From an uncultured Candidatus Saccharibacteria bacterium (GTDB lineage: Bacteria; Patescibacteriota; WWE3; 2-01-FULL-39-13), in assembly GCA_965230915.1 (NCBI GenBank), contig OZ246395.1, positions 472,935 through 536,934 on the forward strand: DNA of 64,000 bases, written 5' to 3'. Below are positions 1 through 64,000 of this stretch, one piece after another; position 1 is the stretch's first letter, and every line of letters begins with the position of its first letter. The position numbers and the translations under genes are program-made. The notes beneath the pieces were generated by a model that did not search any database, was not told where the DNA came from, and saw only the letters and a list, made by a program, of their open reading frames with translations.

Positions 1-43
1 GGCAGTTCTCTCATATATGTTCTTTTGGAGTATATCTCAAATC

Positions 44-130
44 TGGTCCAGAGGGTAGGATTTGAACCTACGTAGGGATAGACCCGTCAGATTTACAGTC
101 TGATGCGATTGACCGCTCCGCCACCTCTGG
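44..130 (-). tRNA. tRNA-Tyr (anticodon GTA), long variable arm, encoded CCA
   Basis: Reverse complement gives a cloverleaf: acceptor CCAGAGG/CCTCTGG, anticodon loop CUGUAAA, T-loop GGTTCAAATCC, long variable arm typical of bacterial Tyr. The 5' end may lie at 130 or 131. Confidence 0.8.
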
Positions 131-246
131 GTAGTTAGAACAGCAAATATTTTATCAGATTTTATCGACTTTTCCGATAAACACTTTCAATGCTCTTATT
201 AGTGTCCTGAGACTAGCTATATAAAGGGGTTTTAGCAATTCCTTTT

Positions 247-2580
247 ATGCTAGAATGGACTGGTATGAAAAAACTCGTTTCCAATGCTAGGTATGGAAAA
301 AGGGTTGGAATCCCAACAAAATTACCCAAATTGTCTGGCGACTTTTCAGAAAAGGTACTATATATAATAGCCGTGATTTCGGGGCTAGGCCTTTTTGCCA
401 GTATTGTTGGAGCCATAGGATTAATCTTCGTTTTTACAGCTTTTTCGAGTACTCTACCCTCTCCTGGGAAGCTAACTAACCGTTCAATTGAACAATCAAC
501 CAAGATATATGATCGTAATGGAGAACTATTATATTCAGTATTCGATGCTAAAAACCGTACTCTAGTTACGCTAAGTCAGGTTTCTCCATATTTAATTCAT
601 GCAACACTTGCGACTGAAGATGGAGATTTTTACTATCACCAAGGTATCGATCCACTAGGAACGGCCCGCGGAATTCTTGTAACAATTACTACACGCGGTA
701 AACAAGGAGGTTCTACTTTAACTCAACAGGTTGCAAAAAATGCGCTTCTTACTCAAGATCGAACTATCACACGTAAGATTAAAGATATTGTGCTCGCTCT
801 TCAGATCGAAAAGAAGTACTCCAAAGATGAAATTTTACAGATGTATTTGAACGAAGTTCCATATGGAGGAACAACCTGGGGAGTCGAAGCTGCATCAAAA
901 ACTTACTTTGGTAAAAGTGCTGCAGATTTAACTTTAGCTGAATCAGCTTTAATTGCAGGTTTGCCACAGTCTCCGACTAGATATTCACCTTTTAGAGATC
1001 CAGAAGCCGCAAAAGACCGTCAAAAATATGTTTTATATTTAATGCACACTCGTGGTTGGGTTTCTCCGGATGGATCAAGACAATATATTTCCGACGAAGA
1101 ATATAACAAAGCTATCGAAGAGCCATTAAATTATGCGAGTTTTAACGGTACCTTTAGAGCTCCTCATTTTGTAATGTATGTTTTGAATTTACTTCGAGAA
1201 AGATATGGCGATGCAATGGTTGAAAGTGGAGGATTACAAGTAAAAACTTCTTTAGACTTAAAAATATATGATGAATATCAAAACATTGTTAAAGAAGAAG
1301 TCGAAAAAGCAAAAAATCTTGATGTTTCAAACGCGGGCTTAGTTGCAATCGATCCAAAAACACGTGAAATTTTAGCAATGGTGGGATCTGTTGATTATTT
1401 TAGTGAAGATATTGATGGACAATTTAATGTAGCTTTAGGAAAGCGTCAGCCAGGATCTACGTTAAAGCCAATAACTTACTTAACGGGATTTTTACAAGGT
1501 TATACAGCTTCTACAGTTATGTATGATGTATACACTCAATTTGATGGCGGCGCAGGTCAAGCGCCTTATGACCCGCAAAACTATGGCGGATGGGGTTTTA
1601 GAGGACCAATACAGGTTCGATATGCTTTAGCGAACTCTGTTAACGTTACAGCGGTAAAAATGCTAGATCTTGTAGGGATTCAAAATATGGTTAACTTGGC
1701 AAACAATTTAGGGGTTAAATCCTTGTACTACGATCCTTCAAAGCATGGATTGGCCTTAACACTTGGTGGAGGCGAAGTCACCTTATTAGACTTAACAAGC
1801 GGATACGCATCACTTGCTGCTGAAGGTGTTTATAAAGATTCTGTTGCTGTTTTAGAAGTAAAAGATGGGTCAGGAAAAGTTTTAGAACATCACCAAGATT
1901 CTGAGGGTAAAAGAGTTGTTGATCCAAGATATGTTTATGTAATTAGCACTATTTTGTCAGACAATAACGCTCGCGCTGCGGCTTTTGGTACTGGATCACA
2001 GCTTTACATTCCAAATAATAAAGTAGCAGTAAAAACTGGAACTTCAAATGACCTTAAAGACAACTGGACAGTTGGTTATACAGATGAAATCGCAATTGGG
2101 GTTTGGGTTGGAAATAACGATGGTAAACAAATGAATAATCGTTTGGCATCCGGCTTAACTGGAGCTGCACCAATTTGGCATCGTGCTATAGTTTCATTTT
2201 TAACAGAGCATCCACATAAAGAATTTAAACAGCCAGAAGGCATAAAGGAAGTTATGGTAGGAACTCTATCTGGAATGCTTCCATATGAAGATAAAGAAGA
2301 ACAACGTCTTGAATATTTTGTTGAAGGTACAGAACCTAAAACAAAATCAGATATGTTCCAACGAGTAAAAATCTGTGATGATGGAGATGTTGAAGACAAA
2401 CTTTATATCGAATACAAAGCTGAAAAGCCAGAGTGGCAGAAATATGTTGATGCTTGGATCGATGATAAATATAAAGATAACGATGATGAAAGGTATAAAT
2501 ATCGTGGTCCAGAAGTTGAAAAGAAGGATAAACCAGACAAATTTGATACCGATAACTGTGAAGAAGATGACGATGATTAG
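247..2580 (+). CDS. Class A penicillin-binding protein (PBP1A-type bifunctional transglycosylase/transpeptidase) with an acidic C-terminal tail
   Basis: N-terminal TM anchor; GT51 motifs (EDGDFYYHQGID, GGSTLTQQVAKN); transpeptidase motifs (STLKP = SxxK, KTGTSND = KTG). C-terminus is very D/E/K rich (…NCEEDDDD). The start could be ATG 247 or 265. Confidence 0.9.
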   Translation: MLEWTGMKKLVSNARYGKRVGIPTKLPKLSGDFSEKVLYIIAVISGLGLFASIVGAIGLIFVFTAFSSTLPSPGKLTNRSIEQSTKIYDRNGELLYSVFDAKNRTLVTLSQVSPYLIHATLATEDGDFYYHQGIDPLGTARGILVTITTRGKQGGSTLTQQVAKNALLTQDRTITRKIKDIVLALQIEKKYSKDEILQMYLNEVPYGGTTWGVEAASKTYFGKSAADLTLAESALIAGLPQSPTRYSPFRDPEAAKDRQKYVLYLMHTRGWVSPDGSRQYISDEEYNKAIEEPLNYASFNGTFRAPHFVMYVLNLLRERYGDAMVESGGLQVKTSLDLKIYDEYQNIVKEEVEKAKNLDVSNAGLVAIDPKTREILAMVGSVDYFSEDIDGQFNVALGKRQPGSTLKPITYLTGFLQGYTASTVMYDVYTQFDGGAGQAPYDPQNYGGWGFRGPIQVRYALANSVNVTAVKMLDLVGIQNMVNLANNLGVKSLYYDPSKHGLALTLGGGEVTLLDLTSGYASLAAEGVYKDSVAVLEVKDGSGKVLEHHQDSEGKRVVDPRYVYVISTILSDNNARAAAFGTGSQLYIPNNKVAVKTGTSNDLKDNWTVGYTDEIAIGVWVGNNDGKQMNNRLASGLTGAAPIWHRAIVSFLTEHPHKEFKQPEGIKEVMVGTLSGMLPYEDKEEQRLEYFVEGTEPKTKSDMFQRVKICDDGDVEDKLYIEYKAEKPEWQKYVDAWIDDKYKDNDDERYKYRGPEVEKKDKPDKFDTDNCEEDDDD

Positions 2581-2597
2581 AAATTGAAAAATAAAAT

Positions 2598-4562
2598 TTA
2601 ACTTCTAAGCTTTGCTCCTACCCTCTTTAGAGTACCTAGCATATCATTTTTGATTTCTTCTATATTCTCACGTGTTAATTTATTTTCAGCATCTTCGAAT
2701 AATATTTGAAAGGTAGTAGAAATTTTATCTGCTCCTAATTTAGCATCTTCATAAACATCTTTTACTTCAACTTGCTTAATGTAGTCGCTCGCTGCACTCA
2801 TAATTGCTGCTACTCTTCCTAATGGTTCTTTTTGGTCAATAACTAGCGAAACTTCTTCTAAAATTCTTTGTGTAAGACCAGTTTGAAAGCTAAGGGATGG
2901 AATTTCTTGAACGCTGACAACTTCTAAAAGATTTTCTGTGAATAGTTCATAACCGCTTGAGGAAAGTTTAGCGATTGTCTGATCATTTATTGCATATACT
3001 AGCTTTTTATCTGATTCTTTCCACTGTAATTTATTTACGATTCCAAGTTTGGTCATCAAAGCTGTAAAGTCGGCTTTTACAATTGCAAAGTCATATCCAG
3101 AGTATAAAGTTTGAATTCTACGCTCTTCTAGGAATTCTCCTATTCGCTTTTTGTAATAGATCTTTCCGACTTCAAATACTGCAACCTGTTCACGGCCTGC
3201 CTTTTTATTAAAATCAACGACGTCTAGTAAAGTCAATTTTATACTCGTACGCAACGCATTTTGATATTTATTTAATGGATTTTCTAAGAGTATTTGTTCT
3301 GAATCTTTCTCATTATAAGTAACAAGCGGGCTTGTAATGTATTCATCAAGTCCCATATTTACTAAAATATCTCTGATTTTTTCTTCAAGCAATAAATATT
3401 GTGGAGTCGAAAAATCTGGTGCTGCCGACATTAGTGGGGTTAATGGAATATTTTCGTATCCCCATAGCCTTAGGACTTCTTCCACCAAGTCAGCTTCTAG
3501 TTTAACGTCGGTTCTCCAATCGGGAACACGAATTGTTAGTAAACTTTTATCGAGCCCGATAGCTTCTTTTTGCTCTAATACAATAAACCCGAGCCGCTCT
3601 AATAATAGTCGAGCATCTTGAATTGTAACCTGAACTCCACCCAATCTCTCAATTTCAAAGACGTTAAATTCGATAACAGTTGGCTCTTCTAACTTTTCAT
3701 AAAAGTCTTCTATCTTTACAATTTTGCCATCTGCTAATGCATTTATTAATTGCAAAGCTCGCTTTATAGCAACTTCAACCATATTAGGATTCAAGAATTT
3801 TTCATGTCTTGTAGACGCATCAGTTCTAATATTATGACGCAGTGATGTTCTTCTAATCGTTCCTTGGTCATAAACTGCAGATTCTAAAATAATATTTTTT
3901 GTGGTGTTGTCGATATCAGAGTTTGCTCCACCGATAACCCCAGCTATTGCGACTGGCTTTTGTGTATCAGCTACAACTAGATCTTCCTTTGTTAATTCAA
4001 TTTTAGTTTTTTGCCAGGTTTCGAATGTTTCACCTTCGGTAGCTCTTCTAATTGTTAATAATGTCGATCCTTTTTCTGCAGCTAATTTATCGCGGTCAAA
4101 TGCATGTAGTGGAAGCCCATATTCAAGCATTACATAATTTGTTATGTCGACAATATTATTAATTGATGGAATTCCGTAAAGCTCCAAATCTTTTACCATC
4201 CAGTCAGGAGATTTCTCGACTTTTACGTCTTCGATTTCGACTGTGCAGAATCTTTTTGTAATATCTTTTGCTGTAACTGAAAGATTTTTTTCCGGTTCCG
4301 TCCAATCAACTGGAATTTCATCTAAACTTTCAGGATAAGTAACTGGTTTATCGATGTATGCAGCATATTCCCGTGCGGCGCCAATTATTGAAAGCATGTC
4401 TGGTCGATTTGATTTTGTATCAAAGTCGAAAATACTTTCGCCTTGAACTTCTTCAACCTTACCTTCGGGCATAAAACCTAATAAAGTCATTATGTTAGAA
4501 AATTCTTTCGGATTGTGTTCTAGTTTTACGTATTTTGATAGCCAGCTTAATGGTATTTTCAT
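2598..4562 (-). CDS. pheT: Phenylalanine--tRNA ligase beta subunit
   Basis: N-terminus MKIPLSWLSKYV is typical of PheT; B3/4 and B5 domain-like regions. It lies immediately downstream of pheS in the conserved operon. At 654 aa it is relatively short for PheT. Confidence 0.9.
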   Translation of the reverse strand: MKIPLSWLSKYVKLEHNPKEFSNIMTLLGFMPEGKVEEVQGESIFDFDTKSNRPDMLSIIGAAREYAAYIDKPVTYPESLDEIPVDWTEPEKNLSVTAKDITKRFCTVEIEDVKVEKSPDWMVKDLELYGIPSINNIVDITNYVMLEYGLPLHAFDRDKLAAEKGSTLLTIRRATEGETFETWQKTKIELTKEDLVVADTQKPVAIAGVIGGANSDIDNTTKNIILESAVYDQGTIRRTSLRHNIRTDASTRHEKFLNPNMVEVAIKRALQLINALADGKIVKIEDFYEKLEEPTVIEFNVFEIERLGGVQVTIQDARLLLERLGFIVLEQKEAIGLDKSLLTIRVPDWRTDVKLEADLVEEVLRLWGYENIPLTPLMSAAPDFSTPQYLLLEEKIRDILVNMGLDEYITSPLVTYNEKDSEQILLENPLNKYQNALRTSIKLTLLDVVDFNKKAGREQVAVFEVGKIYYKKRIGEFLEERRIQTLYSGYDFAIVKADFTALMTKLGIVNKLQWKESDKKLVYAINDQTIAKLSSSGYELFTENLLEVVSVQEIPSLSFQTGLTQRILEEVSLVIDQKEPLGRVAAIMSAASDYIKQVEVKDVYEDAKLGADKISTTFQILFEDAENKLTRENIEEIKNDMLGTLKRVGAKLRS

Positions 4563-4568
4563 TTTGTT

Positions 4569-5573
4569 TTAGCGATAAACTATGTTGCCGTTAGTAAGTA
4601 AACGTAAGTCGCGAATTTTAAATCGTTGCATTGCAATACGGTCTAGTCCCCAGCCGAATGCGAATCCTGAATAAATATCTGGGTCAATTCCTGCGGCTTT
4701 TAAAGTATTTGGGTGAATCATCCCTCCTCCTGCAATCTCGATCCAACCTCTATATTTGCAAATTTCACAGCCTTCACCTTTACAGAAAGTACACAAAACA
4801 TCTGGACTCATACCAGGTTCAACTTCCGGATAATATTTTGCCCGAAATCTAATTTGTGTGTCTTCTCCTAAAATATGTTTTAGAGATTTAGTAAAAATCC
4901 ATTTTAAATTTCCGAGGTTTAAGTCTTTGTCGACGCAAACCCCCTGAAATTGGTGGAACATCGCGCCATTACTTTTGCTGACTGTTTCATTTCTGAAGAC
5001 TTTTCCACCAAATACGAACCTAATTGGAGGATCTTGTTTTTCTAATTCGCGAGCTTCTACGCTAGAAGTTTGAGTTCGCAACAAGAATTCAGGTTCCATC
5101 AAATAAAAAGTATCCTGCATTTCCCGTGCAGGGTGGTCTTTTGGAACGCCCATTATTTCAAAGTTATGTTTATCATCCTCGATTTCTGGTCCGTCATGAA
5201 CTGAAAATCCATAATAATGAAAGAATTGATACAAATCTCGTGTAACAATGGTAATAGGGTTTAAATTGCCAGTTTTTGTAGGGGCAACTGGAACGGTTAG
5301 ATCAATGTTTTGATCTTCATCTTGTTTTTTGGCTGCTTTTTCTCGAAGTTCGACAATTTCTTCTTCTATTTTGGCTTTAATTTCATTTAATTCCTTGGCA
5401 GCCTTAACTTTTGCTTCGTCAGCTAAATGTACAATATTTTTAAATTGGGAGTTAATTTCACCTTTTTTACCGAGATATTTTAGGTATACGGCATCCAGGT
5501 CTAGATTTTTTAAATCTTCTGTGTATTTTTTTCTGAGATCTTTTATGTTCTTTAATATATCTTCGTGTTCCAT
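4569..5573 (-). CDS. pheS: Phenylalanine--tRNA ligase alpha subunit
   Basis: Class II aaRS core motifs (FRNE…, GWIEIAGGGMIHP, AFGWGLDRIAM) and operon context. Contains a CxxC…CxxC insertion (CTFCKGEGCEICKY). Confidence 0.9.
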   Translation of the reverse strand: MEHEDILKNIKDLRKKYTEDLKNLDLDAVYLKYLGKKGEINSQFKNIVHLADEAKVKAAKELNEIKAKIEEEIVELREKAAKKQDEDQNIDLTVPVAPTKTGNLNPITIVTRDLYQFFHYYGFSVHDGPEIEDDKHNFEIMGVPKDHPAREMQDTFYLMEPEFLLRTQTSSVEARELEKQDPPIRFVFGGKVFRNETVSKSNGAMFHQFQGVCVDKDLNLGNLKWIFTKSLKHILGEDTQIRFRAKYYPEVEPGMSPDVLCTFCKGEGCEICKYRGWIEIAGGGMIHPNTLKAAGIDPDIYSGFAFGWGLDRIAMQRFKIRDLRLLTNGNIVYR

Positions 5574-5615
5574 GAAGACAAAAGAAGCGATTTATGGCAG
5601 GTTATAATTTTCAGC

Positions 5616-5966
5616 TTATTTGGAGCTGACTTTTTCCACGATAGCCTTAAATGCTTCTGGTTGATTAACAGCTAATTCTGATAAAACTTTTCTATCAATA
5701 TCTAGTTTACTCGAATTTAAGTCTTTAATAAATTGTGAATATCTAATGCCCAGTGGACTTAGAGCGGCATTAATTCGGATAATCCAAAGTGATCTCATGT
5801 CGCGTTTTTTAAGTTTTCTTCCTGCAAAGGCATGTTCGCCAGCTCTAATGAAAGCCTGATATGCATTTCTGAATAGCTTACTTCTTGATCCTGAATATCC
5901 TTTTGTAGCTTCTAATATTTTTTTGTGTCTGCGTCTTCTTACTACGCCTGTTTTTACTCTTGGCAT
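5616..5966 (-). CDS. rplT: 50S ribosomal protein L20
   Basis: MPRVKTGVVRRRRHKKILEATKGY… is the canonical L20 N-terminus; operon context. Confidence 0.95.
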   Translation of the reverse strand: MPRVKTGVVRRRRHKKILEATKGYSGSRSKLFRNAYQAFIRAGEHAFAGRKLKKRDMRSLWIIRINAALSPLGIRYSQFIKDLNSSKLDIDRKVLSELAVNQPEAFKAIVEKVSSK

Positions 5967-5971
5967 GTTAT

Positions 5972-6172
5972 TTATTTGGATTTAATTATGAAACTCTTAA
6001 TTTTCTTTCTAAAACCTTTTCCGACAGTTTGTGGCTTTTTTTTGCGATTTCTGTTGTCAGAATCATGCTTTCTAGCCAAATGCGTTGTCGCACTGTGTTT
6101 TCTTTTTAATTTTCCTGTTTTTGTTACTTTAAATCTCTTTACTGCAACTTTTCTTGATTTCTGTTTTGGCAT
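5972..6172 (-). CDS. rpmI: 50S ribosomal protein L35
   Basis: MPKQKSRKVAVKRFKVTKTGKLKRKH is the canonical L35; it lies between infC and rplT. Confidence 0.95.
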   Translation of the reverse strand: MPKQKSRKVAVKRFKVTKTGKLKRKHSATTHLARKHDSDNRNRKKKPQTVGKGFRKKIKSFIIKSK

Positions 6173-6186
6173 TTTTCGTGTTTAAA

Positions 6187-6702
6187 CTAACTACCTTTGC
6201 CAGATGGGGCTAAGGTCATACTCATTATATTACCTAATAATTGGGCCGGTTTCTCTACTCTTGAAACGTCAGATAGCTCAGATTGGATAATCTTTAGCTT
6301 GGTTTCACCGAGTTCGGGGAATAATTTAGCTCTACCTTTAAATTTCACTGTATATTTTACCACATTTCCTTCTAATAGGAACTTTCTTCCCCGATCAATT
6401 CTAAGTTTAAGGTCTCCCTCTCCTGTGGTTGGCCCAAGTTGGAACTCTTTTAGTTCGGTTTTTTTTGCTTTTCCCTGCTTACTTTTGGTCTTTTGTTCGT
6501 ATAAGTACTTGTTATAGTCCATGATACGGCAAACGGGAGGATTCGCTCCTCCTGATACTTCAACCAGTTCTAAATTGGCTTCTTGAGCGATTCTAATGGC
6601 ATCCTGAAGCTTTATTACCCCAAGGTTATTGCCGTTATGATCTATAACTTGAACCTCATTAGCTCTTATCTGGTTATTTATTCTGTGTTTAATGTCTATG
6701 AT
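6187..6702 (-). CDS. infC: Translation initiation factor IF-3, with a non-AUG start (ATC/ATA/ATT at 6702/6699/6693)
   Basis: The 6187..6522 ORF encodes only the IF3 C-terminal domain. The same frame stays open upstream to a TAA at 6703-6705 and encodes the N-domain (…HRINNQIRANEVQVIDHNGNNLGV…PPVCRIMDYNKY), which matches E. coli ARPNRINGEIRA…PPVCRIMDYGKF. No in-frame ATG is present, consistent with the well-known AUU/AUA start of infC. Confidence 0.8.
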   Translation of the reverse strand: MIDIKHRINNQIRANEVQVIDHNGNNLGVIKLQDAIRIAQEANLELVEVSGGANPPVCRIMDYNKYLYEQKTKSKQGKAKKTELKEFQLGPTTGEGDLKLRIDRGRKFLLEGNVVKYTVKFKGRAKLFPELGETKLKIIQSELSDVSRVEKPAQLLGNIMSMTLAPSGKGS

Positions 6703-6766
6703 TTATAAGCTATGGCTTTTCAGGACGAAATGATTTCCGTCTGAGAAGCCATAAACTTGAATTAGT

Positions 6767-8554
6767 TTACTTACTTTGCTCTTCTGTTGTAATAGCTTTT
6801 GAAATTATATTATGTTTAATTTCTTCAGTAAAGACGGCCAAATCTACGAGATTGGCTTGTCTTCCATCGCGGTATCTAATAGAGACAGTTCCACCTTCTT
6901 CTTCTTTTCCACCAACAATAAGCATATATGGAATTTTCTGCTCTTGAGCTTTTCTTATCTTATTACCCATTGTTTCAGCATTTCCATCAATCTCTAGTCG
7001 AACACCTTCTTTTTTAAGCTGCTGAGCTACTTTCTGAGCATAGTCATTGAACTTGTCAGAGATAGGAATTATCGCTACTTGGACAGGTGCTATCCAAACT
7101 GGAAAAGCTCCGGCGAAATGCTCGATAATTATCCCTATAAAGCGCTCTAAGGATCCATAAATTACACGATGGATAACGACAGGTGTTTTCTCGGTTCCAT
7201 CGGCTGCAGCGTATTTAAGACCGAACCTGGCGGGTTGCTGGAAGTCTAACTGAATAGTTCCCATCTGCCATTGGCGTCCGATAGAGTCATTCATTAAAAT
7301 ATCGACTTTTGGGCCGTAAAATGCACCGTCACCTTCTAATATAAAGAAGTCTTTTCCTGACTTTTCTAGTACTTTCTTAAGAGCTTCTTCGGCTTTGTCC
7401 CATGTGGCTGGTTCGCCCATGAATTTTTCAGGACGAGTTCCAAGCCTAAATGAGTATTCAAGTCCAAAAATTGAATAGAATTGCTCGCATAGCTCAAATA
7501 CATGCTGGTATTCGTCTTCTATCATGTCTTCGGTTATGTAGTTATGTGAGTCGTCTTGCTGGAATGACCTGACTCTTAATAATCCATTTAAAGTTCCGGA
7601 TCTTTCGTACCTATGTAATCTATCAGTATCTGAAAGTCTTAAAGGCAGATCCTTATAGCTACGTGTTCTTGATCCAAAAACTAACATTGCATTCGGACAG
7701 TTCATTGGTTTTACTCCATAAACTTCGTTTTCGCCCATATCGGCAATGAACATATCTTCTTTGTAGTGATCCCAATGGCCTGAAGTTACATAAAGATCAG
7801 TCTTGTTTAGAAGAGGACTGACTATTTCTTGATAATTATGTTTTTCGTGTTCGTCTCTCCAATATTTGACCAGCTCGTTATAGAGTTTTAGCCCTTTTGG
7901 TAACCAATAAGGCATACCAGGAGAAGTCTCGTGGAACATGAATAAACCCAGTTCTTTGCCTAGCTTTTTGTGGTCGCGCTTTTTTGCTTCTTCTAAAAGT
8001 GTTAAATATTTGTCTAACTCTTCTTTGGAATCAAATGCTGTGCCATAAACTCGAGTTAACATTTCATTTTTTTCATTTCCGCGCCAATATGCTCCTGCAA
8101 TGCTTAAAATTTTAAAAGCCTTAACTTCGCCAGTTTTATCAACATGAGGACCTGCACAAAGGTCTACGAATACTGATTCGCCTTTGTCCGGGTCGCCAGT
8201 ATAATAAACAGTAATTTGCTCACCATTAGATGTAAATTCGTCGATAAGCTCCTGTTTAAACGGGTTATGCTTAAACATTTCTCGAGCTTTGTCTGCACTT
8301 ACAACTTTTTCAATAAACGGTAGGTTTGCATCTACAATTTCTTGCATTTTAGCCTCTATCTTAGGGAAATCTTCTTCTGAAATTTGTGTTTCCCATCTTG
8401 AATCATTATAAAAGCCATCGTCTATTGCCGGACCTATTGCTCTCATAACTTTTCCCGGGAATAGTTCTTCGATAGCTTGATTAAATATGTGCTCGGCAGA
8501 ATGTCTAACTTTGTGTAAATAGTCGGGGTTATGCCCTTTTTCATTGTTTTTCAT
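6767..8554 (-). CDS. thrS: Threonine--tRNA ligase
   Basis: Class II aaRS with a ThrRS-like second additional domain (HSAEH zinc motif) and a C-terminal anticodon-binding domain. It sits directly upstream of infC as in the canonical operon. At 595 aa it lacks the N-terminal TGS extension. Confidence 0.9.
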   Translation of the reverse strand: MKNNEKGHNPDYLHKVRHSAEHIFNQAIEELFPGKVMRAIGPAIDDGFYNDSRWETQISEEDFPKIEAKMQEIVDANLPFIEKVVSADKAREMFKHNPFKQELIDEFTSNGEQITVYYTGDPDKGESVFVDLCAGPHVDKTGEVKAFKILSIAGAYWRGNEKNEMLTRVYGTAFDSKEELDKYLTLLEEAKKRDHKKLGKELGLFMFHETSPGMPYWLPKGLKLYNELVKYWRDEHEKHNYQEIVSPLLNKTDLYVTSGHWDHYKEDMFIADMGENEVYGVKPMNCPNAMLVFGSRTRSYKDLPLRLSDTDRLHRYERSGTLNGLLRVRSFQQDDSHNYITEDMIEDEYQHVFELCEQFYSIFGLEYSFRLGTRPEKFMGEPATWDKAEEALKKVLEKSGKDFFILEGDGAFYGPKVDILMNDSIGRQWQMGTIQLDFQQPARFGLKYAAADGTEKTPVVIHRVIYGSLERFIGIIIEHFAGAFPVWIAPVQVAIIPISDKFNDYAQKVAQQLKKEGVRLEIDGNAETMGNKIRKAQEQKIPYMLIVGGKEEEGGTVSIRYRDGRQANLVDLAVFTEEIKHNIISKAITTEEQSK

Positions 8555-8731
8555 ATACTTATTAATAATACTATATAAATGATTGATTTGGTCAGCCTGA
8601 CCATAGGGTTAGGTAGAATAGTTATTACCCCAAAGGGGTTGTTTCCGCAATAAGGCGCATATCGCCCATAGGGTTAAGAACCTGTTTAGAATTTATATAT
8701 AACATGCCTTCATTCATTAAATGAAATGATA

Positions 8732-9805
8732 TCACAAATAGTTTGTATAGCCTCTTTCTTCTAAAAGTTTTAGATAGTCCTTTAAAGCGCCATTATCATT
8801 TCTGTGAAAAATTGCGATCGCGTCTGGGGTATTAACCACTACCATGTCTTTTAAATTAATCGTTGAGATAAGCTTTTTGTCTTCGTAGTTATAAATTATC
8901 GAGTTTTTAGAGTTCATATCGATGACGTTTCCAAGTGTCACATTTGAATCCGACGATGTTTCAAGAGCTTCTTTAAGCATGGTCCATTCACCTACGTCGT
9001 TCCATCCCATTTCAACCGACATAACTTGGGCTTCATCTTTTGATAGATTCTCTGAAAAGATTTTGTCGAATCCGATTTTTGGGAGATTTATATAGGATGC
9101 CATTGCCTCTTGTGAAAAATTTGATTGTACAATTTTTTGGATTCCTTCGAATATTTCGGGAGAATACTTCTGATATTTTTCTAAAATCTTATTGGGATTC
9201 ATTACCATATACCCTGGGTTCCAGAGGTAGCTTTTTGATTCTAAATATTGCTCGGCAACCTCGGCAGTTGGTTTTTCGACGAATTTTTCGAATTCATACA
9301 AGATTACATTAGGCTTTATTTCTTGAAGTTTTTGACCAAAATGAATGTAGCCTAGTGATGGCGATGGATAACGTGCTGGGACTCCGATAACTATTGTTTT
9401 GCCATTTTGTTCCGCTAACTTCCCTGCTTCGTATAAAGCGTCGGCAAAAATTTTGGGCTCTTTAACATAGTGATCTGACCATTGAATACTTATAACTTCG
9501 TCTGGAAATTTAGACTGAACATACGAAACAGCTAAAGCTACTGCCGCGCCGTTATCGATCATTGCAGGTTCGAAAATGAAGTTCTCTTTAGGCAGTTCAT
9601 ATAAAATTTCTTCGACTTCAGTTTTGTATTGTGAGCCGGTGCTTAAAAAAATATCTTCGGCTTTAAATTTTAAACGTAAATAATCGTACTTAAGTTTTAT
9701 TAAAGGTTTATTGTCTATAACTGACTGAAATTGTTTCGGGGATTTTTTACGGCTTACTGGCCAGAAGCGTTTTCCTGTTCCGCCTGCGAAAATAATGATC
9801 TTCAT
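8732..9805 (-). CDS. Sugar-phosphate nucleotidyltransferase (mannose-1-phosphate guanylyltransferase-like)
   Basis: N-terminal MKIIIFAGGTGKRFWPVSRKKSPKQF matches the G-x-G-T-R-x-x-P-x-S-R nucleotidyltransferase motif of ManC/GMP family enzymes. Confidence 0.65.
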   Translation of the reverse strand: MKIIIFAGGTGKRFWPVSRKKSPKQFQSVIDNKPLIKLKYDYLRLKFKAEDIFLSTGSQYKTEVEEILYELPKENFIFEPAMIDNGAAVALAVSYVQSKFPDEVISIQWSDHYVKEPKIFADALYEAGKLAEQNGKTIVIGVPARYPSPSLGYIHFGQKLQEIKPNVILYEFEKFVEKPTAEVAEQYLESKSYLWNPGYMVMNPNKILEKYQKYSPEIFEGIQKIVQSNFSQEAMASYINLPKIGFDKIFSENLSKDEAQVMSVEMGWNDVGEWTMLKEALETSSDSNVTLGNVIDMNSKNSIIYNYEDKKLISTINLKDMVVVNTPDAIAIFHRNDNGALKDYLKLLEERGYTNYL

Positions 9806-9817
9806 ATTATTCGCATC

Positions 9818-10696
9818 CTACATGGTGATTCGAGTGACTTCAATAGTTTGCTTGACCTCTTTTGCGTAGCCGAGTGACTTTAGAAGCTTAATTGTGAGCA
9901 TCCCAAATAATGATGTAACTATTGATACAAATGTTGTGGTTCCAGCAATTGTAGAAAAAATTATAAACGTCGCAATGTAAACTATATATTGTAAATATGG
10001 ATCGATCATTGTATTAATTTGTTGTGTGATCATATCTGTAATTTTTGGCTTTACGGCAGAATTAACTGCAGAATTTATGAATTCGCTACCCATGCCGTTT
10101 GCCGAATCTAAATTTACATTCCCAGTAAGGCTTTCAATTAAGTTAGTTTGTTCTACTGTTTGAGCAACAACCTCAGACAATTTTATTTTAATTTTTTCGC
10201 TTAATTGTTGTTGTGCCTTTTCGGTATTATTTACTTGTAGAAAAATTAGCGCTGATATAAAGGCCGTAATAAAGATAATTGTTCTTGCGTTTGCACGGGC
10301 TGGAACTTGAATATAAGTTTTGATTTGGTTTCCGTAAAGTGAATCAAATTCGTGCATTATCGAATAAGCCATACCAATATATAAAACGAAAACAAAAAGC
10401 ATCATAAGTGGAGTTAATGTGTATTGTAGTAGAAAGACAGATGCGTAAGGCAAAAATAGAAGTGCAAAAAATCCGATTCGATAATATAGATTTTTATTTT
10501 GGGATAAAAATAATCCAATTGATAATGCCGTAATACTTGTAAAAGCTATTAGCATTATAAAAAAATTAAGCATTTGGTTTATATCAAATACAATTTCAAT
10601 TTCGGTCATTAATTTTGAACAAACTTGAAAGGTTAAAAATGCAAAGATAACTGCGGCAATCGCAAAAGGCAGGGTTTTTAAATTAAAACTTTCCAT
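9818..10696 (-). CDS. Hypothetical polytopic membrane protein
   Basis: Long ORF with several hydrophobic helices; no recognisable motif. Confidence 0.5.
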   Translation of the reverse strand: MESFNLKTLPFAIAAVIFAFLTFQVCSKLMTEIEIVFDINQMLNFFIMLIAFTSITALSIGLFLSQNKNLYYRIGFFALLFLPYASVFLLQYTLTPLMMLFVFVLYIGMAYSIMHEFDSLYGNQIKTYIQVPARANARTIIFITAFISALIFLQVNNTEKAQQQLSEKIKIKLSEVVAQTVEQTNLIESLTGNVNLDSANGMGSEFINSAVNSAVKPKITDMITQQINTMIDPYLQYIVYIATFIIFSTIAGTTTFVSIVTSLFGMLTIKLLKSLGYAKEVKQTIEVTRITM

Positions 10697-10745
10697 GTAG
10701 TTAAATTTAAACAGGTTTGTTTATACGAGTCAAAAGAGTTTTGAT

Positions 10746-11624
10746 TTATTCAATATCACGCAAGTTAATGTTTAGCGTTCTTACTTTTTCAATTCCGTAA
10801 GAATTTGGATCTCTAGAGCAGACTTCAAGATCGATTCCAGAAGATGTTAATTCATATTCCATTGAAAGTTGCCCGTTATTGCACGTAAATGTTTCTTCGG
10901 TTTTAAGTCCTTCGATAGCAATTTCTTTTTGGTCGACGACATTATATGCATATAAAGCTTCTTTTCCATCTTCTTCGGTACATGTGTATAAATAATAATT
11001 CTCAAAATTCTTGTTAATGCCTATTGTGTAACATCCGGCGTGGCCTCGACCATAATACAATTCGTATGTAGGTTTTAATTCTCCTCTTTGAAGATCTAAA
11101 AGATATTCGCTATAAGCATCTGACCCTTCGTGACCCTGGCCTATAAGTGCCATTTTAAGTGAATTTAATGGTTGAATAGAAAAGAAGCCTGTTCCTTCTC
11201 CGCTGCTTAGTTCTAGGTCTTCGAGTGCGATTACTTCTTCCGAACCGTCTTTTTCGATAACATAATTAACTGGGCTCCTAAGATTGTATCTAAATTGTTC
11301 TTCATCATAACTTCCGCCTTCGTAATCGATTTTGTAATAGTTCCAAGTTAATTTATAAGTTGTATCGTCAATTTTTGTTATTATTTTTTCGCCTTTGCCA
11401 TCTGGTTTATAATCAATAATGTCGTCATTGCTTGATGGATCTATTGTAGGTTCGGGAGTTGGTTGAGGTACTGGTTTTACTAAGTACCCTACACCAGTAA
11501 GTGCTTCAGGATTTTCATACATTTTGGGAAGTTCATTAGGAATAGGTTTATGCCAGGCCATTATACCTGCAACTATGAATGCGATTAAGACGATGATTAT
11601 TGCTTTGAGGTATTGTTCGTTCAC
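10746..11624 (-). CDS. Hypothetical membrane-anchored or secreted protein
   Basis: N-terminal signal-anchor (IIIVLIAFIVAGIMA), a Pro/Thr-rich linker, and a Cys-containing extracytoplasmic domain; no recognisable family. Confidence 0.5.
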   Translation of the reverse strand: MNEQYLKAIIIVLIAFIVAGIMAWHKPIPNELPKMYENPEALTGVGYLVKPVPQPTPEPTIDPSSNDDIIDYKPDGKGEKIITKIDDTTYKLTWNYYKIDYEGGSYDEEQFRYNLRSPVNYVIEKDGSEEVIALEDLELSSGEGTGFFSIQPLNSLKMALIGQGHEGSDAYSEYLLDLQRGELKPTYELYYGRGHAGCYTIGINKNFENYYLYTCTEEDGKEALYAYNVVDQKEIAIEGLKTEETFTCNNGQLSMEYELTSSGIDLEVCSRDPNSYGIEKVRTLNINLRDIE

Positions 11625-11656
11625 AAGATAATTCTGATTTAAAACAAATTACTTGT

Positions 11657-12181
11657 CTATATTGTATTTTGAGAATTAGCTGAATGTAGGCCTACAATCT
11701 TTTCAATTATCGCAGTCGTACTATTTTCTCTTACATCGTCGAAAAGTAATAAAGATCCGTTAACTGCCTCAATTCGATTCTTTTTAATTTCCCAATATTT
11801 ATCCGCTTCAATATTTGTAATTAGATAATTGGGTTTTAGGTTTTTTATTATTTTGTCGTAATATTTATTTGCTCTTGAAGTACTAAAATTATATGAGTTC
11901 TCAAGTAAGAGTACGTAATCAATACTAATAAATTCTGACAATATTTTTGCCCTAGCTTCTTGTGTATGAATTGGACGTGTCTTACCTTTTGATCTTCTGA
12001 TAGAAAGGTCGTTATCAATAGCTATTATTAATGTATCAACATGGTTTTTAGCAAATCGAAACAAATTCACATGTCCATTATGAGGAAGATCAAAACAGCC
12101 TGACGCAAAACCAACTTTTTCATTTGGATTTCTTGTTTTAAGCTCAAGAACAAGCTCTTTTAGCCTAACAATTTTCCCCAT
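11657..12181 (-). CDS. Cytidylyltransferase-like nucleotidyltransferase (HxGH superfamily; RfaE domain II / TagD-like)
   Basis: FASGCFDLPHNGHVNLF contains the (T/H)xGH signature of the cytidylyltransferase / adenylyltransferase alpha/beta fold. Confidence 0.6.
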   Translation of the reverse strand: MGKIVRLKELVLELKTRNPNEKVGFASGCFDLPHNGHVNLFRFAKNHVDTLIIAIDNDLSIRRSKGKTRPIHTQEARAKILSEFISIDYVLLLENSYNFSTSRANKYYDKIIKNLKPNYLITNIEADKYWEIKKNRIEAVNGSLLLFDDVRENSTTAIIEKIVGLHSANSQNTI

Positions 12182-12233
12182 AGTTCATGTATACATCAAA
12201 TTAGGTTAATAAAGAATGGGTGTTTTATTTTAA

Positions 12234-12310
12234 TGGTGGGAGGTACTGGACTTGAACCAGTGACCTACACAATGTCAATGTGTCGCTCTAGCCAGCTGAG
12301 CTAACCCCCC
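12234..12310 (-). tRNA. tRNA-Val (anticodon GAC), encoded CCA
   Basis: Reverse complement GGGGGGTTAGCTCAGCTGGCTAGAGCGACACATTGACATTGTGTAGGTCACTGGTTCAAGTCCAGTACCTCCCACCA; anticodon loop UUGACAU. Confidence 0.8.
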
Positions 12311-12372
12311 GTGTAGTCGAAGATTTTAAACTACATTATTTTAGCATTTTAGGCTTAAAGACTCGAGGTATT

Positions 12373-12414
12373 AAAAAAATCGCCTTACAGGTTTTTATTG
12401 ACCCATAAGGCGAA
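12373..12414 (-). terminator. Rho-independent terminator downstream of the Nudix gene
   Basis: Inverted repeat TCGCCTTA…TAAGGCGA, followed on the minus strand by a T7 run. Confidence 0.5.
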
Positions 12415-12441
12415 AACATTCAGAACATAGCACAAAGTCTT

Positions 12442-13044
12442 TTATGCCGCGATCTTAGCCTCAATAACTCGGTTATTGATCGCTTCGAGATAGTCGGTGA
12501 CGCGGTAAATAGCTGCAAGGTGCAACACAATACCAACATTCCGCATGACCGTTTCCAAACTTGCAAGTTGGACGCCGAGGATTACCTCCGTCGATTCTGG
12601 CGTAGGCGCACCTTCCTTCTTCACGTTTGGAATGTAGACGATGAACTGCCTAGCCGTGGTCTTATCGGGACCTTCGCGATAAGGTCCAAATACCACACAG
12701 TCCTGTAAGTTGCCGACGTACCCGGTTTCCTCTTTTAACTCACGGAGTGCAGCTTCGGCCGGTAATTCGCCGGTCTTCTTATTAATACCTCCGGCTGGAA
12801 ACCCAAACAGCACTTCTTTTGCTGCATGTTTATATTCCCTAACGCAGATAAACCGTCCACGTTCGTCCTGGGCGACAATTACAACAAAGTCGCCGCGGAT
12901 CCAGAAGTACCGGTCGCTTGTGACGCCGTTTTCCTCGACTCTTTCATATTGAATCCGAAGAAATTTCTCGTTTCCAGCGTCATCGCCAGCAAACTGGACT
13001 TCCCTGCTTGCAACAACTTTTGAGCCACTAAAAGCACTGCTCAT
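12442..13044 (-). CDS. NUDIX hydrolase (ADP-ribose pyrophosphatase-like); GC-rich gene
   Basis: Nudix box GGINKKTGELPAEAALRELKEETG (GX5EX7REUXEEXGU). GC content is visibly much higher than the flanks. Confidence 0.75.
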   Translation of the reverse strand: MSSAFSGSKVVASREVQFAGDDAGNEKFLRIQYERVEENGVTSDRYFWIRGDFVVIVAQDERGRFICVREYKHAAKEVLFGFPAGGINKKTGELPAEAALRELKEETGYVGNLQDCVVFGPYREGPDKTTARQFIVYIPNVKKEGAPTPESTEVILGVQLASLETVMRNVGIVLHLAAIYRVTDYLEAINNRVIEAKIAA

Positions 13045-13159
13045 ATTTGCTCCTTTTGAATGTCCTGCCTACCCTATAACAAACGCTATAGAGACATCAA
13101 GTTTAGATGTGGGGAAATTATAACATAGGCGACGCCAGCCGAAGCCGGCGTCTGGGTAA

Positions 13160-13741
13160 TTATCGTAGAATCTTATCAACCATACCGTATTTAACGGCTG
13201 CATCTGCGTCCATGTGGTAATCGCGTTCTGCATCGGCTTCTAATTTCTTAACAGGTTGACCTGTATCTTTTGACAATAGTTCATAAGAAATTTTTCGAAG
13301 TCTTAGAATTTCTTTTGCCTGAATTTCGATATCAGTTGCCTGACCTTCTGCTCCACCATGTGGCTGGTGAATCATAACCATAGAATGTGGAAGTGCAAAT
13401 CTTTTGCCTTTTGTTCCGCCGGCTAAAATTATTGAAGCCATTGAAGCTGCAAGACCGATACAGATTGTTGAAACATCGCATTTTAAGCTTTTCATTGTGT
13501 CGTAAATTGCGAGTCCGTAATAAACAACTCCACCTGGGGAGCTTATGTACATGTTTATATCTTTTTTAGGATCTTTTGCCTGTAAGAACAAAAGTTGCGC
13601 AATAACTGTGTTTGCACTTGCTTCGTCGATTGGCCCACCTAAGAACACGATTCTGTCTTCTAATAATCTTGAATATATGTCGTATGATCTTTCAAATCCT
13701 TTTGGATCTTTTTCTACGACCATTGGTACGAGTACGCTCAT
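13160..13741 (-). CDS. clpP: ATP-dependent Clp protease proteolytic subunit
   Basis: [18 protein letters not shown]…ISSPGG…; catalytic Ser (GLAASMAS) and His (MVMIHQP) contexts are conserved. Confidence 0.9.
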
Positions 13742-13743
13742 TT

Positions 13744-14658
13744 TTAATTTTCCTTTGTAACTATTTTTTCGTCTGACTTGCGATCTTCCTTTGCGTCGCC
13801 AACAGCAGCATCAGCTAGCTTTTGAAGTGTTTTGTTCTTTAATAGAACTGCTTTAATATACATTTTTTGATCTGGCTTTGACAATGCTTCCCGGCTTTTT
13901 TCATCTGGAATTCCAGCAATTGTCTGTTCGACATCTTGTTCTGTTACTTCAACTTTTTCTTTTGTTGCAATTTCTGTGATAGCAAAATCTGATTTAATAT
14001 TTCTTTCTGCTACTTTTATATATTCAGCTCGAACCTCTTCAGCTTTTTTGTTTATAGCTTCGAGATATTTATCGATTGTTATACCCATTTGGCCTAGTTG
14101 GTCTAGCATTGATTGCATCATACGATCGGTTTCTTCGTTTATTAACTGTTCAGAAACATCGATCTTTGAAACAGTTAATACTGCGTCGATTATGTCTTCG
14201 GTTGTTAATTCTTTACTTTCTGCCTCTGTTTCACCCTCCTTAGGTTCGGTTTTTGCCTTAGCTTTTTCTGCTTTCTTTTCTTTGATAGCTTTTGTATAGT
14301 CGCCGATTTCAATTTCTGGTTTTTCGATAATTATCATGACCAACTTTAGGTCTTTGCCTTCCTCGAATTCTTTAATTTCAAATCTTGGATAAACAATCGG
14401 TGTGAATTTATTTTCAGATAAAACCTGTCGCTGAACCTCTTCTAAAATATGGTTCATAGCGTGGCTTCTTAGGTGATTCATATCTATATGTTTTTTAGCT
14501 ACATCTAATGGAGCCTTACCTTTTCTAAATCCTTTAACTTCAAGGTTTTTTGTCTCGTGCTCTAGAGCTTCGATAATATGTTGTTCTACGTGGGCTTTTT
14601 CGACTGTAACATCGATCTTATATGTGTTGTTTTTATCTTTGTTGACTTTGATTTCCAT
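13744..14658 (-). CDS. tig: Trigger factor (short form, apparently without the PPIase domain)
   Basis: N-terminal ribosome-binding domain with GFRKGKAP motif, located immediately upstream of clpP as in many bacteria. At 304 aa it is shorter than the usual ~430 aa. Confidence 0.75.
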
Positions 14659-14790
14659 AAAAGCAGATTATACCTATCTTGCAATCAAAATGGAAGCTGG
14701 ATTGATAATTTTTTTTAAGGCTTACCCATTTTGTGCTAAAATCCTAGCTTATCAACGTATTTAGGAATACCAGTACGAAAGGAAAAGGAA

Positions 14791-15225
14791 ATGAATGCAA
14801 TTCTTTTTTCGATGAAGACCCATCCGATCGATTGGGTAATTTTGACTGTAACCTTTCTATTCTGTGCTGTGGTAATTCTCACCAGAAAGAAAAATGCAAA
14901 ACTGGGTGTTACTATCTTCAAGATTACCGTACTTTTGGAAGTTCTGCTTACCTTAATGCTGTTTAATAGTCTTAGGGGAATCGCACGAACCATGCCAGCT
15001 TTGGCGGTTGAACAATTGTCACTGGCATATTTGGGCTTGATTACAGTTATTTCTTTGATTGGTGTTTTTGCACTTTTAGCCGTAGCCTTCAGCGTAGAAG
15101 TACGGCTTTGGCTAATACAGGTTTTAGAGAACCCGAAATCGAGCATTGTGTTTGTTGTGCTATTTGCGCTTTATCTGGTTTTTATGGCGATCTCTGCGGT
15201 GATGTATATATCTCTAATGATATAG
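14791..15225 (+). CDS. Hypothetical small polytopic membrane protein
   Basis: Four hydrophobic helices; good SD (AGGAAAAGGAAATG). The overlapping minus-strand ORF 14736..15146 looks like a shadow ORF. Confidence 0.5.
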   Translation: MNAILFSMKTHPIDWVILTVTFLFCAVVILTRKKNAKLGVTIFKITVLLEVLLTLMLFNSLRGIARTMPALAVEQLSLAYLGLITVISLIGVFALLAVAFSVEVRLWLIQVLENPKSSIVFVVLFALYLVFMAISAVMYISLMI

Positions 15226-15290
15226 CCTAAATTACGTGATTGTTCCCTATAGGAAGGACTAAGCTTTTAAACTTGGTTCTTCCTGGTATT

Positions 15291-16472
15291 TTACTCGTAT
15301 CTTAAGGCTTCGATTGGGTCTTTTCTGCTAGCTTGAATGGCTGGATAAGTTCCAAAAATTATTCCAACAACTGCTGAAAAAGAAAAGGCTAATAAAACCG
15401 CCCACCATGGAACTTCTGTTCTCAAAAAGCCTCGCATAGCAAGTGATCCAAGCCAACCTAAAAGTATTCCGATAAGTCCCCCTGCGATACTAAGTAACAT
15501 CGATTCGACCAAGAATTGTGTGGCAACTTCATTTGGAGTTGCACCCAATGCCTTTCTTAGACCAATTTCTCGTGTACGTTCGGTTACTGACACAAGCATT
15601 ATGTTCATAATGCCGATTCCTCCAACTAACAACGAAATTGCAGCGATTGCTCCTAAGCCTAGAGTTAGCATTCCTAAAATGTCTTGAATCGAAGATAAAA
15701 TATCTTCTTGAGACATAACTGTAAATTCATCGTCTTTTAGATCGCGTAATAAAGCCCGCTGAACTTGTCTAATTGCGGTACTCATATTATCAGGATTTCT
15801 AACTTTCATAGCGATACCGCTAATTCGTGGTTGGTCGAAAGTTTCTAAACCGGATGTATATGGAATAACCGCGGCTTCGTCGAACCCCTGGCCCTTTGGT
15901 TTGTAGGTTCCAATTACTTCATATGATTCGTCGTTAATTTTTACGCGTTGGCCAAGTGGGCTTTGTGATCCAAATAATTCTTCGACTACTTTTGAGCCTA
16001 AAATAACGGCTTTCGTTTTGGCGCGAACTTCAGATTTTGTAAAATATCGGCCTTCATCGATTTCAAAATTATAAATATCAAAGCCATCTTCGTTTAATCC
16101 GTAAAAACTTGTGTAGTAAGATTTAGTTTTGAATTCTGTATTTGCACCAGCCTGCATTGTTCCCGTAATTTCAGAAATATAAGGACCTGCATATCTTTCT
16201 ATTAAACGAACATGTTTTTCGTCTAGTTTATTACTTAAAACTGATTCAGCTGGGTCACGGCCGAAGTCTACTTTTCCTGGCTGAACAAATACAAGATTAG
16301 AGCCCAATGCTTCAAATTGATCTGTAATATAGTTTTGGACACCGCGTCCGATCGAAATTAAAAGAATAACCGCAGTGACTCCGATAATAACGCCTAGCAT
16401 TGTTAAAACTGATCTGACCTTGTTTGCGGTTAGCGCAACAATTGATGTATTAAAGGTTTCTAATAAGTTCAT
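15291..16472 (-). CDS. ABC transporter permease, FtsX/MacB family
   Basis: N-terminal TM, large periplasmic domain, and a C-terminal FtsX-type 3-TM bundle; downstream of a MacB/LolD-like ATPase. Confidence 0.8.
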
Positions 16473-17209
16473 TTATTTAAAATTTCGCCGTCTTGAATAA
16501 CTATTTTTCGTTTTGCAATTTCTGCCAAGTCGTCATCGTGTGTAACGATAATTATTGTTTTTCCTTGATCATGCAATTTTGCAAAAAGTTTTACGATTTC
16601 ATCTCCCGTTTTTGTATCAAGGTTTCCGGTTGGTTCATCTGCCAGAATAATTGATGGATTATTAATTAGTGCTCTTGCAATCGCCACGCGTTGTTTTTGT
16701 CCGCCTGACAACTCATTTGATTTGTTATACATACGCTCTTCGAGACCTACTAATTTGATAGCCTCGATTGCTCGCGATTCCCATTCTTTTTTTGGAACTT
16801 TGCTGTATTTAAGAGGCAAAATAACATTATCCAAAACGTTTGTTCGTTGTAAAAGATTAAAAGACTGAAAAACGAATCCGATTTCAGCATTTCGGATGTG
16901 CGCCAGTTCTTTTTGCGAAAGATTACTTACGTCTTTTCCGTTCAGGTAAATATGTCCGCTAGTTGGAGTATCTAAAAGGCCAATTAAGTGCATTAAGGTA
17001 GATTTGCCCGAGCCCGATTTTCCTACAATTGCAATGTATTCGCCTTCGTGAATTTTTATTGATATGCCTTTTAGTGCGTGAATTTTGTTTTCTCCAATGG
17101 TGTAGGATTTTTTAACATCCTTTGTTTCTAGTATTAGTTTTTCTGCTTTGGAGCTTGATTTAGATTGAGTCTTTGCCATTTGTATTACTTTTTGCGCAGC
17201 AAAATGCAA
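16469..17209 (-). CDS. ABC transporter ATP-binding protein (MacB/LolD-like)
   Basis: Walker [10 protein letters not shown], signature [15 protein letters not shown], Walker [13 protein letters not shown]-loop IVTHD. There is a 4-nt overlap with the permease gene. Confidence 0.9.
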
Positions 17210-17223
17210 GGAGCATCGCGACG

Positions 17224-18291
17224 CTATTCTTTGGCGATCTGACCTTTATCTCCTTCTGCTACTTCGATGCTAGAATCTGAAGGAATCACAACGGTTTGAC
17301 CTTCCAAACTATCGATTACTTCTGTGTATACATCTCCGACAATTCCGATTTGAACATATTTTTTCTTTAAAACACCATTATCTAAAACCCAAACATATGT
17401 CTTGTCGTTGTCGTCGGTAAATACAGCATCATATGAAATTGCCTGTACTGTCTCAGAAGTTTGGCTTGAAATTATTGTTCCGTCACCCGCCATACCAAGT
17501 AAAATTGGTCTGTCATCTTTAGCATCCAGCGCAACTTTTACTTTAAATTCGGAGCTATTTGCTGAATCAATATATTTTGGAAGTTCAATTACTTTTCCGT
17601 AAAAAATTTCATCTGGATAGGCGTCGATTTCTACTTCAGCAGGAGCATCTAACTTAACTTTACCAAAATCTTCTTGGTCTAACCCGACTTCAAAATATAA
17701 TCCGCCTAAATCTGCAAGTTTTACTACAGTTTCAGTTGGTCCGGCTGGTTCACCAACTTTCTTTAGAACATCAACTACGGTTCCTGCAAATGGAGCACGG
17801 ATATTTAAATCGTTAATATTTGCTAATTGCGCTCGGTAGTTTGCTTCTGCTCGGCTAATTTCTTCATTTAAAGTTCTAAGCCTAATATCATAAACTTCAG
17901 CTCCACCAACTGCATCTTTATCAATTGTTTGTTCTACAAATAAATCGCGGTTTCTTAAAGCGATATCTCGCGCATCTTTTGCAGCCTTTGAGCTTTGAGC
18001 AACAGATGTTGCATCAAGTGTTGCCAAAATTTGACCGGCATTCACAATTGCACCTTTCGTTACAGTTATAGAACTAATTTTGCCTCCACCTAAAAAATTT
18101 AAATCGGCATAATTTTCTGCAGAAACGGTTCCGCTTGCAGAAACACTTTCACGAACCTGTACATTTTCGACTGGTACAGTTTCAACCTGAACCGTTTTAG
18201 GTTGTTGGCTTGAGTACCACATAAATGCAGCAATTCCTAATACTGCCAATACTATAATTGTTATGATTATTCGTTTTCTAGTAAATTTCAT
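17224..18291 (-). CDS. Efflux periplasmic adaptor subunit (HlyD/MacA family)
   Basis: N-terminal anchor, coiled-coil hairpin region and beta-barrel lipoyl-like motifs (…ATLDATSV…), placed upstream of the ABC ATPase/permease pair. Confidence 0.75.
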
Positions 18292-19325
18292 TTAGATATT
18301 TTTTTGCCACGTAGACCCAGCAAGAATTTGAGTACCAGACCTAAGAATGTAATTATACTGAACATGTAAAGTATAGACCCAATATACGGACCCATGCTTA
18401 TTACATCAAATATAAAAATACCACAAATTAATTGAATAAGAACCCCTTTTGCATTAGGCAAAAGTTTTTTCCCGATAAACATGGCAGGATAAAGCGGTGC
18501 AATGTAAATTAAGAAAATCACTATACCTGTTATTACCAGAGCTATAGGGGCAGCAATTACCGAAGCCAAAAGCAAAATTATTACAAGCGGAATTAGTACT
18601 AAAGAAAGTAATCCGTACAATAAATTCTGGGAAATGTTTTTTGTATAAGAATTAAGGCCTTTTTCAAATATCTTAGGAAAAAAGTTTATTATGAGTAGTC
18701 CCATTAGAATTAAAGATAGTGAATGAATAATTTTGCCGATAATGACTTTAAGTCTCATGAATTCTTCGTTTTCTTCGACTTTTGAAGTATCAGTTTGTAC
18801 TAACTTTCCTCCTAAAAATGATTTATCTGTTAAATTTGGAATTGAGTTTAAATAATGAATATTACCTGCAACATTTCCGTCTATTAAAATGTTTGCATCT
18901 TTTGCATATCCTAAATTTAAATCTCCACCTACTCTGCCATATAAGCTAAAACCTTGGCTAATTCCGTAAGCATCTTTGCTTACTTCTCCGACTGAAGTAA
19001 TAACAACCTTTTCTGATATGAATGCAAAAGATCCCGAAACCTGTGATTCTATTTCAGTTTGTGAACCTACGACTCTTAAGTCTCCATTGATTGGAGCTGC
19101 AATTGAAACATTGTCCCCAATTATTAAAACATCTCCATTAATTGGAGCATCAACTGAGATATTTGTACCTATCAATATAGTTTCACCGTTAACCTCTTTG
19201 GATATTCTAATATCATCTTCATTTATAAAATGTGGAGCTGGACCTTGGATAGTCGTTGCGAAACTTTGTGTTGGTAAAAAAATAAATAACAATAATAGAG
19301 TTAATGTTGCAAGGAATTTTCTCAT
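18288..19325 (-). CDS. Secreted beta-helix-like repeat protein (bactofilin / polymer-forming-like xINGDhxhxG repeats) with a C-terminal 4-TM anchor
   Basis: Signal peptide; repeated motifs DAPINGDVLIIGDNVSIAAPINGDLRVVG…; C-terminal hydrophobic helices. First gene of the MacAB-like operon, with a 4-nt overlap. Confidence 0.5.
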   Translation of the reverse strand: MRKFLATLTLLLLFIFLPTQSFATTIQGPAPHFINEDDIRISKEVNGETILIGTNISVDAPINGDVLIIGDNVSIAAPINGDLRVVGSQTEIESQVSGSFAFISEKVVITSVGEVSKDAYGISQGFSLYGRVGGDLNLGYAKDANILIDGNVAGNIHYLNSIPNLTDKSFLGGKLVQTDTSKVEENEEFMRLKVIIGKIIHSLSLILMGLLIINFFPKIFEKGLNSYTKNISQNLLYGLLSLVLIPLVIILLLASVIAAPIALVITGIVIFLIYIAPLYPAMFIGKKLLPNAKGVLIQLICGIFIFDVISMGPYIGSILYMFSIITFLGLVLKFLLGLRGKKISK

Positions 19326-19403
19326 AATTACAATTTAGCAGAAAATAAAAAATGCGCACCCTCTAGATGTATGTTGTCATCTAGAGGATGCAGACCTTGG
19401 CGA

Positions 19404-19745
19404 TTATTCGCCAAGAATTTCACGCACGATTTGAATCAACCTTTTTTCAGAGTTTGGATCAGGAGAATTCGGGACAGTTTCATGTGGCCGGCCACCAGAA
19501 GCAAAAATAACTTTTTGGCCCATGGCGTGTAGTTGAGTCGCTAAATTGCGACCGTCGTCGGCACTCCGGATCGTTCCATCCAAAATAATAACGTCGAAAT
19601 CATGGTCGCCGCTGAGAAGCTTCTCGGTTAACTCAGGCGTCAGGTCGCTTTCAGACACCACCTCATAACCATAACCCTCTAGATATAATCGTGTAATTTC
19701 TAATTTACTTAGCCTGTCCTCTACATGGAGAATCTTTTGTGACAT
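19404..19745 (-). CDS. Standalone response-regulator receiver (REC) domain protein; GC-rich gene
   Basis: Acidic pocket (HVEDR), phospho-acceptor context VIILDG, and a conserved K (QKVIFASGG). No output domain, and no adjacent histidine kinase. Confidence 0.55.
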   Translation of the reverse strand: MSQKILHVEDRLSKLEITRLYLEGYGYEVVSESDLTPELTEKLLSGDHDFDVIILDGTIRSADDGRNLATQLHAMGQKVIFASGGRPHETVPNSPDPNSEKRLIQIVREILGE

Positions 19746-19887
19746 ATACGTGCCCTTTCTTCGAAATGGGTTATAAAAAGTAGGTCGGCAATATTATACG
19801 CTAATTTTTGCCGAAAAATATGGTGAAAAGCAGGACAAATCCTTAGTGGTTTGCTTAAATACTAAGCTTATTTGTTAACTGAAATGT

Positions 19888-19971
19888 GGTGCCGAGGAGA
19901 GGACTCGAACCTCCAAACCTTGCGGCACATGCTCCTAAGGCATGCGCGTCTACCAATTTCGCCACCTCGGC
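19888..19971 (-). tRNA. tRNA-Leu (anticodon TAG), class II with long variable arm, encoded CCA
   Basis: Reverse complement GCCGAGGTGGCGAAATTGGTAGACGCGCATGCCTTAGGAGCATG…GGTTCGAGTCCTCTCCTCGGCACCA. Confidence 0.8.
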
Positions 19972-20014
19972 ATGAGGAGACACAATTCACATATTATACA
20001 GAAATTTCTATTGA

Positions 20015-20752
20015 TTAATTAGTGGAAATATCAGTAGCAGCGATCTTATCCATAAAACCTTTTACGCAAGTGGTCCATGGTGCTTTTTCTGGATCTCCTC
20101 CACCTTTTGCAACTGAAGCTGGAGTATACCAAGTAACGATATCTTCAGGAGCTAAGGTTAAGCCTCTAGATTTTGTTTTAGATGCTATACCTCTAGTTAC
20201 TCTACCAATACAGTGTTCCCATGAATCGCAGTTGTAGCCCTGTTCGGCTAAAGTTGCTTCTTTACTATCGTACATAGCCCAACCCCATGCATTGTATGAT
20301 TCGCCCGAAATTTTTGGAGTAAATTTCCCGCCAGTACTTTCACACATTGCTATTGCTGCGACCAAATTTGGATTCACATCATTAACTTCCCCTTCTCTTA
20401 CAAAGTGGCAGCCCTGTCCGGATAACGGAGCTTTATGTCCTTCAAAAAAGGCATCGATTTTTTCGGCTCTTTCATCTCCAAAGGCACAATTTTCAGTAGA
20501 TGCGGCTAAAACGCTACCTTCAGGTTCACTAACTGCAATATCTACTTCGTCTTGTTGGAAATTCTCTGTTTGGGCATAAGTCTGACGGACCTTACCCGGA
20601 GTCATTACTAACCAATATGCTGAAACAAAAATCAGCATGAAGGAGAGCACATAAAAATATATGAATGGCAGTAAAACCAGTCTAACACTTGGTACGTTGT
20701 TCATTCTGAAAGTCAGTGTAGCAAACGGGTTTTTTAAAGGCAAATGTCGCAA
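20015..20752 (-). CDS. Membrane-anchored lysozyme-like protein (Rpf/SLT-like motif CESTGG…W)
   Basis: N-terminal TM. The motif AIAMCESTGGKF…YNAWGWAMY resembles the catalytic region of Rpf / lytic-transglycosylase (GH23-like) domains; the similarity is weak. Confidence 0.35.
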   Translation of the reverse strand: MRHLPLKNPFATLTFRMNNVPSVRLVLLPFIYFYVLSFMLIFVSAYWLVMTPGKVRQTYAQTENFQQDEVDIAVSEPEGSVLAASTENCAFGDERAEKIDAFFEGHKAPLSGQGCHFVREGEVNDVNPNLVAAIAMCESTGGKFTPKISGESYNAWGWAMYDSKEATLAEQGYNCDSWEHCIGRVTRGIASKTKSRGLTLAPEDIVTWYTPASVAKGGGDPEKAPWTTCVKGFMDKIAATDISTN

Positions 20753-20888
20753 TCTGACTTTTCGGGTGGTTACCGAAGATTTATTTTTCGTTTAAATTGC
20801 GCCAAATTTGGAACAGAAAGATGACGTAATGAAATATGACAAAAAACTACTTTGAGGAAATTTATCTAAAATGTGGAAAATTCTTAAA

Positions 20889-20967
20889 TGGCGCGTCTGA
20901 TAGGATTCGAACCTATGACCTACTGCTTAGAAGGCAATTGCTCTATCCAACTGAGCTACAGACGCAC
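20889..20967 (-). tRNA. tRNA-Arg (anticodon TCT), encoded CCA
   Basis: Reverse complement GTGCGTCTGTAGCTCAGTTGGATAGAGCAATTGCCTTCTAAGCAGT…GGTTCGAATCCTATCAGACGCGCCA. Confidence 0.8.
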
Positions 20968-21008
20968 GATTAGAAAGTACACGTTGATTATTTTACAATA
21001 AAAATCGC

Positions 21009-21094
21009 TTGGTGCCGAGGAGAGGACTTGAACCTCCATACCTTGCGGCACAGCCGTCTGAAGACTGCGTGTCTGCCAGTTTCACCACCTCGGC
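21009..21094 (-). tRNA. tRNA-Leu (anticodon CAG), long variable arm, encoded CCA
   Basis: Reverse complement GCCGAGGTGGTGAAACTGGCAGACACGCAGTCTTCAGACGGCTG…TTCAAGTCCTCTCCTCGGCACCA. Confidence 0.8.
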
Positions 21095-21102
21095 AAATTA
21101 AA

Positions 21103-21186
21103 TGGTGCGGACGAGAGGACTCGAACCTCCAAGCCAAAGGCACTACCACCTCAAGATAGCGCGTATACCAATTCCGCCACGTCCGC
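21103..21186 (-). tRNA. tRNA-Leu (anticodon GAG), long variable arm, encoded CCA
   Basis: Reverse complement GCGGACGTGGCGGAATTGGTATACGCGCTATCTTGAGGTGGTAG…TTCGAGTCCTCTCGTCCGCACCA. Confidence 0.8.
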
Positions 21187-21279
21187 AAGTAAAAACACAA
21201 TGTCCGTGGCGCATCTTCGATGAGGCCACGTTCGCATGAAAATTTAACTGCTAAAGTATAACATTGTATTTATGGCTTT

Positions 21280-21753
21280 TTAATCTAGTAAAGAATATAG
21301 GACCTGGATATGTGAGCTATTATGAAAAGTTTCAATTAATTGATCTTTTGGGATTATTAATCGGTTCTTAACATCTCCATCAGGGTCATTTAGATCACCT
21401 TCCAATAAAGATACTTTAGATTTATATATAAGCATGCAATCTATTCGGCCAGTAATCAAGAAATGATATCTGATCACCGCCAGTGGCGTAGAATGAATGA
21501 CGTTTGCATTAATTTCTTCTTTTACTTCCCTATTTAAAGCTTGTTCAGGTGTTTCCTTTTGCTCTAGCTTTCCTCCCGGTAAAGATGGGTGGTCATTGTT
21601 ATCTATAAAGATGCAAATATTATCTTCATCGACAAAAGCAATGGTTTTTGCACTTTTATATGCCATTGTGATTTTAGGGTCGTATTTGAAAATCTCAATT
21701 TTAGTTTCCTTACCCTCTATTTGGATATTTTCATTGTATATAGGTTTTGCCAT
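21280..21753 (-). CDS. NUDIX hydrolase
   Basis: Nudix box SLPGGKLEQKETPEQALNREVKEEIN. There is a 3-nt spacer to the upstream CYTH gene. Confidence 0.75.
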   Translation of the reverse strand: MAKPIYNENIQIEGKETKIEIFKYDPKITMAYKSAKTIAFVDEDNICIFIDNNDHPSLPGGKLEQKETPEQALNREVKEEINANVIHSTPLAVIRYHFLITGRIDCMLIYKSKVSLLEGDLNDPDGDVKNRLIIPKDQLIETFHNSSHIQVLYSLLD

Positions 21754-21756
21754 GAC

Positions 21757-22344
21757 TTAAAACGGAGGACATTCGAAAGTTGAATACCTTATCTTTTCCT
21801 GCACTTCATCACGAGATAGACCATATTTAGTTGAATAGATTTCCATAACAGATGTAATAATCCTGTCTTCCCAAGAAAGCCCTAGTTTTTCAGCTACCAC
21901 TCTAACTTTCTCTTCTGATGGTGCTTCAACTTCAACATAGGGCTCTAAGCTGGGCCATGTATCTATAACGATTTCCGCATCATCAAGAGTCCAGGTTTCT
22001 CTTAGCTTTTCTTGATAGTCTCCCTTTACTAAACCGGCTTTTTCTAATAGTGCGACAGCGGTTTCAAAATCTGAAACAATAATATTTATTTCTTTTTGAT
22101 CAGCTAAATTGCCCTCAGCTTTTGCATGAGTTTTTGCGCTCATTGTGACTTTATCTCCCTCATCCCTAACGCGAATATAATCACAATCGATATTTGGATT
22201 TAGGTGTTTATTAAAAACTTGCATTCGCATTAGACGTTCTGGCTGCTCTAATGTAGCCCCGATCTCTTGGAGTTTTGTACGAATGACGTTAGGTTCTACG
22301 GGATAAAATTTTGCTTCAAATTCTGTATCAGTATTTGTTTGCAT
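21757..22344 (-). CDS. CYTH-domain protein (CyaB/thiamine-triphosphatase-like triphosphate tunnel metalloenzyme)
   Basis: N-terminal EFEAKF (the ExExK signature of CYTH), plus later acidic/basic tunnel residues (YIRVRDEGDK…, EIVIDTWP). Confidence 0.65.
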   Translation of the reverse strand: MQTNTDTEFEAKFYPVEPNVIRTKLQEIGATLEQPERLMRMQVFNKHLNPNIDCDYIRVRDEGDKVTMSAKTHAKAEGNLADQKEINIIVSDFETAVALLEKAGLVKGDYQEKLRETWTLDDAEIVIDTWPSLEPYVEVEAPSEEKVRVVAEKLGLSWEDRIITSVMEIYSTKYGLSRDEVQEKIRYSTFECPPF

Positions 22345-22348
22345 AAAA

Positions 22349-22425
22349 TGGTGGGCGATGAAGGATTCGAACCTCCGACCCTCTCGATGTAAGCGAGATG
22401 CTCTAGCCAGCTGAGCTAATCGCCC
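22349..22425 (-). tRNA. tRNA-Val (anticodon TAC), encoded CCA
   Basis: Reverse complement GGGCGATTAGCTCAGCTGGCTAGAGCATCTCGCTTACATCGAGAGGGTCGGAGGTTCGAATCCTTCATCGCCCACCA. Confidence 0.8.
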
Positions 22426-22512
22426 GTATTAAGCTTAGAATCAGTCTAATTGCTCAATTTAGGACTGTGGAAATTCTAGCACAATAATATTTGTTGTGGT
22501 ATTAATATTTAC

Positions 22513-23241
22513 ATGACTAATAAGAACCTTCTACTAACAGTATGTGCAGGGCTTTTCGCCTTAGTTTTAATCGCAATTTCACTTAAATATTCAAAACCAA
22601 ACGACATGTATACTAATACAGGTGCTCCAAATACAACACTTAGCGCACCTTCCGGATCAAATACCACAAGTAAACCTAGTTCAATCCCCAGCAAAGTTGA
22701 GAAAGGGGATATTTTAGATTCAGATATGCCACAACTACAAAAACCTGAAATGACTATAGATACGTCAAAAGACTACAAAGCTATAGTTACAACCAACAAA
22801 GGTGTTATGAAAATTGACCTAGCAGAGAAAACTGCTCCAAATACGGTCAATAATTTTGTTTATTTAGCTAACAATCAATTCTATAGCAATGTGATTTTTC
22901 ACAGAATTATAAAAGGATTCATGATTCAAACTGGTGATCCAACGGGAACCGGTTCTGGTGGTCCTGGTTATAAATTTGATGACGAACCATTCGAAGGCGA
23001 ATATGTTCGCGGAACCGTTGCTATGGCAAACGCTGGTCCAAATACGAATGGTAGCCAATTTTTCATAATGGATGGAAACACTCCACTTCCAAAAAATTAT
23101 GTAATATTTGGAAAAGTTGAAGAAGGTTTAGAAACAGTTGATGCAATCGCAAATACTCCTGTTACTTATTCAGCTATGGGAGAAAACTCTCAACCAACAG
23201 AAAAGGTTTATATAGAGAGTGTTGAAATTGTGACCGAGTAA
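22513..23241 (+). CDS. Peptidyl-prolyl cis-trans isomerase, cyclophilin type, membrane-anchored with a low-complexity linker
   Basis: FHRIIKGFMIQTGDP…GTVAMANAGPNTNGSQFFI is the cyclophilin core; N-terminal TM and S/T/P-rich linker. Confidence 0.9.
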   Translation: MTNKNLLLTVCAGLFALVLIAISLKYSKPNDMYTNTGAPNTTLSAPSGSNTTSKPSSIPSKVEKGDILDSDMPQLQKPEMTIDTSKDYKAIVTTNKGVMKIDLAEKTAPNTVNNFVYLANNQFYSNVIFHRIIKGFMIQTGDPTGTGSGGPGYKFDDEPFEGEYVRGTVAMANAGPNTNGSQFFIMDGNTPLPKNYVIFGKVEEGLETVDAIANTPVTYSAMGENSQPTEKVYIESVEIVTE

Positions 23242-23251
23242 AGGATTCGCG

Positions 23252-23290
23252 AAAGAGTAAATTTCAAAAAATAGCTTCACTCTTTTCTCT
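23252..23290 (+). terminator. Putative rho-independent terminator after the PPIase gene
   Basis: AAAGAGT…ACTCTTT stem followed by a T-rich run; the loop is long. Confidence 0.35.
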
Positions 23291-23352
23291 ATAAATGCTG
23301 GTAGAGGCGTTCAGGTATTTTCTTAATTTACCTTCCGCTTCGCTGGCATTTT

Positions 23353-23964
23353 TTATTTATATTGGGAGTATAGTTCACCGACTTTTCGCCAGTTAACAAT
23401 GTTCCACCAGTTTTGAATGTATTCTGGCCTGCGATTTTGGTAATTTAAATAGTAAGCGTGTTCCCAAACATCTAATCCTAAAATTGCATTTTTGCCTTCC
23501 ATAATTGGGTTGTCCTGATTTGCAGTTGATATAATATCTACAACTCCGCCTTCTAAAACGATAAGCCATGCCCAGCCGCTACCAAAGCGGTTAGCTGCGG
23601 CTTCGTTAAATTTTTCTTTAAAGTTATCGAATGATTGAAATGCAGAATTAATTGCTTTCATTAATTCTCCTGATGGTTCACGGTTTGAATTTGGATCCAT
23701 AGCTTCCCAAAATAAATTGTGATTCTTGTAACCCCCACCATTATTACGAATTGCGGTTCTTACATCTATTGGTAATGCTTCGATATCACTTAATAGTTCT
23801 TCTAAAGATTTATCAGCTATTTCAGGATATTTATCTAAAGCAGCATTTAATTTATCAGTATAGGCTTGGTGATGTTTTGTGTGGTGAATTTCCATCGTTT
23901 TTGAATCGATGTAAGGTTCGAGTGCGTCGTATGCGTAAGGAAGTTTCGGTAATTCGTATTTCAT
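23353..23964 (-). CDS. sodA: Superoxide dismutase (Fe/Mn family)
   Basis: [27 protein letters not shown]… and the C-terminal DVWEHAYY motif. Confidence 0.95.
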
Positions 23965-24001
23965 AAGTAACTTTTAGCACTTATTGTAAATACGGGCAAG
24001 T

Positions 24002-24439
24002 TTAGCCCTCTACAATCTTTTTTATGTGCTGTAAAACATTGCTCCAATTTTTTCTTGAATGCTCTAATGCGTCTTTATCAATGAAACCAACTTGCCTAAG
24101 TTTTAGTTCAGTTGTACCCAGCCACTCGGAAAGGCTAAAAGTGATTTCACTGTAGTTTTCAGGTTTGTCTTCGAGTCCTGTGAACCCTGACCAATATGTA
24201 TATTGAAAAACTTTTTCTTCTTGTAATTTTGTAATCACGCCCTTATCTTCGTATTGGTGTCCTTGCCATTCGCCTTTAAAAATTAACGTGCTGCCCTCTT
24301 CCCAATCAGAAATTGCATTTGTACCAAATAAGTATTGCCTAATGATATCGGGATTTATAAGAGCATCCCAAACTTTTGGAGCAGGTGCTTTTATTTTTAT
24401 TGAACTTTCTAAAATAAGGGATCGATCCATATTACTCAA
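24002..24439 (-). CDS. SRPBCC superfamily protein (AHSA1/Bet v1-like)
   Basis: Length and pattern (…VWDALINPDIIRQYLFGT…WEEGSTLIFKGEW…) are typical of Activator-of-Hsp90-ATPase-homologue/polyketide-cyclase-like START folds. Confidence 0.55.
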   Translation of the reverse strand: MSNMDRSLILESSIKIKAPAPKVWDALINPDIIRQYLFGTNAISDWEEGSTLIFKGEWQGHQYEDKGVITKLQEEKVFQYTYWSGFTGLEDKPENYSEITFSLSEWLGTTELKLRQVGFIDKDALEHSRKNWSNVLQHIKKIVEG

Positions 24440-24544
24440 AGAGTACTACTTATATATATGTTTGTCTAAATTTTTAAATGGAAAATTCTTTGCCGTTTGG
24501 GATAGTTTTAAGCTTGCGGCTTATTGCTACCCAAACGGCAGTGG

Positions 24545-24997
24545 TTATTCACGCGCACCTAACAACGGCATGAATAATTTTACGGTTTCTGTAATGATCG
24601 GCTCCTGTTTAATCGGGAATAAAACTGTCACATTCTTATTAGTGTTTGTGACTACTATTTCCCTACAAAGGGAGTCGAACCCAGTGATGGTCCAGTTTTC
24701 TGAACCATTAGGACTGATGCATACTTGATATGTTCCGAGTGGAACTTTCACTTTTGCATGTCCATCTTCGTAGACCGTAGCTCCGAGAAATACTGCCTCT
24801 GGGTCGCTAAGCGACGTAAGGTCCATTTGCCCGGGAAGGTAATCTTCCTCGCTGTCTTTTGTCCCATTCGAGTTGTCGTCGCTAAACAAGACGACCTCTA
24901 TTTGGCCGTGTTTTTTGCTTTCATTTGCAAAAACTGGCCTGGGAACCAATGCCATTAATAGAGCGATTATAAGCCCTATAATTATTAAGTTTTTCAC
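24545..24997 (-). CDS. Secreted single Cna-B/SpaA-like (prealbumin-fold) domain protein
   Basis: Signal peptide; the motif GTYQVCISPNGSENWTI resembles the xTYxLxExxAPxGY core of Cna B-type domains. Confidence 0.45.
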   Translation of the reverse strand: MKNLIIIGLIIALLMALVPRPVFANESKKHGQIEVVLFSDDNSNGTKDSEEDYLPGQMDLTSLSDPEAVFLGATVYEDGHAKVKVPLGTYQVCISPNGSENWTITGFDSLCREIVVTNTNKNVTVLFPIKQEPIITETVKLFMPLLGARE

Positions 24998-25066
24998 AAT
25001 TTGCCCCTTTCTTGGCGTCTGATTACTATAGGCTTCTTAGTAATATAATCCCATAATTAATGTTCC

Positions 25067-26947
25067 TTGTCAAACATAAAACCGCTTGATAAAAGGCTTT
25101 TTTTCACTAATAATATGTACATGCCCAAAAGAAAAATAAGGAAAAAAAGTCAGAAATTTAACCTGACTTTGCCTTTAACTGTTTTTGTCCTCGTACTTAT
25201 ATATTCCATTTATTTCTTTTACTACAGAAAAGACATATCTCCCACCCACGATCAAAAGGCAGTTCTGGCTGCTAAGAGTAGTGCAGTTGATGGAGACGAA
25301 ACTTTTGTAGCAGGCGAGGTAATCGTAAAACTAAAACAACCAATAAATGAATTTTCAAAAAAAACAGTTACCGGTCCTGACTCTAAAGCTGCGGTTATGG
25401 AATATGCTGGGCTAGATAAGACTAAATTACCTAAAAGTATTAATGATCTAAGCAAAAAGCATCACCTAAAAAGAGTTGAAAAAGTATTTCCACAAGCACA
25501 GTCACCAGAGGCGGAAATACAAAAAATGAAAAAGCAATTAAACGAAAGTTCAAATGCCAGAAGCAGCTCTTTTAAAGAGGATGATGTAAAAAAGAATGAC
25601 TTGTCGCGAATTTACAAATTCAAAATAGATGATAACGCTATTATAAAGGATGTTATTAATGAATTAAAAAAAGACCCAAATGTAGAATACGCAGAACCAA
25701 ATTATTTGGTTAGTCCGACTCTTATTCCCAATGATCCATATTTTTCAACTACAACTACTGCAATAAATCAGTGGTATCTAAATAATCCTGGTAATCGTAC
25801 TGGATATGTTAAGGGTGCAGATATTAAAGCCCTTGATTCATGGAATATATCCAGAGGATCAACAAGTATTGTGGTAGCAGTGTTGGATTCTGGTATTTAT
25901 TATAAACATCCAGATTTAGGCGCAGGTATCGGACCAGGTTATAAAGTAATCGGAGGATATGATTTTGTTAATAATGATGCAGATCCGATAGATGATAACG
26001 GTCACGGCACTCATATTGCAGGTATTATCGCGGCAAATATAAATAATTCAAAAGGTATTGCAGGTGTTTGTCCTAATTGTAAATTAATGAGTATTAAAGT
26101 TTTAGATAAATATGGTTATGGATCTATATCTAGAGGTGCGAACGGCATTTATTATGCTAAAGACCACGGGGCTAAAGTGATAAATATAAGCTGGGGTAAT
26201 CAAGTTTATTCTGAAACATTATTTGCAGCTATAAATGCAGCACAGCAAAGCGGTGTGATAGTTGTTGCTGCTGCCGGTAACAATGGTTCAAGCACAAAGT
26301 TTTACCCTGCAGCTTATACAAATGTAGTTGGAGTTGCCTCAACTGATCCTAATGATAAAAAGCGTGGAAGCAGTAACTTTGATGATGGTTCTAAGTGGGT
26401 AAATATATCTGCCCCAGGAACTGATATTTTATCTACGTCACTATCTGGTACTGGTGGACTATGTAAAAGCGGCAATACTAGCCAATACGCATACTGTAGC
26501 GGTACATCAATGGCCGCGCCAATTGTTGCCGGGGCTTTGGCTCTATATGAAAGTCTTTATCCTGTTTCTACTTCTGCTCAGGTAGTAGCATTAAGAACTC
26601 GTATCGGATCTGCTACCTACGCAGACAACATTAATGCTGTTAATCCTTCGTATGTTAATAAACTTGGAGCAGGTAGGCTTAACATGTGGAAATTTCTAAC
26701 TACTGGCACAACTTGGTGCGCAGATTCAGAATGGGGAATTAATCCTAGTACTCTGGGATATGTAACACCTTCAACAAGCCGTGCTGCCAAGTATTATGAT
26801 TCCTGCGATAACATATCGGCACCAATAGGTTTTAGTGGGGTTGGAGAGGTTTATTGCACGCATCCAACTTCCTCTAAAATAGCCTTAACAGCCCGTGAAT
26901 GTGATAGAGGCCAAGCGTGTGTTAATGGCGCATGTATTTATAGGTAA
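25067..26947 (+). CDS. Subtilisin-like serine protease (S8 family), membrane-anchored, with a Cys-rich C-terminal domain
   Basis: Catalytic triad contexts VAVLDSGIYYKHPDL (Asp), HGTHIAGIIAA (His) and GTSMAAPIVAG (Ser); N-terminal TM; an inhibitor-I9-like propeptide region; C-terminal ~90 aa with 8 Cys. Confidence 0.9.
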   Translation: MSNIKPLDKRLFFTNNMYMPKRKIRKKSQKFNLTLPLTVFVLVLIYSIYFFYYRKDISPTHDQKAVLAAKSSAVDGDETFVAGEVIVKLKQPINEFSKKTVTGPDSKAAVMEYAGLDKTKLPKSINDLSKKHHLKRVEKVFPQAQSPEAEIQKMKKQLNESSNARSSSFKEDDVKKNDLSRIYKFKIDDNAIIKDVINELKKDPNVEYAEPNYLVSPTLIPNDPYFSTTTTAINQWYLNNPGNRTGYVKGADIKALDSWNISRGSTSIVVAVLDSGIYYKHPDLGAGIGPGYKVIGGYDFVNNDADPIDDNGHGTHIAGIIAANINNSKGIAGVCPNCKLMSIKVLDKYGYGSISRGANGIYYAKDHGAKVINISWGNQVYSETLFAAINAAQQSGVIVVAAAGNNGSSTKFYPAAYTNVVGVASTDPNDKKRGSSNFDDGSKWVNISAPGTDILSTSLSGTGGLCKSGNTSQYAYCSGTSMAAPIVAGALALYESLYPVSTSAQVVALRTRIGSATYADNINAVNPSYVNKLGAGRLNMWKFLTTGTTWCADSEWGINPSTLGYVTPSTSRAAKYYDSCDNISAPIGFSGVGEVYCTHPTSSKIALTARECDRGQACVNGACIYR

Positions 26948-26967
26948 TTATTGATTGGATTTGTGTA

Positions 26968-27029
26968 GATTGCCGGAAAGCTAAGTTTTTGCGATTTTGA
27001 GTTTCGCTTACTTTTGCTTTCCGGCAATC
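26968..27029. terminator. Perfect 13-bp inverted repeat (ATTGCCGGAAAGC…GCTTTCCGGCAAT) between convergent genes; probable bidirectional terminator
   Basis: Seen directly; it lies between the subtilisin stop (26947) and the stop of the minus-strand GC-rich gene (27052). Confidence 0.5.
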
Positions 27030-27051
27030 ATCTAAAAACTAGAACTTGTTG

Positions 27052-28437
27052 CTACCTGCGAAGAGAAGGAAGATATACTTCTTGATCGTTTTGATCAGGC
27101 TGTTCATCTTCAGGCAGATTGGTCGGAATCTCCTTTGTGTTTGTGAACACTAAAAGACCCGTCTCGCCTTCTTTGATTTCGACAATTTGGCAAACCGCGC
27201 TGGTGGGCTTCCATCCAGGTGGGATAGTCTCGCATACGCTATAACTGCCTTCTGGCAGTCTTTTGATGTGCAAGTAGCCGTCGTCTGCCGTAACCCCGGT
27301 CGTCACAACCTGGGTGCTACCAGAAATATACACAGTCATCGTTATGCCGCTTTGCCCAACCTCGTTGCCATCTTTCGCGCCATTGGCGTTGAGATCATTG
27401 ATCTTAAGAAGATCCATATCCCCGCGCCTTTTGCGGTTCAAGAAAGTGACTGTCTCCGGCGGTTTTGGGGTTATAGTTACCGAGTAGCACTGTTGAGTAG
27501 TCGTCACCCAGCCAGGTTGCATATCCTCACAAAGTTGATGCGTTCCATATGGCAAGGTGAACTCGGTACAACCATTCTCGTCTGTGACCTTGGTGACGTC
27601 ATCATCTTTGGATGTGGTGTTCTTGGTCCATCTGATTGTCCAGCCTGAGAGGCGTTGTTCATCGCTGTCCGGTTCCTTGTTTTCATTAAGGTCCCAGACT
27701 TTGCAGGCAGGGCTAGGCCCTTCGTTGGGGTTTTGCGTATTGGTGATCCTACAGGTTTTGCTTTCCCCAGCTTTCACCGTTACGCTACCGTTCGAATCGC
27801 AATCTCCCGACCATGCGGAACCCGTGTAGTTGACTACGGGGTTTTCGCTTGCGGTGTAGGTGCCAGGGTCGACGTCCAGGTAGGTGTTGTTGGAAACTTT
27901 AACTCCGTTGATGAACAGTTCGACTTGATCAGCGGTTAAATTACCGCCGTATCCGTTGACCACTGTCTTGACGATGCGAATGTGGCCTTTTTGTGGAACA
28001 CATGGCTTTGGCAAGTCAAGTGTGACGGTTTGAGACTGCCCGCCATCTACACCATCGTCCCAATCGGCAATTGCCGTAGCACGGTATCGCGCGCTCGTAG
28101 TCGAACCAGGAAGAATCTCGTTGATTGTGAACGACCCACTCTGTTGTGTGAAGGCGCCATGATAAAAATAGTCGCCGTAACCAACATTGTTGATGTTCTT
28201 CTTGACGCCTATATCGCTATTTGAACCGCCAAATTGCTTTGGCTTCCACGATGTGAATGTGGCAGTGACTTTGTAAGTGCCATTTGTCTGGCACTCAGCT
28301 GTGCCGTCACCTCCAAGATTGTGGGCAAAAGCAGAAGGTGCAAAAAATATCATTAGGAAAACTGCCGAGACTGTGGCAATAGCAAGTTTGCTACGCCCAA
28401 GGAACAAGGCGAGGAAAATCTTAAATCTTGTCGACAC
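27052..28437 (-). CDS. Secreted multi-domain Cna-B / SpaA-like (SdrD B-like) repeat surface protein; strongly GC-rich gene
   Basis: Signal peptide. There are at least three repeats carrying the xTYxVxExxPxGW/Y core (GTHQLCEDMQPGWVTT; GSYSVCETIPPGWKPT; GTYTASENP…), each with paired Cys. GC content is clearly above the flanks. Confidence 0.6.
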   Translation of the reverse strand: MSTRFKIFLALFLGRSKLAIATVSAVFLMIFFAPSAFAHNLGGDGTAECQTNGTYKVTATFTSWKPKQFGGSNSDIGVKKNINNVGYGDYFYHGAFTQQSGSFTINEILPGSTTSARYRATAIADWDDGVDGGQSQTVTLDLPKPCVPQKGHIRIVKTVVNGYGGNLTADQVELFINGVKVSNNTYLDVDPGTYTASENPVVNYTGSAWSGDCDSNGSVTVKAGESKTCRITNTQNPNEGPSPACKVWDLNENKEPDSDEQRLSGWTIRWTKNTTSKDDDVTKVTDENGCTEFTLPYGTHQLCEDMQPGWVTTTQQCYSVTITPKPPETVTFLNRKRRGDMDLLKINDLNANGAKDGNEVGQSGITMTVYISGSTQVVTTGVTADDGYLHIKRLPEGSYSVCETIPPGWKPTSAVCQIVEIKEGETGLLVFTNTKEIPTNLPEDEQPDQNDQEVYLPSLRR

Positions 28438-28769
28438 AAGTGGCCTCCATTGCGAATGACAAACACGAGGGACTCAAGGTACATCCGAAGAGAAGTTATA
28501 TTAGTGTGACCCTTTCTTTGTTTATGAATTAATCTTTATATGACCGGCACGAATCAGCATATATCTAATCCCTGTCGGTCATACAAATCTCATTTCAAAT
28601 TCTAGTTTTTAATTTTAAAAGAACAAAATATCTACCCGCTATGGGTTTTATCTGTCGATATCTTCCGATATATTCATATTAATGTCAATTTATTTTTTAT
28701 GTTTTCTCTGAAGTGTTAAGGCTTAATTTTTGCCCTACTATCGAGTATTAAATGGGTTATTTCTTTAAA

Positions 28770-28844
28770 TGGAGCGGGTAACGGGAATCGGACCCGTATC
28801 TCTTCCTTGGCAAGGAAGTATAATAGCCACTATACGATACCCGC
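28770..28844 (-). tRNA. tRNA-Gly (anticodon GCC), encoded CCA
   Basis: Reverse complement GCGGGTATCGTATAGTGGCTATTATACTTCCTTGCCAAGGAAGAGATACGGGTCCGATTCCCGTTACCCGCTCCA. Confidence 0.8.
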
Positions 28845-28914
28845 TTGAGTATCTAACCGGAATTTAGCGGACAAGCGATATTATAACAGTCTAAAGCCTT
28901 CTATTTAAAGGTTT

Positions 28915-29274
28915 TTATTTCTTCTTTTCTAGGTTCTGTTTTACCCTAAATTTGGTTATTTGCTTTATCAAAGTAGTTGGAATATTTTTATCTAGAGGGA
29001 ATTTTATCGTACCTTTGGTAGTCTCGAATTTTTTTAATTTGTCACTGAATAATTCAACAGCTTCTGAGCCGGGAAAGAAGCTAATATGATCTTTGAATCC
29101 TCCAAAATGCACTAAATTACCATTTAATGAAAAAGTTGGAATTCCATAGCTAATCTTTTCTGAAGCTTCCTGCGGCGCAACATCTTTTATTATTGATCTA
29201 ATTTCTGATAGTTTTGTTTGAATGTCTTTTGGGAAGCTTTTTATATATTCGTCGACAGTTTTAAAAGATTTCAT
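28915..29274 (-). CDS. DUF1801 (YdhG-like) domain protein
   Basis: Size and motif (…ISYGIPTFSLNGNLVHFGGFKDHISFFPG…) are typical of the DUF1801 family. Confidence 0.5.
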   Translation of the reverse strand: MKSFKTVDEYIKSFPKDIQTKLSEIRSIIKDVAPQEASEKISYGIPTFSLNGNLVHFGGFKDHISFFPGSEAVELFSDKLKKFETTKGTIKFPLDKNIPTTLIKQITKFRVKQNLEKKK

Positions 29275-29281
29275 TTTTAAG

Positions 29282-29356
29282 TGGAGCGGGTAGCGGGAAT
29301 CGAACCCGCCTCTAGACCTTGGAAGGGTCTCATAAAAGCCACTATACGATACCCGC
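29282..29356 (-). tRNA. tRNA-Gly (anticodon TCC), encoded CCA
   Basis: Reverse complement GCGGGTATCGTATAGTGGCTTTTATGAGACCCTTCCAAGGTCTAGAGGCGGGTTCGATTCCCGCTACCCGCTCCA. Confidence 0.8.
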
Positions 29357-29407
29357 GTGGCTAAAGCCTTTCAGCTTAATTTAACAGAAATTATTATAGC
29401 AAAAATT

Positions 29408-30859
29408 TTAAAATAAACCTCTTATAGTTCCAAAAACATCAATATCTGTAAAGCTATCTACCAAAACCATAGTTGTAAATACAAATAAAATGCCAAAGCA
29501 AAGTGCCACTACTGCTTTTCGCCACATTCTTGGATGTGCAGCACTTGGAACTAGGCGCATGTTTGTTTTTATTAGAATTCCAGAAAATACAGTCATACAA
29601 ACAGCATTTATAACGGCACCTGTAACAATTAAATATTGTGGTTGAGTTACTCCAGCCAATAAAACTATTATTCCAAAAAGCAAAAGAATCCAGATTGATG
29701 CATAGAATGTTACCTGAACTTTTCTTGCAGTAGTTGGGCCTTTTGTCATTAAAACAATATTTTCTGTAATAATACGCCCTGCTCCATCTATAACTGTTAA
29801 TTGCGTAGCAAAAAGCATTAAAGCTGTAACTATTAGTAGTGCATTGCCTACGAACGGATTTGTTGAGGCATTAATCATTGCGGCTTGAGTATATAAAAAG
29901 TTTATTCCCTCGGCATTTCCAGCATGACCATAGGCTGTTGAGTAGGAGATCAAGGCTAACAAAAGCATTGTAAAAAGTCCAAGCCCCCAGAAAACCAAAA
30001 GGTGTTCTGCGTTGGCTTTTCTCCACCATTGATTAAATTTAGCTATTTCTTCCGGCTTGGGCTCGAAAGTTGAACCCTGTATATCTACATCCTCGGCTTT
30101 TCCGGTAATTAAGCTTGTTATACGGCCCGAGTACTTACCCATCGCATAACCCTTTTCTTTAACATAAAAAGATTGGGCTAAAAGTAAATTTCCACCTGCT
30201 CCAGCATATGCGAAGGCAGCCAAAAAACCCATGAATGGAAAATCTGGATTGGTAGGAAAAAATCTGTAGCCATCTCCGAATCCCAGAATTCCTAGAAATA
30301 AAGCCTGTACTGCATCCCAAGTAACAACATTTACCGCAACAAAGATGATTAAAGGTATCCCGATTGAAATTAAGATTTTCTGAAAGGTTTCTACAGTTTT
30401 ATATAGAACAGGCCCCAAAGTTAAAATAGCTCCAACTAAAAGTAATTCTACAATTGTTGCGACGGTAGCTAGTGGGAATTCTTCATTATTTGATATTCCA
30501 AAAGGTTTTAAAGCTCCGACTGACGCAGCAGCAAAGGCCGGCCAGGTCCAAGCGATTATTGTAGATATAGCAAACCAGATTGGAATCCATCTAAAAATAC
30601 GTGCAAATCCGACGAAAATGCTTTCTCCGTTTGCCAACGTATAACGTTCGATTTCAGTATTTAAGAAAAATTGAATAGTGATACCTAAAATTGCTCCCCA
30701 AATTATGCCTAGTCCCCAATTAGCAGATAGGTATGGCCATAAAATAAGTTCGCCTGTGCCCAGTCCGAGCCCGACTAAAATAAGGCTTGGGCCAACCATT
30801 TTCGCCAAAGATTTAGGCGCTTCAGGAAGAATATTTTTTTTGAGGGGGCGAAGATCCAT
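29408..30859 (-). CDS. Polytopic membrane transporter, probably an Nramp-family divalent metal cation transporter (MntH-like)
   Basis: ~11-12 TM helices; N-terminal region GPSLILVGLGLGTGELILWPY… resembles the Nramp TM1 region. The assignment is not certain. Confidence 0.45.
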   Translation of the reverse strand: MDLRPLKKNILPEAPKSLAKMVGPSLILVGLGLGTGELILWPYLSANWGLGIIWGAILGITIQFFLNTEIERYTLANGESIFVGFARIFRWIPIWFAISTIIAWTWPAFAAASVGALKPFGISNNEEFPLATVATIVELLLVGAILTLGPVLYKTVETFQKILISIGIPLIIFVAVNVVTWDAVQALFLGILGFGDGYRFFPTNPDFPFMGFLAAFAYAGAGGNLLLAQSFYVKEKGYAMGKYSGRITSLITGKAEDVDIQGSTFEPKPEEIAKFNQWWRKANAEHLLVFWGLGLFTMLLLALISYSTAYGHAGNAEGINFLYTQAAMINASTNPFVGNALLIVTALMLFATQLTVIDGAGRIITENIVLMTKGPTTARKVQVTFYASIWILLLFGIIVLLAGVTQPQYLIVTGAVINAVCMTVFSGILIKTNMRLVPSAAHPRMWRKAVVALCFGILFVFTTMVLVDSFTDIDVFGTIRGLF

Positions 30860-30887
30860 ATAAAAATTATGATATGATAATGGACGT

Positions 30888-31178
30888 ATGGCAACAACAA
30901 AAAGACAACGTTTTGAACCAATAGTTATAGAAATCGATGGTAAAGAGATTGAAATCTGCGCATGCGGTAATACATTAAATGAAGATCGTACCTGCGATGG
31001 TACTCATAAAAAGCTAAATGCTCAAATGGATGAAGAAGAAGCAAATGGCAAAACTATGACAGTTGAAGAAGTTTTAGAAGCTTTAAATCAGTCTCAAAGC
31101 TGTTGCGGCGGACATAGCCACGCTCACAAGGAAGATCACGCATGTGCTTGTGGCGGAAACTGCGGTTGTAATCACTAA
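30888..31178 (+). CDS. CDGSH-type iron-sulfur domain protein with a Cys/His-rich C-terminal metal-binding tail
   Basis: CACGNTLNEDRTCDGTHKK matches the C-x-C-x(8-9)-C-D-G-(S/T)-H motif; C-terminal tail CCGGHSHAHKEDHACACGGNCGCNH. Confidence 0.65.
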   Translation: MATTKRQRFEPIVIEIDGKEIEICACGNTLNEDRTCDGTHKKLNAQMDEEEANGKTMTVEEVLEALNQSQSCCGGHSHAHKEDHACACGGNCGCNH

Positions 31179-31184
31179 CTTTCC

Positions 31185-31742
31185 CTAGTTCTCCCTGCTA
31201 TATTTCAAAGTTACTTTTCCAGAGTTATCATACATAGTCAACACATTACCAGATATTTCAAAAGTTGTTGAATTCGATAAATTCCGCATAAACTCAGACT
31301 CACTAGTATCTCTTGTAATACCACAAGATTTAAATGTCATTCCAAGTGGTCCTACTGAAACTGTATTACCGGTCGAACTATATGATCCAAAATAATTGTT
31401 ACATCCGCCAGATCCGTCTATCCGGTTAGTTGTAAAATTTGAATCCGCTCCAGAATCTGAAGGGACCTTAACTTCTCGACTATTTTTATCTGAATAACTT
31501 ACTAAGCTCCACTGTGTGTTTTCTAGTTGATTGGGCAATATTTCTCTGACCTCATTATTTGTAGAATCAGATTCATTGGCAGATGTATCATCTGCTGGAG
31601 TTATAGGTGTTGGCATCGAATCTGGACGCATAAAATAATATATTGCGCCTAAAAGAACCAATATACCAACTCCGACGGCTATCATTGTTCCTGCATTTGA
31701 TTTTGCATCTTCTAATTGCGGAAAATCTGGAGTGTCGGACAT
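31185..31742 (-). CDS. META/HslJ-like domain protein, membrane-anchored
   Basis: N-terminal TM; GCNNYFGSY…GNTVSVGPLGMT matches the GCNxxxGxY signature of META (DUF306) domains. Confidence 0.55.
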   Translation of the reverse strand: MSDTPDFPQLEDAKSNAGTMIAVGVGILVLLGAIYYFMRPDSMPTPITPADDTSANESDSTNNEVREILPNQLENTQWSLVSYSDKNSREVKVPSDSGADSNFTTNRIDGSGGCNNYFGSYSSTGNTVSVGPLGMTFKSCGITRDTSESEFMRNLSNSTTFEISGNVLTMYDNSGKVTLKYSREN

Positions 31743-31757
31743 AATTCCACCTTATAC

Positions 31758-32954
31758 TTATTGTCCAAGGATGTAAAGTTCTTCTTCTGCTCGTGTAATT
31801 CCAGTGTAGAGCCAGCGTTTCCACATTGAATCATCGGTGTTTTTGAATCTCTCTTCGAATAAGATTACTTTTTTTGCCTGACTACCCTGAGCTTTATGAA
31901 CTGTAAGGGCATATCCGAAATCAAATAAGTCGGCATCACCAATAGTTCGGCGCATGTCTGTAAAATTTAGACTTTGAGGATTATTAAATTGCGCCTTAAA
32001 AATTTGCCCTTTATATAAACCCTTTTGGCCATCCATTCTAATCTCGACTTCATAAACTGGAGACATTTCGTTCTGATCTGTAATTTTTTCGATGGTTCCT
32101 AGCATGCCGTTTGCAATTTCTTTTGCATGATTATTTCTAAGACAAATTACACGGTCACCTACCTGAGGAGTTTGTTCATAGATTTCTAAAGCATTTCTAA
32201 TAAAATTATTAAGTTTTATTCGCGTATTGTTATATCCGCATAAAACTAATGTGCTTGTTGTATATGCACGAAGATGATCCATCATAATTTCTGAAGATTC
32301 ATAATCTGCACGTGAGAATTTCATAACTGTGTCTGACTGTTTACCAATTGGGATTATTCCGTCGCTTCGAGCAATTGTTGCGATATGAATTATTGGATTT
32401 CCTTCTGCCTGGCGATGAATTCTTTCTAATTTGATTTGAGGATTAGACATTAAATTAAAATTTCCATTTATTGGTGGAAGTTGTCCATGATCGCCAACTG
32501 CAATTATAGGAACATCAAATGAAAGCAAATCATTCCAAATTTTTTCGTCGACCATTGAAGCCTCGTCGATAATTATTAAATCGGCATCAAGTTCTTCTTT
32601 TAATTTCCACCCAGTGATTTCTTCCTTGTCGTTGACCTGCGGGGAATATATTAAAGAATGAATTGTGCTAACTGTATCTTTTAAAAAACTTGAATGATTG
32701 TCGTCTATTTTGGCTTGTAAGACTCTTGTAGCTTTGCCGGTATAACTTACAAACGCAACTTTTAATCCCTTTTGAATTTGATTTAGCTCTTTTCGAAAAA
32801 TAGAAATTAAAGTTGTTTTACCAGTACCAGCGTATCCTCCTAAAGTTATAAATTGGGATCTCTTTGGAGATTTATACCATTCTAACAATAGCTTAAGCGC
32901 TTTTTCTTGGTCTTCTGACAGTTCGATTTTTTTGTTTGGAGTTTGGCTTGGCAC
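31758..32954 (-). CDS. RecD/Dda-like SF1B DNA helicase (AAA_30 + UvrD_C_2 type)
   Basis: Walker A GYAGTGKTT, Walker B LIIIDEASMVD, and motif VI-like ALTVHKAQGSQAKKVIL. Confidence 0.8.
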   Translation of the reverse strand: MPSQTPNKKIELSEDQEKALKLLLEWYKSPKRSQFITLGGYAGTGKTTLISIFRKELNQIQKGLKVAFVSYTGKATRVLQAKIDDNHSSFLKDTVSTIHSLIYSPQVNDKEEITGWKLKEELDADLIIIDEASMVDEKIWNDLLSFDVPIIAVGDHGQLPPINGNFNLMSNPQIKLERIHRQAEGNPIIHIATIARSDGIIPIGKQSDTVMKFSRADYESSEIMMDHLRAYTTSTLVLCGYNNTRIKLNNFIRNALEIYEQTPQVGDRVICLRNNHAKEIANGMLGTIEKITDQNEMSPVYEVEIRMDGQKGLYKGQIFKAQFNNPQSLNFTDMRRTIGDADLFDFGYALTVHKAQGSQAKKVILFEERFKNTDDSMWKRWLYTGITRAEEELYILGQ

Positions 32955-33037
32955 TAATTTATATTACAAGATAAAGCTGGTAAGTGAAGTTCGCAATTGT
33001 GTTGATGCGGCTTCACTTACCATTCTGCATGTGAACA

Positions 33038-33148
33038 TTAATCAGCAATTCCGATTGAATCGCTGACTTCAACAAAACCAAAACTGACCTGCACCGTAAC
33101 TACCGCTGTAATCGCGATTAGAAGCAACAATGCGGCTATTTTCCTCAC
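33038..33148 (-). CDS. Unannotated small hydrophobic peptide (36 aa; GTG start) translationally coupled to the upstream 95-aa gene
   Basis: Perfect SD AAGGAGG 6 nt before GTG; sequence VRKIAALLLLIAITAVVTVQVSFGFVEVSDSIGIAD (one TM helix). It starts 12 nt after the stop of the 33161..33448 gene and is followed by a perfect 11-bp hairpin (GGTAAGTGAAG…CTTCACTTACC, 32979..33021). Confidence 0.5.
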   Translation of the reverse strand: MRKIAALLLLIAITAVVTVQVSFGFVEVSDSIGIAD

Positions 33149-33160
33149 GCTGGCCTCCTT

Positions 33161-33448
33161 TTATAAGAGTCGATTAACATAGTTCGCTACTTCAATTGTG
33201 TGATTTAGCGCATTTCTTAATGCTATTCGCCCGGCAGCGGTATCCATGTCCATTTGATAAATTTTGAGTAAGGATTGTCTGTCAAAACAAGCCTCAACGA
33301 CCTCATACACTTTATCTTTATCTAGATCTGGCCACTGAGCTTCAATAGAACGTGCGTATAACTCACGCAATTCCGGAATGCTTACATCTGCAGCTTCCTC
33401 TTGCACATCGCCTTTCATGCTGGAATCCTTTCGAATTGAAAGAACCAC
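33161..33448 (-). CDS. Hypothetical small cytoplasmic protein; GC-rich gene
   Basis: 95-aa ORF with higher GC than the flanks; no recognisable motif. Confidence 0.45.
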   Translation of the reverse strand: MVLSIRKDSSMKGDVQEEAADVSIPELRELYARSIEAQWPDLDKDKVYEVVEACFDRQSLLKIYQMDMDTAAGRIALRNALNHTIEVANYVNRLL

Positions 33449-33500
33449 ACATTAACAGTTAGCTTGATTGTATTCTTCTTTTAAATATTTTCAATAAATT

Positions 33501-35033
33501 TTACCTGCTCTTTGGAGTATAGAAAGTGACCTTTGGCATTTCGCCAAACATCATTCGGGTTTCGGCATAAAGCCATGGGATAAAGGAAAAGGTTAAAAGG
33601 TTAATCATAATAATTGGGCCCTCTAAATAAACCAAAATTTTCTTCCATAGATTCCATCCGCCAGGGCGGCTGTCTTCGTATAATTTGTATTTAACGTATC
33701 CGACTGGAATAAAACTAATAAGTGTTAAGGTCAAAATTAAACTTAAAACGTTTGGCAATGCATAAACAGTAGATGAATTTCTGAATGTAACGTTAACTAG
33801 GGTAACTAATGAGAATCCAAATGTAATCAAAAAAACGCTAGTGCGCAAAAGTAAATGACGTTCTAGTTTTGAAAAAACCCAGAGAACTTTATCTTCAATA
33901 TTTGTTTCACGTCGTAATGTTTTCACCATATATTTCATGGCAATAACCGAAGTTACACTTCCCCAGCCCCATCTTACTAATTGTTTATATAAATTCTTGT
34001 GCGCATTTAAATAAGAAGTCCCGCCTGTCGCATCTCCATAGATTGGTATATAGAATTTTTCGCTAGAAAAATCACCGCGACGAGCATACAAAGCTCTCCA
34101 ATAAAAAACTGTGTCGTCGATCATAGTTGTATCCCAATAATCTGCAGCCACTAAAGTGTCTAGCGCACATGAATAGCACGAAAATGATTCCTTATATAAA
34201 GGAGATGAAGTCCAATTTGAAAGCATTCCTAAAGTAATGTTGTGAGACTCGATCCGAGATAAAATTGGAACGCTCCAAACATTATTGCTAAACAAATGCA
34301 CAACTGTTTCGTAGAAACGATTAAAACGTTTACCGTCGGTTAAATATGCATAAGTTAAACGGGGCAAAAATTCTTTGTGCAAAAGCCAATCTGAATCATA
34401 TGTAGTGAAGATATAATTTTTTATATCCTCCCCTTCTTTTTTTAATGCTTCAACTGCATGAACTGCACCCCATTTTCGATTCGGAGATGCAACTCCAACG
34501 ATTTCACCAGGAATTCCGCGAGGATGAATAAATTGCATGATTCGAGGCAATTTATCTCCATACTCTTTTCTAACTTGGTCTAGTGCTTCCGTAACCTCCG
34601 CCTCACCAATTTCTTCGGTACTAACAACAACGAGAATATTCTCTTTAGGATAATTTGAGTTTACTAGAGCGCGAAATGTATCTTTTAGAATCGCAAAACT
34701 TTCTTTAACAGTCGGAATTAAAATTAAGTGCTTTGTATTTTTTAGACTATCAGGTAGTGATTCTTTATTTGGAAGGTCATCAAAGTTAAGCTCTTCACAT
34801 TTTTTATACCAGTCGATAGCGGTTTCTTTTTTAAAAATTAAATAACCACGAACTAAGCCGACCGCATGTGCGAAAGCCAAATACACCCAATAAACTGCAA
34901 TAAAAGTAAGTAAAAATGCGGCAGCTCGAGGGGCTAAAAATCCTAGCCATATTGGCATTAATATCATTACCCAGGAAGTAAAACCTGGTACAAACATTAA
35001 AAATCTATCTAAGGGGTCCTTCGGATTAATCAT
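33501..35033 (-). CDS. Processive family-2 glycosyltransferase (cellulose/chitin-synthase-like membrane GT2)
   Basis: N- and C-terminal TM bundles, a cytoplasmic GT-A domain with DxD-like motifs (TYDSDW), and the processive-GT2 QxxRW motif (QLVRWGWGS). Confidence 0.7.
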   Translation of the reverse strand: MINPKDPLDRFLMFVPGFTSWVMILMPIWLGFLAPRAAAFLLTFIAVYWVYLAFAHAVGLVRGYLIFKKETAIDWYKKCEELNFDDLPNKESLPDSLKNTKHLILIPTVKESFAILKDTFRALVNSNYPKENILVVVSTEEIGEAEVTEALDQVRKEYGDKLPRIMQFIHPRGIPGEIVGVASPNRKWGAVHAVEALKKEGEDIKNYIFTTYDSDWLLHKEFLPRLTYAYLTDGKRFNRFYETVVHLFSNNVWSVPILSRIESHNITLGMLSNWTSSPLYKESFSCYSCALDTLVAADYWDTTMIDDTVFYWRALYARRGDFSSEKFYIPIYGDATGGTSYLNAHKNLYKQLVRWGWGSVTSVIAMKYMVKTLRRETNIEDKVLWVFSKLERHLLLRTSVFLITFGFSLVTLVNVTFRNSSTVYALPNVLSLILTLTLISFIPVGYVKYKLYEDSRPGGWNLWKKILVYLEGPIIMINLLTFSFIPWLYAETRMMFGEMPKVTFYTPKSR

Positions 35034-35076
35034 GGGATAAATGCTTTTACTATTATATCATTACTAAGTACTGCCT

Positions 35077-36342
35077 ATGACTGACGAAATTTCTTCTATA
35101 AACCCAGATATTGAACAAAGTGAAAATCAACCTGATAACAAATTTTCAAGGCGTGATTTTGGAAAACTAGCATTTGGAGCGGGTGTTGCTCTAGCTTCGG
35201 CGGCAACGAAGGCTGCCATTTATCAGCAATCTGATCCAACTTTTAATAGTCATGTGAGTACACTATTAGAAGATACAGCTCGAATGGCGGCTACTGATCC
35301 TGAGTACCAACCTTCTGAGTATTCAAGTTTATACAATGAACATGCTTCATTTATTGCCTCAACAGAAGGAGAATGGACTGACATTTTAGCTCCGGGGTTA
35401 GACAAATTTTTCGGATTATATTTTGGAAAGTCTCTGGCTGAAGGTCTAACTACAATGCAACCAATAGCAGCTGATATGAATGTAGATTCACGAAATTTAG
35501 TTTTGGCTGCATCTTTTTGGGGAGGAGAAAAAATTAGAACTGAAGACAGAGTTTTGCTTGAGGATGCTACAAATCTTGCTCAAACCACAATAGCAGCCGA
35601 GCTCGACAATAACATTATAGATAAAAGTTTAGGCACTATTAACCCTAACCTAAAGGCGATTCAAAGTATTTATAGTTCGAGCGCTTTAGATGGTGTTATT
35701 CCAGATTATTTAAGAAAAATTGGATCTAAACGCGTTAGGTCGGTAGGTCCCAATGATGCATCTGCAGAGGTAAACGCACACGCAGTCGCTGCCGTCATAG
35801 AAAATGAGCGGCTAGGAAAAAACTATTTTGGAAATGATTTTTCAAGACAGGCTGAAGTAGTCACACAGTTATCTGCAGAATTAAAAGACGAACGTACCGT
35901 AGGAATTCCATCAAAAGTAACTTCTGATAATTTTGTAAGTTCCGCAAGAAATCTTGAGGCACAAATCGTAGATCAGCAAAGAGACTTAGATTTTGGGTTA
36001 AAGCTTTTTACCGCAAACATTAGGTATCGTGAATATTTAATTCAACGCGAACTTGGAATCGAAAGCTTCGATGATCTGGACGAGGAACAAAGAGCTATAG
36101 AAGAGCTAATTTTATTAGCATCGCTAGATGACTACCCTAATTCACGAATGGCTCATTATAACGAGCACATAGACGGACAATTTAGTAAACCGGAAGATAT
36201 TATCCCAGCTGTTGCCAATGATTTAAAGGAAACTGATTATATAGATATGGAAACCACTCTCGATCCTTCAAATTGGGACCCTTCGGTTCAGGGTAAAATT
36301 GATTTCTTACACCGCCTTCGAGACGCTGCGGCTCAAAATTAA
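35077..36342 (+). CDS. Hypothetical Tat-exported protein
   Basis: Twin-arginine signal SRRDFGKLAFGAGVALASAATKAA; the remainder is unrecognised. Confidence 0.5.
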   Translation: MTDEISSINPDIEQSENQPDNKFSRRDFGKLAFGAGVALASAATKAAIYQQSDPTFNSHVSTLLEDTARMAATDPEYQPSEYSSLYNEHASFIASTEGEWTDILAPGLDKFFGLYFGKSLAEGLTTMQPIAADMNVDSRNLVLAASFWGGEKIRTEDRVLLEDATNLAQTTIAAELDNNIIDKSLGTINPNLKAIQSIYSSSALDGVIPDYLRKIGSKRVRSVGPNDASAEVNAHAVAAVIENERLGKNYFGNDFSRQAEVVTQLSAELKDERTVGIPSKVTSDNFVSSARNLEAQIVDQQRDLDFGLKLFTANIRYREYLIQRELGIESFDDLDEEQRAIEELILLASLDDYPNSRMAHYNEHIDGQFSKPEDIIPAVANDLKETDYIDMETTLDPSNWDPSVQGKIDFLHRLRDAAAQN

Positions 36343-36852
36343 AATTCTTAAGTCTTTTCCAAACCAATTGATTGTTAATTTTTCAAACCAATTTCTATGT
36401 TTAGACCAATAGTGAAAAGCTTTTCCTAAAACTGTAACTACATTTTTGATTTCCTTTTCCAAAGTAAAATCATCGTTTACCGGCAAGAAAATGTTTTTAT
36501 TATTCACTTGGCATTCAACATTTTCTTTATTTATGATTTCACAAAACCATTTCGCCATATGTTCACTATTTAATGTTACCTGCATATAGCCGTTATTTAG
36601 TGATTTATGTTTATACGGAACTATCATATTAAATGCACGTTCGATTTCGGTTACTGCATTTTTATAATTTTCTGAATTAAAATCATTTGAAGTTCCTTTG
36701 CTGTTTAGCATATCACCTCTATGTGGAGGGCCCCCTTCAATCGCTAAATTGCAATAGCTGTCCCACATTTTATTCCATGCTACGTTTCCATTTTCATCAT
36801 ACACAAACGGGGCCGAAGCCATTGGGACATTTTTGCTAGGTTGAGGGGTCAT
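36307..36852 (-). CDS. Hypothetical protein
   Basis: 181-aa ORF, convergent with and overlapping the previous gene by 36 nt; no recognisable motif. Confidence 0.4.
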   Translation of the reverse strand: MTPQPSKNVPMASAPFVYDENGNVAWNKMWDSYCNLAIEGGPPHRGDMLNSKGTSNDFNSENYKNAVTEIERAFNMIVPYKHKSLNNGYMQVTLNSEHMAKWFCEIINKENVECQVNNKNIFLPVNDDFTLEKEIKNVVTVLGKAFHYWSKHRNWFEKLTINWFGKDLRILILSRSVSKAV

Positions 36853-38712
36853 AATTTCTTAACTATAAGTTATAATCATTATACACGCATGGAAAAAGCA
36901 TCCACCATCATAAAACTTAAAAAGGGGGCTAAGGAGATAGCCATATTTTTTAATACCTTAGCAAAAACATTAAAATTAGGCTATGAAATTGCACCTATTG
37001 CTACTGTACTTTACTCATTTACATATGTGGTTATTTATCTAACCCCAATTGGAATAAATTATCTTCAGAGTTTATTAATTGACCGATTGGTTTTGTCTGC
37101 TGTCGAAAAAACTCTTACTCGCGATGCGACACTGATTGTGTCAATATTTTTAACTGCGTTCTTTTTAAGAACTATCGTTGCTCTTTATAGCGATTTCATT
37201 GAGAGCAAAATCATTTTTGACTTCGATAAAAAAATTGATTTAAGCATAATTAACAAATATTCCCAGCTCGATCTTGAATATTTCGAAGACCCCAAAACAA
37301 GCGATCTATTGCAAAAAGTCTCAAGCAATGAATACAAAGCTCGAATGTTATATATCACGACACAATACTTAATTGGAGATTTTGCGGCTTTAATTGCAAG
37401 CATAGGAATTGTACTTACTTTTTCTCCTTTTATTTTGTTTCTGATTATTATTTCTAATATTCCAACGTTAATAGCCGAGGGAAAACTTGGTAAAAGTATA
37501 TGGGGAATTTGGGATTACAAACCCGAAGATTTTAGAAACCAAAGTTGGACACGAGATATTTTGATTAGACAAAATTCTTTAAAAGAAGTTCGCGTTTTTA
37601 GAGCTAGGAACTTTTTATATAGCATAGTTGAAAAGCTTTTTAATGAATTTATTGAGTATCAAGTAAATGTAGAAAAGAAGCGCTTTAAATACGAAATAAT
37701 TTTAAGAGGAATACCATTTTTAGTTTTTGCTTATAGCTTTTATTTTTTAGTGAATCAGGTTGTCGCAGGAATTATTACAATTGGGCTTTTTACCTTTTAT
37801 TTTTCAACGTTAAATACTTTTTCTTCAACCTTAAACTCTATGTTTAAACGGTTTACCACTTTATACGAAAATGCGCTTTTTGTTAGTGACTACTTTAAAA
37901 TAATGAACCTGCCTAAATTAGTTAAAGATGGAGAAGTAGTTTTAGAGCCAAATACATCTCCTACAATTGAATTTAAAAATGTCGATTTTAAATATCCACA
38001 CTCGAGTCAATATGTTTTTAAAGGATTTAATTTAGAAATAAAGCCTGGCGAACATATTGCAATTGTTGGAGAAAATGGAGCCGGTAAATCTACATTGATA
38101 AATTTGTTATTGAGGTTTTACGACGCTACAGACGGATCTATTTTAATTAATGGAACTGATCTAAAAGACTTTAAACTTGACTCTTATTATAAAAACATCG
38201 CGCTACTAGGTCAGGATTTTGCTAAATATCACTATGATGCAAAAACAAATATTGGACTTGGGAATATTGAACATATAAATAATCTTCTTGCAATAATAGA
38301 AGCTTCAAAATTTAGCGGGTCAGACAAATTTATTGAAAAATATGAGAAAGGCTATGATCAGATTTTAAATAAACAATTTACTGGTGGAATAGAGCCAAGC
38401 GAAGGTCAATGGCAAAAGATTGCGTTATCAAGGGCATTCTATAAAGATGCTCCAATTTTGATTCTAGATGAACCGACAAGTGCAATTGATCCAAAAGCTG
38501 AATCAGAAATCTTTGAAAGATTGTTCACGTACGCAAAAGATAAAACTGTAATAATTATTTCTCATAGATTCAGTACTGTACGAAACGCAGATAGAATTTT
38601 AGTTATGAACGAAGGACGAATTGTCGAAGAAGGGTCTCACTCAGAACTTGTTGCGTTGAACGGAATTTATAAAGAAGCTTACGATTTACAGAAAAAAGGA
38701 TATTTGGATTAA
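36841..38712 (+). CDS. ABC transporter, fused permease/ATP-binding type I exporter (MsbA/bacteriocin-exporter-like)
   Basis: N-terminal 6-TM domain; Walker A GENGAGKST; signature variant PSEGQWQKIALSRA; Walker B ILILDEPTSAID; H-loop IIISHR. Confidence 0.85.
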   Translation: MRGHNFLTISYNHYTRMEKASTIIKLKKGAKEIAIFFNTLAKTLKLGYEIAPIATVLYSFTYVVIYLTPIGINYLQSLLIDRLVLSAVEKTLTRDATLIVSIFLTAFFLRTIVALYSDFIESKIIFDFDKKIDLSIINKYSQLDLEYFEDPKTSDLLQKVSSNEYKARMLYITTQYLIGDFAALIASIGIVLTFSPFILFLIIISNIPTLIAEGKLGKSIWGIWDYKPEDFRNQSWTRDILIRQNSLKEVRVFRARNFLYSIVEKLFNEFIEYQVNVEKKRFKYEIILRGIPFLVFAYSFYFLVNQVVAGIITIGLFTFYFSTLNTFSSTLNSMFKRFTTLYENALFVSDYFKIMNLPKLVKDGEVVLEPNTSPTIEFKNVDFKYPHSSQYVFKGFNLEIKPGEHIAIVGENGAGKSTLINLLLRFYDATDGSILINGTDLKDFKLDSYYKNIALLGQDFAKYHYDAKTNIGLGNIEHINNLLAIIEASKFSGSDKFIEKYEKGYDQILNKQFTGGIEPSEGQWQKIALSRAFYKDAPILILDEPTSAIDPKAESEIFERLFTYAKDKTVIIISHRFSTVRNADRILVMNEGRIVEEGSHSELVALNGIYKEAYDLQKKGYLD

Positions 38713-39035
38713 TCCTCTTTAACAATTACGTTTTCTAAATCAGATTTTGTAGCAATAATTACGCTAGCAGTTTTATTTCCCTGATCGATTAATTTATATA
38801 ACCGATGTCGGCCATCAATCAAAAGGTTTTCTTCATTAATTATTAAAGGATACTGTGTGTCGGCTTTTTCATACCTTTTAGATGAAAATCCTGACTTTTT
38901 GCTTCGACTAGGTCCCTTAATAAGACTAATGCCTATATTTATTGGAGCTCTGCTTTCTAGGTTCTCGATTAATTTAAAAATATCTATTGTTGTTCCATCC
39001 TGAAAAGTCTTTGTATGAGTGTGTGTATGAGACAT
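38709..39035 (-). CDS. ParB-like nuclease domain protein (small)
   Basis: LLIDGRHRLYKL resembles the ParB/Srx-fold DGxHR motif. The N-terminus is MSHTHTHTKT, encoded by a short (CA/TG)n-like tract. Confidence 0.4.
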   Translation of the reverse strand: MSHTHTHTKTFQDGTTIDIFKLIENLESRAPINIGISLIKGPSRSKKSGFSSKRYEKADTQYPLIINEENLLIDGRHRLYKLIDQGNKTASVIIATKSDLENVIVKED

Positions 39036-39045
39036 TTAATTTATA

Positions 39046-39121
39046 TGGTCGGGGAGACTGGACTTGAACCAGTGACCTCCGCTTCCCAAAAGCGGCGCGC
39101 TAGCCAACTGCGCTACACCCC
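39046..39121 (-). tRNA. tRNA-Pro (anticodon TGG), encoded CCA
   Basis: Reverse complement GGGGTGTAGCGCAGTTGGCTAGCGCGCCGCTTTTGGGAAGCGGAGGTCACTGGTTCAAGTCCAGTCTCCCCGACCA. Confidence 0.8.
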
Positions 39122-39227
39122 GATAGGTGTTTCCAGCGGGGTGTTAGCGAACGTAGTGAGCGTCCACCCCGAGTGTTTTTGTGGGTCTTTAACGAGTAAT
39201 AACTATATATCAGAATTGATAAATTTA

Positions 39228-39413
39228 CTAGCCACGAACGTTAATTCCGAATCCTCTTAGTATACTGGCGATTACTCCCCAGACTACTTTTAAGAGAAGA
39301 GTTATAAGGTAAACAATTACCCTAATTAGCTGAACTAAAGCAAATTCTGCTCTTTTTATCCATTTACCTTTTTGCTGTTCTAACTCGTATTCTTGATCTG
39401 ATGTATATGCCAT
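39228..39413 (-). CDS. Hypothetical small membrane protein (61 aa)
   Basis: One clear TM helix (VIVYLITLLLKVVWGVIASIL) after an acidic N-terminus; it lies between tRNA genes. Confidence 0.35.
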   Translation of the reverse strand: MAYTSDQEYELEQQKGKWIKRAEFALVQLIRVIVYLITLLLKVVWGVIASILRGFGINVRG

Positions 39414-39512
39414 TTCTTAATTATACTAAGTTTGGGATTTTTGCACTATACAAAAGATCGGTAAATTAGCTAAAATATCAGACATACAAGTGCCTTTGGG
39501 CGCTTTGCATCG

Positions 39513-39596
39513 GCCGCGGTGGTGGAATGGTAGACACGCACGACTTAAAATCGTGTACCGCGAGGTGTGAGAGTTCGACTCTCTCCCGCGGCACCA
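39513..39596 (+). tRNA. tRNA-Leu (anticodon TAA), long variable arm, encoded CCA
   Basis: GCCGCGGTGGTGGAATGGTAGACACGCACGACTTAAAATCGTG…GTTCGACTCTCTCCCGCGGCACCA. Confidence 0.8.
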
Positions 39597-39720
39597 AATT
39601 CTTCGCAAGAGGGATTAGCGAGCGACTAGAATTTGGGGTGCAGGCATAGCTCGGCCACCAGTTCATTTTTCTATAATCTCCCCTGCTTCGTCATATTGCT
39701 ATATAATTACTCAGTATTTT

Positions 39721-39797
39721 GCATCCGTAGCTCAATTGGATAGAGCGTTTGTCTTCGGAACAAAAGGTTGCAGGTTCGATTCCTGCCGGGTGCACCA
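39721..39797 (+). tRNA. tRNA-Arg (anticodon TCG), encoded CCA
   Basis: GCATCCGTAGCTCAATTGGATAGAGCGTTTGTCTTCGGAACAAAAGGTTGCAGGTTCGATTCCTGCCGGGTGCACCA; TATAAT-like boxes 20-50 nt upstream. Confidence 0.8.
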
Positions 39798-39819
39798 TGC
39801 CAATTATTTGGAGTTGAAT

Positions 39820-40464
39820 ATGAACGAACTAGATCTGATCAAAGAATCCTTACAAAACGAATTAGAAAACCCACAAAATTACGAAAATTTAATCCACCAA
39901 AGCGCATCGAATATCGCCAATTTGCTTATAATGAAGCCAATCTTTGATAGCTTAAGTACTAGAATTGCGGATCTTAAGAAACGCAACCTTCTTAAGAGAA
40001 ACTATAAAAAAATTCTAAAAAGCAGTCTAATAGAGCTTATAAAAATGCTCGACCATCCAAACTTAAATGAAGATAATGCATTGTTAATTGAGAAATTGAT
40101 AATGGTTTCTTTATCGAAAGAGTCAAAACCAAGTGAGGAACTACTATCATACGAATATTTTAAAATTGCCAAAAACCTGACAGGGAGTGAAATCATAGTT
40201 TTGAACGCCGCAAAGGAACGCTTATACGAGGGTAAATTACGAGACAAAATCGATATAGACGACGTTTATCGCGAGATAGCCGAAATCAGTGACCTAAAAT
40301 TTGTTGTTTTAGTTGCGGATATTGTTCAAAAACTCGCAGAAAAGAAGTTATTTAAAGACAGAAACTCAGCATATTTATATAATACTGACGAAAATTATCT
40401 TTTTACAGATTTAGGGCTATCTTTTATGGAATATTTGGATGCTTACGACACTCTATTTAAGTAG
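39820..40464 (+). CDS. Hypothetical protein (orphan; predicted alpha-helical, Lys/Glu-rich)
   Basis: In-frame ATG with SD GGAG 7 nt upstream. The longer ORF from 39736 would overlap tRNA-Arg and is rejected. No recognisable motif. Confidence 0.5.
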   Translation: MNELDLIKESLQNELENPQNYENLIHQSASNIANLLIMKPIFDSLSTRIADLKKRNLLKRNYKKILKSSLIELIKMLDHPNLNEDNALLIEKLIMVSLSKESKPSEELLSYEYFKIAKNLTGSEIIVLNAAKERLYEGKLRDKIDIDDVYREIAEISDLKFVVLVADIVQKLAEKKLFKDRNSAYLYNTDENYLFTDLGLSFMEYLDAYDTLFK

Positions 40465-40516
40465 TTTAATTTACTATATAATTTAACGGTTCAAAATTGC
40501 CATTTAATGCCCCTTC

Positions 40517-40592
40517 GGGCGCGTAGCTCAATTGGCAGAGCAACTGGCTCTTAACCAGTAGGTTACAGGTTCGATTCCTGTCGCGCTCACCA
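40517..40592 (+). tRNA. tRNA-Lys (anticodon CTT), encoded CCA
   Basis: GGGCGCGTAGCTCAATTGGCAGAGCAACTGGCTCTTAACCAGTAGGTTACAGGTTCGATTCCTGTCGCGCTCACCA. Confidence 0.8.
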
Positions 40593-40627
40593 TTTACTAT
40601 ATTTGTCGAAACTTATTTAATAAAATT

Positions 40628-41092
40628 ATGAAAAATTACTTATATTTATCTATAATAATAGTAATATTGCTGAGTATATATGGGTTCTATTATGGATGGT
40701 ATTTTGCTATTGACTTAATACCAGAAATTCTTAAATTCCTGGTACCCGCAGTAATTTCAATTTTCCTTCTAGATAAAATTAAATTTCAAAGAGAAAGGAG
40801 AGAAAATTTAATACACGATATTCTCTTCGATATGAATGAAGCTACTGACGGCGGAAATCCTTCCCCTTTAACTAAAAGGTTCAATAGTATAGCGATAATA
40901 CATAATGATGATAAGGAAATTATGACTAGATTAAGAGAACTAAAATATAAATTTGCAAATAATGTCGGACATCAATCCGAAAGACAATCTGATTTAATAG
41001 GCTTGGTGCAATTAATTGCAAAAAAATCTGATATATACCTATGTAGAGAGGATATTGAGGTTCAACTAAAACCCGCAAAACGGAATGACTGA
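40628..41092 (+). CDS. Hypothetical membrane protein (2 N-terminal TM helices + cytoplasmic domain)
   Basis: Hydrophobic N-terminus (LSIIIVILLSIYGFYYGWYFAIDLIPEILKFLVPAVISIFLL), then a charged soluble domain. Its stop overlaps the next gene's start (ATGACTGA). Confidence 0.5.
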   Translation: MKNYLYLSIIIVILLSIYGFYYGWYFAIDLIPEILKFLVPAVISIFLLDKIKFQRERRENLIHDILFDMNEATDGGNPSPLTKRFNSIAIIHNDDKEIMTRLRELKYKFANNVGHQSERQSDLIGLVQLIAKKSDIYLCREDIEVQLKPAKRND

Positions 41093-41714
41093 AATACAGC
41101 AATCAAATATATTGATCGAAAAACATTTTGATAGGATAAGAGATTGGGCTATTGGTGATATTAAAAGATGCTGTAATTTTAACCCTGATGGCACTTGCAG
41201 TGATAATGGAGCGTTAGTTGGAGCTTTCATATTATGGTGCTGTGCGATTGATTATTATGGAGGACTACTGACTTCAAACTCAGATGCAGGTGGAGGTACA
41301 AAACATCGAATGGCCGCTTTTATCGGGAAGTATATGCCTATTTATGACGCCGATCTGATTATAGATTTGAGATGGTCTCTCCTGCACTATTACTCTCCAA
41401 ACCATTTTCTTCTGATGCATGAAAATGAAATTGAGCAGGCGCGTAAATTTCATCTTTTACAAACAGAAAGAGGAATTATTCTTCATCTAGGTTGTTCAAT
41501 TCGAGATTTAGAAACTGCTATTAATCAATATGAAGCTGATCTTAAGAGTGATAATAAATTGAAACTAAATTTATATCACTACTATCAAAGCAAGCCAATT
41601 ATTATGCCGGTGAAACAAGTTAGAGTGGGATATTTATCATCTTCAGCAAGTGGAACTGCAATACCTCCCTTATCGGCTTCAGGCACGGTCGGAGAGTTTG
41701 ACTGGTATAAGTAA
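41085..41714 (+). CDS. Hypothetical protein (orphan), translationally coupled to the preceding membrane protein
   Basis: 209-aa ORF with an 8-nt overlap; Cys/Trp/His-rich conserved-looking blocks (AFILWCCAIDYYGG, RWSLLHYYSPNHFLLMHENE); no family recognised. Confidence 0.5.
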   Translation: MTEIQQSNILIEKHFDRIRDWAIGDIKRCCNFNPDGTCSDNGALVGAFILWCCAIDYYGGLLTSNSDAGGGTKHRMAAFIGKYMPIYDADLIIDLRWSLLHYYSPNHFLLMHENEIEQARKFHLLQTERGIILHLGCSIRDLETAINQYEADLKSDNKLKLNLYHYYQSKPIIMPVKQVRVGYLSSSASGTAIPPLSASGTVGEFDWYK

Positions 41715-41921
41715 CTTCACAAATATCTATTAAGTCCTTTTCATACAAACATCCAAATCAACGAAAGTTAGTATTAGTGGAGAACCTTCACTTAGTTTTA
41801 CTTCGGGGTCAAAAAAGTTATCCCACCATAGAATTTCCCTAAAAGCCTATATCATGGTATATTTCTGATATCAAAAACAGAAAAAGTCTTTAAACCTTTT
41901 TGTAGATTTTTTCTGTTTTTG

Positions 41922-42021
41922 CCACCCTAAATGGACGCCGCGTCCATTACAGGATCTCTTCTTCATACTACCGAGGGGTGGTTTTAAGTTCTAGTTTAAA
42001 CTAGATACTATAAAACCACCC
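41922..42021 (+). promoter_or_regulatory. Structured leader upstream of trmD with mutually exclusive pairings (CCACCC / GGGTGG-T-run / CCACCC); candidate attenuator
   Basis: CCACCC (41922-27) can pair with GGGTGG (about 41976-81); that hairpin is followed by UUUU, which is terminator-like. The same GGGTGGTTTTA is the 5' arm of a perfect 11-bp inverted repeat with TAAAACCACCC (42011-21). An inner GGACGCCGCGTCC palindrome lies in the first loop. Confidence 0.35.
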
Positions 42022-42064
42022 TGAGGTAAGATTTCTTTAATCTTTTTAAGATATAATTACATCA

Positions 42065-42724
42065 ATGAAAATCGACATAATCACTATATTCCCTGAAATG
42101 TTTGGCGAGGTTTTTAAGGGCGGCATTCTTGGTCAAGCTTTAAAATCAGGCTTAGTTGAAATAAATATACGCAATTTAAGAGACTATACAAACTATAGAC
42201 ACAATCAAGTTGACGACCGCCCTTTTGGTGGTGGTGCAGGAATGGTTTTAATGCCAGAACCATTATTTCAAGCAATCGAAAGCCTAAAAACTGATTCTTC
42301 TATAGTTATCTTTTTAACACCATCAGGCCGAAAGTTTAGTCAACAAATTTCCGAAGAACTATCTAAAAACCAACATTTGATTTTAATATGTGGAAGATAC
42401 GAAGGAATTGACCAACGTGTAATTGATGAATTAGTAGACGAAGAAATTTCAATCGGTGACTATGTCTTAAGCGGCGGTGAAATTCCAGCAATGGTTTTAG
42501 TTGACTCGATCACCAGACTTGTACCAGGTGTTATAAAAAATGAAGAATTTAACAATAGCGAGTCTTTTTCTAATCCAAATGATCGAACCCAATTAGATTA
42601 TCCTCAATATACTCGCCCCGAAGATTTTCGTGGTTTGAAAGTGCCAGAAATATTACTTTCAGGAAATCATAAAGAAGTTGAAAAATGGCGTGAATCAACA
42701 AGGCGCAAGTTGGCAAATCAATAG
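42065..42724 (+). CDS. trmD: tRNA (guanine37-N1)-methyltransferase
   Basis: MKIDIITIFPEMF…, the SPOUT knot region GRYEGIDQRVID, and the YVLSGGE motif. Confidence 0.9.
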   Translation: MKIDIITIFPEMFGEVFKGGILGQALKSGLVEINIRNLRDYTNYRHNQVDDRPFGGGAGMVLMPEPLFQAIESLKTDSSIVIFLTPSGRKFSQQISEELSKNQHLILICGRYEGIDQRVIDELVDEEISIGDYVLSGGEIPAMVLVDSITRLVPGVIKNEEFNNSESFSNPNDRTQLDYPQYTRPEDFRGLKVPEILLSGNHKEVEKWRESTRRKLANQ

Positions 42725-42782
42725 CTCCATAGTATAGTACCCCAAGATTACTAGAATCCTGATACAGAAAGGTATTAAAAAG

Positions 42783-43019
42783 ATGCATCAAATCGTTCTG
42801 TTTTTGCCTGGTGCAAGTCTAAACAGTTGGATTCATATAACTGTGTGTCTTATTGCACTAGGAGTTTTGCTGTTTTGTGAGATCATCATCCCATCTTTTA
42901 CTTTAGCCTATATGCTGGCGGATGATAAAAGATATAACTGGATTTCGGGTATATCTGGCACTGTTTTTGCGTATTTTTTATGCTTATACGTCATAAGGGT
43001 TTATTATGGCTTACCCTAG
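42783..43019 (+). CDS. Hypothetical small membrane protein (78 aa, 2 TM)
   Basis: Two hydrophobic helices; it is followed by a strong terminator. Confidence 0.4.
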   Translation: MHQIVLFLPGASLNSWIHITVCLIALGVLLFCEIIIPSFTLAYMLADDKRYNWISGISGTVFAYFLCLYVIRVYYGLP

Positions 43020-43044
43020 TACCCTTATGAATTTGGTCACACTT

Positions 43045-43086
43045 CCGTAAACGGAAATTCATACATCCGTTTACGGTTTTTTTTTA
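43045..43086 (+). terminator. Rho-independent terminator
   Basis: CCGTAAACGG…CCGTTTACGG hairpin followed by a T9 run. Confidence 0.7.
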
Positions 43087-43146
43087 TAAAAATCCGCACC
43101 CGAATAACTCCCAACATAAGAACTTTCGTGTTATTATTCAGTAATC

Positions 43147-46100
43147 ATGCCCGAGTATGGCGATAAATTCCAAAAAATATATACCGGATTAAATACAGAA
43201 CAGCGCAAAGCTGTTGATGTAATCGATGGTCCTGTTTTAGTTTTAGCTGGGCCAGGTACCGGCAAGACACAAGTTTTAACTGCAAGAATCGCAAATATTT
43301 TATTAAAAACTGATACTCCACCCGATGCAATTTTGGCTTTAACTTTTACAGAATCAGGAGTTCGCGCCATGCGTGAACGTCTTCTTTCGATTATCGGGCC
43401 AACTGCATACTATGTGAGTATTCACACATTTCATTCATTTGCCAGCGAAATAATAAGGGCAAATCCAGATGAATTTATAATCTCAGCTCAACTCGAATCA
43501 TTATCAGATTTAGAACGTGTCAGAATTTTTAAAGAAATATTTGATGAACTAGATTTACAAAATATCAAACCCTTTAATGCTCCATACTTTTACTTGCAAA
43601 CTGCAATTTCAAAAATAAAAGACCTAAAACGCGAAGCGGTTGATCCGCTGGAATATTTAAAGCACATAGAAGAATCAAAAGATAAATTAGAGGAAAAAGA
43701 TTATTTAAAAAACCAAGAACTGCAACAGGTTTATACGTTATACCAAGAAAAGCTAAAGTTATATGGCAGATACGACTTCGAAGACATGATTAATTTCGTA
43801 ATCGATCGTTTTAAAACTTCCCCTAACCTTTTGCAAAAGTATCAGGAACGCTTTTTATATTTCTTGGTTGATGAATTTCAAGATACCAACTCGGCACAGG
43901 CAGAACTTTTATATTTGTTAAGTTCATATTGGGATCCTGCACCTAATTTGTTTGTAGTTGGTGATGATGACCAATCCATTTATAGATTTCAAGGTGCTTC
44001 GATTGAAAATATAATTAAATTTAATGAGAAATATCCCGATTCGGCAAAAATTGCATTGGTAGAAAACTACAGAAGTATTCAACCAATTTTAGATGCAGCT
44101 CAAAAAGTTATCGGTAAAAATTCGCAAAGAATCAGTAATAAGCTAGCAATTAGCAAAGATCAGAAAGCTAACCAAAGCCATGATTCTGAAATTTCAATCA
44201 GTTTTTCGGAATTTTCGTCTTCGTATACTGAAAATCACTTTATTGCATCAACTATTAAAGAATTAATAGACAATGGAATTGATGGCAGTGAAATTGCCGT
44301 AATTTATAGAAATAATTCTGACTCTATTGATATTGCTGATATGTTATCGAGACTTGGTGTTGAATACACATTAGAAGGCGGAGAAAACGTTTTACAGAAT
44401 GGAATAATCGTTCGTTTAATGCATCTATTACGTGTAACACAAAAAGTCCGAATTATGGATGAAGATTTGGATATTTTCACTTTACTGAATTACGAATTTA
44501 CAAAAGTAAAGCCACTAGATGTTTTAAAACTTTCCAGATTTGCATCAAGCCATAAAATCAATTTTTTTGAAGCATTATCACATTCTGATATCAAAGCTGC
44601 TGGGCTAGAAAATTTAGAGTCAATCACCAGCTTTTACGAAAAAATAGTTTCCTGGAATGAACATTGTTCAACTTGCACAATCACAGAATTAATTGAACAA
44701 ATAATGGAAGAATCAGGCTATCTAAACTGGATACTGGGACAACCGGCCAACTACGAATATCTGAATAAATTAAACTCTTTCTTATCTGAAGTTAAACGCT
44801 TAAATTACACAAACCGTGAACTAAAGTTAGAGGAATTTTTAAATTATATTGATTTGATGATCGAAAATAATATTTCGATTTCGGAAGAAACAATTTATAT
44901 AGAAAAGAATGCCGTTAGATTAATGACCGCGCATAAGTCAAAAGGTCTTGAATTTAAATATGTGTTTATTCCGAAATTTATTGATAAAAAGTGGAGTAAC
45001 ACGGTAACACGCGATTTAATTAAATTACCAACGACTATTTTGTCTACAATTGGCGAGTTCACTAAAATAGAAGAAAAAGTTCACCAAGAAGAAGATGATC
45101 GACGTCTGTTTTTTGTCGTTTTAACGCGTGCAAAAGATCATATTTATATGACATCGGCAAAAAACTATCAGACGAATACATATTCAAAAGAAGGAATTCC
45201 GAGTATGTTCTATCACGAATTGCCTGAAGATAATATTGAAGTTCTAGACTCTACAAAATATGAGCAAAATACAGCTGAAATTCTAAGAGAACTTGTAAAA
45301 CCTGCGCCTGATAATACAAGAATCGAAACCGACGAAGAAGCATTTTTAAAAAATTCATTAAAAGATTTTAAGCTTAGCGCGTCGTCATTAAATAGCTATT
45401 TAGACTGCGCATACAAATTTAAATTAGAGTTTTTATTCAAGACTCCGGCACCTAAGGTTCGTGCTCTTATATTAGGAATTGCAGTCCACAAGGCACTTGA
45501 AATGGCGCACAAAGAATCAATGGCAAAAAGAGTTCCATCTTATGAATATATTGTAAAAGAATTTAAGACAGAACTTAAAAAAGAATTATTGTCTGAAAAA
45601 GAATACATGGAAATCGAATCCGAAGGTGTATCGATAATGAAAATTTATTATGAGACTTATCTAAAGGAATTTGAAAACCCGACGCATAACATTTTATTTT
45701 TAGAAAAATTCTTTGGTTGGGGATGGAGCAAGCCATTACTTGATGGAAGCATTCACTTACAAGGTAAAGTTGATAAGATTTTGACACTCGACCCTGCTGC
45801 TAAAACTATTCGTGTCGTCGATTATAAAACCGGAAAACCACATACAAGGAATGAAATATTGGGCAATACTAAATATGCCGACCCTAGCCAATATCGACAA
45901 TTACTTTTCTATAAACTTTTATTAGAACTGGATAAATCATTTGGTTATAAAGTTCAGGAAGTTGAACTCGACTACATTGGAAACCGCGGAGGAAAACCGA
46001 AACGTGAACTTTTTACAATTAACGAGAATGATTTAGAAACCTTAAAAGAAACAATCAGAAATGTATATAAAAATATTCATGAATTAAAATTCATGCGCAC

Positions 46101-46221
46101 TAAAAATTACAGTATTTGTGAGAATTGTAAATTCAGATATCACTGCTGGCCGGATGGAATCCCTCAGACAACAACCCAAGAAGCTGAAAGTTCTACTGAG
46201 CAGCTTGTCCTTTCAATTTAA
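43147..46221 (+). CDS. UvrD/PcrA-family SF1A helicase fused to a C-terminal PD-(D/E)XK (RecB/Cas4-like) nuclease domain with a 4-Cys cluster
   Basis: Helicase motifs GPVLVLAGPGTGKTQVL (I), FTESGVRAMRERL (Ia), LVDEFQDTN (II), FVVGDDDQSIYRFQGA (III). C-terminal region has …VVDYKTGK… (the nuclease motif-III-like Lys) and CENCKFRYHCW plus an upstream Cys (AddB/Cas4-like Fe-S ligands). Confidence 0.8.
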   Translation: MPEYGDKFQKIYTGLNTEQRKAVDVIDGPVLVLAGPGTGKTQVLTARIANILLKTDTPPDAILALTFTESGVRAMRERLLSIIGPTAYYVSIHTFHSFASEIIRANPDEFIISAQLESLSDLERVRIFKEIFDELDLQNIKPFNAPYFYLQTAISKIKDLKREAVDPLEYLKHIEESKDKLEEKDYLKNQELQQVYTLYQEKLKLYGRYDFEDMINFVIDRFKTSPNLLQKYQERFLYFLVDEFQDTNSAQAELLYLLSSYWDPAPNLFVVGDDDQSIYRFQGASIENIIKFNEKYPDSAKIALVENYRSIQPILDAAQKVIGKNSQRISNKLAISKDQKANQSHDSEISISFSEFSSSYTENHFIASTIKELIDNGIDGSEIAVIYRNNSDSIDIADMLSRLGVEYTLEGGENVLQNGIIVRLMHLLRVTQKVRIMDEDLDIFTLLNYEFTKVKPLDVLKLSRFASSHKINFFEALSHSDIKAAGLENLESITSFYEKIVSWNEHCSTCTITELIEQIMEESGYLNWILGQPANYEYLNKLNSFLSEVKRLNYTNRELKLEEFLNYIDLMIENNISISEETIYIEKNAVRLMTAHKSKGLEFKYVFIPKFIDKKWSNTVTRDLIKLPTTILSTIGEFTKIEEKVHQEEDDRRLFFVVLTRAKDHIYMTSAKNYQTNTYSKEGIPSMFYHELPEDNIEVLDSTKYEQNTAEILRELVKPAPDNTRIETDEEAFLKNSLKDFKLSASSLNSYLDCAYKFKLEFLFKTPAPKVRALILGIAVHKALEMAHKESMAKRVPSYEYIVKEFKTELKKELLSEKEYMEIESEGVSIMKIYYETYLKEFENPTHNILFLEKFFGWGWSKPLLDGSIHLQGKVDKILTLDPAAKTIRVVDYKTGKPHTRNEILGNTKYADPSQYRQLLFYKLLLELDKSFGYKVQEVELDYIGNRGGKPKRELFTINENDLETLKETIRNVYKNIHELKFMRTKNYSICENCKFRYHCWPDGIPQTTTQEAESSTEQLVLSI

Positions 46222-47164
46222 ATTTTCGTATTTTCCAAAATAATGAATAAGAAAAATTGAATAAGTGATAAACAAACGGATTTATAACAAAATCATATGA
46301 ATCGATATGTTCGACTAGTTCACCGCCATAGCCTAATTTGAATTTAGTAAAACCCCAATATTCATTATTTTTGTCGTTGGTTGCTCCCCACATATCGAAT
46401 ATTTTACAACCTAGTTTCTTACCTAGTTTTATTGCTTCATATGCCATTAAATTAGAAGCCATCAGATCTTTATATTCGGTCGATGAACCTCCATATGTAT
46501 AATAAATAGTATTTTCATTATTAAATAGCATCCAAGCAGCAAGAGGTTCGCCATTGTATTCAGCGACTAAAATATTTGCTTTATCGTGTTCGTTTAAAGT
46601 TTCAAATGCTTCAGTGAAATATTTATCTGAATGTGTCAAAAATCCTTGCCTTTTTGCTGTTTCATTGTGTAAATCTAAAAATGTTTTTAACCCTTTTGAA
46701 TTATTCTCAATTGAAACAACGACACCCCTACGTGCCGCTAACCTGGAATTGTAACGCGTCTTTTGCTCAAATCCTGCAATAATTTCTTCTTCGGGTCTGT
46801 CTAAATCTACTAAAATATTCCATTTTGTAAATGTATCTCTTGGTGACCGGCGACAATTAGATTTTAATTTGTCTTCAATTCTTTTGCTATTTTCGTCTTT
46901 TAGAACATTCGGAATATCAAAACGAACAACAATACACCGTTCTTCACGGGCTGCGGCTCTTAATGCATTCCAGCTAAATTTCTGTAACTCAAAATTAACC
47001 TTTGGAGCATATCCAACAAAGTATGGGGTAAATGGAATTGCATGTTTTGTAAACTGAATATCACCAACTTTTACAGAAGGTGTGCCCATTTTTGTTTTAA
47101 ATTCTCCCCATTCAGGAGTTTGCACAATATGTACGTCAAGTTGGTTTTTCATGTTGTTAAACAA
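46193..47164 (-). CDS. FemAB-family peptidoglycan aminoacyl-transferase-like protein
   Basis: Size and N-terminal pattern (VQTPEWGEFK…), plus a central coiled region, resemble FemX/MurM-type GNAT-fold tRNA-dependent transferases; the assignment is not certain. Confidence 0.45.
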   Translation of the reverse strand: MFNNMKNQLDVHIVQTPEWGEFKTKMGTPSVKVGDIQFTKHAIPFTPYFVGYAPKVNFELQKFSWNALRAAAREERCIVVRFDIPNVLKDENSKRIEDKLKSNCRRSPRDTFTKWNILVDLDRPEEEIIAGFEQKTRYNSRLAARRGVVVSIENNSKGLKTFLDLHNETAKRQGFLTHSDKYFTEAFETLNEHDKANILVAEYNGEPLAAWMLFNNENTIYYTYGGSSTEYKDLMASNLMAYEAIKLGKKLGCKIFDMWGATNDKNNEYWGFTKFKLGYGGELVEHIDSYDFVINPFVYHLFNFSYSLFWKIRKFKLKGQAAQ

Positions 47165-47172
47165 TTTTACAC

Positions 47173-47961
47173 CTAATTGGAATGCGTTTTTGAATATATC
47201 TCAAGCCACTTTAGTAAGTCAATGTTTTGTGGTCTTAAAGTTGATTCAACCTTTACACTTTCTAAAAATTCTTTGTCGTAAACTTTGTTAATCATTTTTC
47301 TCGGATTTTTGTAAACATGATGTAAAAACTTTGACCAGTTTTTAAATCCAATTTTTTCAATTTGTTTCGCAGCTTTATCTTCGCGTGTCATTTTTATAAC
47401 AATACTTTTAACCATCGGCTCAGGATAAAAATCTTTTTCTGAAACAAATCGTACATGCTCAACCTTATAGCCCAAAGTAATAAATGACCAATAATTTGCA
47501 GATGGAATATCAGATAACAATTTTTCTCCTACTTCTTTTTGCATCATCAAAACTATCTTTTTCGGACGCTGGTTTATTGGAAGTTCAAGTAATTTATGAA
47601 TAATGGGAGATGTTATGTAATATGGGATCGATCCGACCACTTTAAAATCACCGTTGTAATGGCTTAAATCGGCATCTAAAAAATTCTCATTAATTACATT
47701 AATATTATTTTCTTTGAATTCTCTATTTAAAATAGGAACAAGTGACTTGTCGAGTTCGTAAACATCTAGAGATGCACATGGATATCGAACTAAGAAAGCT
47801 GTTACGGCACCTTGTCCTCCTCCAATTTCTAATACATGGTCTGATTCAGAAATTTCAAGATGACGCGCCATATCAGCTGCAACAGAAATATTTGTTAAGA
47901 AATTTTGTCCGAGAGATTTTTTAGGAACTACGTTTTTTTTATTGACTCTAAATTTTTCCAC
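47173..47961 (-). CDS. rsmA: 16S rRNA (adenine1518/1519-N6)-dimethyltransferase
   Basis: LGQNFLTN (N-terminal hallmark) and the SAM motif LEIGGGQGAVT. Confidence 0.9.
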   Translation of the reverse strand: MEKFRVNKKNVVPKKSLGQNFLTNISVAADMARHLEISESDHVLEIGGGQGAVTAFLVRYPCASLDVYELDKSLVPILNREFKENNINVINENFLDADLSHYNGDFKVVGSIPYYITSPIIHKLLELPINQRPKKIVLMMQKEVGEKLLSDIPSANYWSFITLGYKVEHVRFVSEKDFYPEPMVKSIVIKMTREDKAAKQIEKIGFKNWSKFLHHVYKNPRKMINKVYDKEFLESVKVESTLRPQNIDLLKWLEIYSKTHSN

Positions 47962-47974
47962 TAATGTAAATTAC

Positions 47975-48041
47975 CATAAATAAACAAAACCACTATGCTA
48001 AATGATACGATCTTTTCAGATCAATACCACTAGCATAGTGG
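47975..48041 (-). terminator. Rho-independent terminator downstream of the GC-rich 48049..48807 gene
   Basis: Perfect 11-bp inverted repeat CCACTATGCTA…TAGCATAGTGG, followed on the minus strand by TTTTGTTTATTTAT. Confidence 0.55.
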
Positions 48042-48048
48042 AAACGCA

Positions 48049-48807
48049 CTACCGAAGGAGTTGTTTGGTCTTAGCCAAAAATGCCGAAAGGTATTTAACC
48101 ATCGTGCTACGACGCTGAAAAAGCGGCGGTTGGATCTCGATAATCGCTGGAACATCCTCCCCAACCTTCTCGCGAAGCGCAATGAGCATTGCACCAAGTT
48201 CGGTAAGCCTACCCACTGAAGCAAAATTCACCTTCTCATAGTCAGTGAGAGGTTGAACGTGAATCAGTTTGATAGAGTCGCTTGGCAAAGCTTCTAGCAA
48301 AGATCGCCAATCCAAGTTCGGACTACCATCGCGATGCTTGCGTCGAACATGCCTGGTGTCCCAACATAAATGGCCGCCTCCACTTGCAAAGTCAACATAA
48401 TCGGCGATGCTGAGACTGAGTTCGGGATGAATTTCGGAAACGCAATTCAGATCAGGATGTGTACCAGCTACATCATAAAAGTGATGCACAGAACATTGTG
48501 CGTTATCTATCCATCGCATCGTCTCACGACTGAACAATAACCAATTCCTGATGTGTGAGAGCTTTTTATCCCTCACGGTGTTCCTAATTGTCTCTATAAG
48601 GTGATAATATTCCCATGCATCTTCGTATGAGATTGTTGTCTCATCGAGATCTCTTCGAGCTACGTTCAAACCCCAGATAGGCAAAACCTGAAACTTGCGC
48701 CTGCCGGTAAAACCGCAGTCTTTTGCAAGTTCAACAGCCCGCTCATAACCCCACGGCCCCCAGCTAAAAGGAAGCAATGTGGCCAAACTAGTGCCATACT
48801 CTCTCAT
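48049..48807 (-). CDS. Hypothetical protein; GC-rich gene (possibly a TIM-barrel-like enzyme)
   Basis: 252-aa ORF with codon usage and GC unlike its neighbours; no motif recognised. Confidence 0.45.
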   Translation of the reverse strand: MREYGTSLATLLPFSWGPWGYERAVELAKDCGFTGRRKFQVLPIWGLNVARRDLDETTISYEDAWEYYHLIETIRNTVRDKKLSHIRNWLLFSRETMRWIDNAQCSVHHFYDVAGTHPDLNCVSEIHPELSLSIADYVDFASGGGHLCWDTRHVRRKHRDGSPNLDWRSLLEALPSDSIKLIHVQPLTDYEKVNFASVGRLTELGAMLIALREKVGEDVPAIIEIQPPLFQRRSTMVKYLSAFLAKTKQLLR

Positions 48808-48980
48808 CTCAAACTCCTATTCTCTTTTGTGTGTGCGATATCTTGCTAACAGCAAAGATGCGCAAATTATAATGAAAATTTGAGAATTTACAATGCTATG
48901 GGTTTTAAATCAGTCCGTTAGTTTTTTTGATAAATTTCCTCTTGATTTTTTCTGTCACTCCCCCTATTATTCTGATAGCC

Positions 48981-49709
48981 ATGTCACTAACATTAAGACA
49001 AAGTCAAATTTTAAAAGCAATCATCGAAGAATACATTGCCAGCGCAGAACCGGTCGCTTCAGTAGAACTTGTTGAACGAAGAAGACTCCCCGTTAGCGGA
49101 GCAACAGTTCGAAACATAATGTCCGATTTGGTCGATATGGGTTACCTTCAAATGCTTCATGTATCTAGCGGAAGAACTCCAACAGATATGGCATATCGCT
49201 ACTACATAAATGATTTAATGTCTGAAAGCGAAATTAGCGTTTTAGACGAAGTCGCATTAAAACAAAAAGTCTGGAACTCACGATATGAGCTAGAAAAACT
49301 TTTAAGAAGTTCTGCTCAAGCATTATCAGATGCTTCAGGTTGTTTAGGAATTGCACTGACATCAGACGGCTATTACGCCTTTTCAGGTGTTGGAAAAATT
49401 CTCGATATACCAGAGTTTTATGAAATTGAAGTTACAAAGTCCGTTTTAAGACTTATTGACGACTATGAATTAACTTTATCAATTTTGCAAAAAACACATT
49501 CTAATTCGCGAAATATTTCTATATTAATAGGAAGAGAAATCGGCCTAGCAAATATGGAACCTGTTTCTATTGTTTCGGCATTTACAAAAGTTGCCGACAA
49601 AAATTGTTTTATAGGAGTTATTGGACCAGCCCGCGCAGAATATGGCAAACTAATTCCAATTATTAAGTATATGTCTAATCTGCTCGAAGAGACTGGGGAA
49701 AGTTTATAA
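48981..49709 (+). CDS. hrcA: Heat-inducible transcription repressor HrcA
   Basis: MSLTLRQSQILKAIIEEYIASAEPVASVEL…VRNIMSDLVDMGYL is the canonical HrcA winged-helix N-terminus. The upstream ATG at 48927 would add a hydrophobic extension and is less likely. Confidence 0.85.
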   Translation: MSLTLRQSQILKAIIEEYIASAEPVASVELVERRRLPVSGATVRNIMSDLVDMGYLQMLHVSSGRTPTDMAYRYYINDLMSESEISVLDEVALKQKVWNSRYELEKLLRSSAQALSDASGCLGIALTSDGYYAFSGVGKILDIPEFYEIEVTKSVLRLIDDYELTLSILQKTHSNSRNISILIGREIGLANMEPVSIVSAFTKVADKNCFIGVIGPARAEYGKLIPIIKYMSNLLEETGESL

Positions 49710-49710
49710 A

Positions 49711-50178
49711 ATGTCTGAAAAACATAATAATAAAAATGAACAACATAAAAGTAAGGAAATCGAGCTACTTCAGCAAAAAGCAGAAGATTTTGAAAATAAA
49801 TATAAAAGAGCTTTAGCTGATTACACAAATTTGCAAAGACGCTCAGAAGAAGAGAAAGAAAAATTTATTAAATTTGCAAACGAAGTTTTAATCGTAAAAA
49901 TTTTAGAGATTTTCGACGATCTCGAACAATCTCAAAAACATATAAAAGACGAGGGTTTAAGCAAAGTTGTAGATAAATTCAAGAAATTTTTAAATGACAA
50001 TGGGGTCGAAGAAGTTGAATCTGAAGGAAAAGATTTTGATCCAGAAATACACGAAGCTATCGAATCTGTCGAAGGTGAAACAAATAAAGTTATAAAAGTA
50101 CATCGTAAAGGTTATAAGTTTTTTAATAAGCCTCTACGTACAGCAATAGTTGCTGTCGGAAGCGGCAAAAAAGGATAA
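49711..50178 (+). CDS. grpE: Nucleotide exchange factor GrpE
   Basis: Coiled-coil N-terminus, with [14 protein letters not shown] and the C-terminal beta domain (FDPEIHEAI…VHRKGY). Confidence 0.9.
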
Positions 50179-50185
50179 ATATATC

Positions 50186-52090
50186 ATGTCTAAAATATTA
50201 GGAATCGACCTAGGAACAACCAACAGCGCGATGGCTGTGATGGAAGGTGGTCAAGCAAAAATAATCGAAAATGCAGAAGGGAATCGTACAACCCCATCAG
50301 TTGTTACAATCTCTAACGGTCAATATACAGTTGGAGTATCTGCAAAAAGACAAGCAGTTATAAATCCAAAAAACACTATTTATTCTGTAAAAAGTATCAT
50401 GGGCCGCAAATTTAGCGATCCGGAAGTACAGAAAATAATGAAAGAGGTGCCCTACACTATCAAGTCTGGCCAAAATGAAATGGCAGTCGTAGAAGTCGAT
50501 GGAAAGACATACACTCCACAAGAGATTTCAGCTCAGGTTTTAATAAAATTAAAACGCGATGCAGAGTCTTACCTTGGAGAAGCCGTTACTAAAGCTGTTA
50601 TTACCGTTCCAGCATATTTTAATGATGCGCAAAGAAACGCAACAAAAGAAGCCGGAAAAATTGCAGGTTTAGAGGTCGAAAGAATTATTAATGAACCGAC
50701 AGCTGCTTCACTTGCATATGGACTTGATAAAAAATCTAACGAAGAAATTGCAGTTTACGATTTAGGCGGAGGAACCTTCGACATTTCTGTTCTCGAAATT
50801 GGTGATGGCGTTTTCGAAGTTAAGTCTACAAACGGAGACACCCTTTTAGGCGGAGATGATTTCGATCGTGAAATTATCAACTGGTTAATCGAAGAGTTTA
50901 AAAAAGATAATGGGGTCGATTTAGCCGGTGACAAACAAGCTATGCAACGTCTAAAAGATGCTGCCGAAAAAGCTAAAATCGAGCTTTCTAGTGTTGATAG
51001 CACACAAATAAATATTCCATTTATCACAGCTGATGCTAGTGGGCCAAAACATTTAGACGTTAATTTAACACGTGCTAAATATGAACAGTTAGTAGATGGC
51101 CTTTTAAATAAAACATTAGGTCCGGTAGAACAAGCAATCAAAGACTCTGGTTTTGCAAAAACTGATATTGATGAAGTCGTTTTAGTTGGAGGAATGACAC
51201 GTACACCAAAAGTCATTCAAATTGTTAAAGACTTCTTTGGAAAAGAACCGCACAAAGGTGTTAACCCAGATGAAGTTGTTGCTGTCGGTGCAGCAATTCA
51301 AGGTGGGGTTTTAACTGGAGATGTTAAAGACGTTGTTTTACTTGATGTCACTCCACTTACACTTGGTATCGAAACATTAGGAGGAGTCTCTACTCCACTT
51401 ATAAAACGTAATACAACTATACCTACAAGTGCTTCTCAGGTGTTTAGTACAGCTGCAGACACCCAGACTAGCGTTCAGGTTCACGTTTTACAAGGCGAAA
51501 GAAACATGGCTTCAGATAATAAATCCCTAGGAACATTTATATTGGATGGAATCGCTCCTGCACCACGTGGAGTTCCACAAATTGAAGTTACTTTCGATAT
51601 CGACGCTAATGGTATTTTGAATGTTTCAGCAAAAGATAAAGCGACAAATAAAGAACAAAAGATAACTATTCAGGGAAGCACCGGCTTATCAGACGAAGAA
51701 ATCGACAAAATGGTCAAAGATGCCGAAAGCCATAAAGCTGAGGATGAAAAACGAAAACAATTGGTCGAAGTAAAAAATCAGGCTGAAAATTTAGTTTATA
51801 CAACCGAAAAATCTATTAAAGATTTAGGAGACAAAGTTGATGCAACTAAAAAAGCTGAAGCTGAGAAAATGGCAAGTGAATTAAAAGAGTTATTAAAGAC
51901 CTCTCAGAATGCTGATGAACTAAAAGCAAAAACCGATGCTTTAAGTGCAAAACTTCAAGAAATCGGAGCAGCTGCATATCAGCAAGCTGGTACTCAGGCT
52001 CAACCACAGCCAGAAAATGATCAGCCAAAAGGTGATAACAAAAAACCTGACGAAGACGTAATTGAAGGCCAAGTTGAAGAAAACAACTAA
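50186..52090 (+). CDS. dnaK: Molecular chaperone DnaK (Hsp70)
   Basis: [26 protein letters not shown], and [12 protein letters not shown]; the ATG at 50186 avoids overlap with grpE. Confidence 0.95.
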
Positions 52091-52112
52091 CCTACTCTTC
52101 TTTAAGACAGAA

Positions 52113-52157
52113 AGTTGGAATCGTTTATAATGCTTTTATAATGGTTCCAACTTTTTG
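52113..52157 (+). terminator. Rho-independent terminator/attenuator between dnaK and dnaJ
   Basis: AGTTGGAA…TTCCAACT hairpin followed by TTTTTG. Confidence 0.55.
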
Positions 52158-52164
52158 ATTCTAT

Positions 52165-53070
52165 ATGTCACAAAAAGATCTCTATCAAACACTCGGAGTC
52201 AACAAAACAGCATCAGATGCAGAAATAAAAAGTGCATATCGAAAACTCGCACGTGAGTGGCATCCAGATGTTGCCAAAGACAAACCCGACGCAGAAAAAA
52301 AATTCAAAGATATAAATGAGGCCTATCAAATTCTAGGGAACAAAGAAAAGCGCGCAAAGTACGACCAATTTGGATACGCAGCATTTAACGGAAATGCTGC
52401 CGGCGGCGCAGGATATCAAGGCGATCCGTTCTCAGGTTTTGGAGGTAATGGTCCATTTCAATGGTCATACTCATCATCTGGAGGCGCTGGATTTGAAGAT
52501 CCATTCGATATTTTTGAACAAGTATTCGGTTTCCGTGGATTCGGCGGTGAACGGAAAGGCAGATCTCTTCGATATACACTAGCAATCGATTTTGTTGATG
52601 CAGTAAAAGGATATGAAGAAACCATAAACGTTGATGGAAAAAAGCTCAAGGTAAAACTTCCACAAGGAGTTCGAGATGGAACACAAATAAAATTCACAGG
52701 CCAAGGCGAAGCTGGCACAGACGGTAGAGCTCCAGGCGATTTATATTTAGTAGTAAGCATAAAACCTCATCCAGACTTTGAAAGACAAGGTATGGAAACT
52801 ATCTCAGAAAAAACAATTTCGATGGCACAAGCTGCACTTGGAACAAAATTACAAGTAAAAGTTGTTGACCCACAAAGTAAAACTGGTATATCTGAAATTA
52901 CAGTGAATATTCCATCTGGAACCCAATCAGGTGCTCAAATAAGACTTCGCGGATACGGCATGCCTAATCCAAATGGCTTTGGCAGAGGTGACCACTATTT
53001 AATAATTAAAGTTGAAATTCCAAAAAAACTAAATAAACAGCAGAAAAAAGCATTGGAGGAGCTTTTTTAA
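52165..53070 (+). CDS. dnaJ: DnaJ-family co-chaperone lacking the CxxCxGxG zinc-finger domain (CbpA/type-II-like)
   Basis: J domain with HPD (YRKLAREWHPD); Gly/Phe-rich region; C-terminal beta-sandwich domains. No Cys-repeat zinc finger. Confidence 0.8.
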   Translation: MSQKDLYQTLGVNKTASDAEIKSAYRKLAREWHPDVAKDKPDAEKKFKDINEAYQILGNKEKRAKYDQFGYAAFNGNAAGGAGYQGDPFSGFGGNGPFQWSYSSSGGAGFEDPFDIFEQVFGFRGFGGERKGRSLRYTLAIDFVDAVKGYEETINVDGKKLKVKLPQGVRDGTQIKFTGQGEAGTDGRAPGDLYLVVSIKPHPDFERQGMETISEKTISMAQAALGTKLQVKVVDPQSKTGISEITVNIPSGTQSGAQIRLRGYGMPNPNGFGRGDHYLIIKVEIPKKLNKQQKKALEELF

Positions 53071-53071
53071 A

Positions 53072-54796
53072 ATGATTAACCAGCAAATTGCCGAAATCTT
53101 TAATAATATGGCGGCATATTGCGAAATGAGTAGTGATCGAAATGCATTTTTTAGAGGACGCGCTTTTAAAAAAGCTGCAGAAGTAGTCGATAAGTTTCCG
53201 TTCGACTTTGCTAGCCCAGAGTGGGGATTAGATATCGATAGAATGAAAAAGCTTGAAGGTATTGGGCCTCGCACAGCGGAACATATTAAAGAATTCGTCG
53301 AAACTGGCAAAATACAGGACTACGAAAATATGAAAAAGGAATCCCCCGTTGATCTTGAAGAATTATTAAAAGTTCAAAGCGTTGGTCCAAAAACCATTTT
53401 AAAACTTTATAAAGAACTTAACGTTACGAATATCGAGACATTAAAAGCTGCAGCAGAATCTGGCAAGATTGCTGAATTAGACGGTTTTGGCAAAAAGAAA
53501 GAACAAAACATTTTAGAAAGTCTTAATTTTGCTATTCGAAATAAAGACCGTGTTTCAATCGCGGCAGCAGAAAATCAAGTTAACCTTCTAAAAGAATTTT
53601 TAGCTAAAGACAAAAATATTACAAAAATAGAATTCGGTGGATCGTACCGCCGACGAAAAGAAACAATTGGTGACATTGATGTTTTAATTTGTTCTAAAGA
53701 TGCAAAAGCCAGTATGGAAAATTTTGCAAAATACAAAGAAGTTGAAAAAATTCTTGGGCAAGGCGAAACAAAGGTTTCAGTATGGCTAAGATCTAAAATG
53801 CAAGTAGATATGCGAGCACTTCCCAATGAAAGTTTTGGCGCTGCACTACAATACTTTACCGGTAGCAAAGAACATAATGTAAAACTTCGAAACATAGCCA
53901 TATCTCAAGGTTATAAATTATCAGATTATGGACTTTTCAAACGCTTAAAAAATGACGAAGAAGGAGAAATGGTTGAGGGCGACGACGAAGTTAAAATATA
54001 TAAGCGCCTTGTTGGCCAGTACATAGTCCCGGAACTTCGTGAAAATTTAGGGGAAATTGAGGCCGCACAAAAAAACGAATTACCGGAACTTATCAGCATA
54101 AAAGATATTAAGGGAGATCTTCAAATGCATACAACCAATAGCGACGGAAATAATTCTATCGAAGAAATGGCCTTAAAATGTAAAGCACTTGGCTACGAAT
54201 ATTTAGGAATAACCGACCACTTCGGCAAACTAAAAATTGCTGGAGCAATTGATCCACCTGAATTTAAGGCGTACTTAAAATCCATTCGTGAAGCTGACGA
54301 AAAAGTAAAAGGCATTCGCATTTATGCTTCAGGTGAAATTGAGATTGGAAAAGAAGGAGAACTTGAGTTTCCAGAAGATATGTTAAAAGAATTAGACTAC
54401 GTAATTGCATCCGTTCACTTTTCCACAAAGATGGATAGAACCGAAATGACAAAAAGAATAATTACCGCCCTAAAAAACCCATTAACAAAAATTTTAGCCC
54501 ACCCTACCGGCCGAATTGTAGGCCAAAGACCAAGCTTTGAATTCGACCACCGAGAGGTTTTTAAAGTAGCTCGCGAAGAGGGCGTTGCTTTAGAAATAAA
54601 TGCTCATCCATCTAGGTTAGATTTAAACGATAATCTAACGAAATTGGCGGTAGATATGGGATGTAAAATTGTTATAAACACTGATTCTCATGCGGTTATT
54701 GAACTAGAGAATATGAAATATGGAATAGATGTTGCAAGACGTGGTTGGGTTCAAGAAAAAGACCTTGCCAAGATAGGGCATATTGTTAGAGAATAA
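53072..54796 (+). CDS. polX: DNA polymerase X family protein with C-terminal PHP (polymerase/histidinol-phosphatase) domain
   Basis: HhH motifs; nucleotidyltransferase GGSYRRRKETIGDIDVLI; C-terminal PHP domain (HTTNSDG…, ITDH, …NTDSH). It starts 1 nt after the dnaJ stop. Confidence 0.8.
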   Translation: MINQQIAEIFNNMAAYCEMSSDRNAFFRGRAFKKAAEVVDKFPFDFASPEWGLDIDRMKKLEGIGPRTAEHIKEFVETGKIQDYENMKKESPVDLEELLKVQSVGPKTILKLYKELNVTNIETLKAAAESGKIAELDGFGKKKEQNILESLNFAIRNKDRVSIAAAENQVNLLKEFLAKDKNITKIEFGGSYRRRKETIGDIDVLICSKDAKASMENFAKYKEVEKILGQGETKVSVWLRSKMQVDMRALPNESFGAALQYFTGSKEHNVKLRNIAISQGYKLSDYGLFKRLKNDEEGEMVEGDDEVKIYKRLVGQYIVPELRENLGEIEAAQKNELPELISIKDIKGDLQMHTTNSDGNNSIEEMALKCKALGYEYLGITDHFGKLKIAGAIDPPEFKAYLKSIREADEKVKGIRIYASGEIEIGKEGELEFPEDMLKELDYVIASVHFSTKMDRTEMTKRIITALKNPLTKILAHPTGRIVGQRPSFEFDHREVFKVAREEGVALEINAHPSRLDLNDNLTKLAVDMGCKIVINTDSHAVIELENMKYGIDVARRGWVQEKDLAKIGHIVRE

Positions 54797-54861
54797 GCCT
54801 AAATTAGAAGCCCAAATTCTAAAAAAAATAGATAAATTTCCTGCCTAAAACCGAGCCATTT

Positions 54862-55437
54862 ATGGTTAGCAACCGTTTACTTAGACATATATCTTTTATA
54901 CTTATCATTGTGGCAATAATGGTTACTGCCCCTTTAGTATCTGAAGCTCAAACAGAAATCCAAGAGCCAACTTCAAACGAGGCTGTAGCTTTAACAATTC
55001 CCAAAATTATAGATGAAAAACCCCTTAGAATTAGAATCGCCAATATAGGCATAAATGTAAATGTCGAAGATTCAGGAATCGAAAATGGCACATGGGCTGT
55101 ACCTGAGCATGCGGCTGGATTTGCCGAAGGAAGCGCCTATTTAGATGAAGAACATGGAAACTCAGTAATATTTGCTCACGCGCGCTGGGGACTATTTAAA
55201 CCGCTTATAGACGTTAAAGATGGCGATACTATCTCGGTTTTGGGTGAAAAGAATATGTACACATATAAAGTGACTTCGATAGAAAAAATCCTACCAGACG
55301 AAATTGACAAAATTAAGTCTTTCGGAGACCACCAACTAACACTTTTTACATGTGAAGGAATTAATGACGAATACCGACTCTTAGTAAAAGCCAAACGAAT
55401 AGATACATACAGTTTAAGTAATTCAGAAGTTATCTAA
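54862..55437 (+). CDS. Sortase family transpeptidase
   Basis: N-terminal anchor; His context IFAHARWG; catalytic Cys in LTLFTCEG (TLxTC); Arg (LLVKAKR). Confidence 0.75.
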   Translation: MVSNRLLRHISFILIIVAIMVTAPLVSEAQTEIQEPTSNEAVALTIPKIIDEKPLRIRIANIGINVNVEDSGIENGTWAVPEHAAGFAEGSAYLDEEHGNSVIFAHARWGLFKPLIDVKDGDTISVLGEKNMYTYKVTSIEKILPDEIDKIKSFGDHQLTLFTCEGINDEYRLLVKAKRIDTYSLSNSEVI

Positions 55438-55454
55438 GGAGGTGACTTTAAACA

Positions 55455-56069
55455 ATGCCTACTACTAAAAAACCAGAAGAGCAATCTTTTCAAGACAAGC
55501 TAAAAGCATGGTGGGAAACAGATACAGCAAAAGCTGTTGCTACAGTTATTGCCGTTTTATTGATTCCAGCCGCAGTTATTGCTTGGAATTATGCGACAAC
55601 AAAAGGTCAGGAAGTATCTAATGAGTTAGAAACAGCAGACATGCAGGAAACTAACCCAGCAGCTGAAGAAACAGCAGCTATGCAAGGTGACGAAACAAAT
55701 GCAAATGGAGCAGATACTCAAGCTATGACACCTGATCAGAACGGCGGATTGAACTTAAAAGAGACAGTTCAGAACGTAGTCGAAAAAATGCAACAAGGAC
55801 AGGAACCAGCAACAAATGAGACTAATACAAACGAACAGATGGCAAACAATACAGACCAGAATAATAGTGAAAATACACCAGCTGTTGGTGGTTTAGGATC
55901 AGTTGAAAAACTTCCAAATACAAGTTCTGTAGTTACATACACAACTGTTAATGGAGATAATTACTATAGTATTTCATTGAAGGTTTGTGGAAACGAGTCT
56001 TTCTACAAAGCTAATATGAGAAAAAATTACTTGAAAGTTGGACAAACTCTACAAGTAACCTGCGAATAA
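55455..56069 (+). CDS. Membrane-anchored low-complexity (Q/N/T/E-rich) protein with a C-terminal LysM-like domain
   Basis: N-terminal TM; C-terminus DNYYSISLKVCGNESFYKANMRKNYLKVGQTLQV fits a LysM. Confidence 0.5.
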   Translation: MPTTKKPEEQSFQDKLKAWWETDTAKAVATVIAVLLIPAAVIAWNYATTKGQEVSNELETADMQETNPAAEETAAMQGDETNANGADTQAMTPDQNGGLNLKETVQNVVEKMQQGQEPATNETNTNEQMANNTDQNNSENTPAVGGLGSVEKLPNTSSVVTYTTVNGDNYYSISLKVCGNESFYKANMRKNYLKVGQTLQVTCE

Positions 56070-56315
56070 TAGCAGTAATACCTTCCCGGGGCTCGCAACT
56101 AAAGCAGCACTTAGCTAACTTTTGTGAAAGATCTTATAAAAGTTAGCTTTAGTGCTACTTATGGCCGGATGGCCATATAGAGCGAGCTCCAACCATATAG
56201 ATTTCAAATATTAAAAATTAAAGATTCGTGGAAAAAAATAGGCAGAGCAATTAAGTGACGATGAATTTGTCAGATAATTACCCTGCCGGTAAAACGCACT
56301 AACTATACCGTCTTG

Positions 56316-56627
56316 CTAGTCAGCAGTGGGCAGTGGTGGCATGTACGAGTAGTCGGAACTATCCCCTTCTGCATCATCTTCGTCATCGTCATCGATAGCC
56401 TCAAGATTTGGAAAAGGACAACTTGGGTCAACTTCGTCATCTTTATCTTCTTGATCAAATGACTTTTCCAACAGTCTCTCCTTCATACAAAGCGTAGTGT
56501 GCGGTCGGCCTTTTGAGCCATGGGAAATTGTACTCTTAGTGAATGTAAAATCAATAATGATAATTGAGGCTTTAATTATCGGAGTTTTCGTTGTCATTCT
56601 CAGACTCTTCCTGATCTGTTTCTTCAC
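56316..56627 (-). CDS. Doubtful small acidic ORF overlapping the 3' end of the PBP gene
   Basis: GTG-start ORF that overlaps the PBP1A-2 C-terminus by 56 nt in another frame. The C-terminal 56 aa from an internal ATG at 56486 are highly acidic. There is no SD. Confidence 0.2.
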   Translation of the reverse strand: MKKQIRKSLRMTTKTPIIKASIIIIDFTFTKSTISHGSKGRPHTTLCMKERLLEKSFDQEDKDDEVDPSCPFPNLEAIDDDDEDDAEGDSSDYSYMPPLPTAD

Positions 56628-59600
56628 GTTCTTTGCGTTTTTGTTCCTCTTTTTCTAATATATCCCTAACAACTTTCGGATCACATGCAACTTTAGGCTC
56701 TTTTCCTTTTTCGTATAGCTGAGTTACATTTGGACATCCGGAACAAGCCAATGTATTTGTTAATGGGCAAATATCAACTTCAATTAAACCAGCTGGCCTG
56801 GTTATAGAGCTAGCCATTGGACGGCTATCAATTAAATAGTCGACTGCTTTGCGCCAAATAGTCGAAGATCCGACATATCCGGAGGCTAAACCGACCATTG
56901 GTTTGTTATAGTTATTTCCGACCCAAGTTGCGACAACATAGTCGTCGTTATATCCGATCGCCCAGTTATCCTTTTCTTCATTTGTAGTACCTGTCTTTAC
57001 TGCGAATTGTTTCTTAGTTACGTTTAATTCAGAATTTGATCCAAAAGCTGCTGATCGAGCTCTGTTATCAGTTAAGACATTACTGATCATATAAGCGGTA
57101 TATTCACTCAAAACTTTATCTTTTGCACATGTATTATGCGGAATATTTTCAGTGGTCATAGTTGCAGCCATTGCATTTGTTTCAAACCAAGCTCTTCTAG
57201 TTAAAATTGATGTATCTTCATCTAAGAAATCTACACAATCATTCTGTTCAATTATATTTCCATATGAATCATAAATCTTTAGAATTGGATTAAGGTCTTT
57301 TCGGTATCCGCCATTTGCAAACACACCATAAACAACTGCCATGTCTGTCATTTTGACCTCACCAGCTCCTAAAGTTAAAGATAGTCCAAATCTGGATGAA
57401 TCATTCCAAGTTGAGATACCCATACTTTTAGCCTGGTCAACTAAAGCCTGAACTCCAAATTTATCTAGAAGCTTAACAGCTGGAATATTATATGAATTAG
57501 CTAAAGCTTGTTTCAAAGTTACCCGGCCATGAAATTTACCATCGTAGTTAACAGGCTTATATGTATTATTGGCACCGAGTTTGAATGTAATTGGATTATC
57601 TTCTATAACAGTACTGATTGTATAACCATTCTCTAGAGCCATTGCATAAGTGACGGGTTTTATAGATGAACCAGGCTGACGTGGAGAAATTGTTATATTA
57701 ACATTCCCATCATTTTCTGTATCCCAATAGTCTTTAGAACCTACCATTGCCAAAATCTCGCCAGTTTTTGGATCAGTAATTAAAGCAGCGCCGTTTGAAA
57801 CACGGTTTTTGCCTAATTTTGATACCTCAGATTCAACTATGCTTTCTAGCTCTGTTTGAAGATCGATATCAATGCTTGTAAATACGTCTAGTCCGCCTTG
57901 CATAACCATCAATTGGCCATATTTGTCTTCTAATTCAGAAATTACATAATTAACAAAATGTGGAGCTATAATTCGTTCACTAGGGCTCTTAAATTCAAGT
58001 TGCTCATTAAATGCATTATCTGAGTCTTGCTGAGAAATATATCCGCTAGCAACCATTCGATCCAAAACCAATTTCTGACGAATTTTGCCAGCTTCATAAT
58101 TTCCAACAAATGGAGAATATTTTGATGGCGAAGCTGGAAGTCCAGCTAAAAATGCGCTTTCACCTAAACTTAAACTTTCAAGATCCTTACCAAAATAGCG
58201 TTTAGCAGCGGCCTTAATACCGTATGCAGTTCCCCCATATGAAATTCGGTTTAAATACATTTCTAAAATCTGGTCTTTGCTATACATTCTTTCGACTTCG
58301 ACTGCCATTACGGCTTCTTTTGCCTTTCTTTCATAGGTTCTTTCTGAAGTTAATAGAGAATTTTTTACCAATTGTTGAGTAATAGTTGATCCTCCTTCCA
58401 TATCGTCTTCTAAAAATGTCTTTTTGGCCGCACGAATAATACCTCTTATAGAAAGACCATTGTGCTCATAGAAATTTGCATCCTCGATAGCAATTGTCGC
58501 GTGAAGGAGATTTTCGGGAATGCTAGAAAGCGGAACTATTGATCGATCTTCATCGTTATATAAACGGTATAAAACATTGCCTTTTCGGTCGTAAATTGTA
58601 GTTGTCTGACGAGGTTCATTTATTGATAAATTCTCAACTTTGGGAAGGTCTTCCCAAACAACAAAATAAAATGCTGTTCCTAGATATATTCCAATAAAGA
58701 AGGCTATAAATAGGAAAGTTCTAAATGAAAAAAGCTTGAACTTAACTTCAAAGCTAAAAATAGCCTTAAGGACTTTATAAATAGTGCGAAATGGCCATAG
58801 AAGTACATTCAAAATACCTAAGAGAGTCGTCTTTATAACATTTGATAAAAACTGAGTAAACCCAAGAAAGAATGGCTTTTTCTGTTTCTTTCCAGCGACC
58901 TTTGCTTTAGTTTGGACAATTTTAACTGGGGTAACTGGTTTTATTGCTGCTTTACTAACCTTTACCTTCTTCTTTGATTTAAAAATAGATGGAATTGCGA
59001 AAGTTATTGAAGGCAGAGCAAACTTTGGCATTCTTAACGCCGGCACTTGGATCTTTGGCATCCTTACCTCTGGCCAAGCAATTTTAGGAGTATTTATAGT
59101 AATATCAGGAATCTCAATTTTTACCTTTGCAAGGCGAACTATTTGGGTCCTAGATACTAAATAACCTTTTATAAACAAGCCAGCTAAATCCTTTAATTCA
59201 GCAATTAAAGCTTTCCATTCTGAAACAAAATATTTTTTTATGTCTAAACTCGGAATAGAAACCTTAGGAATTTCAGGCATTTTTGGCATTTGTACCTGAG
59301 GCACTGCAATAGTTGGCGCCTGAACTTTAGGTATATCAATTTTAGGAATTGTTAATTTAGGTGCTTCAAATTTAGGCAATTTAAGGCTTTTCTTTACTGC
59401 CTTTATTTTAGTATTAATAGCACCCCAAAACGATGTGCTATAGGTTTTAACCCAGTTAATTCCCGCAGTGTACAAATTCTTAGCCAATTTGAACAGGAAC
59501 CTAAACAGGTTTATGTATACTAACGGAATATAGTATAAAACCTCGAAAATGAAGTGTTTTTTATACCATGGGATAATCTTAGTTACTTTCACAGTTTTCT

Positions 59601-59634
59601 TATTTTTTTTGAGTTTTTTTTGCCTTCTGTCCAT
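56572..59634 (-). CDS. Class A penicillin-binding protein paralog with a ~330-aa N-terminal cytoplasmic Pro/Lys repeat extension and an acidic C-terminal tail
   Basis: GT51 motifs (EDANFYEHNGLS, GGSTITQQLVKN), transpeptidase SSIKP and KTGTTNE. The N-terminal region before the TM contains many P-K-(I/V/M)-x-x-P-type repeats (KLPKFEAPKLTIPKIDIPKVQAPTIAVPQVQMPKMPEIPKVSIP…). The C-terminus is E/D/N-rich. Confidence 0.85.
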   Translation of the reverse strand: MDRRQKKLKKNKKTVKVTKIIPWYKKHFIFEVLYYIPLVYINLFRFLFKLAKNLYTAGINWVKTYSTSFWGAINTKIKAVKKSLKLPKFEAPKLTIPKIDIPKVQAPTIAVPQVQMPKMPEIPKVSIPSLDIKKYFVSEWKALIAELKDLAGLFIKGYLVSRTQIVRLAKVKIEIPDITINTPKIAWPEVRMPKIQVPALRMPKFALPSITFAIPSIFKSKKKVKVSKAAIKPVTPVKIVQTKAKVAGKKQKKPFFLGFTQFLSNVIKTTLLGILNVLLWPFRTIYKVLKAIFSFEVKFKLFSFRTFLFIAFFIGIYLGTAFYFVVWEDLPKVENLSINEPRQTTTIYDRKGNVLYRLYNDEDRSIVPLSSIPENLLHATIAIEDANFYEHNGLSIRGIIRAAKKTFLEDDMEGGSTITQQLVKNSLLTSERTYERKAKEAVMAVEVERMYSKDQILEMYLNRISYGGTAYGIKAAAKRYFGKDLESLSLGESAFLAGLPASPSKYSPFVGNYEAGKIRQKLVLDRMVASGYISQQDSDNAFNEQLEFKSPSERIIAPHFVNYVISELEDKYGQLMVMQGGLDVFTSIDIDLQTELESIVESEVSKLGKNRVSNGAALITDPKTGEILAMVGSKDYWDTENDGNVNITISPRQPGSSIKPVTYAMALENGYTISTVIEDNPITFKLGANNTYKPVNYDGKFHGRVTLKQALANSYNIPAVKLLDKFGVQALVDQAKSMGISTWNDSSRFGLSLTLGAGEVKMTDMAVVYGVFANGGYRKDLNPILKIYDSYGNIIEQNDCVDFLDEDTSILTRRAWFETNAMAATMTTENIPHNTCAKDKVLSEYTAYMISNVLTDNRARSAAFGSNSELNVTKKQFAVKTGTTNEEKDNWAIGYNDDYVVATWVGNNYNKPMVGLASGYVGSSTIWRKAVDYLIDSRPMASSITRPAGLIEVDICPLTNTLACSGCPNVTQLYEKGKEPKVACDPKVVRDILEKEEQKRKEREETDQEESENDNENSDN

Positions 59635-59830
59635 GGAGGTAAAAGTCTAACTATAAGACTCTGCGTATATTTTAAATTCATCCGCAATATGTGTCTATAG
59701 GTTCTTCGCTGACAAATTTGACCAAAATCCCCTCTTTCGCAAGTCATTTGGGTGATATTTTGACGATTTCTGTAATTTTATAAAAGGCTGAAGTCGTATA
59801 TAATTATGCAGTAATCTTGTAGATCCTTAT

Positions 59831-59904
59831 TGCCAGATCGTCTAATGGTAGGACAGCGGCCTTTGAAGCCGTCAATCATGGTTCGAGTCCATGTCTGGCA
59901 GCCA
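59831..59904 (+). tRNA. tRNA-Gln (anticodon TTG), U1-A72, encoded CCA
   Basis: TGCCAGATCGTCTAATGGTAGGACAGCGGCCTTTGAAGCCGTCAATCATGGTTCGAGTCCATGTCTGGCAGCCA; U1:A72 and discriminator G are typical of bacterial tRNA-Gln. Confidence 0.75.
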
Positions 59905-59913
59905 GATTAAATC

Positions 59914-61224
59914 ATGAGCGACGGATTAACTATTAACCCAGACATATCTATCTTTCAAGCCGAAAGATCTTCTAAACATATTACTGTACTAAGTGGTGTT
60001 AATAATTCAGGTAAATCTGCAGTTCTAAAAAGGATCAAAGCACAATTGGGAGTATCAGCCTACTTAATTGGACCTGTACGTTTTTATCATGTACATCAAC
60101 TTGCCTCGCAAGAAAAAGATCCTAACGAGCTACATAACCTCGAATCTCAATTTCAGCAACAATTTACACAAACCAATACAAATCACGAACAAAATTTCCT
60201 TAACTTAACAAATATCCTTATAAATCTTTCTGATACAGATAGAAATAAATTATTTGAAATATGTGGCGAACTCATCGGATCAAAATTTACATTAAAACAA
60301 ACTGACCCTAATAACATAATGAGTATGAGGTATATAGATATGGATGGACAAAATTTGGGGTTGGGAAGTACTGGAACTCGTCTATTAATGACTATGCTCG
60401 GAATATGTATGGATAAAAGGTTTACTACAATTTTAATTGATGAACCTGAACTGGGATTAAGTCCTAAGATCCAGGAAGCTTTTTCTGATTTCTTATTTAA
60501 TGAGAGTCGTAGATCTCAAATATTTCCACATCTAGAAAATATTTATATTGCTACTCACTCTCACCTTTTCTTAGATAGAAAGGATCCAGAAAATAACTTT
60601 ATAATTTCTAAGAACGGGAATACAGTTTCAATCACAAAAATTAAAACAATTAGCGAGCTGCATAGGCTTCAATTTAATCTATTAGGAAACTCACTAGAAA
60701 GAATTTTTCTACCATCAGCCTTCGTTATAGTTGAAGGTCCAAGTGATTTTAAATATTTAAAAAGACTCATCGAGTTGAAATTTCCTGACAAAAGAATAAC
60801 AATTGCAGATGGTCAAGGTGATGTAAAAAGGGTCGTAAATTCGACTATCGAGACTTTAGGTGGAGATCTCAATAAAAGCCCTTATAAAGATAGATTATTT
60901 GTTGTAAACGACTCAGTTACTTCCCCTGGATTAAAAGCTATTCTTGCACAAAAAGGTATTATTGGAGATAAATTCATATCTTGGGATAAAAATGGCATTG
61001 AATATTTATATCCTCCGAACATCCTAGGAGAAATATTTGGAATATCACCTGAAAAAATTTTAAATGAATTACAAATAAATAATGATGATATCGAAGTTAG
61101 GAGTATTAGTCGAAAGAAAAATTCATTGTCAGATGAAATTGTATCAAAGCTTACACCAGATACAGAATTACCAAAAGAACTCATAGATAAATTATTAGAA
61201 CCAATCCTCAGAGCTATTAGCTAA
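59914..61224 (+). CDS. OLD-family ATP-dependent nuclease-like protein (N-terminal ABC-type ATPase + C-terminal TOPRIM/DUF4435-like domain)
   Basis: Walker A LSGVNNSGKSAVL; Q/signature-like GLGSTGTRLLM; Walker B TILIDEPELGLSP; H-loop IATHSH; C-terminal FVIVEGPSD…IADGQGD…FVVNDS (TOPRIM-like E and DxD). It starts 10 nt after tRNA-Gln. Confidence 0.6.
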   Translation: MSDGLTINPDISIFQAERSSKHITVLSGVNNSGKSAVLKRIKAQLGVSAYLIGPVRFYHVHQLASQEKDPNELHNLESQFQQQFTQTNTNHEQNFLNLTNILINLSDTDRNKLFEICGELIGSKFTLKQTDPNNIMSMRYIDMDGQNLGLGSTGTRLLMTMLGICMDKRFTTILIDEPELGLSPKIQEAFSDFLFNESRRSQIFPHLENIYIATHSHLFLDRKDPENNFIISKNGNTVSITKIKTISELHRLQFNLLGNSLERIFLPSAFVIVEGPSDFKYLKRLIELKFPDKRITIADGQGDVKRVVNSTIETLGGDLNKSPYKDRLFVVNDSVTSPGLKAILAQKGIIGDKFISWDKNGIEYLYPPNILGEIFGISPEKILNELQINNDDIEVRSISRKKNSLSDEIVSKLTPDTELPKELIDKLLEPILRAIS

Positions 61225-61262
61225 AACTAGTTCGAACACCCTCTACAACAGCCAACCAAGAT

Positions 61263-61463
61263 TTATTTCTTATACTCCAAAATATCAGCGGGCTGACAAT
61301 CTAAAGCTTTGCAAATCGCTTCTAGAGTCGACAAACGAATAGCTTTGGCCTTGCCGTTTTTTAATATAGAAATATTTGCCATTGTAATGCCAACCTTCTC
61401 AGCTAATTCTGTAACACTCATCTTTCGTTTTGCCAACATAACATCAATATTTATTATTATCAT
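61263..61463 (-). CDS. XRE-family (Cro/C1-type) helix-turn-helix transcriptional regulator
   Basis: LAKRKMSVTELAEKVGITMANISILKNGKAKAIRLSTLEAICKALDCQPADILEY is the classic HTH_3 domain. Confidence 0.85.
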   Translation of the reverse strand: MIIINIDVMLAKRKMSVTELAEKVGITMANISILKNGKAKAIRLSTLEAICKALDCQPADILEYKK

Positions 61464-61473
61464 TTTGATCCTC

Positions 61474-61956
61474 TTAAACTGTTAAATCGTTTTCTGATTT
61501 TAAATCTATTCCGTTTTGTAAAATTCTTTGAACGACAGTTGCAAACGTAGCGATTACTACAAATATAAAAGTAGTATATATGCCTAAAGCAGCAACACCT
61601 GCTGCATCTTCACCATTAGCTTTAGCGTTCAGAATAATATAACCTTCACCAAAGAAAATGAATACAGGCAATGCAATTGCACAATATTTTATTTTTTTAA
61701 CCGCTTTTATAGCTGCCTCAGAAAAGACATTATTATCGTCTACATATTCCAAAAGTTTAAATGATTGGTAAAGTCCAATAAAAAATGGGATCGAAGCGAT
61801 GTATCCATAAATTATAAATGGATCAGTATAAATGTTAATTAAATCTAAATTTTGGGCCCTTCCTTCATTTAGCGGGAACATAATCAAGCCAGCAATTGCT
61901 GCAAGAGTAATAAGTATAATAACAACCTTTAAAAAAAATGTGGAAATAGGTTTCAT
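61474..61956 (-). CDS. DUF2975-like 4-TM membrane protein (partner of a small XRE regulator)
   Basis: Four TM helices, about 160 aa, immediately upstream of a 66-aa XRE protein. This is the arrangement typical of DUF2975/HTH pairs. Confidence 0.5.
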   Translation of the reverse strand: MKPISTFFLKVVIILITLAAIAGLIMFPLNEGRAQNLDLINIYTDPFIIYGYIASIPFFIGLYQSFKLLEYVDDNNVFSEAAIKAVKKIKYCAIALPVFIFFGEGYIILNAKANGEDAAGVAALGIYTTFIFVVIATFATVVQRILQNGIDLKSENDLTV

Positions 61957-62027
61957 AGATAAATAAATAATTAACTAACCAAATCTTAATACGTTATTTA
62001 TCGTTTGTCAATATATTTTTATCGTTA

Positions 62028-62573
62028 CTATTGCCCGCTGAAACTTTCTTTTAAATCTGCTGAGTACTTTTCCATAAGCTTATGGATTTTGGGGCTAATC
62101 ACAATATCACAGTAAGCGGCATCTTTATGATTATCATAATAATTCTTATGGTAATCTTCTGCCACAAAAAAGTTAGTATACGGAACAATTTCAGTAACTA
62201 TTTGATCTCTATAAATTTTTTGAATTTCTAGTTTTGCTTTTTCTGCTAAATCTTTTTGTTTTTCATCGTGATAAAAAATTACCGAACGATACTGTGGACC
62301 GACATCGTTTCCCTGGCGGTTTAATGTTGTCGGATTATGTGTATTAAAATGAACATCTAATAATTTTTCATATGAAATTACAGACGGATCAAATTCAATC
62401 TGAATTGCTTCAGCATGGCCCGTTCTACCCATAGAAACCTGATCGTAACTTGGGTTATCAACATGACCGCCGGCATACCCAGGTAAAACTGAGTTAACCC
62501 CTTTTAATCTTTTAAAAACCGCTTCTGTGCACCAAAAGCATCCGCCTGCAAATGTTGCTATTTCAGTCTTCAT
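62028..62573 (-). CDS. msrA: Peptide-methionine (S)-S-oxide reductase
   Basis: ATFAGGCFWCTEAVF catalytic motif. Confidence 0.9.
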   Translation of the reverse strand: MKTEIATFAGGCFWCTEAVFKRLKGVNSVLPGYAGGHVDNPSYDQVSMGRTGHAEAIQIEFDPSVISYEKLLDVHFNTHNPTTLNRQGNDVGPQYRSVIFYHDEKQKDLAEKAKLEIQKIYRDQIVTEIVPYTNFFVAEDYHKNYYDNHKDAAYCDIVISPKIHKLMEKYSADLKESFSGQ

Positions 62574-62955
62574 ATAAAACCTCCGGTAATGGTTGCCCTT
62601 CTTGAATAAATTTAATAGATGGAGAATTTACACAATGACGAGTGTCTTTATCAGTAATGTGTTCCCCTCGAAAGACATGGCCTAAATGTGCTCCACAGTT
62701 TGCGCATAAAATTTCTGTGCGGTATCCATCTGCATCAGTTTCTTCAAGTACTGCCTCTGGAAAAGTGTCATCAAAGGCTGGCCAACCGCAGTGAGCATCG
62801 AACTTTGCCTTCGAAGAAAAAAGTGGGTTATTACAACGTCTGCAAATAAAGGTTCCCTTTTCATAAAAATTATCATATTCGCCGGAGAATGGAGCTTCGG
62901 TCCCTTTTTGTTCAATTATGTATTTTTGATCATCGGTAAGTTTGTTATATGCCAT
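62563..62955 (-). CDS. msrB: Peptide-methionine (R)-S-oxide reductase
   Basis: SelR domain with zinc CxxC pairs (CRRCNNPLF, CANCGAHLGHVF) and the catalytic region RHCVNS. There is an 11-nt overlap with msrA. Confidence 0.9.
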   Translation of the reverse strand: MAYNKLTDDQKYIIEQKGTEAPFSGEYDNFYEKGTFICRRCNNPLFSSKAKFDAHCGWPAFDDTFPEAVLEETDADGYRTEILCANCGAHLGHVFRGEHITDKDTRHCVNSPSIKFIQEGQPLPEVLYED

Positions 62956-63026
62956 AAAGTGAGTATACCCTATTGATCCAGAAGATAATACTAATATAAT
63001 ATAATTATTATTTATTTATTTTTATA

Positions 63027-63788
63027 ATGAGTGATAAAATCTTAAATATAAAAGAAGCTAGCCAACTTCTAAACATACACTGGCAAACCGTTCGAAATTA
63101 TATAAATAGCGGAAAGCTTCCTGCTTCCAAGATTGGAAAAAATATAAGGATTAGGGAGTCAGATGTAATAAGACTATTAAATGGTACTTCTTCTGAATCC
63201 GAGAATGTTGAAATAGAGTTGAGATTTCTAACAGAAAAAAGAACTCAAATAGAGGAAAAATTGTTAAAGATGGGAGCAAAAGTAAGCTACCATGCACTTG
63301 TTATTGACCACTGGTATATCCCGAACGAAATAAAAAATCTAGAAGAGAAGAATGAATATTTTGATACAGGAAAAGGGTTCGGACTAAGGATACGCGAGCA
63401 AGACAATGACTATGTTGGAAAAATGAACACAAGCCTTGAGGTTAAAAGACTAGTAACACCCTTTCAGCATGATACATGCATAGAACAGGAAATCCCAGTT
63501 ACTTCATATGATGAAACAGATAGATTATTAAGACTTATGAATTTTAAAGAGTTTATAACTATAGAAAAAGATAGACTAATTTATAAACTTAAAGATATAA
63601 AAGTTGTAATTGATGATATCAAAAATTTTGCGACGGGAGTTGAAATAGAAATAATGACAAATAAAGGTAGAGACTTCGCAATACCAATTATCAAAAATTT
63701 GGCTGAAGAACTTGGCTTAGATCTAGCTAACGAACTAACTGAGAAAAGCGTCACATATGAAGCAATGGTAAAACTTGCAATATTTTAA
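63027..63788 (+). CDS. Fusion protein: N-terminal excisionase/MerR-like HTH (HTH_17) + C-terminal CYTH-like domain
   Basis: LNIKEASQLLNIHWQTVRNYINSGKLPASKIGKNIRIRESDV is an Xis/MerR-type HTH. It is followed by VEIELRFL (ExExK-like CYTH signature) and downstream E/K/R tunnel-like residues (FGLRIREQD, VEIEIMT). Confidence 0.5.
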   Translation: MSDKILNIKEASQLLNIHWQTVRNYINSGKLPASKIGKNIRIRESDVIRLLNGTSSESENVEIELRFLTEKRTQIEEKLLKMGAKVSYHALVIDHWYIPNEIKNLEEKNEYFDTGKGFGLRIREQDNDYVGKMNTSLEVKRLVTPFQHDTCIEQEIPVTSYDETDRLLRLMNFKEFITIEKDRLIYKLKDIKVVIDDIKNFATGVEIEIMTNKGRDFAIPIIKNLAEELGLDLANELTEKSVTYEAMVKLAIF

Positions 63789-63865
63789 ACAAAAAGCCCA
63801 GACCTATTTCGTTACCAAAAGTTCGGTAATAAAATAGATCTGGGTACAACCATAGATAGGCACAA

Positions 63866-64000
63866 ACCTTAGGCATCCGTAGGCATCAACCCTGCAATTA
63901 TTCCCTCAAGCCTAGGATCAATCTCCAGGAACCTACGCAGATACTCTAAACGTGGAGACCCAGCTATAGCAAACCAGACTGGGATATGCCATGACTGTCC
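63866..64000 (-). CDS. Probable 3' end of a GC-rich gene continuing beyond the window
   Basis: Open frame on the minus strand from the window edge to TAA at 63867-63869; GC content is higher than the flanks. The gene is partial. Confidence 0.25.

Follow-up and report, generated by a model that had tools for sequence, protein, structure and literature searches.

CYTH proteins, or triphosphate-tunnel metalloenzymes (TTMs), are ancient and widespread, and their physiological roles in prokaryotes are poorly understood. They are typically dimeric, and open/closed transitions have been documented for the tunnel of SaTTM, whose C-terminal plug helix shuts the tunnel at one entrance and reportedly sets substrate preference (PMC8233210). 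The fusion partners given for CYTH domains are HD, exopolyphosphatase, nucleotide kinase and CHAD, with no helix-turn-helix (HTH) among them (PMC8233210). BldC, whose HTH is MerR-like, forms cooperative multimers on direct repeats (PMC5859096). Our literature search found no paper pairing a CYTH domain with Patescibacteria. The gene described here lies at the edge of a 64,000-nucleotide stretch of DNA, which was analysed as a whole and is called the window below.

The ORF starts with ATG, stops with TAA and encodes 253 aa (Table 1). It is a real conserved gene and no chance ORF, since 56 homologous clusters match it at E-values of 1e-57 to 1e-90 with equal length and the two-domain architecture kept. 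The earlier note had described it as an excisionase- or MerR-type HTH fused directly to a CYTH-like domain, and this description was borne out. Both domains score above their Pfam cut-offs: HTH_17 reaches 52 bits at residues 6-53 (cut-off 27), and CYTH reaches 36.4 bits at residues 101-230 (cut-off 23.2). The NCBIfam model 'excise' (TIGR01764) also matches, with 37.9 bits against a cut-off of 28.8. By these profile matches, the protein is an excisionase/MerR-like HTH joined directly to a CYTH domain. The linker between the two is the least conserved stretch in the family alignment (A1), where it varies in length, and residues 51-60 form the block with the lowest pLDDT (66) in the AF2 model.

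The AF2 model of the 253-aa protein has a pLDDT of 90.6 and a pTM of 0.74. Its N-terminal domain shows a helix-helix-wing-helix order (H8-15, H19-28, E34-36, E39-43 and H44-52), on which viral excisionase models superpose with an rmsd of 0.8-3.5 Å over ~50 residues. The closest solved sequence to this domain is 4j2n_A, deposited as Gp37 (E 2.8e-4), and the BldC chains 6ama and 6amk show weak full-length similarity to it. In the C-terminal domain, strands and helices follow the TTM order and build the eight-stranded tunnel barrel in the predicted structure. The proposed CYTH fold was supported by Foldseek, in which this part of the model matched solved CYTH/TTM enzymes in the PDB with E-values of ~1e-11 and target-normalised TM scores of 0.79-0.88. 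The family profile, when searched against the PDB, found 1yem (E 5e-10), YpAC-IV (2fjt, 5e-7) and SaTTM (7ns8, 1e-5), and 2dc4 was also matched.

Table 1. Positions in the window of the HTH-CYTH gene, its parts and its surroundings, and of the second CYTH gene
Feature	Position	Strand	Basis
Canonical standalone CYTH, 194 aa	21757-22344	-	Pfam 39.7 bits
Candidate sigma-70-like promoter, TTGATC - 16 nt - TATAAT	62973..63000	+	Consensus scan, 10/12 matches; 26 nt before start codon
HTH_17-CYTH fusion gene	63027..63788	+	ORF (253 aa + stop codon), domain matches, 56 full-length homolog clusters
Excisionase/MerR-like winged helix-turn-helix, residues 6-53	63042..63185	+	Pfam HTH_17, TIGR01764
Inter-domain linker, variable and flexible, residues 54-60 (~8 residues)	63186..63206	+	Alignment, pLDDT
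CYTH / triphosphate-tunnel metalloenzyme domain, ExExR clade, residues 61-253	63207..63785	+	Pfam, PDB profile search, Foldseek
Hallmark motif E62-I-E64-L-R66 (ExExR instead of ExExK)	63210..63224	+	Alignment to YpAC-IV and to the window's canonical CYTH
C-terminal plug-helix region, clade signature K240-S241-x-T243...M247...F253	63744..63785	+	Common to fused and standalone members
Stable stem-loop between convergent genes	63796..63845	.	RNA fold -25.6 kcal/mol, z = -6.2
3' end of convergent gene, 43 codons + stop, runs off window	63869..64000	-	Frame translation ends ...GLMPTDA*

Clustering of the fused homologs, which have both domains and ~252 aa each, gives no fewer than 56 groups at the 90% identity level and some ten at 50%. 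Every member with a named source is of Patescibacteria type, and the family appears to be restricted to these organisms (CPR bacteria). The earlier note had called the fusion unusual. It is indeed absent from the CYTH fusions in PMC8233210, but it is no one-off, being a conserved family of the Patescibacteria. The fused lineages share only ~50% identity, yet stay full-length. About 75 of the best 150 profile matches are standalone proteins of ~195 aa that belong to the same clade and carry the same signature. The CYTH half falls into an apparently undescribed clade of mostly standalone proteins. One member of this ExExR clade (P0129) has a P-loop kinase-like domain at its N-terminus. A second CYTH protein within 42 kb, reported in the earlier note, is indeed encoded in the window (Table 1); this canonical CYTH forms a pair with a NUDIX gene. 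Among seven contexts of standalone ExExR members no common neighbour was seen: NUDIX is adjacent in one, and pyrophosphatase, thymidylate kinase and dnaG-rpoD are nearby once each.

Residue conservation was compared over 27 fused and 22 standalone members of the clade. Where the recognition helix begins, the residues H18-W19-Q20-T21-x-R23 show little or no variation across the fused family (H18, Q20 and R23 are invariant). In the tunnel, the same is true of E62, E64, R66, R121, R123, K140, E153, E155, K181, R183, E206 and E208, which include the basic wall (RxR, K, KxR) and the C-terminal ExE. The metal-binding Glu pair of the hallmark motif, E62 and E64, is invariant in all 27 fused and 22 standalone members, and in these R66 is 100% conserved where ExExK has its lysine. 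R66 aligns with the K of E-V-E-L-K in YpAC-IV and with the K of E-F-E-A-K in the window's canonical CYTH; the change from K to R is conservative and keeps the positive charge. Of the tunnel residues that the earlier note had considered, the Glu pair, RxR, K, ExE, KxR and the second ExE are thus conserved, but the hallmark is ExExR and not ExExK. The clade also has residues of its own, D94, H148 and the plug signature K-S-x-T...M...F, in fused and standalone members alike, while a conserved barrel surface is specific to the fusion (Y88, H89, H91, H95, W96 and the hairpin R-E-Q-D-N-G-Y-T-G-K). The barrel retains every residue needed for binding a triphosphate and two metal ions, and the domain is apparently an active triphosphate-cleaving enzyme. 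Sensor-only relics usually drop catalytic residues; their retention here argues that both binding and catalysis are under selection.

The gene is predicted to be monocistronic, having its own promoter-like site, a terminator hairpin and no conserved neighbours. None of 200 shuffled sequences was as stable as the stem-loop that follows it. A U-tract on the minus strand makes this stem-loop the intrinsic terminator of the downstream convergent gene, and it probably ends the HTH-CYTH transcript too. The GC-rich partial gene mentioned in the earlier note is this convergent gene (45% GC against ~35%); it has no Pfam match, it is separated from the ORF by the strong hairpin and lies outside the HTH-CYTH unit. 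Rfam gave no match inside the gene or past its end, whether judged by the gathering threshold or by E-value.

Some relatives have a characteristic promoter region. Among 27 non-redundant loci of relatives, de novo motif search placed a -10-like hexamer at a constant distance from the start codon (-37/-36) in 19, although this motif overlaps the generic -10-like hexamers of AT-rich DNA. The start sites of the control promoters were imprecise, to judge from their zero information content. With a leave-one-out PWM, 14 of 20 loci had their cognate site among the 3 best-ranked of the entire locus. TATCA/TGATA led the enriched pentamers in a comparison with other upstream regions (70 tests, p = 1.7e-6), and TATCA is phased at -37, -27 and -4 in the relatives, with an inverted copy at +5. 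Clear repeats are seen, for example, at loci L015 and L016 (TATCATTCATTATCAT); the loci with the clearest repeats may be one subclade and are therefore not phylogenetically independent. These repeats give a hint of autoregulation in the relatives. The window's own promoter has no upstream TATCA words, its site ranks only 20th in the 64 kb by the leave-one-out PWM, and matches to TATCA-N5-TATCA and TATCAYTCAT in the window are at or below chance, giving no sign of a regulon there. An RNA hairpin pairing the upstream element with the start codon was also considered and rejected as a general account: only 7 of 27 loci have it in strong form, the window lacks it, and its upstream arm, which overlaps the -35/-10 region, is for that reason probably untranscribed.

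Our preferred reading, which we hold tentatively and with somewhat less than even confidence, is a one-component regulator in a single polypeptide, in which DNA binding is coupled to the binding or hydrolysis of a triphosphate. The CYTH domain would dimerise and so offer two HTH domains to DNA. A ligand bearing a triphosphate (inorganic triphosphate, short polyphosphate or an NTP-like compound) would bind and the tunnel would close, and hydrolysis of the ligand would open it again, acting as a reset. This cycle may alter the engagement of the HTH with DNA, and transcription would in that way be tied to the level of the ligand. The likely target in many relatives would be their own promoter, with TATCA words 10 bp apart over the -10/transcription-start region and one inverted word at the start codon, an arrangement that recalls the direct-repeat binding known from HTH proteins of the Xis/BldC type; the case for own-promoter targeting is weak where the gene in the window is concerned. 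Since most members of the CYTH clade are without HTH, the main function may be the enzyme activity itself. A bolder proposal, which we consider quite unlikely, is that ExExR CYTHs are a CPR-specific class acting on a new CYTH substrate, and that the HTH branch is a switch timed by hydrolysis or a promoter-tethered enzyme processing 5'-triphosphates. If that were true, an active triphosphatase would have direct control over transcription initiation, or would do its work there, in bacteria that have very few conventional regulators. The suggestion in the earlier note of a nucleotide- or polyphosphate-responsive transcription factor, or of a DNA-targeted effector, remains a plausible hypothesis.

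Other readings were weighed against the one-component regulator. Source annotations read 'predicted adenylyl cyclase CyaB' or 'class IV adenylate cyclase', YpAC-IV is among the top fold matches, and the NCBIfam model 'cyaB' (TIGR00318) aligns to residues 62-240, so that the protein might be seen as a class IV adenylate cyclase with a DNA-binding domain, producing cAMP or another cyclic nucleotide. We consider this very improbable. Such cyclases are marked by HFxxxxExExK (nucleobase stacking), by a small residue in place of the first Arg of xRxR and by ExA in place of ExE (PMC8233210), and on alignment A1 all three of these determinants, taken from Vogt et al. 2021, failed. The HF motif before the hallmark is absent, S56 and E57 standing six and five positions before E62 in a stretch that is variable linker throughout the family; G-L-R-I-R has kept its two Arg, the first Arg of xRxR being the invariant R121; and E206-x-E208 is invariant, with no ExA. 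In addition, the cyaB score (37.7 bits) is under the cut-off of 57.95, and SaTTM and Pyrococcus CYTH match as well or better. Membership of the thiamine triphosphatase subfamily is also argued against, because the aromatic residue of W/YxRxR is missing (its position, G119, is 96% Gly in fused and Ser in standalone members). The determinants assign the CYTH half to the TTM-type phosphohydrolases. No more credible is cargo of a mobile element or defence system, either the excisionase/RDF of an island extending past the window or an NTP-depleting anti-phage effector. The HTH does come from the excisionase family and has a domain-level match to the MADS mad1 HTH model, CYTH triphosphatases are carried by phages, and an OLD/AriA/PtuA-like ATPase adjoins tRNA-Gln 1.8 kb upstream of the gene. 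However, the intervening and flanking genes are housekeeping (PBP1, MsrA/MsrB, sortase and PolX), no synteny is conserved among 40 loci of the fused family (11 genome and 29 metagenome), and the integrase and att sites that would accompany a functional excisionase/RDF in a mobile element are lacking in the window, where neither an integrase nor att-like repeats derived from tRNA-Gln were found. Searches of phage, plasmid, BFVD, PADLOC and PHROGs sets gave no match spanning both domains, only domain-level HTH and generic CYTH fold matches, with none in PADLOC for the CYTH half, and 3' of the ORF come a terminator and then a convergent gene. The idea in the earlier note that the gene may belong to an island finds no support in these results.

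It is also possible that the HTH merely places an active triphosphatase at DNA or promoters, the output being chemistry and not transcriptional control. The proposed substrates are a polymer-linked triphosphate, such as the 5'-triphosphate of nascent RNA or primers, or the local pool of NTP or polyphosphate. The CYTH superfamily includes RNA 5'-triphosphatases, capping enzymes are among the fold matches, and all catalytic residues are invariant; the fusion-specific surface could hold nucleic acid, and the canonical CYTH-NUDIX pair agrees with CPR bacteria using CYTH enzymes on nucleotide or RNA ends. This pairing, however, does not recur in the ExExR clade (one context of seven), and none of the 40 loci shows it next to the fused form, while the nearest structures are small-molecule TTMs (SaTTM and Pyrococcus CYTH) and not Cet1-like RNA triphosphatases. 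Threading of a polymer end is further disfavoured by the plug helix, which leaves the tunnel of this subgroup closed on one side, and we regard a DNA-tethered enzyme as unlikely. We are similarly doubtful of a housekeeping triphosphatase doing the same metabolic job as its standalone relatives, for example clearing inorganic triphosphate or an aberrant nucleotide, with an accessory HTH for autoregulation, protein interaction or oligomerisation and no coupling of ligand to DNA. The abundance of standalone proteins with the same clade signature would agree with it, as would the lack of a regulon signal in the window and the finding of promoter motifs, where they exist, only at the gene's own promoter. 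Against it, the genome already carries a canonical CYTH, and the fusion is kept full-length at ~50% identity with a near-invariant recognition helix and its own barrel surface, a combination which suggests that the two domains are functionally coupled.

Patescibacteria have small genomes and few recognisable regulators, and therefore any new one-component system is useful for understanding their physiology. The fusion gene, which is unstudied and conserved in CPR bacteria, may well encode a regulator linking expression to a phosphate-rich small molecule. The joining of CYTH to an HTH offers a direct experimental handle: DNA targets would reveal the processes under control of the ligand, and the ligand would reveal what the clade senses or degrades. 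For this family, two common database labels mislead: 'class IV adenylate cyclase/CyaB' and 'excisionase'.

In comparison with known systems, the CYTH half is closest in fold to SaTTM (Saci_0718, PDB 7ns8-7nsf) and to the Pyrococcus CYTH proteins (1yem, 2dc4 and 2een), with the same eight-stranded tunnel (TM 0.79-0.88) at only 18-24% identity. It has in common with them the acidic pair of strand 1, RxR, K, ExE, KxR, the C-terminal ExE and the plug helix, and differs in ExExR, in the clade residues D94, H148 and plug signature, and in the N-terminal HTH_17. YpAC-IV (PDB 2fjt/3n0y; TIGR00318) has the same fold, comparable structural similarity and the same database name, but the fusion is without the HF motif and retains the gate-keeper Arg and, in ExE, the second Glu. 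The N-terminal domain is above the family cut-offs of the excisionase/BldC HTH proteins (PF12728 and TIGR01764), which have ~60-70 aa, consist of HTH only and carry no effector domain; unlike excisionase genes, the fusion gene has no integrase or att site beside it in the window. The repeats phased by 10 bp at the promoters of fusion relatives resemble, as predicted sites, the direct-repeat multimeric binding of BldC (PMC5859096). Classical MerR one-component regulators have the same logic, an N-terminal MerR-like HTH and a C-terminal ligand module. However, the fusion scores below the Pfam cut-offs that define them (MerR 21.5 bits against 28.2 and MerR_1 13.7 against 21.6), it lacks their coiled-coil dimerisation helix, its flexible linker running into a beta strand in the AF2 model, and its effector module is an apparently active enzyme. 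The CYTH classifications in use, that of Vogt et al. 2021 with its ten sequence-similarity clusters among them (PMC8233210), do not describe the clade marked by the ExExR signature. Finally, CYTH is also one module of a two-domain protein in CYTH-CHAD (E. coli YgiF) and in the kinase-CYTH proteins TTM1/2 of plants (PMC8233210), whereas the partner in the fusion described here is a DNA-binding domain.

An excisionase (Xis)/MerR-type HTH fused to a CYTH-like domain had been described in the HTH-CYTH gene by the earlier note. The description is correct, since Pfam, NCBIfam, an AlphaFold model and Foldseek concur. The N-terminus corresponds to the NCBIfam excisionase-family DNA-binding domain (37.9 bits, cut-off 28.8). 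The model, built on a 27-sequence family alignment, is confident (pLDDT 90.6, pTM 0.74); in it a winged HTH is followed by a linker of low confidence (block 51-60, pLDDT 66) and then an alpha/beta barrel. Its top Foldseek matches in the PDB are all CYTH/TTM (triphosphate tunnel metalloenzyme) structures: YpAC-IV (a class IV adenylate cyclase), Pyrococcus PH1819 and PH1012, P. furiosus 1yem and the archaeal SaTTM (E ~1e-11, target-normalised TM 0.79-0.88). The predicted C-terminal domain thus has the CYTH fold and not another one.

Features of the HTH-CYTH gene, its protein and other genes in the window
Feature	Position	Strand	Description
HTH-CYTH ORF	63027-63788	+	ATG to TAA, 253 aa
HTH_17 domain	residues 6-53		Pfam 52 bits, cut-off 27
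CYTH domain	residues 101-230		Pfam 36.4 bits, cut-off 23.2
Sigma-70-like promoter	ends 26 nt before ATG of HTH-CYTH gene		TTGATC-16-TATAAT
Hairpin	63796-63845		U-tract on - strand; -25.6 kcal/mol, z = -6.2
Convergent gene, last 43 codons	63869-64000		past hairpin downstream of HTH-CYTH gene
msrB	62563-62955		upstream, divergent from HTH-CYTH gene
msrA	62028-62573		upstream, divergent from HTH-CYTH gene
Cro/C1-type HTH_26 gene (66 aa) and DUF2975 membrane-protein gene (160 aa)	61263-61956	-	between ATPase gene and msrA
ABC-type ATPase, 436 aa	59914-61224 (tRNA-Gln and ATPase region 59831-61224)	+	matches OLD, AriA/AriAB, PtuA, GajA and ATPase-Toprim defence models (AAA_21/AAA_15)
Canonical CYTH gene	21757-22344	-	ExExK type, CYTH 39.7 bits
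NUDIX hydrolase gene	21280-21753	-	3 nt after canonical CYTH gene; weak Nudt16-like similarity

The fusion is not an isolated oddity; other HTH-CYTH fusions exist and form a conserved family. A search of 5.8 billion proteins returned 56 homologous clusters (E 1e-57 to 1e-90, identity 46-58%), almost all of 251-257 aa with both precomputed Pfam domains, and when 1.84 billion 50%-identity representatives were searched exhaustively with a profile, ~10 full-length fusion clusters plus fragments came up. Source-named relatives are 'Patescibacteria group bacterium', 'Candidatus Dojkabacteria' and 'candidate division WWE3', and their function is annotated as 'excisionase family DNA-binding protein' or 'predicted adenylyl cyclase CyaB'. 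Species-representative genomes contributed eleven loci and metagenomes 29. One MAG (CAZILK01) harbors two diverged paralogs (L003 8001-8765 and L011 367-1122; 57% and 43% identity to the window protein); in both, only ~5-6 nt separate the end of the -10-like box TGATATAATCGT from the ATG, pointing to leaderless or near-leaderless transcripts. Record titles of locus L002 (CAZNUP010000001.1) and of L001, L003, L008, L009 and L011 read 'uncultured Gammaproteobacteria' or 'Candidatus Saccharibacteria'. Because their family members are typical of Dojkabacteria/WWE3-type proteins, these binned assemblies may carry unreliable taxonomic labels. The relative P0025 (L015 4001-4858, 285 aa) carries a ~30-residue insertion (…ELHRGRAAKYLTDSSTYARLSPLQSRRGILEHN…) within a barrel strand, after the K181-x-R183 strand and before the following one, which could be an assembly/frameshift artefact or genuine. 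Proteins with many tandem HTH_17 domains (P0108, P0151 and P0168; P0108 has 479 aa, 8 repeats and 321 bits) also score high against the HTH half of the family profile. Such arrays within a single polypeptide are, to our knowledge, unusual.

The CYTH half is part of an apparently undescribed clade, here called ExExR. About 75 of the 150 best matches in the 1.84-billion-representative search are standalone ~195-aa proteins covering only profile positions ~58-253. With E-values of 1e-48 to 1e-13, they are much closer to the fused CYTH half than any characterised CYTH enzyme, the strongest PDB match of the family profile among these having E 5e-10. Named standalone members belong to Patescibacteria or candidate division WS2. 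Per-column conservation, with 22 standalone proteins aligned to the fused ones, showed the residues common to both: E62, E64, R66, D94, R121, R123, K140, H148, E153, E155, K174, K181, R183, E206, E208 and the C-terminal K240-S241-x-T243...M247...F253. The ExExK motif proposed earlier was therefore found only in part: the two Glu and the Arg and acidic tunnel residues are conserved, but the hallmark reads ExExR in all members examined. R66 stands where YpAC-IV (E-V-E-L-K) and the canonical CYTH protein of the window (E-F-E-A-K) have Lys. The C-terminal signature sits on the plug helix, which in SaTTM shuts the tunnel at one end and reportedly governs substrate preference (PMC8233210). Residues conserved in the fused branch only (Y88, H89, H91, H95, W96 and the hairpin R-E-Q-D-N-G-Y-T-G-K at 123-132) could belong to an interface between the domains or with nucleic acid. 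At L045 1103-4696 a standalone member lies directly upstream of dnaG (primase) and rpoD (sigma-70), classic macromolecular-synthesis operon partners; this was seen once only.

The second CYTH protein reported for the window was also recovered; its similarity to the fused domain is marginal (13.9 bits with the profile of the fused family's CYTH part). With the adjacent NUDIX gene it forms a pair (21280-22344) within a tRNA cluster (Leu, Arg, Leu, Leu at 19887-21186; Val at 22349-22425). The pair could act in sequence on triphosphate, then diphosphate ends. A NUDIX gene also follows a standalone ExExR-clade CYTH gene at L043 5001-5588, but none follows in 6 other contexts.

The HTH-CYTH gene is monocistronic, as shown by the divergent msrB and msrA upstream, its own promoter-like site, and the hairpin and convergent gene downstream. 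Further upstream, the HTH_26 (XRE-type partner) and DUF2975 genes are 10 nt apart, DUF2975 being upstream. The ATPase gene begins 10 nt past tRNA-Gln, where GC is lowest in the window (31.6%; ~36% over the 945-kb contig), and may be a small solitary defence gene inserted there. Beyond it are a class A penicillin-binding protein and, further out, a sortase and PolX. The suggestion that the HTH-CYTH gene belongs to an island was not borne out within the window, up to position 64000: no conserved neighbours occur across 40 related loci, no att-like repeats were found in the window, including at tRNA-Gln, and no phage, plasmid or viral-structure match spans both domains. Judged by this context, the protein is not a functional excisionase.

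The family keeps the first residues of its recognition helix, H18-W19-Q20-T21-x-R23, invariant or almost so, from which a conserved DNA site is predicted. When 27 non-redundant upstream regions were searched by expectation-maximisation with no prior on position, the best site fell at -37 or -36 relative to the start codon in 19 loci; in several it reads TATCATTCATTATCAT. With leave-one-out PWMs over whole loci and both strands, the cognate site was among the top 3 in 14 of 20 loci and first in 7. In an unbiased pentamer screen, TATCA/TGATA was the most enriched against other upstream regions of the same loci (67% versus 21% of regions; p = 1.7e-6 over 70 tests), in AT-rich genomes where the motif resembles a -10 box and control start sites are imprecise. 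Phased copies lie at -37, -27 and -4, and an inverted one occurs at +5 within the codons of the conserved M-S-D; the clearest repeats may come from a single subclade. Read from the alignment, the repeats overlap -35/-10 pairs (L015 TTGACT-17-TATCAT, L021 TTGACA-17-TATCAA), so that a putative promoter-overlapping DNA operator is more plausible than an RNA hairpin, the inverted repeat being strong in only 7 of 27 loci. The window copy has no TATCA upstream, only TATAAT-like repeats in its promoter; its site ranks 20 by leave-one-out PWM, and motif matches elsewhere in the 64-kb window show no excess over chance. Given the base composition, these controls and the lack of TATCA at the window copy, we regard autoregulation as suggested at the level of the family and as unproven in the window gene.

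Several activities were considered for the CYTH domain. In true class IV cyclases the motif reads HFxxxxExExK, a small residue takes the place of the first Arg of xRxR, and ExE has become ExA; thiamine triphosphatases are marked by W/YxRxR, and CYTH proteins without either set of determinants are TTM-type phosphohydrolases (Vogt et al. 2021, PMC8233210). The NCBIfam class IV adenylate cyclase model aligns with residues 62-240 below threshold (37.7, cut-off 57.95). All the cyclase determinants are missing: no HF motif precedes E62, where the stretch is a variable linker (S56 and E57 in the window protein), the xRxR region is G119-L-R121-I-R123 with both Arg conserved in the family, and E206-x-E208 is invariant. 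A true cyclase is thus highly improbable. G119 at the aromatic position likewise excludes a thiamine triphosphatase, and the window protein is not a member of the classical MerR families either. The family has the TTM determinants except for the Lys-to-Arg change. Because every metal and phosphate ligand residue is invariant among proteins only ~50% identical overall, the domain is, most likely, a working triphosphate-binding hydrolase rather than a degenerate sensor.

The best-supported model, which we hold tentatively, is a one-component regulator. A TTM domain dimer, dimerisation being typical of CYTH proteins (PMC8233210), would offer DNA two HTH domains on flexible tethers; a bound triphosphate ligand would close the tunnel, its hydrolysis would reopen it, and this cycle would modulate DNA binding. 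The intact active site is also compatible with a DNA-tethered enzyme working on 5'-triphosphate ends or local nucleotide pools, which we consider unlikely, and the promoter motif with a housekeeping triphosphatase in which the HTH serves for autoregulation or interactions alone, to which we give the same low probability. Cargo of a mobile element or defence system, with the defence-like ATPase nearby and no conserved neighbours or att-like repeats, is about as improbable as the cyclase.

The fusion joins domains not paired in the published list of CYTH fusion partners, which contains HD, exopolyphosphatase, nucleotide kinase and CHAD but no DNA-binding domain (PMC8233210), and no paper linking a CYTH domain with Patescibacteria was found in the literature searched. 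It is of interest to CYTH and CPR specialists, without being categorically new. A metagenomic ExExR-clade protein, P0129 (405 aa), has an N-terminal P-loop kinase-like domain (AAA_18) and resembles the plant TTM1/2 kinase-CYTH proteins, although it belongs to a prokaryotic clade. The window HTH resembles BldC weakly over its full length; among solved structures it matches 4j2n_A best, which was deposited as Gp37. BldC, a MerR-like HTH protein without effector domain, binds direct repeats (PMC5859096), and the phased ones at the promoters of the relatives match this binding style.
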